Assembly: GCA_902475005.1 (NCBI GenBank)
Contig: CABRXV010000017.1
Location: 7,354-31,353, forward strand
From: an uncultured Eggerthellaceae bacterium
Lineage (GTDB): Bacteria; Actinomycetota; Coriobacteriia; Coriobacteriales; Eggerthellaceae
Direction of reading: 5' to 3'
Length of the DNA stretch: 24,000 nucleotides
The translations under genes and the position numbers were made by a program. Shown piece after piece: positions 1-24,000 of the stretch (positions are counted from its first letter, which is position 1; each line of letters starts with the position of its first letter). Under the pieces are notes generated by a model. That model was not told where the DNA came from. It saw only the letters and a program-made list of their open reading frames with translations, and did not search any database.

Positions 1-1
1 C

Positions 2-259
2 TCCAGCTACGGCTCTTCGGGTAACACGAACTACTCGAATTACGGAAACGCCGGCAGCGGCTCGTCCGCTCCCGCGCCTGCGCCCGATCCGGCCCCGGCG
101 CCCGAACCCGCACCCGCGCCTGCTCCCGCCCCGAGCGGCGGCAACTCCGGCTACGGAGACTCGAGCTACGGCGGAAACTCGAATTACGGCGGCGGCAATT
201 CCGGCTACGATGGCGGAAACTCCGGCTATGATGACGGCGATTCCGGCTACGACGACTAG
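2..259 (+). CDS. 3' end of a window-truncated CDS: low-complexity S/G/N/Y/D-rich and Pro-Ala-rich C-terminal tail
   Basis: Frame 2 is open from the window edge to TAG 257-259. It translates to SSYGSSGNTNYSNYGNAGSGSSAPAPAPDPAPAPEPAPAPAPAPSGGNSGYGDSSYGGNSNYGGGNSGYDGGNSGYDDGDSGYDD*. Third codon positions are G/C-rich as in neighbouring genes. It is absent from the ORF track because there is no start codon in the window. Confidence 0.4.
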   Translation, partial: SSYGSSGNTNYSNYGNAGSGSSAPAPAPDPAPAPEPAPAPAPAPSGGNSGYGDSSYGGNSNYGGGNSGYDGGNSGYDDGDSGYDD

Positions 260-262
260 CGG

Positions 263-1099
263 GTGGCGGAGTTTCGCGCACCCCTTTGCGGGAGGCGTTC
301 TGTGAGGGGGCTTCCTTTCGCAAAGATGTCGCCTGTGCGCGAATCGGACATGTCAGTTTCGGTGCAGGAGCCCTCGTTCGGCGAAGAACTGCAGGGCTTC
401 TGCACCGTCGGGCGCAAGGCGCCCCTGCGGTTTCGCCATGAGCTCAAGCATGTGGCGAACGAGGCGGAGGCCGATATGCTCGCACAGCGGCTGGCCCTCG
501 TGCTTCCCCGCGATGCCCACGCGGGAAGCGGGGGGCGCTACCGCGTGACGAGCCTGTATTTTGAGACGCCCTACGACAAGGCGCTGCGCCAGAAGCTCGA
601 GGGCATCGATCGACGCGAGAAGTTCCGCCTGCGCTATTACGGAAGCGATACGTCGCTTGTGAAGCTCGAGCGGAAGATCAAGGCGAACGGGCTGTGCGCC
701 AAGCAAAGCGCGCGCCTTGATGCCGCCCAGGTGCGCATGCTGCTGAGCGGGTCCCATCGGTTCCTGCTCGATTGCGGCGATCCGCTGTGCGTAGAGCTGT
801 ACGCCAAGATGCAGGGTGAGCTGCTGCGTCCTCGTGTCGTGGTTCGCTATGAGCGCGAAGCGTTTTCGAGTCCGCACGGCAACGTGCGCGTGACGATCGA
901 CCGCAGCCTGAGAACGAGCTTGAGCGCGGTCGACTTCCTCGAGCCGTACGCGGGGCGGGTGCCTGCGGCCGACGGGCGGGCGGTGGTCGAGGTGAAGTAC
1001 GACGCCTACCTGCCCGACGTGGTGCGCATGGCGGTTCAGCCGCTCGCGCGCTCGGCGGCGGCGTACTCGAAGTACGCGCTGTGCCGCAGGTTCGACTGA
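263..1099 (+). CDS. VTC-domain (polyphosphate polymerase-like) protein
   Basis: The translation contains RFRHELKH...YRVTSLYFETPYDKALRQKLEGIDRREKFRLRYYG...VVEVKYD..., the typical bacterial VTC-domain pattern. The start is uncertain: GTG 263, ATG 326 or ATG 350. The end is 17 nt from the next gene. Confidence 0.8.
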   Translation: MAEFRAPLCGRRSVRGLPFAKMSPVRESDMSVSVQEPSFGEELQGFCTVGRKAPLRFRHELKHVANEAEADMLAQRLALVLPRDAHAGSGGRYRVTSLYFETPYDKALRQKLEGIDRREKFRLRYYGSDTSLVKLERKIKANGLCAKQSARLDAAQVRMLLSGSHRFLLDCGDPLCVELYAKMQGELLRPRVVVRYEREAFSSPHGNVRVTIDRSLRTSLSAVDFLEPYAGRVPAADGRAVVEVKYDAYLPDVVRMAVQPLARSAAAYSKYALCRRFD

Positions 1100-1115
1100 G
1101 CAACGAAGGAATCCC

Positions 1116-1787
1116 ATGACGTTTCAAGACATATTCACCTCCAGCTTTCTGGAGAACATGACTTCCACGTCGCTTCTCGATGCGGCGATCGCCCTCGTGC
1201 TCGCGTTCGCGCTCGGTTTGTTCATCTTCGTCATCTACCGCCGCACGTACAGCGGCGTCATGTACTCCGCAAGCTTCGGCGCGAGCCTCATCGCGCTTGC
1301 GCTCATCACGACGCTCGTCATTCTGGCGGTTTCGAGCAACGTGGTACTCTCGCTCGGCATGGTGGGCGCGCTCTCGATCGTGCGCTTCCGAACGCCCGTG
1401 AAGGAGGCGATGGACATCGTCTTCCTGTTCTGGGCGATCGCGGTGGGCATCGTGCTGGCGGCGGGCCTTCTGCTGCTGGCGGTGTTCGGCAGCCTGTTTA
1501 TCGGCGTGGTGCTGCTCCTCATCTCGACGCGCCGCAACCCGATCAACCCCTACATCCTCGTGCTCCACTGCGCGGACGGCGAGGCCGAGAAGGCAGCACG
1601 CGAGCTGGTGGGAAAGCACGCGCGCGCGGTGAAGCTGAAGAGCAAGACGATGCTTCCTGATCTCATCGAGCTCAACTACGAGGTGCGGCTCAAGGACGAT
1701 CACGCGGGCTTCCTGGGCGAGCTTGCGGCGATGCCGGGCATCAGCCATGCGGCGCTCGTGTCGTACAACGGCGACTACATGGGATAG
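1116..1787 (+). CDS. DUF4956-domain membrane protein
   Basis: ATG is preceded by GAAGGA. There are several TM helices and the LSIVRFRTPVKEAMDIVFLFWAIAVGI motif typical of DUF4956, followed by a soluble C-terminal domain. It is tightly linked to the VTC gene. Confidence 0.8.
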   Translation: MTFQDIFTSSFLENMTSTSLLDAAIALVLAFALGLFIFVIYRRTYSGVMYSASFGASLIALALITTLVILAVSSNVVLSLGMVGALSIVRFRTPVKEAMDIVFLFWAIAVGIVLAAGLLLLAVFGSLFIGVVLLLISTRRNPINPYILVLHCADGEAEKAARELVGKHARAVKLKSKTMLPDLIELNYEVRLKDDHAGFLGELAAMPGISHAALVSYNGDYMG

Positions 1788-1819
1788 CCGCTTCGAGGCG
1801 GGAGCGGGAACGGGCAACG

Positions 1820-3253
1820 GTGCTGAACAGCAGGTGGATAGAGGTGTTCGGCGCGGCGATGATGATCCTCGCCGTCGTCGGCGTCGTTGCGTTCCCTCTG
1901 TTTGGCGAGCGTATCGGTATTGCGCCGGCGAGCGCCCAACCCGCCTACCTTGACCGTCTGTTCGCGCAGGGCAGGGTGCACACGGTCGACATCCAGATGG
2001 ATGGCTGGGGCGAGATGGTCGCCGCGGCGTCTGAAGACGCGTACGACCCCTGCACGGTGGTGATCGACGGCGAGTCGTTCGATGGTGCGGGTATACGCAT
2101 CAAGGGGAACAATTCTCGCAGCTTGGTGAGCCGCTACGGGCTCGAGCGCTACAGCCTCAAAGTCGAATTCGACCACTTCAAGGAGGGCGCGAGCTATCAC
2201 GGGCTCGACAAGCTCTCGCTCGACGCGGCGTTTCAGGACAACAGCTACCTGAAGAACTACCTCGCGTACGACATGATGACGTACATGGAGGTGCCCTCTC
2301 CTGCGTGCAGCTTTGCATGGGTCACGGTGAACGGCGAGCCGTGGGGGCTGTTCCTCGCCGTGGAAGAGCCCGAGGAATCGTTCGCGAAACGCCATTTCGG
2401 ACCAGATTTCGGTGCTTTGTACAAGCCCGACTATCGGAGCCTCGACGAGGAGAACGCCGACGTGGCGCTGCGCTACACGGGCGACGACCCCGCGCTCTAC
2501 GATAACATCTTCCGCAAGGCGCTTGTGCCGGTTGACGCGTCTGATCAGCGGCGCCTGATCGAAGCGCTGCGCGTGCTGGCACAGGCGGTTCCCAGCAACG
2601 GCACGCCTCAGGTCGATCTGTCGTCTGTCGTTATGGTCGAGGAGACGCTGCGTTACTTCGTGGTGCAGTCGTTCACGGTAAACCTCGACAGCTATCTGGG
2701 GCCGACGGGCCATAACTACCTGCTCTACGAGGAAGATGGGCGCATCCGCATGCTGCCGTGGGACTACAATCTGGCGTTTGCCACCTACACCTTGGGGATG
2801 CCCGAGGCGGAAAACAACCCGGTCAAATACGTTAATCAGCCGATCGACACGCCGGCCGACGGCGCGGTGATGCGCGAGCGCCCCCTCTATCACCACCTCA
2901 TGCAAGCCGACGGCTCCTTCGAACGCTATTACGAGCTGTACGACGAGTTCATCGCGGGGTATTTCGAGAGCGGGCGATGCGAAGCGACGATCCGCGAGGC
3001 GGAGCGACTCATCGCGCCTTACGTCCAGCGCGATCCCACGGCGTTTTGCTCGTACGAGGATTTTCGGCTGGGCGTCGATGCGCTCGATCAATTCTGCGCG
3101 CTTCGTGCGGAAAGCGTGCGCGGTCAGCTCGAGGGGTCGGTTCCGTCGAGCTTCGCTGAGCAGGAGGCGGGCGTCGGAACGCTTGTCGATGCGGGCGATC
3201 TGCGGCTGACCGACCTCGGCGAGATTGCTGATCTCGAAAACGGCGTGCACTGA
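1820..3253 (+). CDS. CotH-family atypical protein kinase, N-terminally membrane-anchored
   Basis: N-terminal TM segment (FGAAMMILAVVGVVAFPLF). CotH-like blocks are present: IRIKGNNSR, SLKVEFDHF, YLKNYLAYDMM, NLDSYLGPTGHNYLLYEEDGRIRMLPWDYNLAF. The GTG start at 1820 is uncertain. Confidence 0.85.
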   Translation: MLNSRWIEVFGAAMMILAVVGVVAFPLFGERIGIAPASAQPAYLDRLFAQGRVHTVDIQMDGWGEMVAAASEDAYDPCTVVIDGESFDGAGIRIKGNNSRSLVSRYGLERYSLKVEFDHFKEGASYHGLDKLSLDAAFQDNSYLKNYLAYDMMTYMEVPSPACSFAWVTVNGEPWGLFLAVEEPEESFAKRHFGPDFGALYKPDYRSLDEENADVALRYTGDDPALYDNIFRKALVPVDASDQRRLIEALRVLAQAVPSNGTPQVDLSSVVMVEETLRYFVVQSFTVNLDSYLGPTGHNYLLYEEDGRIRMLPWDYNLAFATYTLGMPEAENNPVKYVNQPIDTPADGAVMRERPLYHHLMQADGSFERYYELYDEFIAGYFESGRCEATIREAERLIAPYVQRDPTAFCSYEDFRLGVDALDQFCALRAESVRGQLEGSVPSSFAEQEAGVGTLVDAGDLRLTDLGEIADLENGVH

Positions 3254-3374
3254 CGGGTTGCGTCGGAGGCGCTTGCTGGCGAAGAGGCTGCTTGGTTTTT
3301 TCGACGGCGGGGTGGAGGCAGCTTGGGGCGGCGGCTTCTGCAAGCTGGGCGTTTGCAGACGAGCTGCCGAAAGT

Positions 3375-3402
3375 GCGAACGAATGTTTCACGTGAAACAT
3401 TG
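3375..3402 (-). repeat. Dispersed palindromic repeat, copy a (inverted orientation relative to copies b-d)
   Basis: gcgaacgaatgtttcacgtgaaacattg. Its reverse complement matches the consensus GAATGTTTCACGTGAAACATTCGTTCGC. It lies between the convergent 3' ends of cotH and the DUF2974 gene. Confidence 0.9.
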
Positions 3403-3507
3403 TGCGGTGGCATGCGTTTTGCGGCGGACGAATTCGCCTGCAGCTGCATCTTGCGGCTTGCGAAGCCTTTCACAGCCCGCGATCGAGCCGCAGCCCGCGC
3501 GCTCCTA

Positions 3508-5109
3508 CTACGAGCGCGTGTTCTCGTCGCCGGTGTCGTTCATGAGGTTGGCGATGCTGCGTCCGATCTGCTCGCCGATGCGGCCGGCGGCATGGGTTGC
3601 CGCGCTGCCCGCCGCCGCGCCGAGGAAGTCGCGGCCTGCTTCGATCAGCACGTCGCGGTCGGCTTCGTCGGCGTTGCGCGCTGCTTCGCGGAGGAATCTC
3701 GCCGCGCGATTCTTGTCAACGAGCAGATCGCGCGCGTTTTCGGCCCCCGATGCTTCGATGGCGCGGAACAGCGCGTCGACGATGCGCGCCCGATCCTCGT
3801 CATCGTAGCGCCCAAGCCAATCCTGCAGCGACTTCGCCATGATCGCGGTCGAGGTCGGTAGGGCGTCGAGGTACGAGAAGTCGGTGAGAGAGCTGTTGAC
3901 CTCCCACGAGAACACGCTGTGCTGATCGAGGCCGTGTGCGCTGCTGCGCACAACGCGCGGCTCGGTGGGCGCGTGCAGCAGGATGCCGACGATCGATTCG
4001 GCGGGCACGATCTTGCGGAAACGCTCGAGGATCGGGGTGGAAGCGCGGTCGGTTGTGCGGTCGGATGCGCGATTTGTCGCACCAGCGGCAGCGCCATTGC
4101 GCGCCGCCCTGCTCGTGCGGCCGGGCGCTCCGTCGGCTGCGCCGTGGCGCGCCGCCTTGTTTGCGCGATCAACCGTGCGGTCGGCTGCGCCATTGCGCGC
4201 CGTCCTGCTTGCGCCGCTGGTTGCATCGTCGACCGCACTGCGCCCCATCGTGCCGAGCGCGCTACGGCTTTCAGCTCCGTCTGCGCCGCGGCATGTCTCG
4301 CCGTCTGCGCTGTGCTGCGCCGCTGTTTCAGCGTTTTCGCGCACGTCTTCCTTGAAGCCAGGTCCGTCGAGGTTGTATACGCGTACGATGCGATTCTGCA
4401 CGTCGGCGGGCGCATGGAGCGCTGCATACTCGGCGAGGTTGCCACCCTTTGAGTGTCCTCCAACTATGATGCGTTCGGGAAGGTAGGGCGCCGCCGCCGC
4501 AAGGTAGCGCGAAGCCTGATCCTGCGCGGGCACGGGCATGGCGTACGCCATGTTGAAGTCTTCCTTCCATCCGACGATCGACTCGTCGGTGCCGCGAAAC
4601 CCCACGAAAGCGAACATATCGCGGTAGAAGAACGTCATCGCTGCGAATTGCATCTCGCGAGCAGGGTCGAACTCGCTCAGGTAGAGGCCGACCTCCACCG
4701 CGCGGAAGCGAGGACTTGCCGCCAAGGCGAACAGGTTGCGCTTGATCTTCTCGGGGTTGAGGCCCGTGAACATGGTGGGGAAGTTCTCGGCGCGCAGCAG
4801 GTCGCGCAGGGGCACGGTGGCGGCAACGGGCTTCGCGTCATCCGCTGCGCCGATGTGCAGTAGTTGCGCGAGCCGCTTGAGGCCGCGTGCACGGGAGGAG
4901 GCGCGTTGTTTTCCGTCGTCTTCCGTAATCGGCAGAAGCGGGATGGCGCCTTCGCCGCGCACCATGCACAGCTGCGAGAGCGCAGCCGCATCGACGGGGT
5001 TGAACGGGACGTCCTCGAACGGCGCGAGCTGCTGCTCGAGGTAGTCGATGAGGTGGATCGGCGTATCGTCGGCGGTCCAGAGGTCGTTTGCGCTGGAGTC
5101 GGTGTTCAT
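3508..5109 (-). CDS. Mbeg1-like (DUF2974) alpha/beta-hydrolase-like protein with an internal repeat insertion
   Basis: FVGFRGTDESIVGWKEDF and IIVGGHSKGGNLAEYAAL (GHSKGG nucleophile elbow) are typical of DUF2974. The start is chosen at ATG 5107-5109, which has GAAAGGACG 5 nt upstream; the track ORF extends to 5136. Confidence 0.8.
   Translation of the reverse strand: MNTDSSANDLWTADDTPIHLIDYLEQQLAPFEDVPFNPVDAAALSQLCMVRGEGAIPLLPITEDDGKQRASSRARGLKRLAQLLHIGAADDAKPVAATVPLRDLLRAENFPTMFTGLNPEKIKRNLFALAASPRFRAVEVGLYLSEFDPAREMQFAAMTFFYRDMFAFVGFRGTDESIVGWKEDFNMAYAMPVPAQDQASRYLAAAAPYLPERIIVGGHSKGGNLAEYAALHAPADVQNRIVRVYNLDGPGFKEDVRENAETAAQHSADGETCRGADGAESRSALGTMGRSAVDDATSGASRTARNGAADRTVDRANKAARHGAADGAPGRTSRAARNGAAAGATNRASDRTTDRASTPILERFRKIVPAESIVGILLHAPTEPRVVRSSAHGLDQHSVFSWEVNSSLTDFSYLDALPTSTAIMAKSLQDWLGRYDDEDRARIVDALFRAIEASGAENARDLLVDKNRAARFLREAARNADEADRDVLIEAGRDFLGAAAGSAATHAAGRIGEQIGRSIANLMNDTGDENTRS
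4036..4335 (-). repeat. In-frame low-complexity insertion with about 48-bp (16-aa) degenerate tandem repeats inside the DUF2974 CDS
   Basis: The plus strand shows gc(a/t)gcgcc(a/g)t(t/g)gcgcgccg(c/t)cct(g/t)(c/t)t recurring at about 4088, 4136 and 4184. The protein reads SRTARNGAADRTVDR / ANKAARHGAADGAPGR / TSRAARNGAAAGATNR, between the GPGF block and the ILERFRKIVP block. Confidence 0.75.
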
Positions 5110-5531
5110 GCGGCGTCCTTTCGCCATCCAAAGCAAAAGGTATGCCCTGGTTCAGCTCTTACGACTATTGTACGGCTCAAGGGTCGGCGTTTCATGGAGC
5201 GTCGATGTTCATGTTGCGCGCGCGATGGCTTGAGCTCGCGTTTCGTTCGCACAGACCGCCACCTGCTCGCACCGTGCGTCGCACGGCGCACGGTGCGAGT
5301 GCGCTGTCGCAGCACCGCATTCCATATCGCTGAAATGCTGCGTTTCCTGCCGTTGCAACGTTACATCCGCCGTTGCCGCAGCATCACGCCTCTTGCCGCT
5401 GCAGCGCCGCATCCCATGCCGCTCTCATGTTCCCGCAGCACCGTATTCCCCGCTGTAGCAGCCCGCATTCCTCCGCTGCCACAACGCCGTATTCCCCGCT
5501 GCTGCAACATCGCGTCCTCTACTGCTGCTTC

Positions 5532-5561
5532 GCGAATGTTTCACGTGAAGCATTCGTTCGC
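5532..5561 (+). repeat. Dispersed palindromic repeat, copy b
   Basis: gcgaatgtttcacgtgaagcattcgttcgc, with one substitution (A to G) in the right half-site. It is intergenic. Confidence 0.9.
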
Positions 5562-5671
5562 AATTTCGCGCGTTCGCTGTCCGCTACGCATTCGCAACCT
5601 GCCACGCGTCCGCATGCTTCTCCGCATGCGAAACAATGCCTATAGAAACGGGCCCCGTTTAAGCCACGCGC

Positions 5672-5758
5672 AAAAACACCCCCTTCGCGTCGTCCGACGT
5701 CTTCTGCTTTTCGGGCTTCACGTCCGAAAGCGAGGACGACGCACGCGCGAAGGGGGTG
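5672..5758 (-). terminator. Rho-independent terminator downstream of the MoaE-like gene
   Basis: cacccccttcgcg (5677-5689) pairs with cgcgaagggggtg (5746-5758), and the inner tcgtcc/ggacga extends the stem. On the minus strand the hairpin is followed by UUUUUG (plus strand caaaaa, 5671-5676). Confidence 0.6.
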
Positions 5759-5793
5759 CGCTCTCACGCGATGTCAGCAGGTTTCCGCGCTTC

Positions 5794-6189
5794 TTACGCG
5801 AAAACCTCCTTCTCAACCACGAGCTCGTTCTTGATCTTGCCGACGAGCTTCTGCAGCGCATCGATCACGTGCGGGCGGATGTCGCCGCCGATCAGCACGT
5901 ACATGAGGGAGTCGCCCACGCTGCACACGCCCTCGTTGAGCCAGGTGCGCACGTAGTAGATGCCTTCCCACGTGAGCGCCTCCTCGACGGCGGCCGCGAG
6001 GCCCGCCTCGTCATACGAGAACTCGACCTGGGCAACCTCGCCCAGGTCCTCGACGCCCTCGCGCACCTGGGCCTTCGGCGTGATGCGCACCACGCCGTTG
6101 TGCGTGAGGAACATGCCGCACTGGGCAGCCTTCGGATCGGCCTTTGCTTCGGCGAGCCACTGGTCCATCGACGGTTCTTGCTTTGCCAT
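5794..6189 (-). CDS. MoaE-fold (molybdopterin synthase large-subunit-like) protein
   Basis: GMFLTHNGVVR...VEFSYDE...VGDSLMYVLIGGDIRPHVIDALQKLVGKIKNELVVEKE follows the MoaE pattern (G-x-F-x-G-x-VR, LEYE-like block, C-terminal ...KKE-like end) but lacks the conserved HR residues. ATG 6187-6189 has AAAGGA 7 nt upstream. Confidence 0.55.
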   Translation of the reverse strand: MAKQEPSMDQWLAEAKADPKAAQCGMFLTHNGVVRITPKAQVREGVEDLGEVAQVEFSYDEAGLAAAVEEALTWEGIYYVRTWLNEGVCSVGDSLMYVLIGGDIRPHVIDALQKLVGKIKNELVVEKEVFA

Positions 6190-6464
6190 GATTCGTCCTT
6201 TCACCTTGTCTGGCAGCTACGTCGTTTGAAGAAACGTTCTCGCCATATTCGTACGCTTCGAGACGGGCGCCGCCTTTGCGCTCCGCTTGCCTGCGTTGCA
6301 GGGGTGGGGCGAAGGCGCGCGGGACTTCCCGTCTGCGAGTATGCAATTGAACCTGCGCGATGCGGGAAAAGGAACTCGACGCAGGTATTATCTTCAAACG
6401 AGAGTAAGTATATTGCATTTCATGCCATGCGGAAGGATAAATCGCTTCGCGGGACGGGTTGTGC

Positions 6465-6670
6465 GCGCAAAATGCGGAAAATCACCGAAGTATTTCAGCA
6501 CAAGGTGGAGAGGGGGCGTTTCGGGGTGCGAAGAGGGCGTTTTATTCAACAATATTGTCGATATTGTTGAATAAAACGAGTGAGAAGACGGCGCTGAGAA
6601 CGGTTTGCCGCGTAACGTCTGGGTACTTCGGTGATTTTCGCGCATATTTTCGGAATAACGTGTCCGCGCC
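6465..6670. repeat. About 200-bp inverted-repeat-bounded element, copy A (MITE-like or structured-RNA-like)
   Basis: gaaaatcaccgaagta (6477-6492) is the exact reverse complement of tacttcggtgattttc (6624-6639). The outer flanks (aaaatgc...; ...attttcggaataacgtgtccgcgcc) are shared with copy B at 20380-20580. The centre carries a perfect AT-rich 15-bp hairpin at 6541-6575. Confidence 0.8.
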
Positions 6671-7110
6671 GTTGCCTTCTCGTTCCCAGCACCTGGAGGT
6701 ACGCTGGCTCGCATGTCGCTGCTTCGCACCAGTTGCCTTAACCGCGCTACCTGTCCTCCTCGCGCCACTTGCCCCGCCCGCCCTGCGCTCGCTTCCGCGC
6801 ACCATCACTCCGCATCGCTCGTACTGTCCCGCGTCGCCCACTCCGCCTGCGCCGTTGCGCTTCCCGCACGCCCGCACCCGCACCGCGCCTCCTCCTGCAT
6901 GTCGCCGTTTCGCGCTGGTCGTCCCGCCCGCGCCGCTCGCTCCTGCACATCCGCGCCAACCGTGGCGTTCGCACCGCTCCGCTCCCCGTATTCGCCCGCA
7001 CCGCCTTGCCGCCCGCGCCCCTCCCGCGCGCCGCCCACCCTACCCGTGCCGTCCACCCCACCCGCCCACTCCGCGCTCCCTCCCGCGTGCGTCTGCCCCA
7101 CCCCCATCCT
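6671..7110. other. Strongly strand-asymmetric C-rich (plus strand) non-coding tract
   Basis: About 440 bp dominated by C with few G on the plus strand. It has many C3-C5 runs (for example cccaccctaccc, ccccacccgccc, ccccaccccc at 7034-7104). Only Pro/Arg-rich pseudo-ORFs occur in all plus frames. Confidence 0.7.
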
Positions 7111-7172
7111 GCTCAAAATGTCTGGAAAACAGGCGCATTTAACATGGCGTAAACAGAAAATCGCCCATGAGC

Positions 7173-7181
7173 TGGTAGTAT
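7173..7181 (+). promoter_or_regulatory. Candidate extended -10 element for lysA
   Basis: TGgTAGTAT fits the TGnTATAAT pattern, sits in the only AT-rich patch upstream of lysA, and is about 88 nt before the ATG. No convincing -35 was found. Confidence 0.35.
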
Positions 7182-7268
7182 GGCTGCGCTCATATGCTAT
7201 CTGCGTCCGCGGCGCGCACATTCCGTCTCCTGCGAAGCAGCTGCGGCGTTGTCTCTGAAAGGAAGAAC

Positions 7269-8624
7269 ATGTCACTCCCCGCATCCGACCTGAACAAGCA
7301 GCCCGACAACCGCACGACGATGGATCTCGGAGCGGTGCTCCCCATGACCGCCGAGGTGCGCGACGATCACCTGTTCATCGGCGGCGTCGATATGGTCGAG
7401 CTCGCGCGCGAACAGGGCACGGCACTCTACGTGTTCGATGAGGCCGACCTGCGTCACCGCATGGAGACCTACCGCGAGAGCTTCGCCAAGCGCTACGCGA
7501 ACTCCGGCGTGATCTACGCGTCGAAGGCGTTCCTCAACAAGGAGGTCGTGCGCATGGCGAACGAGGAGGGTCTCTATCTCGACGTGTCGGGCGGCGGCGA
7601 ACTCGCTTGCGCGCAGATGGCGGGCTTCCCCATGGAGCGCGTGTTCGTGCACGGCAACAACAAGACGCCGCAGGAGCTGCGCGAGGCCATCGGCGCGGGT
7701 GTGGGTCGCATCGTGGTTGACAGCCGCATCGAGCTGGCGCGCGTGTCCGAGATCGCGGGTGAGCTCGGCGTCGAGCAGGCAATTTACATGCGCATCACGC
7801 CAGGTGTGGAGGCTGACACGCACGAGTACATCCGCACGGGCTGCGAGGACTCCAAGTTCGGCTTCACCATGCTCGACGACTTCGCGTTCCGCTGCGTGAA
7901 AGACGCGCTCGCCGCGCCGAACGTGCGCCTTGCGGGTTTCCACTGCCACATTGGCTCGCAGATCTTCGCGCTGCACTCGTTCCGCGAGGCTGCGCAGGTG
8001 ATGGTGGAGTTTGTGGCGCGCGTGCGCGACGAGTACGGCGTCACGGTTGAGGAGCTCGATCTGGGCGGCGGCCTCGGCGTGGCGTACACCGCCGAGGACC
8101 GTCCGTCGTCGATCGACGAGTTTGCCGAGGTCACCACGAAGGCGGTCGTCGACTTCTGCGGCGAGCACGATCTGCCGCTGCCGCGCCTGTTCGTGGAGCC
8201 CGGCCGCAGCCTCGTGGCGAATGCGGGCGTGACGCTGTACACCGTGGGCATCCTCAAGACCCTGCCGAACATCCGCAAGTATGTGGCGGTTGACGGCGGC
8301 ATGTCCGACAACATCCGCACGGCGCTCTATCACGCCGACTACGAGCCGACCATCGCGAACAAGGCGGGCCAGCCGCGCACCGAAATCGTCACGCTGTGCG
8401 GCAAGCACTGCGAGAGCGGCGACGCCGTGGTGGTGGACATGCCGCTGCAGCACCCCGATCTCGGCGACATCGTGTGCGTGTTCGGCACGGGTGCCTACTG
8501 CTACACCATGGCGAGCAACTACAACGGTCAGCCGCGCCCCGCGATCGTGTTCGTGAAAGACGGCGAGGCCCGCGTGACCACGCGTCGCGAAACGTACGCC
8601 GATCTGTACGCGCGCGATCTGTAG
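7269..8624 (+). CDS. lysA: Diaminopimelate decarboxylase
   Basis: Typical LysA blocks are present: YASKAF, FHCHIGSQIF, DLGGGLGVAY, EPGRSLVANAG, VDGGMSDNIRTALY, LCGKHCESGD, GAYCYTMASNYN. ATG 7269 is preceded by AAAGGAAG. Confidence 0.93.
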   Translation: MSLPASDLNKQPDNRTTMDLGAVLPMTAEVRDDHLFIGGVDMVELAREQGTALYVFDEADLRHRMETYRESFAKRYANSGVIYASKAFLNKEVVRMANEEGLYLDVSGGGELACAQMAGFPMERVFVHGNNKTPQELREAIGAGVGRIVVDSRIELARVSEIAGELGVEQAIYMRITPGVEADTHEYIRTGCEDSKFGFTMLDDFAFRCVKDALAAPNVRLAGFHCHIGSQIFALHSFREAAQVMVEFVARVRDEYGVTVEELDLGGGLGVAYTAEDRPSSIDEFAEVTTKAVVDFCGEHDLPLPRLFVEPGRSLVANAGVTLYTVGILKTLPNIRKYVAVDGGMSDNIRTALYHADYEPTIANKAGQPRTEIVTLCGKHCESGDAVVVDMPLQHPDLGDIVCVFGTGAYCYTMASNYNGQPRPAIVFVKDGEARVTTRRETYADLYARDL

Positions 8625-8660
8625 GGCTTTCGTCGCCGCGCGCACTGAAATAGGTTGAAC

Positions 8661-8699
8661 CAAGGCCGCTTGGGGTTCCCAGGCGGCCTTGCTGTTTTC
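8661..8699 (+). terminator. Rho-independent terminator after lysA
   Basis: caaggccgc (8661-8669) pairs with gcggccttg (8683-8691) around a 13-nt loop and is followed by ctgttttcg. Confidence 0.6.
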
Positions 8700-8892
8700 G
8701 CTCTGCCGCACCCCCGCTTCCGCCCCTCGCCACGAGTTTTCTCCGATATGCAGGCCGTTCCTCTGCGGAGGGGCGAGCACTCTCTATAATGGGCGTATTG
8801 TTTTCGCAGGACGCGCTCGCGTCGCGTGCTGCGGGCGCGGCTCGCGTCGAGCTGTACCCGCACGGCTCGACGTTCGTGCGCAAGGACGCCCA

Positions 8893-8924
8893 GCTGAGGT
8901 CGGCTGGCTGAGGAAAGCTGAGGA
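8893..8924 (+). promoter_or_regulatory. Three tandem GCTGAGG motifs in the hom 5' leader; the last overlaps the SD
   Basis: caGCTGAGGtcggctgGCTGAGGaaaGCTGAGGaaaaggaaattATG. The 11-mer AAAGCTGAGGA recurs exactly at 22815-22825 and 23780-23790. Confidence 0.5.
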
Positions 8925-8934
8925 AAAGGAAATT

Positions 8935-10218
8935 ATGGCAGTGAAGATCGGCTTGGTCGGCACGGGCACCGTCGGCGGCGGCTGCATCGACATCATCCAG
9001 AAGCATCAGGAGAGCTTCAAACGCCACTACGGCATCGACATCGAGCTGGCGCGCGTGTGCTCGCTCAGCCGCGAGCAGGCTGACGCGCACGGCGTGGGCC
9101 ACCTGTTCACCGACGACTTCAACGACATCATCAACGATCCCGACATCGATATCGTGGTGGAGCTCATCGGCGGCACCACCTTCGCGCGCACCGTGGTGAT
9201 CGGCGCGCTCGAGGCGGGCAAGTGCGTGGTCACGGCGAACAAGGCGCTCATGGCCACCTACGGCAAGGAGGTCATGGAAACCGCCGAGCGCATGAACAAG
9301 GAGATCGCGTTCGAAGCGAGCGTCGGCGGCGGCATCCCGATCATCGATCCGCTTAAGCACTCGCTCATCGCCAACGAGATCACCTCGGTCATGGGCATCG
9401 TGAACGGCACCACCAACTACATGCTCACGCGTATGGCCGAGGACGGCATGACTTACGACGACGCGCTTGCCGAGGCGCAGGCGAAGGGCTTCGCCGAAGC
9501 CGATCCGTCGGCCGACGTGGAGGGCTACGACGCGGCGGCGAAGATCGCCATCCTCGCGTCGATCGCGTTCAACTCGCGCGTGACCATGGCCGACGTGTAT
9601 ACAAGCGGCATCACCAACATCTCGCCGATCGATCTCGAGGCGGCGGAAGACATGGGCTACGTCGTGAAGCTGCTGGCGCTCGCGCATCGCACCGAGCGCG
9701 GCGTCGACGTGCGCGTGCATCCCACCATGCTGCCCGCCGAGCACCAGCTCGCGAAGGTGAACGGCGTGTACAACGCCATCTACGTGACGGGCGACTTCGT
9801 GGGCGACACGATGTTCTTCGGCGAAGGCGCGGGCGCGGGTGCCGCGGCAAGCGCCGTCATGGGCGACGTGCTCGAGGTGGCGCGCCACCTGCAGCAGGGC
9901 ATCGATCCCATCGTGGGCTGCACCTGCACCGACGAGCTGCCCATCCTGCCGATGGAGGAGCTCTCGATGCGCTACTACATCCGCTTCTCCGTGGCCGACC
10001 GCCCGGGCGTGCTCGCGGCGATGGCGGGCGTGTTCGCCGATCACGACGTAAGCGTGCACTCCGTCATGCAGCGCGGCCAGGCGAACGCCGACACGGTGGA
10101 GATCGTCTACATCACGCACACCGCGCAGGAGCGCGCGATCCGCGAGGTCATCGACGACATCCGCAACCTCGGCGACATCCTCCACGCCACGCCGTCGCTC
10201 ATCCGCGTGGAAGCGTAG
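8935..10218 (+). CDS. hom: Homoserine dehydrogenase with C-terminal ACT domain
   Basis: MAVKIGLVGTGTVGGG Rossmann N-terminus. Also VTANKAL, GGGIPII, IVNGTTNYMLT, AEADPSADVEGYDAA, and a C-terminal RYYIRF...DRPGVLA ACT-like block. Confidence 0.93.
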   Translation: MAVKIGLVGTGTVGGGCIDIIQKHQESFKRHYGIDIELARVCSLSREQADAHGVGHLFTDDFNDIINDPDIDIVVELIGGTTFARTVVIGALEAGKCVVTANKALMATYGKEVMETAERMNKEIAFEASVGGGIPIIDPLKHSLIANEITSVMGIVNGTTNYMLTRMAEDGMTYDDALAEAQAKGFAEADPSADVEGYDAAAKIAILASIAFNSRVTMADVYTSGITNISPIDLEAAEDMGYVVKLLALAHRTERGVDVRVHPTMLPAEHQLAKVNGVYNAIYVTGDFVGDTMFFGEGAGAGAAASAVMGDVLEVARHLQQGIDPIVGCTCTDELPILPMEELSMRYYIRFSVADRPGVLAAMAGVFADHDVSVHSVMQRGQANADTVEIVYITHTAQERAIREVIDDIRNLGDILHATPSLIRVEA

Positions 10219-10267
10219 AGCGAAAACGGGCGCGGCGCATGCGCGCGCTCATGCGAACGAGAAACGA

Positions 10268-10303
10268 AACGGGACCCCGACGTGCGATCGTCGGGGTCCC
10301 GTT
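10268..10303. terminator. Strong hairpin between the convergent hom and rsr genes (bidirectional terminator candidate)
   Basis: aacgggaccccgacg (10268-10282) pairs perfectly with cgtcggggtcccgtt (10289-10303) around a 6-nt loop. The minus-strand transcript would be followed by UUUCGUUUCUCG. The plus-strand tail is weak. Confidence 0.6.
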
Positions 10304-10476
10304 GCATGTGGGGTGGGGGAGGCGAGCAGAAGAGGGGCGACGCGAAGAGGCGTTGCGGAAGGCGGGCGGTGCGAGCGGCGTCGGGCTGTGAGTCCTGCGG
10401 ACGCGTCGCGCGGCGCACGCCGCGGTCGCACCCTAGCCGCGTCCCTCCGTGAACGTACTCCAGGCCCGCACCCCGC

Positions 10477-11949
10477 CTACAACTCCACCTTCTCCACGGC
10501 TTCAATCATGGCGCCGAAGCCTTGTTCGGCGGCGGCGACGAACTCAAGCGCGCGCTCCGAGAAACCAGCGAGCACGTTGGTGTGCGCGCCGAGGAACTGC
10601 GCGGATCCGTAGCCCTGGAGATCCCATGCGTGGCACCACACGTCGTGTCCCACCTGCGCGCGGTAGGCGTCCAGGTCGGACTGGCATGCCTTGATGCCGT
10701 GTTTTGAGAAGGGGCTCCAAGAACGAGAAGCGTTCACCTCGTTGTCTGATAGCACGATGATGCGGTCAACGTCGATTTCGTCCTTCATGAGCTCTTCGAA
10801 GGGGGCGTGCAGATCGGTCCGGCCGCCGTGTGAGTGGAGCAGGACGTTTTCGGTGAAACCGAGCAGCGACGTGGTGGGGGCGGCTTCGAGCTTTTGCGCC
10901 TCGCCGCTGAAAATATACACGTACGCGTCGTCGGCGAGCAGGGCGGCGGCAGCGCCCATGAGCGCTGCTACTTCCGAGCAGGAGACAGTCGACTTCTCCG
11001 AGATGTGCCAGGTCATCGAACCCGACCCGTCGATGAACACCGCTGTGCGCCCGGGGAGCGCGGGATAGTTGAGCGCGAGCGTGCCGAGCGCCTGGTCGAT
11101 CGCGCGCACGAGTTTGGTGCCGGCGATGCTTCGGATCTCACGGTACGCCGTGTACAGGCGGAAGGGCAGCATGCCCGAGCGCTTGAGCGCCTCTTCGTCG
11201 GCAAGCAGCTCGTAGACGGGATCAAGGTTCGCCCCCGCCTGCACGATGTTGCGCAGGTTACGCACGAGCGCCATGGGCGGCACCTGGTGCGCGGCGAGCA
11301 GGCGGTTCCACGTCTCAGCGTTGTTGCCGCAGGACGCAAGCTCGGTCTCCCACGAGGTGGGGCGTGCGAGCGTGCCCTTCACGCACCGGTCGAACGCGTC
11401 GGCCAGCGCGGGGGTCTTCGCACGGGGGTGCACGATGCGCAGGGCGTCGCGCATGGTGACGGCTTTGCCGAGCTCGCGGTACTTCGCCACGTCGTAGGGC
11501 GTGAAGTTCTCCATGGCGTCGCGCAGGCCCTTGATCATGCCGTTGGGCACCATGCGGTCGGGGTGGAAGGAGCGCCATGCGGCGATGAGGTTGGTCACGT
11601 CGTCGCCGCGGCGCACGAGGGCGCGGGTCATGGCGCGCACGATGCCCGTTCCCCGCGCGGCGTCCGATGCGGCGACCACGGAGGCGAGCATATGCGATAC
11701 CGACCGCATCATGAGCGTGTTGCGCGCGTACACGGCGAGCTTCGCCACGAAGGCGGGGTCCTCTTCGGCAAGCTTCGCCGCCAGCTCGAACGTGGCGTCG
11801 GTGGTGTCGCCGTAGAACTTGGGTTCGCCCACCATGCAGGCCGCTACGCGTGTGAGCAGCTCAGTCTTCTCAGGGTAGCGGTAGGCTGCGTGCCCCGAAA
11901 TGTTCCGGGTTTTGGGCGAGTGGGTGGTGTTGGTGTTGAACGATGCCAT
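10477..11949 (-). CDS. rsr: Ro60-related protein (TROVE domain plus vWA domain), Rsr
   Basis: 490 aa with a helical-repeat N-terminal two-thirds (GEPKFYGD..., VYARNTLMMRSV...). The C-terminal vWA domain has the MIDAS motif VFIDGSGSM. ATG 11947-11949 is preceded by GAGAGGA. Y-RNA-like elements lie directly upstream on the same strand. Confidence 0.88.
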   Translation of the reverse strand: MASFNTNTTHSPKTRNISGHAAYRYPEKTELLTRVAACMVGEPKFYGDTTDATFELAAKLAEEDPAFVAKLAVYARNTLMMRSVSHMLASVVAASDAARGTGIVRAMTRALVRRGDDVTNLIAAWRSFHPDRMVPNGMIKGLRDAMENFTPYDVAKYRELGKAVTMRDALRIVHPRAKTPALADAFDRCVKGTLARPTSWETELASCGNNAETWNRLLAAHQVPPMALVRNLRNIVQAGANLDPVYELLADEEALKRSGMLPFRLYTAYREIRSIAGTKLVRAIDQALGTLALNYPALPGRTAVFIDGSGSMTWHISEKSTVSCSEVAALMGAAAALLADDAYVYIFSGEAQKLEAAPTTSLLGFTENVLLHSHGGRTDLHAPFEELMKDEIDVDRIIVLSDNEVNASRSWSPFSKHGIKACQSDLDAYRAQVGHDVWCHAWDLQGYGSAQFLGAHTNVLAGFSERALEFVAAAEQGFGAMIEAVEKVEL

Positions 11950-12004
11950 GCGATGCCGTCCTCTCAACGAGTCGGATGTTTTCAGGCGATGTGCTGCTGT
12001 GGCT

Positions 12005-12197
12005 CAAAGCCGGCCCGGGAGCAGCATCGGATGTGTGTCGAAAGCGGTACATGTTTAGGCGCGTCTGCCGTTCCGCCACCGAACGCCGAAGCGCTCGACC
12101 GGGATTTGAACCCGGACGGTCGGTTGACCCGACCACCTGCTCCCGTAGCGAAGTAACCGCTTCCTGCGATGCCGATGTTGCTTCCGGGCCGGCTCTG
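12005..12197 (-). ncRNA. YrlA-like Y RNA, copy 1 (rsr-proximal)
   Basis: A 26-bp terminal stem (12005-12030 with 12172-12197) has 3 transition mismatches. Minus-strand T-arm CCGGG-UUCAAAU-CCCGG (12099-12115). Acceptor-like stem GAGCGC-UUCG-GCGUUC. Extra hairpin GGUCGG-GUCAA-CCGACC (12118-12134). It shares two 22-nt blocks with copy 2. Confidence 0.7.
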
Positions 12198-12218
12198 CCC
12201 GCCCGTCGCTGCTGCGTG

Positions 12219-12387
12219 GTATCGTCGGGAAAGGACGCTGGATGTGTGTCGAAAGCGGTACATTGAGCGCTCTGGCCAGCCTGAGCTACCGCGCGTCGAA
12301 ACGCACGGCTGGGATTTGAACCCAGGACCTCTCTCTCACCAGGAAGTAACCGCCTCCTGCGATGCCAGCGTCCTTTCCCGACGATGC
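12219..12387 (-). ncRNA. YrlA-like Y RNA, copy 2 (distal), with a near-canonical permuted tRNA-like module
   Basis: A perfect 20-bp terminal stem (12222-12241 with 12365-12384) is extendable to 23 bp. The minus-strand order is T-arm CUGGG-UUCAAAU-CCCAG (12309-12325), then acceptor-like stem CCGUGCGU-UUCG-ACGCGCGG (12289-12308), then U-A-GCUC-AGGCUGGCCA-GAGC D-arm (12269-12286). Confidence 0.8.
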
Positions 12388-12488
12388 GACATTCTGCCCA
12401 GAGGATCAAGAATGCTGCCTAGCTGCGTCAGGGTGCCTCATGCGGGCCCGGCTAGAAAGGAGAAAGAAGCCAGGCCCGTATCGGCTTC

Positions 12489-12602
12489 GCTGCCTCGCGG
12501 GGCGAGTGCGGGAGGCGCTCGATGCGTTAGTCGGTACGATCAACAACATGAACAGTCAGGAGGTAGTCTCAAGCGCCCTCTGCGCCCGCCCCGCGAGGCA
12601 GC
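12489..12602. repeat. Long imperfect inverted repeat / candidate structured RNA upstream of the Y RNA pair
   Basis: gctgcctcgcggggcg (12489-12504) is the exact reverse complement of cgccccgcgaggcagc (12587-12602). The arms extend to about 31 bp with 5 differences, all transitions (G-U compatible on one strand or the other). The loop is about 52 nt. Confidence 0.45.
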
Positions 12603-12760
12603 TCGCATTGCCTGTGCATATGATGCACCCCCGCCTGCAGGCGATTTGCGCAAATGGATGAGAGGGGGAGGGTAGGTGCTTAGTTGCGGCGCATGGCTGG
12701 CATGCGGCAACGTAAAGCGGCGGTTGGAAAGGGGATTTGCCCGCGCCCCTGCAAGTTCTC

Positions 12761-13867
12761 TTATCGCGCGTTCGCCTCTTCGACGTATGCGCGCATGAGC
12801 GGAAGCTGGAACCGGATGCCGTCTGGCGCTTCCTCGATCACTCCCTGTCCGAGCAGTCGATTCTTGTACTGCGTCGCATACGAGTGTGTCTTGCCGAGTC
12901 GTTGAGCGATCTCCGATACTCTGCTCGTCTCGTCGTCTGCCAGCATTGCTGCAAGAAAAGCCTTGTCGCCCGCGGAGAGGCCTTCATATGTGATGTGAAT
13001 GATGCGGTCTTTCAGCTCGGCTTCGGCAAAGCGTATTCCTGTTCGGGCGTCATTGAGGGAAATTTCCAGCTCGCTCGGATGCTGGTCCCACATGCGAAAT
13101 CCGACGAGCTGCATCATGAAGGGGAAACCTTCCGATGCACGGACAGCGAGGTTGAGAGCATCTTGGCCTATGGTTCGTCCCGCTTCCTCGATGGTCTTTC
13201 GTATGGCGCTTTCGACGTCGTAGTCGGCGATTCTTCCGAGATGGCACTTCTGCGCGCGACGGAGAAACGACACGGTTTTGTCGGTCTCGAGAGCCAGCAT
13301 GTTGTGCGGAAGCCCTGCCATAAGAAGCGCCACTCTGCGATTGTCCATGATGAGCAGCTGATACACCGCCGCAAGTTCAATCATCTCAGAAAGCTTCGGT
13401 TGAACCTCGTCCACGAGGATAAGCAAGCCGACGTCTTTGCTTTCGAGCTGATCAAGCAGTTCCGTCATCTCGTTTCGCCAGTTCGTCGGACGGGATGGTG
13501 CCTCCCATTCTGCCCCTATGAACTGCCCGATCGACAGCCCGGACAAACGGGCTTTTTCGCTGTCGTCGAGAAGGTGGGCGGCGGCGCGTCGCGCGGAGAT
13601 GAGAATATCATCGAGCATCCCAGGTAGAGCAACGGTTTTCACGGCGATCCAACCGCACTGCTCGGCTTCTTCGGCGACAAGCGAGAGAAGCGCGGTTTTG
13701 CCGGTGCCTCGAGCTCCCGTGAGGATTGTCGTGAGGTTGGGGTGTCGCTTGGTTGATCTAAGGGCTCTCTTCAGATCATTGAGAACGACCGTGCGACCAG
13801 CCATGTGGGCAGGCACTTCTCCGAACGTTGGGGTGAACGGATTCTCTTCGATGGTCGGCGTGCTCAT
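12761..13867 (-). CDS. AAA+ ATPase (Orc1/Cdc6-like or archaeal-ATPase-like) with C-terminal winged-helix DNA-binding domain
   Basis: Walker A ILTGARGTGKTALL and Walker B LLILVDEVQ. The C-terminal segment SAGDKAFLAAML...VSEIAQRLGKTHSYATQYKNRLLGQGVI is wHTH-like. ATG is preceded by AAGGAG. GC content is visibly lower (about 52-55%) than the flanking genes. Confidence 0.8.
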   Translation of the reverse strand: MSTPTIEENPFTPTFGEVPAHMAGRTVVLNDLKRALRSTKRHPNLTTILTGARGTGKTALLSLVAEEAEQCGWIAVKTVALPGMLDDILISARRAAAHLLDDSEKARLSGLSIGQFIGAEWEAPSRPTNWRNEMTELLDQLESKDVGLLILVDEVQPKLSEMIELAAVYQLLIMDNRRVALLMAGLPHNMLALETDKTVSFLRRAQKCHLGRIADYDVESAIRKTIEEAGRTIGQDALNLAVRASEGFPFMMQLVGFRMWDQHPSELEISLNDARTGIRFAEAELKDRIIHITYEGLSAGDKAFLAAMLADDETSRVSEIAQRLGKTHSYATQYKNRLLGQGVIEEAPDGIRFQLPLMRAYVEEANAR

Positions 13868-13877
13868 GGCGGCTCCT

Positions 13878-13927
13878 TGATTTCTTTTATATCCGTTGAT
13901 TTCTTTTATATCCGTTGATTTCTTTTA
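13878..13927. repeat. 2.6 copies of an AT-rich 19-bp direct repeat abutting the ATPase start
   Basis: tgatttcttttatatccgt (13878-13896), tgatttcttttatatccgt (13897-13915), tgatttctttta (13916-13927). On the minus strand each unit reads ACGGATATAAAAGAAATCA, and a fourth truncated AAGAAATCA at 13873-13881 runs into the SD AAGGAG (13869-13874). Confidence 0.9.
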
Positions 13928-14087
13928 GCGCAAGCGGTTTGACCGACAGCTGAAAGATGGGTGTAATTTGCCCGTTGCTTGACGAGTTTCTTGCATGCGC
14001 CTGACGCGCGTGCGATAGGATGGCGACTCGGTAATGAGATGCGCGTTCCGACAGGGGGGCGTGCGTTCAGATTTGGAAAGGGCCTTC

Positions 14088-14774
14088 ATGGATCGTTTGG
14101 GCGTTATCTTCGACTGCGACGGCACGTTGCTCGACTCGATGGGCGTATGGCGCGAACTCGAGGCCGAGCTGGGGCGTCGCGCGCATGCGACGGTGACGCC
14201 GAAGGACACGGAGATCCTCTGCACGCTCAACGTTCCCGAGTCGGCCCAGTACTTCCACGATCGTTTCGGCTTGGGGGAATCGGGCGCCGACGTCGAGCGC
14301 ATGATGGACGAATTCATTCTCGAGTACTACCGCGAACGTGCCGAAGCGCGGCCGGGAGCGCTCGCGTTCGTGCGCGCGCTGGCCGAGCGCGGCGTGGCGA
14401 TGAGCGTGGCGTCGTCGAGCCCGCAGACGTACCTGCAGGCGGGGCTTGCCCACGCGGGGCTTGCGCCGTATCTGGAGGCTGTGGTGTCGGTGGAGGACGT
14501 GGGGTCGACGAAGCGCGAGCCGCACGTGTACGACCACGCGCGCGAGCTCATGGGCACTTCGCTTGAGTTCACCTGGGGTTTCGAGGATTCCATCTACGCG
14601 GTGCGCACGCTTGCGAATGCGGGCTACGGCGTGGTAGGCGTGTTCGACCGCGATGACTCGGGTACGATGGAAGAGCTCGAAGCGGAGTCTGACCTCGCGA
14701 TTCGCAGCTTCGAAGACCTCGATCCCGACGCCTTCTGCAAAGCAGTCCGCGAACGAGCAGCCCACCTGCGATAG
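14088..14774 (+). CDS. HAD-superfamily hydrolase (subfamily IA, beta-phosphoglucomutase-like)
   Basis: Motif I is VIFDCDGTLLDS, motif II VASSS, the motif III Lys lies in GSTKREPHVY, and motif IV is GFEDSIYAV. ATG 14088 is preceded by GGAAAGGG. The track ORF starts earlier, at 14034. Confidence 0.85.
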   Translation: MDRLGVIFDCDGTLLDSMGVWRELEAELGRRAHATVTPKDTEILCTLNVPESAQYFHDRFGLGESGADVERMMDEFILEYYRERAEARPGALAFVRALAERGVAMSVASSSPQTYLQAGLAHAGLAPYLEAVVSVEDVGSTKREPHVYDHARELMGTSLEFTWGFEDSIYAVRTLANAGYGVVGVFDRDDSGTMEELEAESDLAIRSFEDLDPDAFCKAVRERAAHLR

Positions 14775-14917
14775 GGAGCGCGTTGCCGACCGAGCGTGGC
14801 GCTGTTCGGTTTTACGCGAATGGGCAAACGGGGTGCGGGCCTCTATTCAAGCGGGAAGAAGCGCCGCTACAATGATAGCGTGCATGAATGATCGCCTGCT
14901 GACTCGAGGGGGCTGCC

Positions 14918-15682
14918 ATGAGGAGAGGGCGTCTGTCTCTGTTTGCCTGCGCTCGACGCTGCGAGCTTTTCGGCGCGATGATGCTTGGGGCGCTGATTGT
15001 GGCTACGATGCTCTGCCTTGCAGGTTGCTCCGCACCTGCATCATCGGAGGATGCACATGATGTTGCGCTGACGGGTACGGCGACGCTCGGGCGCGTGTCG
15101 GTCGGCTGCCCCGATGGTCTGACGGAGCGGGCACGCGACGACGAAAGCAGGCAAGTCACTGCAACGACGCCGGATGGCGCTTCCAAATCCTATGGGCATA
15201 AGCAGGCTTTCTACGACAAAGGCGACTCGATGACGGTGGAAGAGGACGTCACGATGCTCATGCTTCACGAGTACGAGGGCGTTACGTTCGAGGAGGCGCT
15301 TGCGTACGCACAAGACAAGGCGCGCACGGGCGTGGAAGATGCGGTCGCAAATGCTTCCCAAACAGAGGAGAAGTGGCATCTGCAGGAAGGCATGGTGGCG
15401 AATACGATGGAGGGTGTTGTATTCGCCGAACCTGAGATGCTCACTGTCGGCGGGCATGACGCTTATGCCGCATTCATGACGAAGAAGGTTGGCGGAGAGC
15501 TGGTGGCCGCATCGATGACGTGCTGCATCCGTCTCGACGAGGACGCGATTGGCGTGATCGAACTGGTGGATCAGGGGAAGTACACGGTGCGGGATGGCAG
15601 GATCGAGCTGATAGAGCCGCTCGACGAAGCTTCATTTGAAACGCTCGCGGACGTTCTGATCGCAAGCGTCGTCGTGTCGTAG
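14918..15682 (+). CDS. Hypothetical lipoprotein
   Basis: The N-terminus MRRGRLSLF...GALIVATMLCLAGCSAP has a signal peptide with an L-A-G-C lipobox. GAGGGGG lies 6 nt upstream of the ATG. I recognise no family. Confidence 0.6.
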   Translation: MRRGRLSLFACARRCELFGAMMLGALIVATMLCLAGCSAPASSEDAHDVALTGTATLGRVSVGCPDGLTERARDDESRQVTATTPDGASKSYGHKQAFYDKGDSMTVEEDVTMLMLHEYEGVTFEEALAYAQDKARTGVEDAVANASQTEEKWHLQEGMVANTMEGVVFAEPEMLTVGGHDAYAAFMTKKVGGELVAASMTCCIRLDEDAIGVIELVDQGKYTVRDGRIELIEPLDEASFETLADVLIASVVVS

Positions 15683-15846
15683 TGATCTCGCCTTTCTTGT
15701 GTCCTTTGCCCGTGCATTTTGGTGAAGGTGGGAGACGACGACGGGCACGCTTCATTCTATGTAGCATTCGCTTGATGTGCGGCTTTCGTTAGCCGCTGCC
15801 AGTGGAGTGCGGTCTGCGGAGCGCGGGCTCCGTGCCCTGCGTGTTC

Positions 15847-16068
15847 CTAGTCCCAGGGGTTCTCTTCGAACAGGGGTGTTTTCTCGTGGCGATCCGAGTA
15901 GGGGTCGTAGCCGTCGTCATCCTCGTTCTCGGCGCGTACGAAGGGGTCGGGCATAGGCGGAGCGGACGAAGCCGGTGACCCGTTCTTCGGCGCGACGGGC
16001 TTGTAGACCACGCGCGCGTGCGGGTCGTTCGCGAAGCGGTCGGCTGTGTGCGGCGATGCGTCGCTCAT
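15847..16068 (-). CDS. Small acidic hypothetical protein (73 aa)
   Basis: ATG 16066-16068 is preceded by GGAAAGGAG. The protein reads MSDASPHTADRFANDPHARVVYKPVAPKNG...ENEDDDGYDPYSDRHEKTPLFEENPWD. The longer track ORF (to 16350) runs through palindromic repeat c, so it is unlikely to be real. Confidence 0.5.
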   Translation of the reverse strand: MSDASPHTADRFANDPHARVVYKPVAPKNGSPASSAPPMPDPFVRAENEDDDGYDPYSDRHEKTPLFEENPWD

Positions 16069-16127
16069 GACGGCTCCTTTCCCTCGTTGTGTTCGCGGCT
16101 GGGGTGCGATCTGGCATGCAGTCGGTG

Positions 16128-16157
16128 CAGAATGTTTCACGTGAAACATTCGTTCGC
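16128..16157 (+). repeat. Dispersed palindromic repeat, copy c
   Basis: cagaatgtttcacgtgaaacattcgttcgc, identical over 30 nt to copy d. Confidence 0.9.
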
Positions 16158-16194
16158 TGTTAAAAGCGGCGAAACTGCTCAAGCTGATTGTAGG

Positions 16195-16236
16195 CGAAAA
16201 AACGCCCCGCTCGTCATCGCCGTCGAGCGGGGCGTT
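16195..16236 (-). terminator. Rho-independent terminator (minus strand), probably ending the metA transcript
   Basis: cgccccgctcg (16203-16213) pairs with cgagcggggcg (16224-16234). On the minus strand it is followed by UUUUUU (plus strand aaaaaa, 16197-16202). Confidence 0.65.
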
Positions 16237-16367
16237 CATGATCCGCGGCAGGTGCCGCGTTTGGTGCGGATCAAGTGCGGCGCATCGTGCTGCGCGGGTC
16301 GGGTGTCTCGCCTCGCGCGGATCAGGCACCTCGTGCAATGTGGCGCTCATTGCACGCCTCGTGTCTC

Positions 16368-16402
16368 AGAATGTTTCACGTGAAACATTCGTTCGCGTGA
16401 AA
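16368..16402 (+). repeat. Dispersed palindromic repeat, copy d (with an extra GTGAAACA half-site)
   Basis: cagaatgtttcacgtgaaacattcgttcgcgtgaaaca. Confidence 0.9.
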
Positions 16403-16606
16403 CAGGACGTGCAGGACGTACGATTCGGCGCGCGGCCCAGCGTTCCCGCGCTTGCGACTCAGTGCCCGTGGCGCGCGCCTTGCTTCCGCATGCATCCATC
16501 GGCGCACGCGCACTCCCGTCCGCGCCCCAGCATCCGCTTCCCCGCGCCCCGCATGCGCGTCTCGCGCGCCCAGCGTCCGCTTCCGCGCCCCGCGCCCTGC
16601 TCGCGC

Positions 16607-17536
16607 CTACCGCGCCTCGCTGCCGATGGCGTCGATGTCGTACGGCGTGGTCTGGTACACGTAGTAGTTCAGCCAGTTGGTGTAGAGTAGCTGCGCGTGC
16701 GAACGCCATGTGGAGATGGGCTCTTGCGTGGGGTCGTCGTTGGGGTAGTAGTGCGCGGGGATGTCGATGTCGAGGCCCTTCGCCACGTCGCGGTCGTACT
16801 CGGCCTTGAGCGTGCCACGGTCGTACTCGGGGTGGCCGAACACGAAGAAGTTCGACGAGTCGGTCGACTTCGCGATGTACACGCCCGCCTCGTCGGACAC
16901 GGCGATGAGCTCGAGCTCGGGATGCGCCTCGATGTCCTCCGCGAGCACCTCGGTGTAGCGCGAGTGCGGCGCCTTGAACACGTCGTCGAAGCCGCGGCAC
17001 AGCGGCGAGGTGCGCTTCACCACGTCGTGGTCGAACACGCCGAACACCTTCTTCTCAAGCTCGTGCTTCGGCACGCCGTAGTGGTAGTAGATGCCGGCCT
17101 GCGCACCCCAGCAGATATGCAGCGTGGAGTGCACGTTGGTCTTCGACCACTCCATGATCTCGCACAGCTCGTCCCAGTAGTCCACGTCTTCGAAGTCGAG
17201 CAGCTCAACGGGCGCGCCTGTGATGATGAGGCCGTCGTAGTGCTTGTCGCGCACGTCGTCGAAGGTGGTGTAGAACGTCTCGAGGTGCTCGGCAGCCACG
17301 TTCTTCGCGTCGTGGCTCACGGTTTGCAGCAGGTCGACCTCGATCTGCAGCGGTGTGTTCGACAGCTTGCGCATGATCTGAGTCTCGGTGACGATTTTGG
17401 TGGGCATGAGGTTGAGGAGCAGCACCTTCAACGGACGAATGTCCTGATGAATGGCTCGGTACTCCGTCATCACGAAAATGTTTTCCTTTTCGAGCTCCGC
17501 AGTTGCGGGCAGCGCATCGGGGATGCGAATAGGCAT
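16607..17536 (-). CDS. metA: Homoserine O-acyltransferase (MetA family)
   Basis: [11 protein letters not shown]...[35 protein letters not shown]...ICWGAQAG..., the classical MetA N-terminus and active-site region. ATG 17534-17536 is preceded by GAAAGGAG. Confidence 0.93.
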
Positions 17537-18076
17537 GGTGACTCCTTTCACGGCGCAGGGCGCGGTCGCGTTCGCATGCGTGCTGCATGCCCGTGTTCTG
17601 GAAGGCTGCGGTGAGGTCGCAGCGCATGGGCGCGCTCGCGTGCGCGTTGCATACTATAAAGGAAGCGCATGCGTCGCGCGGGCGTGTTTGGAAGATCGTC
17701 ACATGCGAGGCGATACGCGTTTCGCGGAACTGGCTATCGAAATAATCGCGAACGGGATTATCGCATCGAAAGCTAGAGGCGAGCGCATGGTCGCTAGAGC
17801 ACTGGAGATCACGGGGCTCGCACCGCTGGTGCGTCGTCCCGTGGCGGTGCTCTCGGGCAGCCCTATGTGCTCAGCGCGCAGGCGCCTTCGCCTTCCGCGC
17901 AGTTCGCGCGTTCCAATGGCGGCGAAGGCCCTCGGAAAATCGAAGCGTCCGCTGTGGCGGCCGAGGCCGCTGACGCGCCTGCCGCCGAGGCATCTTCGGA
18001 AGCCGATGAGCCTGCCGACGGGCCGCATGATGCGGCGGGCACCGTACGATGCAACGAAGAAGAAAGGGATCCGACC

Positions 18077-18541
18077 ATGAACGTCTCCGCTGAACGCGCT
18101 GCTGCGCCGAATCCTGCAATATCCGCTGAGGCTTCCGAGCCGTCCGCTCCCGCACGCCGCTTTCGCACGGTGTGGGCCGTCCTCGGCTTTGTGGCTTTCG
18201 CGCTCGGCGCGGTGGGCGTGGTGATTCCCGTCTTTCCCGCCACGCCGTTCGTGCTGGTGGCGGCCTTCTGCTTCGCGCGCAGCTCTGAGCGGCTGAACAC
18301 GTGGTTCAAAGGCACGGCACTGTACCGCAAAGTGCTCGAAGGCTATGTGTCGAAGCGCTCGATGACGGTGAAGGCGAAGCTCTCGATCATCGTGCCGGTG
18401 ACCGTTCTGCTGACCGTCGGGTTCGTGCTCATGGCGAATGTGCCAGTGGGGCGCGCCGCGCTCGTGCTCGTGTGGCTCGGGCATATCGTCTACTTCGGCT
18501 TCGTGGTGAAGACCGATCGGAACGCGGCGGCAGCCGAATAG
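18077..18541 (+). CDS. YbaN/DUF454-family inner-membrane protein
   Basis: LGFVAFALGAVGVVIPVFPATPFVLVAAFCFARSSERLNTWF is the hallmark DUF454 N-terminal block. ATG 18077 is preceded by GAAAGGGA. An in-frame upstream start at 17867 cannot be excluded. Confidence 0.75.
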   Translation: MNVSAERAAAPNPAISAEASEPSAPARRFRTVWAVLGFVAFALGAVGVVIPVFPATPFVLVAAFCFARSSERLNTWFKGTALYRKVLEGYVSKRSMTVKAKLSIIVPVTVLLTVGFVLMANVPVGRAALVLVWLGHIVYFGFVVKTDRNAAAAE

Positions 18542-18958
18542 CGCGCGGTGGGGGGTGTCCTCGACGGCGTGACGCGGGTGTAGCGGCCTGCGTGCACAGC
18601 GGGACGGGATGTGGTTCGTGGCGGCGCGGGCCCGTGCGCCTCACTCCGGCGGCCTGCGCACTCGGCGGCCTGCGTGCTCGCCAGCGAGCGAACCCCGCGT
18701 TCCTCGCCCGACGTCACCCTTTCGCAGCCGCCATCCTGGAATGCTCCAACGGGCTATCGATAAAAACGTGTACCTGACTATCGGTTGAAAAACTATAATG
18801 AACGCCGCGCTTGTTCTGCCTAGAATGCGCGTAGGCAATTCCGCAGCAGCCGTGGTTTGGCGGCGGATGCGGCCCGATGCAAGCCGGCTTGCGCGGTCGG
18901 CGGCAGCATCGGGTAACTGGAGCAGTGACATCAACCGTATATATGTGAGGAAGCCATC

Positions 18959-20239
18959 ATGACCCAATCCATCGACACCATTTGCGTGCAGGGCGGCTAC
19001 CGCCCCGGCGACGGCGAGCCGCGCCAGGTGCCCATCTACCAGTCCACCACGTGGAAGTACGACACCTCCGAGCACATGGGGCGTCTGTTCGACCTCGAGG
19101 AGACGGGCTACTTCTACACGCGCCTGCAGAACCCCACCAACGACGCGGTTGCGGCGAAGATCGCCGAGCTCGAGGGCGGCACGGCGGCCATGCTCACGTC
19201 GTCGGGCCAGGCGGCCAACTTCTTCGCCGTGTTCAACATCGCGGGCAACGGCGATCACGTAGTGGCGAGCTCCGCCATCTACGGCGGCACGTACAACCTG
19301 CTGCTGCACACGATGGGCCGCATGGGCCTCGAGTGCACGTTCGTCTCGCCCCACTGCACCGACGAGGAGCTCGAGGCGGCGTTCCGTCCCAACACCAAGT
19401 GCGTGTTCGGCGAGACCATCGCCAACCCCGCGCTCGAGGTGCTCGACATCGAGCGCTTCGCGAAGGCCGCGCACGCGCACGGCGTGCCGCTCATCGTGGA
19501 CAACACGTTCCCCACGCCGGTGAACTGCCGCCCGATCGAGTGGGGCGCCGACATCGTGACGCACTCCACCACCAAGTATATGGACGGCCACGGGGCAGCG
19601 GTCGGCGGCGCCATCGTCGACTCGGGCAACTTCGACTGGATGGCCCACGCCGACAAGTTTCCCGGTCTCACCACGCCCGACGAGAGCTACCACGGCATCG
19701 TGTACGCTGAGAAGTTCGGCAAGGCGGGCGCCTTCATCACCAAGGCAACGGCCCAGCTCATGCGCGATTTCGGCTGCATCCAGAGCCCGCAGAACGCGTT
19801 CTACCTGAACAACGGCCTTGAGAGCCTGCACGTGCGCATGCCGCAGCACTGCAAGAACGGCCAGGCGGTGGCCGAGTTCCTGCAGCAGCATCCGAAGGTG
19901 CGCTTCGTGCGCTTCCCGAATCTGCCGGGCGACGAGAACTACGAGCTCGCGCAGAAGTATCTGCCGAACGGCGGCTGCGGTGTGGTGAGCTTCGGCTTCA
20001 CGGGCGGTCGTGCGGCGGCCGAGACGTTCATGAAGAGCCTCAAGCTCGCCCAGATCGCCACGCACGTGGCCGACGCGCGCACCTGCGTGCTGCATCCCGC
20101 GAATGCGACGCATCGCCAGATGAACGATGCCGAGCTCGTGGCGGCGGGCATCGAGCCGGATATGGTGCGCCTGTCCTGCGGCATCGAGAACACCGAGGAC
20201 CTCATCGCTGACATCGCCCAGGCGCTCGACGCCTGTTAA
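18959..20239 (+). CDS. metY: O-acetylhomoserine sulfhydrylase (aminocarboxypropyltransferase), PLP-dependent
   Basis: Cys/Met-metabolism PLP-enzyme pattern: YTRLQNPTNDAVAAKIAELEGG, HSTTKYMDGHG (PLP lysine), and a C-terminal LSCGIENTEDLIADI. GAGGAAG lies upstream of the ATG. Confidence 0.9.
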   Translation: MTQSIDTICVQGGYRPGDGEPRQVPIYQSTTWKYDTSEHMGRLFDLEETGYFYTRLQNPTNDAVAAKIAELEGGTAAMLTSSGQAANFFAVFNIAGNGDHVVASSAIYGGTYNLLLHTMGRMGLECTFVSPHCTDEELEAAFRPNTKCVFGETIANPALEVLDIERFAKAAHAHGVPLIVDNTFPTPVNCRPIEWGADIVTHSTTKYMDGHGAAVGGAIVDSGNFDWMAHADKFPGLTTPDESYHGIVYAEKFGKAGAFITKATAQLMRDFGCIQSPQNAFYLNNGLESLHVRMPQHCKNGQAVAEFLQQHPKVRFVRFPNLPGDENYELAQKYLPNGGCGVVSFGFTGGRAAAETFMKSLKLAQIATHVADARTCVLHPANATHRQMNDAELVAAGIEPDMVRLSCGIENTEDLIADIAQALDAC

Positions 20240-20259
20240 AGAAGCGGAGAGGGGATGGG

Positions 20260-20294
20260 GGCGCCCTCTCTACGTGAGGGCGCCTCTTCTTTTG
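20260..20294 (+). terminator. Rho-independent terminator after metY
   Basis: ggcgccctc (20260-20268) pairs with gagggcgcc (20276-20284) around a 7-nt loop and is followed by tcttcttttg. Confidence 0.7.
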
Positions 20295-20379
20295 CGGCGT
20301 GCGGTGACGGTAGGCGTTTTTGGTGCCTCATCCGTCGCCATGGTGCGACGATCTTCGTGCACACTGCGCGCGGACACGT

Positions 20380-20580
20380 AAAACGCGGAAAATGCAGGAA
20401 AATCACCGAAGTATGTGGAAGCCGTCCCGCGAGGGCGGCTTCCTTGCGTTTCGTCCTAGCAAAACGCCTGGTGGCGCGGCGCGGCGAAACCTTCGACGCG
20501 TTTCCGGGCGGCTCGCAACCGCTTCGCTTAGGATACTTCGGTGATTTTTCGGAAGATTTTTCGAATAACGTGTCCGCGCC
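20380..20580. repeat. About 200-bp inverted-repeat-bounded element, copy B
   Basis: gaaaatcaccgaagta (20398-20413) faces tacttcggtgatttttc (20534-20550). The right flank ...tttttcgaataacgtgtccgcgcc matches copy A. The interior differs from copy A: a GC-rich hairpin ggaagccg...cggcttcc at 20417-20443. Confidence 0.8.
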
Positions 20581-20672
20581 GGCGCCCCTTCCCCGATTTC
20601 GCCATTCGCGCGCACCCTCGGCGGCGCGGTATCATGGAAGCAGCATGTTCCCGCGCTGAATCGAGGTGCCTC

Positions 20673-22727
20673 ATGAGCTGCGCCCACCCGTCGATGCCAC
20701 GCCCGCTCGCTACACGCACGCCTGCCGCACGCCTGCTCGCTGCGTGCGCGGCTGTTCTCATCTGCGCTTGTGCGTTCGTGTTGCTTGCGGCGTCGCCCCA
20801 GCAAGCGCTCGCCAAAAGCTACTCCATGCCCGAGGTGACCATCGACGCCACGCTCGATGACGAGGGGACGCTCGACGTAACCGAGCGGCGCACGTTCAGC
20901 TTCTCCGGCAGTTTCACCTGCGTGTGGTGGGAATTCGACTCGTTCGGTTACAACTCCGAGATGACGGTGGAGTCGGTCGAACTCGAGCAGGACGGCAGAA
21001 CTACCGATCTCGTTCCCGTGGACTTCCGCCCGTCGTGGCGCAATTCGGGCGGGCCGGGCACGACCTGCTACTCCGTCGACGAAGCATATGACGGCGTTTA
21101 TGTGTTCTTCGACGTTCAGTCTGAGGAAATCGTCGTCACGCTCCACTATAAGGTGGAGCCCATGGCGACGCGCTACAGCGACGTATGCGAGCTGTATTGG
21201 AAGTTCGTCGGCTCGGAATGGGAGAACGCCACACGCGATGTGAACCTCACGCTGCATCTGCCCAAGCCCGCCGACGCGACCGTGACGGCAGGCGACAACG
21301 TGCGCGCCTGGGCTCACGGTCCGCTCGACGGCACGGTGGAAATCGGCGATGACGGTTCGATCACCTGCGCGTTCCCTCGTATCGAGCCCGGTTCGTTCGC
21401 TGAGGTGCGTACCACCTTCCCCGCCGATTGGCTGGCGGCCGACGCGCCTGTCGAAACCTGGAGCTACGACAAGCTTTCCTCCATCATCGATGAGGAGACC
21501 GCCTGGGCGAACGACGCCAACGCCACCAGATCGCGGTCGGTCATGCTGTATGTGGGCTTCTTCGGCGTTTGCGTGATCTTCGTTATCGTGGCGGTTGTGC
21601 TCTTTTTCAAGTTCGGGCGCGAGTACAAGCCGAAGTTCAAGGAGGAGTATTGGCGCGACGTTCCCGACCCGAAGGTCCATCCGCTCGTGGTGAAGTACAA
21701 CGAGAGCTGGGGAACCATAACGACGGAGGACTTCTCCACCGAGCTCATGCACCTCACCGAAATCGGTGCGATCTATCTGGGGCGGGGCAGTTTCGCGAAG
21801 CCGGTGGTTGAGCTTCCTACGGCGTTTCGCACGGCGGCGGCTTCGCTGTTCGGGCAGCAGGCGGTCGATGAGCGCATCGCGCAAGGCGGCTACGTCAACG
21901 TGGAGGACTACTACGTGGCGAAGCTGCCGGCGGCGAACGACCTGCGCAACCCCATCGACATGGCGGCGCTCGACCTCGTGTTCGGACGCGTAGGCGGCGG
22001 GGCCGATTCGGTGTGGCTCGAATCGTTCAAGCTGTTCGGCAAGCGCGATCCCGCATTCGCGCAGGCGTGCTTCGACAGCTGGCGGCGCACGGTCTCGCAG
22101 CAGGGCGGTTTGGCGCAGCTCATAGAGAAGCCAGGCAGAAAGCTGCGCGGGACGATCGGCTCTATCAGCTTGCTTATCGGCATAGTCAGCATGATTCTCG
22201 GCGCGCAGGTCAGCAACGTGTTTTTCCTTGGTTTGGCGGTGACCGTTTTGACGTATCTGTTCATCGCCCGGTTCATGCCGCGCCGGTCGCGCCGCGGGTG
22301 CGAGCTGCATGCCAAGGCGCAGGCGCTCGAGAAATGGCTCAAGGATTTCACGCTGCTCGACGAACGTCTTCCCGAGGACGTGAAAACGTGGGGTAGCTTC
22401 ATGGTGTACGCCACGATGTTCGGCATCGCTGATCAGGTGATCGACGCGCTGCGCGTGAGGCTGCCCGAGGTGTACGACGCGTCGGTTGGCGCCAACGCGA
22501 CGGGCGGCGCTCATTGGCATGCGTCGAATTGGGGCGCATGGTTCGCCCACGACGGCTTTGGCGGCACGTCGCTCGGGTCGAGCTCGGCGTTCTCGGCGTT
22601 CGCCACGTCGATCGGCGGTGCGTTTTCGGCCCCGTCGAGCGGAAGCGGCTCGGGCGGCGGCGCTTCCGGTGGAGGATTCTCTGGCGGTGGCGGCGGAGGA
22701 GGCGGCGGCGGTGGCGGCGCCCGCTAA
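20673..22727 (+). CDS. DUF2207-domain membrane protein with Gly-rich C-terminal tail
   Basis: Signal/TM segment followed by YSMPEVTIDATLDDEGTLDVTERRTFSFSGSFTCVWWEF (DUF2207 N-terminal signature). There are internal TM helices and a C-terminal SGSGSGGGASGGGFSGGGGGGGGGGGGAR. ATG 20673 is preceded by GAGGTG. Confidence 0.8.
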   Translation: MSCAHPSMPRPLATRTPAARLLAACAAVLICACAFVLLAASPQQALAKSYSMPEVTIDATLDDEGTLDVTERRTFSFSGSFTCVWWEFDSFGYNSEMTVESVELEQDGRTTDLVPVDFRPSWRNSGGPGTTCYSVDEAYDGVYVFFDVQSEEIVVTLHYKVEPMATRYSDVCELYWKFVGSEWENATRDVNLTLHLPKPADATVTAGDNVRAWAHGPLDGTVEIGDDGSITCAFPRIEPGSFAEVRTTFPADWLAADAPVETWSYDKLSSIIDEETAWANDANATRSRSVMLYVGFFGVCVIFVIVAVVLFFKFGREYKPKFKEEYWRDVPDPKVHPLVVKYNESWGTITTEDFSTELMHLTEIGAIYLGRGSFAKPVVELPTAFRTAAASLFGQQAVDERIAQGGYVNVEDYYVAKLPAANDLRNPIDMAALDLVFGRVGGGADSVWLESFKLFGKRDPAFAQACFDSWRRTVSQQGGLAQLIEKPGRKLRGTIGSISLLIGIVSMILGAQVSNVFFLGLAVTVLTYLFIARFMPRRSRRGCELHAKAQALEKWLKDFTLLDERLPEDVKTWGSFMVYATMFGIADQVIDALRVRLPEVYDASVGANATGGAHWHASNWGAWFAHDGFGGTSLGSSSAFSAFATSIGGAFSAPSSGSGSGGGASGGGFSGGGGGGGGGGGGAR

Positions 22728-22826
22728 GCCGCGCCGGATACCCGATAATATCGTCCGCCAACGGCGGCGGGCGCGAGGGTCGAGCGGCGCCCGCGGGTGC
22801 CGCGTCGAGCAAAGAAAGCTGAGGAC

Positions 22827-23696
22827 ATGGAATCGAAAGACGCGAATACGCAGGGCGTAAGCGCTGCCTCTGATTGCGGCGCGAACGCTCCCGACGAGCC
22901 GATCGTGCTCGACGCCGAGCCGGTGGATGCGCCTGCCGCCGACGCCCGCGCGGCGCATGCTGGCGCGACCGCCAGCGCAACCGCCGATGAATCCGCCGGT
23001 GCGCGCATGGACGCCAAGCGCATGGCGGAGGCGTTTGGCAAGGTGGTCGACGTCGCCGACAAGGCGGTGACGTTCGCGCCCCTGCCGCCTGCGGTGAAGG
23101 CGGCGGCGAAGCGCGTCATGCCCTTCGCGAAGAAGGCGGCCATGGTGGCGCCGATGGTTGCACCGGTGGTGGAGCCGTATGCGCGCAAGGCCGCCGCAGC
23201 GGCGAAGGAGAAGGCGCCCGAGATTGCCGCAGCTGCACACAGGGGAGCGCAAACGGCCGGCAAGGCCGCTGCGAAAGGCGCCAAGGTCGCCGGCCACGCG
23301 GCAGCGCGCGGCGTGCAGGTTGCGGGTGGAATCGCTTCCGACGGCGCCAAAGCCGCAGGTCATGCTGCTGTCGCAGGCGCGAAGAAAGCGGCTCCCATCG
23401 TTTCCGAAGGGGCGCACGCAGCGGGCCGCGCTGTTGTCGCGGGCGCGAAGCTCGCAGGGCATGCGGCAGGTGCGGGCGTGCGAACGGCGGGCAGAGCCGC
23501 CGGCATGGCGGGGGCTGCGGCGTCGTCGATCGCGCAGTCGATCAGACAGCGCGGCAAGGGCGACGCGCAGGCGGCAGACGATGCGGGCGAGACGATCGCC
23601 CGCGAACCAACCGCCGCCGACCCCGTGTCCTCCGGCGCTTCCGCGCTGTCTCCCGCCGCCTCTTCCCTAACCCCTCCAACTGGGAATTCTTTCTAA
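22827..23696 (+). CDS. Ala/Gly/Lys/His-rich protein containing eight tandem 11-residue repeats
   Basis: Residues encoded at 23244-23507 read GAQTAGKAAAK GAKVAGHAAAR GVQVAGGIASD GAKAAGHAAVA GAKKAAPIVSE GAHAAGRAVVA GAKLAGHAAGA GVRTAGRAAGM. The start is uncertain: GAGGA lies only 1 nt before ATG 22827, and GTG 22797 is an alternative. Confidence 0.5.
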   Translation: MESKDANTQGVSAASDCGANAPDEPIVLDAEPVDAPAADARAAHAGATASATADESAGARMDAKRMAEAFGKVVDVADKAVTFAPLPPAVKAAAKRVMPFAKKAAMVAPMVAPVVEPYARKAAAAAKEKAPEIAAAAHRGAQTAGKAAAKGAKVAGHAAARGVQVAGGIASDGAKAAGHAAVAGAKKAAPIVSEGAHAAGRAVVAGAKLAGHAAGAGVRTAGRAAGMAGAAASSIAQSIRQRGKGDAQAADDAGETIAREPTAADPVSSGASALSPAASSLTPPTGNSF

Positions 23697-23712
23697 TTTC
23701 TCCGACTTTTCG

Positions 23713-23742
23713 TTGACTTTGCTTTACGCGCGTGCGTACAAT
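23713..23742 (+). promoter_or_regulatory. Candidate sigma-70-type promoter for rplM
   Basis: TTGACT (23713-23718), an 18-nt spacer, then TACAAT (23737-23742), in an AT-rich patch about 155 nt upstream of rplM. Confidence 0.5.
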
Positions 23743-23895
23743 GCAAAAGTTCGCTTTCAAAAGCCCCGTAAACGCAGAGAAAGCTGAGGAGCGCGGAAAG
23801 AGGGAGTCCAGGCCCACACCCCACGCGTCGGCGTAGGAAACCGACACCGAGGCACCCTGCACTTTTGAAAACTAACAACTTTTTGGAGGACAAGA

Positions 23896-24000
23896 GTGAA
23901 GACGTATCATGCGAAGCCCGGTGAGGTCGAGCGCGAGTGGGTCATCATCGACGCTGAGGACCAGGTTCTCGGTCGTGTGGCCACCAAGGCTGCTCAGATT
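23896..24000 (+). CDS. rplM: 50S ribosomal protein L13 (5' part, window-truncated)
   Basis: GTG start preceded by GGAGGA. The translation [35 protein letters not shown] is the conserved L13 N-terminus. Confidence 0.9.

Follow-up and report, generated by a model that had tools for sequence, protein, structure and literature searches.

A probable stand-alone Ro60/Rsr locus with two YrlA-like, tRNA-mimicking Y RNAs, one of them tRNA-Leu-like, in an uncultured Eggerthellaceae bacterium

Chen et al. (2014) have described 355 YrlA-like RNAs in 254 bacteria and 22 phages, all encoded less than 4 kb from rsr and on the same strand (PMC4201824). The YrlA and YrlB RNAs of M. smegmatis are both encoded 5' of rsr and derive from one precursor without RtcR control, and the Y RNAs of Deinococcus radiodurans, also upstream of rsr, are made as a polycistronic precursor (PMC4201824). 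The original prediction for the locus described here had implied that Y RNAs lying 5' of rsr with no Rtc partners are unusual, which cannot be upheld because M. smegmatis already has this arrangement (PMC4201824). The locus, found in a 24-kb stretch of DNA (the window), is very likely a stand-alone Ro60/Rsr ribonucleoprotein unit with tRNA-mimicking Y RNAs, and its features are as follows.

10477-11952, minus strand: rsr, encoding the Ro60/Rsr protein of 491 residues (TROVE ring and vWA domain with a DGSGSM MIDAS motif), identified by Pfam, homologues and structure matches
12005-12197, minus strand: putative Y RNA copy 1, adjoining rsr, tRNA-Leu-like (class II) subtype, identified by its inverted repeat and a covariance model
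12197-12172 and 12030-12005, minus strand: basal stem arms of copy 1, a 26-nt inverted repeat, 88% complementary
12171-12150, minus strand: 5' module of copy 1
12052-12031, minus strand: 3' module of copy 1
12134-12118, minus strand: variable-arm hairpin of copy 1
12115-12099, minus strand: T arm of copy 1
12098-12079, minus strand: UUCG-capped acceptor-like stem of copy 1
12076-12061, minus strand: D arm of copy 1
12216-12390, minus strand: putative Y RNA copy 2, distal to rsr, canonical YrlA-like (class I) subtype, identified by its inverted repeat, Rfam YrlA and a covariance model
12390-12365 and 12241-12216, minus strand: basal stem arms of copy 2, a 26-nt inverted repeat, 92% complementary
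12364-12343, minus strand: 5' module of copy 2
12263-12242, minus strand: 3' module of copy 2
12325-12309, minus strand: T arm of copy 2
12308-12289, minus strand: UUCG-capped acceptor-like stem of copy 2
12286-12269, minus strand: D arm of copy 2
12444-12477, minus strand: small hairpin of 10 bp, its loop rich in pyrimidines (UCUUUCUCCUUUCU), identified by folding in the spacer that separates copy 2 from the long hairpin
12483-12606, minus strand: long hairpin, candidate third Y RNA, YrlB-like in having no tRNA-like core, identified by a weak covariance-model alignment and by conservation
12615-12655, minus strand: conserved block with the palindrome TTTGCGCAAA (12654-12645), at the 5' edge of homology with related loci

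The open reading frame at 10477-11967 on the minus strand matches Pfam TROVE (PF05731; 75.4 bits, E = 6.7e-21) and, with its C-terminal vWA domain, vWA_Ro60 (PF25045; E = 2.5e-10). Its translation carries VFIDGSGSMTW, and the MIDAS (DxSxS) residues D308, S310 and S312 are invariant in an alignment of 19 homologues. The same domains are present in 852 homologues, and the protein matches the solved chains 9l5y/9kop (TROVE protein; 2.5e-28), 9nen (RO60; 1e-4) and 2nvo (D. radiodurans Rsr; 8.6e-4). Judged by these matches, the minus-strand coding sequence is a Ro60/Rsr protein, in agreement with the TROVE-like repeats and the vWA domain with DGSGSM that had been predicted, and both profiles proposed for checking them gave a match. 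Homologue alignment places the rsr start at the ATG at 11952 (MASFN...), which is preceded by a Shine-Dalgarno sequence, GAGAGGA, at 11959-11965.

A search for inverted repeats delimits two elements upstream of rsr on the same strand, copy 1 of 193 nt and copy 2 of 175 nt, each bounded by 26-nt inverted repeats, where two elements of 170-195 nt with terminal stems of 23-26 bp had been foreseen. Copy 1 lies 52 nt and copy 2 264 nt upstream of the rsr ATG, with 18 nt between them, and both are within the 4 kb of rsr, on its strand, that characterises YrlA RNAs. For the 441-nt Y RNA region the folding energy is -218.9 kcal/mol, with z = -7.3 relative to shuffled sequences. In each copy the basal stem leads through a bulged C to a shared module, whose strands in the window copies are 5' GG(C)AUCGCAGGARGCGGUUACUUC and 3' AUGUACCGCUUUCGACACACAUCC. 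By analogy, this module would be the counterpart of the region that Ro60 binds in known Y RNAs. The modules of the two copies are identical at 24/24 and 23/24 positions, and the copies show compensatory differences in the basal, acceptor-like and anticodon-like stems. The T arms of the two copies (CUGGGUUCAAAUCCCAG and CCGGGUUCAAAUCCCGG), the UUCG-capped stems and the D arm of copy 2 (UAGCUCAGGCUGGCCAGAGC), which fits the nearly invariant GCUC...GAGC of YrlA and had been called near-textbook, are all found where they had been placed. The D arm of copy 1, GCG...CGC, is tRNA-Leu-like and departs from the YrlA pattern.

The elements lie directly 5' of rsr with neither a terminator nor a recognisable promoter between, and a 10-mer of the 5' strand of the Y module, CGGCAUCGCA, is repeated at the rsr start codon (11949-11958), as would suit structures that act solely in cis, within a long 5' leader of rsr, and serve mRNA stability, processing or autoregulation. 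Such a role is improbable, however, since related loci carry from one to four tandem copies of the same architecture with freely varying terminal stems, since the tRNA-like cores are complete, as in validated Y RNAs cut from precursors that include rsr-proximal transcripts (PMC4201824), and since a leader has no need for two different tRNA mimics. A consensus scan of 11800-12900 found no sigma-70-type promoter and no terminator-like site, and the lack of such a site, together with the short spacers of 18 and 52 nt, suggests that the two Y RNA copies and rsr are probably co-transcribed.

The best RNA-family match to copy 2 is Rfam YrlA (RF02553), which has a gathering score of 69 bits and here scores 34.2 bits (E = 1.6e-5) over 12340-12257 and model positions 16-93, which form the core. 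No Rfam match here reaches the gathering score, and copy 1 has no RF02553 match even at E <= 10 because of its Leu-type (class II) D arm and long variable arm. The proposed Rfam YrlA check thus came out for copy 2, as a best match below threshold, and failed for copy 1. Likewise, no YrlA is found at the gathering threshold in 12 related Coriobacteriia loci, indicating that RF02553 under-covers this clade. A covariance model, R1, was built from relatives with copy 2 in the seed and copy 1 outside it; copy 2 scores 111.9 bits, a value that is not independent of the seed, and copy 1 scores 69.9 bits (E = 1.8e-17), both on the minus strand only, the next-best match in the window being 10 bits. Over 45 sources (486 kb, both strands) R1 detects 65 elements, every one of them on the rsr strand just upstream of rsr.

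Element ends in the relatives were set by the covariance model, RNAduplex on the flanks being noisy. In the resulting comparison 95.6% of cells are paired, against 39-53% in slid controls, double changes occur in 29/32 pairs, and 0/500 shuffles reach the observed values. Pairing amounts to 99.6% in the T arm (double changes in 4/5 pairs), 95.2% in the acceptor-like stem (5/5), 95.5% in the D arm (4/4) and 92% in the basal helix (9/9). The covariation test proposed with the original prediction was thus borne out, the terminal stem, T arm, acceptor-like stem and D arm being kept by compensatory changes in related loci, and the sequence comparisons support the original view that both elements are YrlA-type Y RNAs. 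The Rfam alignment would give copy 2 an outer pairing of 4 bp (GGUG/UACC), which was dropped for a CGGU/ACCG helix that covaries across 64 sequences and in which the sister species has changed GC to AU. Of the 5' motif published as a putative Rsr contact, GNCGAAN0-1G, the window has just the variant AUCGCAGG at the corresponding place, and the motif is graded in the relatives: GCCGAAG (locus L001), GCCGUAG (L004/L005), GCCGCAG (L008/L044) and GUGCAGA (Clostridia).

ARAGORN takes both cores as tRNAs only once they are circularly permuted, and then takes copy 1 as a class II tRNA; it reports 0 tRNA genes in the window and none in the native-order elements, and the Rfam tRNA model has no match in the window. 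Among 19 tRNAs, the D arm of copy 1 is closest to that of E. coli tRNA-Leu, with 18/21 positions identical (UGGCGGAA-CGGCAGACGCGC matching UGGCGGAAUUGGUAGACGCGC of E. coli leuV). The D stem of copy 1 is 3 bp long and its variable-arm hairpin 6 bp, so that the Leu-type D arm, the short D stem and the long variable arm of class II tRNA-Leu are all found in this copy, whereas it has no anticodon loop and no free CCA end, its arm order is permuted and its acceptor stem is shut by a UUCG loop. The tRNA-like architecture of the modules had been recognised at the outset, and copy 1 as a distinct tRNA-Leu-like subtype had been overlooked. Orthologous Leu-type elements are present at loci L043, L051, L005 and L038, and the pattern, which escapes the Rfam YrlA model, is spread over several lineages, with 65 metagenome contigs and 13 from IMG/VR among its carriers. 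Tandem tRNA genes that decayed into pseudogenes and lie beside rsr by chance would account for the tRNA-like T and D arms and for the 18/21 identity, and Y RNAs have been proposed to stem from dimeric tRNAs (bioRxiv 10.1101/312249). This origin is nevertheless extremely improbable, since the native sequences escape both ARAGORN and the Rfam tRNA model, the order of the arms is permuted, and compensatory maintenance of the stems over dozens of loci, always linked to rsr, is not expected of pseudogenes. Both types of head are found in one genome in this window and in L005, where the predicted Rsr-binding modules are near-identical and the heads differ, as would fit heads that bring different tRNA-binding effectors to Ro60.

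Pfam scans of 17 other plausible open reading frames in the 24-kb window found no rtcB, rtcA or rtcR, as had been predicted. The locus had also been placed between amino-acid biosynthesis genes, which is inaccurate for its far side, where an AAA ATPase and a HAD hydrolase are the immediate neighbours and metA and a Cys/Met PLP enzyme lie further out. A sister species with 87% identical Rsr has the same arrangement (HAD, RNAs, rsr, hom, lysA). Copy 2 is kept with compensatory changes in sister species L049, copy 1 is missing from a sister species, and an unrelated AAA ATPase gene is inserted just upstream in this strain. The presence or absence of copy 1 between sister species, the nearby insertion and the long terminal inverted repeats could all be explained at the DNA level if the elements were miniature inverted-repeat mobile elements or other repeats. 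This explanation is likewise highly improbable, as the terminal repeats of copy 1 and copy 2 are unrelated in sequence and neither the window nor the rest of the related loci contains a further copy, and as wobble pairs and strand-specific covariance-model scores point to selection at the RNA level. In the 50%-identity relative L044, PHROGs searches on the neighbouring genes gave two weak matches of unknown function, and a phage context was not established.

The predicted inventory of two elements is correct for those two, and a conserved third hairpin upstream, at 12483-12606, had been missed. It consists of an 18-bp basal stem, the motif CGCAGAGGGCGCUUGA, an inner helix and an apical region of roughly 50 nt. 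Its alignment to the R1 stem module, on the minus strand, is weak, at 9.0 bits, with E = 0.28 over the whole window and 0.004 for the 370-nt spacer taken by itself; the hairpin is kept in L043 and L049 while the flanks diverge, with compensatory changes in 3/34 pairs among 3 sequences. It may tentatively be counted as a third Y RNA, one that has no tRNA-like core. A grouping of Rsr-associated Y RNAs into distinct tRNA-identity classes, class I-like and Leu-like class II, which with the head-less hairpin would give a three-member set here, is conceivable but doubtful. The small hairpin at 12444-12477 is also kept in L043 and L049, mostly with wobble-compatible changes, and has no U tract, hence it is not terminator-like. 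Homology with L043 and L049 starts at the block at 12615-12655, whose palindrome is present in L051 as well, and this block may hold a promoter or operator that serves the Y RNAs and rsr as one unit.

For the Ro60/Rsr ribonucleoprotein unit we infer a single minus-strand transcription unit with a probable start near 12650, in which the long hairpin RNA would be followed by the two YrlA-type Y RNAs and the rsr mRNA. The small RNAs would be excised from this precursor, plausibly at the base of the 20-26 bp terminal stems. Each Y RNA would form a basal stem from its 5' and 3' ends, followed by the conserved module and by an apical head that resembles a circularly permuted tRNA in the order (variable arm), T arm, closed acceptor stem and D arm. 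By analogy with D. radiodurans and Salmonella, Rsr may bind the stem module and the tRNA-like head may tether an effector (the exoribonuclease PNPase in both of those bacteria), in a complex that would degrade or remodel structured or damaged RNA; in addition, the Y RNA may control entry to the Ro60 ring. Since the head of copy 2 is class I-like and that of copy 1 is class II tRNA-Leu-like, the two RNAs may recruit different tRNA-binding partners.

These loci extend the Ro60/Y RNA system into gut and rumen Coriobacteriia and Clostridia, with 1-4 Y RNAs before rsr and nothing at the Rfam gathering threshold, and provide a covariance-backed structure for the putative Ro60-binding stem module of the clade. 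The Leu-like head gives a concrete handle on which tRNA-binding factor a YrlA head recruits, and two heads on one shared module that probably binds Rsr offer a natural experiment for effector recruitment.

The rsr locus of M. smegmatis resembles the present one in its actinobacterial Ro60 gene, at least two same-strand 5' Y RNAs and no RtcR/rtcBA link. One M. smegmatis RNA has the T/acceptor/D core and the second is without a full core, whereas the window has two RNAs with a full core, one class I-like and the other tRNA-Leu-like. The acceptor-like stem is 8 bp long and closed by UUCG in the window and 7 bp long with RNase P cleavage in M. smegmatis, and the 5' motif is CGCAG in the window locus and CGAAG in M. 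smegmatis. Salmonella Typhimurium YrlA (RF02553; crystal structure 6cu1, bioRxiv 10.1101/312249) likewise combines a Ro60-binding stem with a circularly permuted tRNA-like head, in which the T and D arms are conserved and the acceptor stem is closed. It is encoded, however, in an rsr-yrlBA-rtcBA operon under RtcR, a context that the 24-kb window does not have; the window RNAs fall under the RF02553 gathering threshold, and the outer pairs of the Rfam anticodon-like stem are replaced by the strongly covarying CGGU/ACCG helix in the relatives of the window. The Rsr-Yrn1-PNPase complex (RYPER) of D. radiodurans is the mechanistic model, with a Ro60 ring, a Ro60-bound Y RNA stem and an apical exoribonuclease tether, although in Yrn1 the arms are ordered differently and the D arm is partial, unlike in the window Y RNAs. 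The locus is otherwise an ordinary example of the described Ro60/Y RNA system.

The minus-strand ORF at 10477-11967 matches Pfam TROVE (E = 6.7e-21) and a Ro60-type vWA domain (E = 2.5e-10), and its translation carries the MIDAS motif inside VFIDGSGSMTW, in agreement with the original prediction of a TROVE and vWA protein with a DGSGSM motif. The protein also matches solved TROVE/Ro60/Rsr chains, and 852 homologues have the same TROVE and vWA architecture. Since an alignment of 19 homologues begins MA..N, the true start of rsr is the ATG at 11952, and a Shine-Dalgarno sequence, GAGAGGA, lies ahead of it at 11959-11965.

The 441-nt region upstream of rsr folds with z = -7.3 and contains the two Y RNAs, copy 1 adjoining rsr and copy 2 distal to it, each bounded by an inverted repeat; two hairpins lie further upstream. 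The minus-strand features are as follows.

12005-12030 with 12172-12197 (-): inverted repeat of copy 1, 26 nt, 88% complementary
12216-12241 with 12365-12390 (-): inverted repeat of copy 2, 26 nt, 92% complementary
12477-12444 (-): small hairpin with a pyrimidine-rich loop, kept in L043 and L049
12606-12483 (-): long hairpin, 124 nt, kept in L043 and L049

The inverted repeats and the regional fold confirm the two predicted elements, and the T arms, the UUCG-capped stems and the D arm that had been spelled out for copy 2 are all in place. In each Y RNA a basal stem of about 21-26 bp is followed by a bulged C and two further pairs, CUGG(C)AU / AUCCAG, then by an internal loop with CGCAG and a helix GGARGCGGU / ACCGCUUUC, and a conserved UUAC stands between this module helix and the tRNA-like head. 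The two copies have direct repeats of 24 nt in common (100% and 96% identical), their stem modules being identical at 24/24 and 23/24 positions; the sequences of the basal stems are unrelated, yet both stems pair. CGCAG is a variant of the published GNCGAAN0-1G motif, and the series among relatives runs GCCGAAG, GCCGUAG, GCCGCAG, AUCGCAG and GUGCAGA. A 10-mer of the stem module's 5' strand, CGGCAUCGCA, reappears across the rsr start codon as GACGGCAUCGCAUGGCAUCG (11941-11958, minus strand); it is unchanged in L043 and L049, and L051 has CGGCAUCG at the same position. It may be a site through which Rsr regulates its own mRNA, or what is left of a Y RNA.

Over the whole window, Rfam at gathering thresholds gave no match and ARAGORN no tRNA. 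The best family in a permissive Rfam search was YrlA (RF02553), which matches the copy 2 core at 12340-12257 with 34.2 bits (E = 1.6e-5; gathering score 69), and copy 1 had no YrlA match in that search. Because 12 related Coriobacteriia loci likewise lack a gathering-level YrlA match, the curated model under-covers this clade. Rsr relatives were compared at 41 loci from genomes and in assemblies encoding closer homologues. Motif scans found one to four tandem elements preceding rsr on its strand, which have in common 5' ...CAG(C)AGUGCAGAnnnCGGUUACUUC and 3' CCGnUnUCGnCnAUUCUCUG and enclose a T arm and a D arm in most cases and merely a short insert in some. Alignment of 18 elements gave an RNAalifold consensus with compensatory changes in 25 of 32 pairs, on which the covariance model R1 was based. 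With filters off, R1 matches copy 2, a member of the seed, with 111.9 bits and copy 1, which was outside the seed, with 69.9 bits (E = 1.8e-17); the next-best match in the window has 10 bits, and every significant match is on the minus strand. Over 486 kb from 45 sources, all 65 matches lie upstream of rsr and on its strand. Fitting their alignment to R1 biases it towards the structure, yet the margin over controls is large: 95.6% of cells are paired against 39-53% with slid partners, the covariation score is 0.595 against 0.06-0.12, double changes occur in 29 of 32 pairs, and none of 500 shuffles reached the observed pairing and covariation values. Related loci thus preserve the pairings by covariation, the reverse of what the original prediction had named as counting against it.

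In the sister species L049 (Rsr 87% identical), the order HAD / RNAs / rsr / hom / lysA is the same, and drift is compensated: the helix GCGGU/ACCGC becomes ACGGU/ACCGU, and an A-U pair of the basal stem becomes G-C. Copy 1 is missing there, yet present in the more distant L051, suggesting from these sequences that it was lost in the sister-species lineage.

When the heads were circularly permuted and given an engineered anticodon stem-loop, with three native pairs kept, ARAGORN accepted both as tRNAs, copy 2 as class I and copy 1 as class II, the latter having a variable arm of 6 bp and a D stem of 3 bp. Both were rejected in native order. Among 19 real tRNAs, the D arm of copy 1 is nearest tRNA-Leu (UGGCGGAA-CGGCAGACGCGC vs UGGCGGAAUUGGUAGACGCGC in E. 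coli leuV), and that of copy 2 is nearest Arg/Thr/Ile-type D arms. A Leu-type head also lies beside rsr in L043, in L051 (Rsr 64% identical), where its variable arm is fully covarying, and in the MAGs L005 (Coriobacteriaceae) and L038 (Bacillota). The pattern GTTACTTC with a T arm and a Leu-type D arm occurs in 65 metagenome contigs (L052-L116) and 13 IMG/VR contigs (L117-L129); in the stretches examined, 17 of these 78 carry a TROVE gene, on the same strand every time. The metagenome contigs come from lake, soil, sludge, marine and rumen samples, some IMG/VR contigs are 170-376 kb long, and many of these stretches carry several partial tRNA-like matches. Class II-like long variable loops of YrlAs are already known (bioRxiv 10.1101/312249), but that study emphasises a near-invariant D stem, from which the Leu-type D arm departs. 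No description of this D arm was found in the literature, our coverage of which is incomplete, and the Leu-type head is possibly an undescribed subtype.

In clostridial Y RNAs (L022 808-878, L014, L015, L016, L024, L026 and L040), UUACUUC and the T arm enclose a hairpin whose 5-bp stem carries a 7-nt loop; together with the 5-nt linker after it, this resembles an anticodon arm and variable loop. Within the Y RNA of L022, ARAGORN even reports a 'tRNA-Arg(tct)'. Chen et al. name this hairpin the variable arm (PMC4201824), and its structural role may need revisiting. Several clostridial Y RNAs (L014 5490-5642, L015 5329-5482, L009 495-649) have ACCA or GCCA as the loop closing the acceptor-like stem, equivalent to a discriminator base with CCA, which fits the published proposal of dimeric tRNA transcripts as the origin of YrlAs.

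The flanks of both upstream hairpins diverge in L043 and L049, and the long hairpin has three compensatory pairs among three sequences. It aligns to the R1 stem module on the minus strand, having CGCAGAGGGCGCUU where CGCAGGAGGCGGUU would stand, but its R1 score is low, at 9 bits (E = 0.28 over the whole window and 0.004 when the 370-nt spacer alone is considered). Similar Y RNAs without a head occur in relatives (e.g. L015 5489-5582, L023, L037, L001 5687-5825), and YrlB-type partners were described in all three species studied by Chen et al. (PMC4201824). The long hairpin is a candidate third Y RNA, with roughly even chances. The palindrome TTTGCGCAAA (12645-12654) marks the upstream limit of the conserved block. 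L043 retains it, L049/L050 do so in part (CTTGCGCAAA), and L051 has it as well. It is a possible operator or promoter element, but the sequence around it gave no sigma-70 consensus. In the Atopobiaceae MAG L002, a head-less Y RNA-like element (4107-4204, R1 38.9 bits) is directly followed by a HEARO RNA (4209-4419, Rfam 133.8 bits) about 1.6 kb upstream of rsr, suggesting that a HEARO-associated mobile element has landed within or next to a Y RNA array.

As predicted, rtcB, rtcA and rtcR are absent from the window. Immediately upstream, the Y RNA region is bordered by an AAA_16/AAA_22 ATPase gene (12761-13867, minus strand). This gene is missing from L043 and L049/L050, relatives with 97% and 87% identity respectively, in which a HAD hydrolase gene adjoins the RNA region. 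The ATPase gene has a reduced third-position GC (0.63 vs about 0.85), and the cluster that contains its exact protein sequence has 55 members. It appears to be a strain-specific insertion outside the Rsr-Y RNA system. In L044 (Rsr 50% identical), rsr lies among many small ORFs without Pfam matches, with two weak PHROG matches of unknown function nearby, in what may be a phage or mobile element; the 3' module of its Y RNA, UCGACCCACGCC, resembles UCGACACACAUCC of the window. A row of VTC-domain, DUF4956 and CotH kinase-like proteins at 260-3253 on the plus strand is unrelated to the locus.

The locus is a real Rsr-Y RNA locus, rightly recognised in the original prediction, and the system is already known. 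After work in D. radiodurans and Salmonella, the Y RNAs would be processed out of a polycistronic precursor, the stem module would be bound by Rsr, and the head would tether an effector such as PNPase. The possible additions to the known system are the Leu-type head subtype and a third Y RNA. From 254 bacteria and 22 phages, Chen et al. (2014) reported 355 YrlA-like RNAs, encoded on the rsr strand no more than 4 kb from that gene (PMC4201824). The features of the locus put forward as unusual are the norm outside enterobacteria, since M. smegmatis YrlA and YrlB both lie 5' of rsr, derive from a single precursor and are free of RtcR control (PMC4201824).
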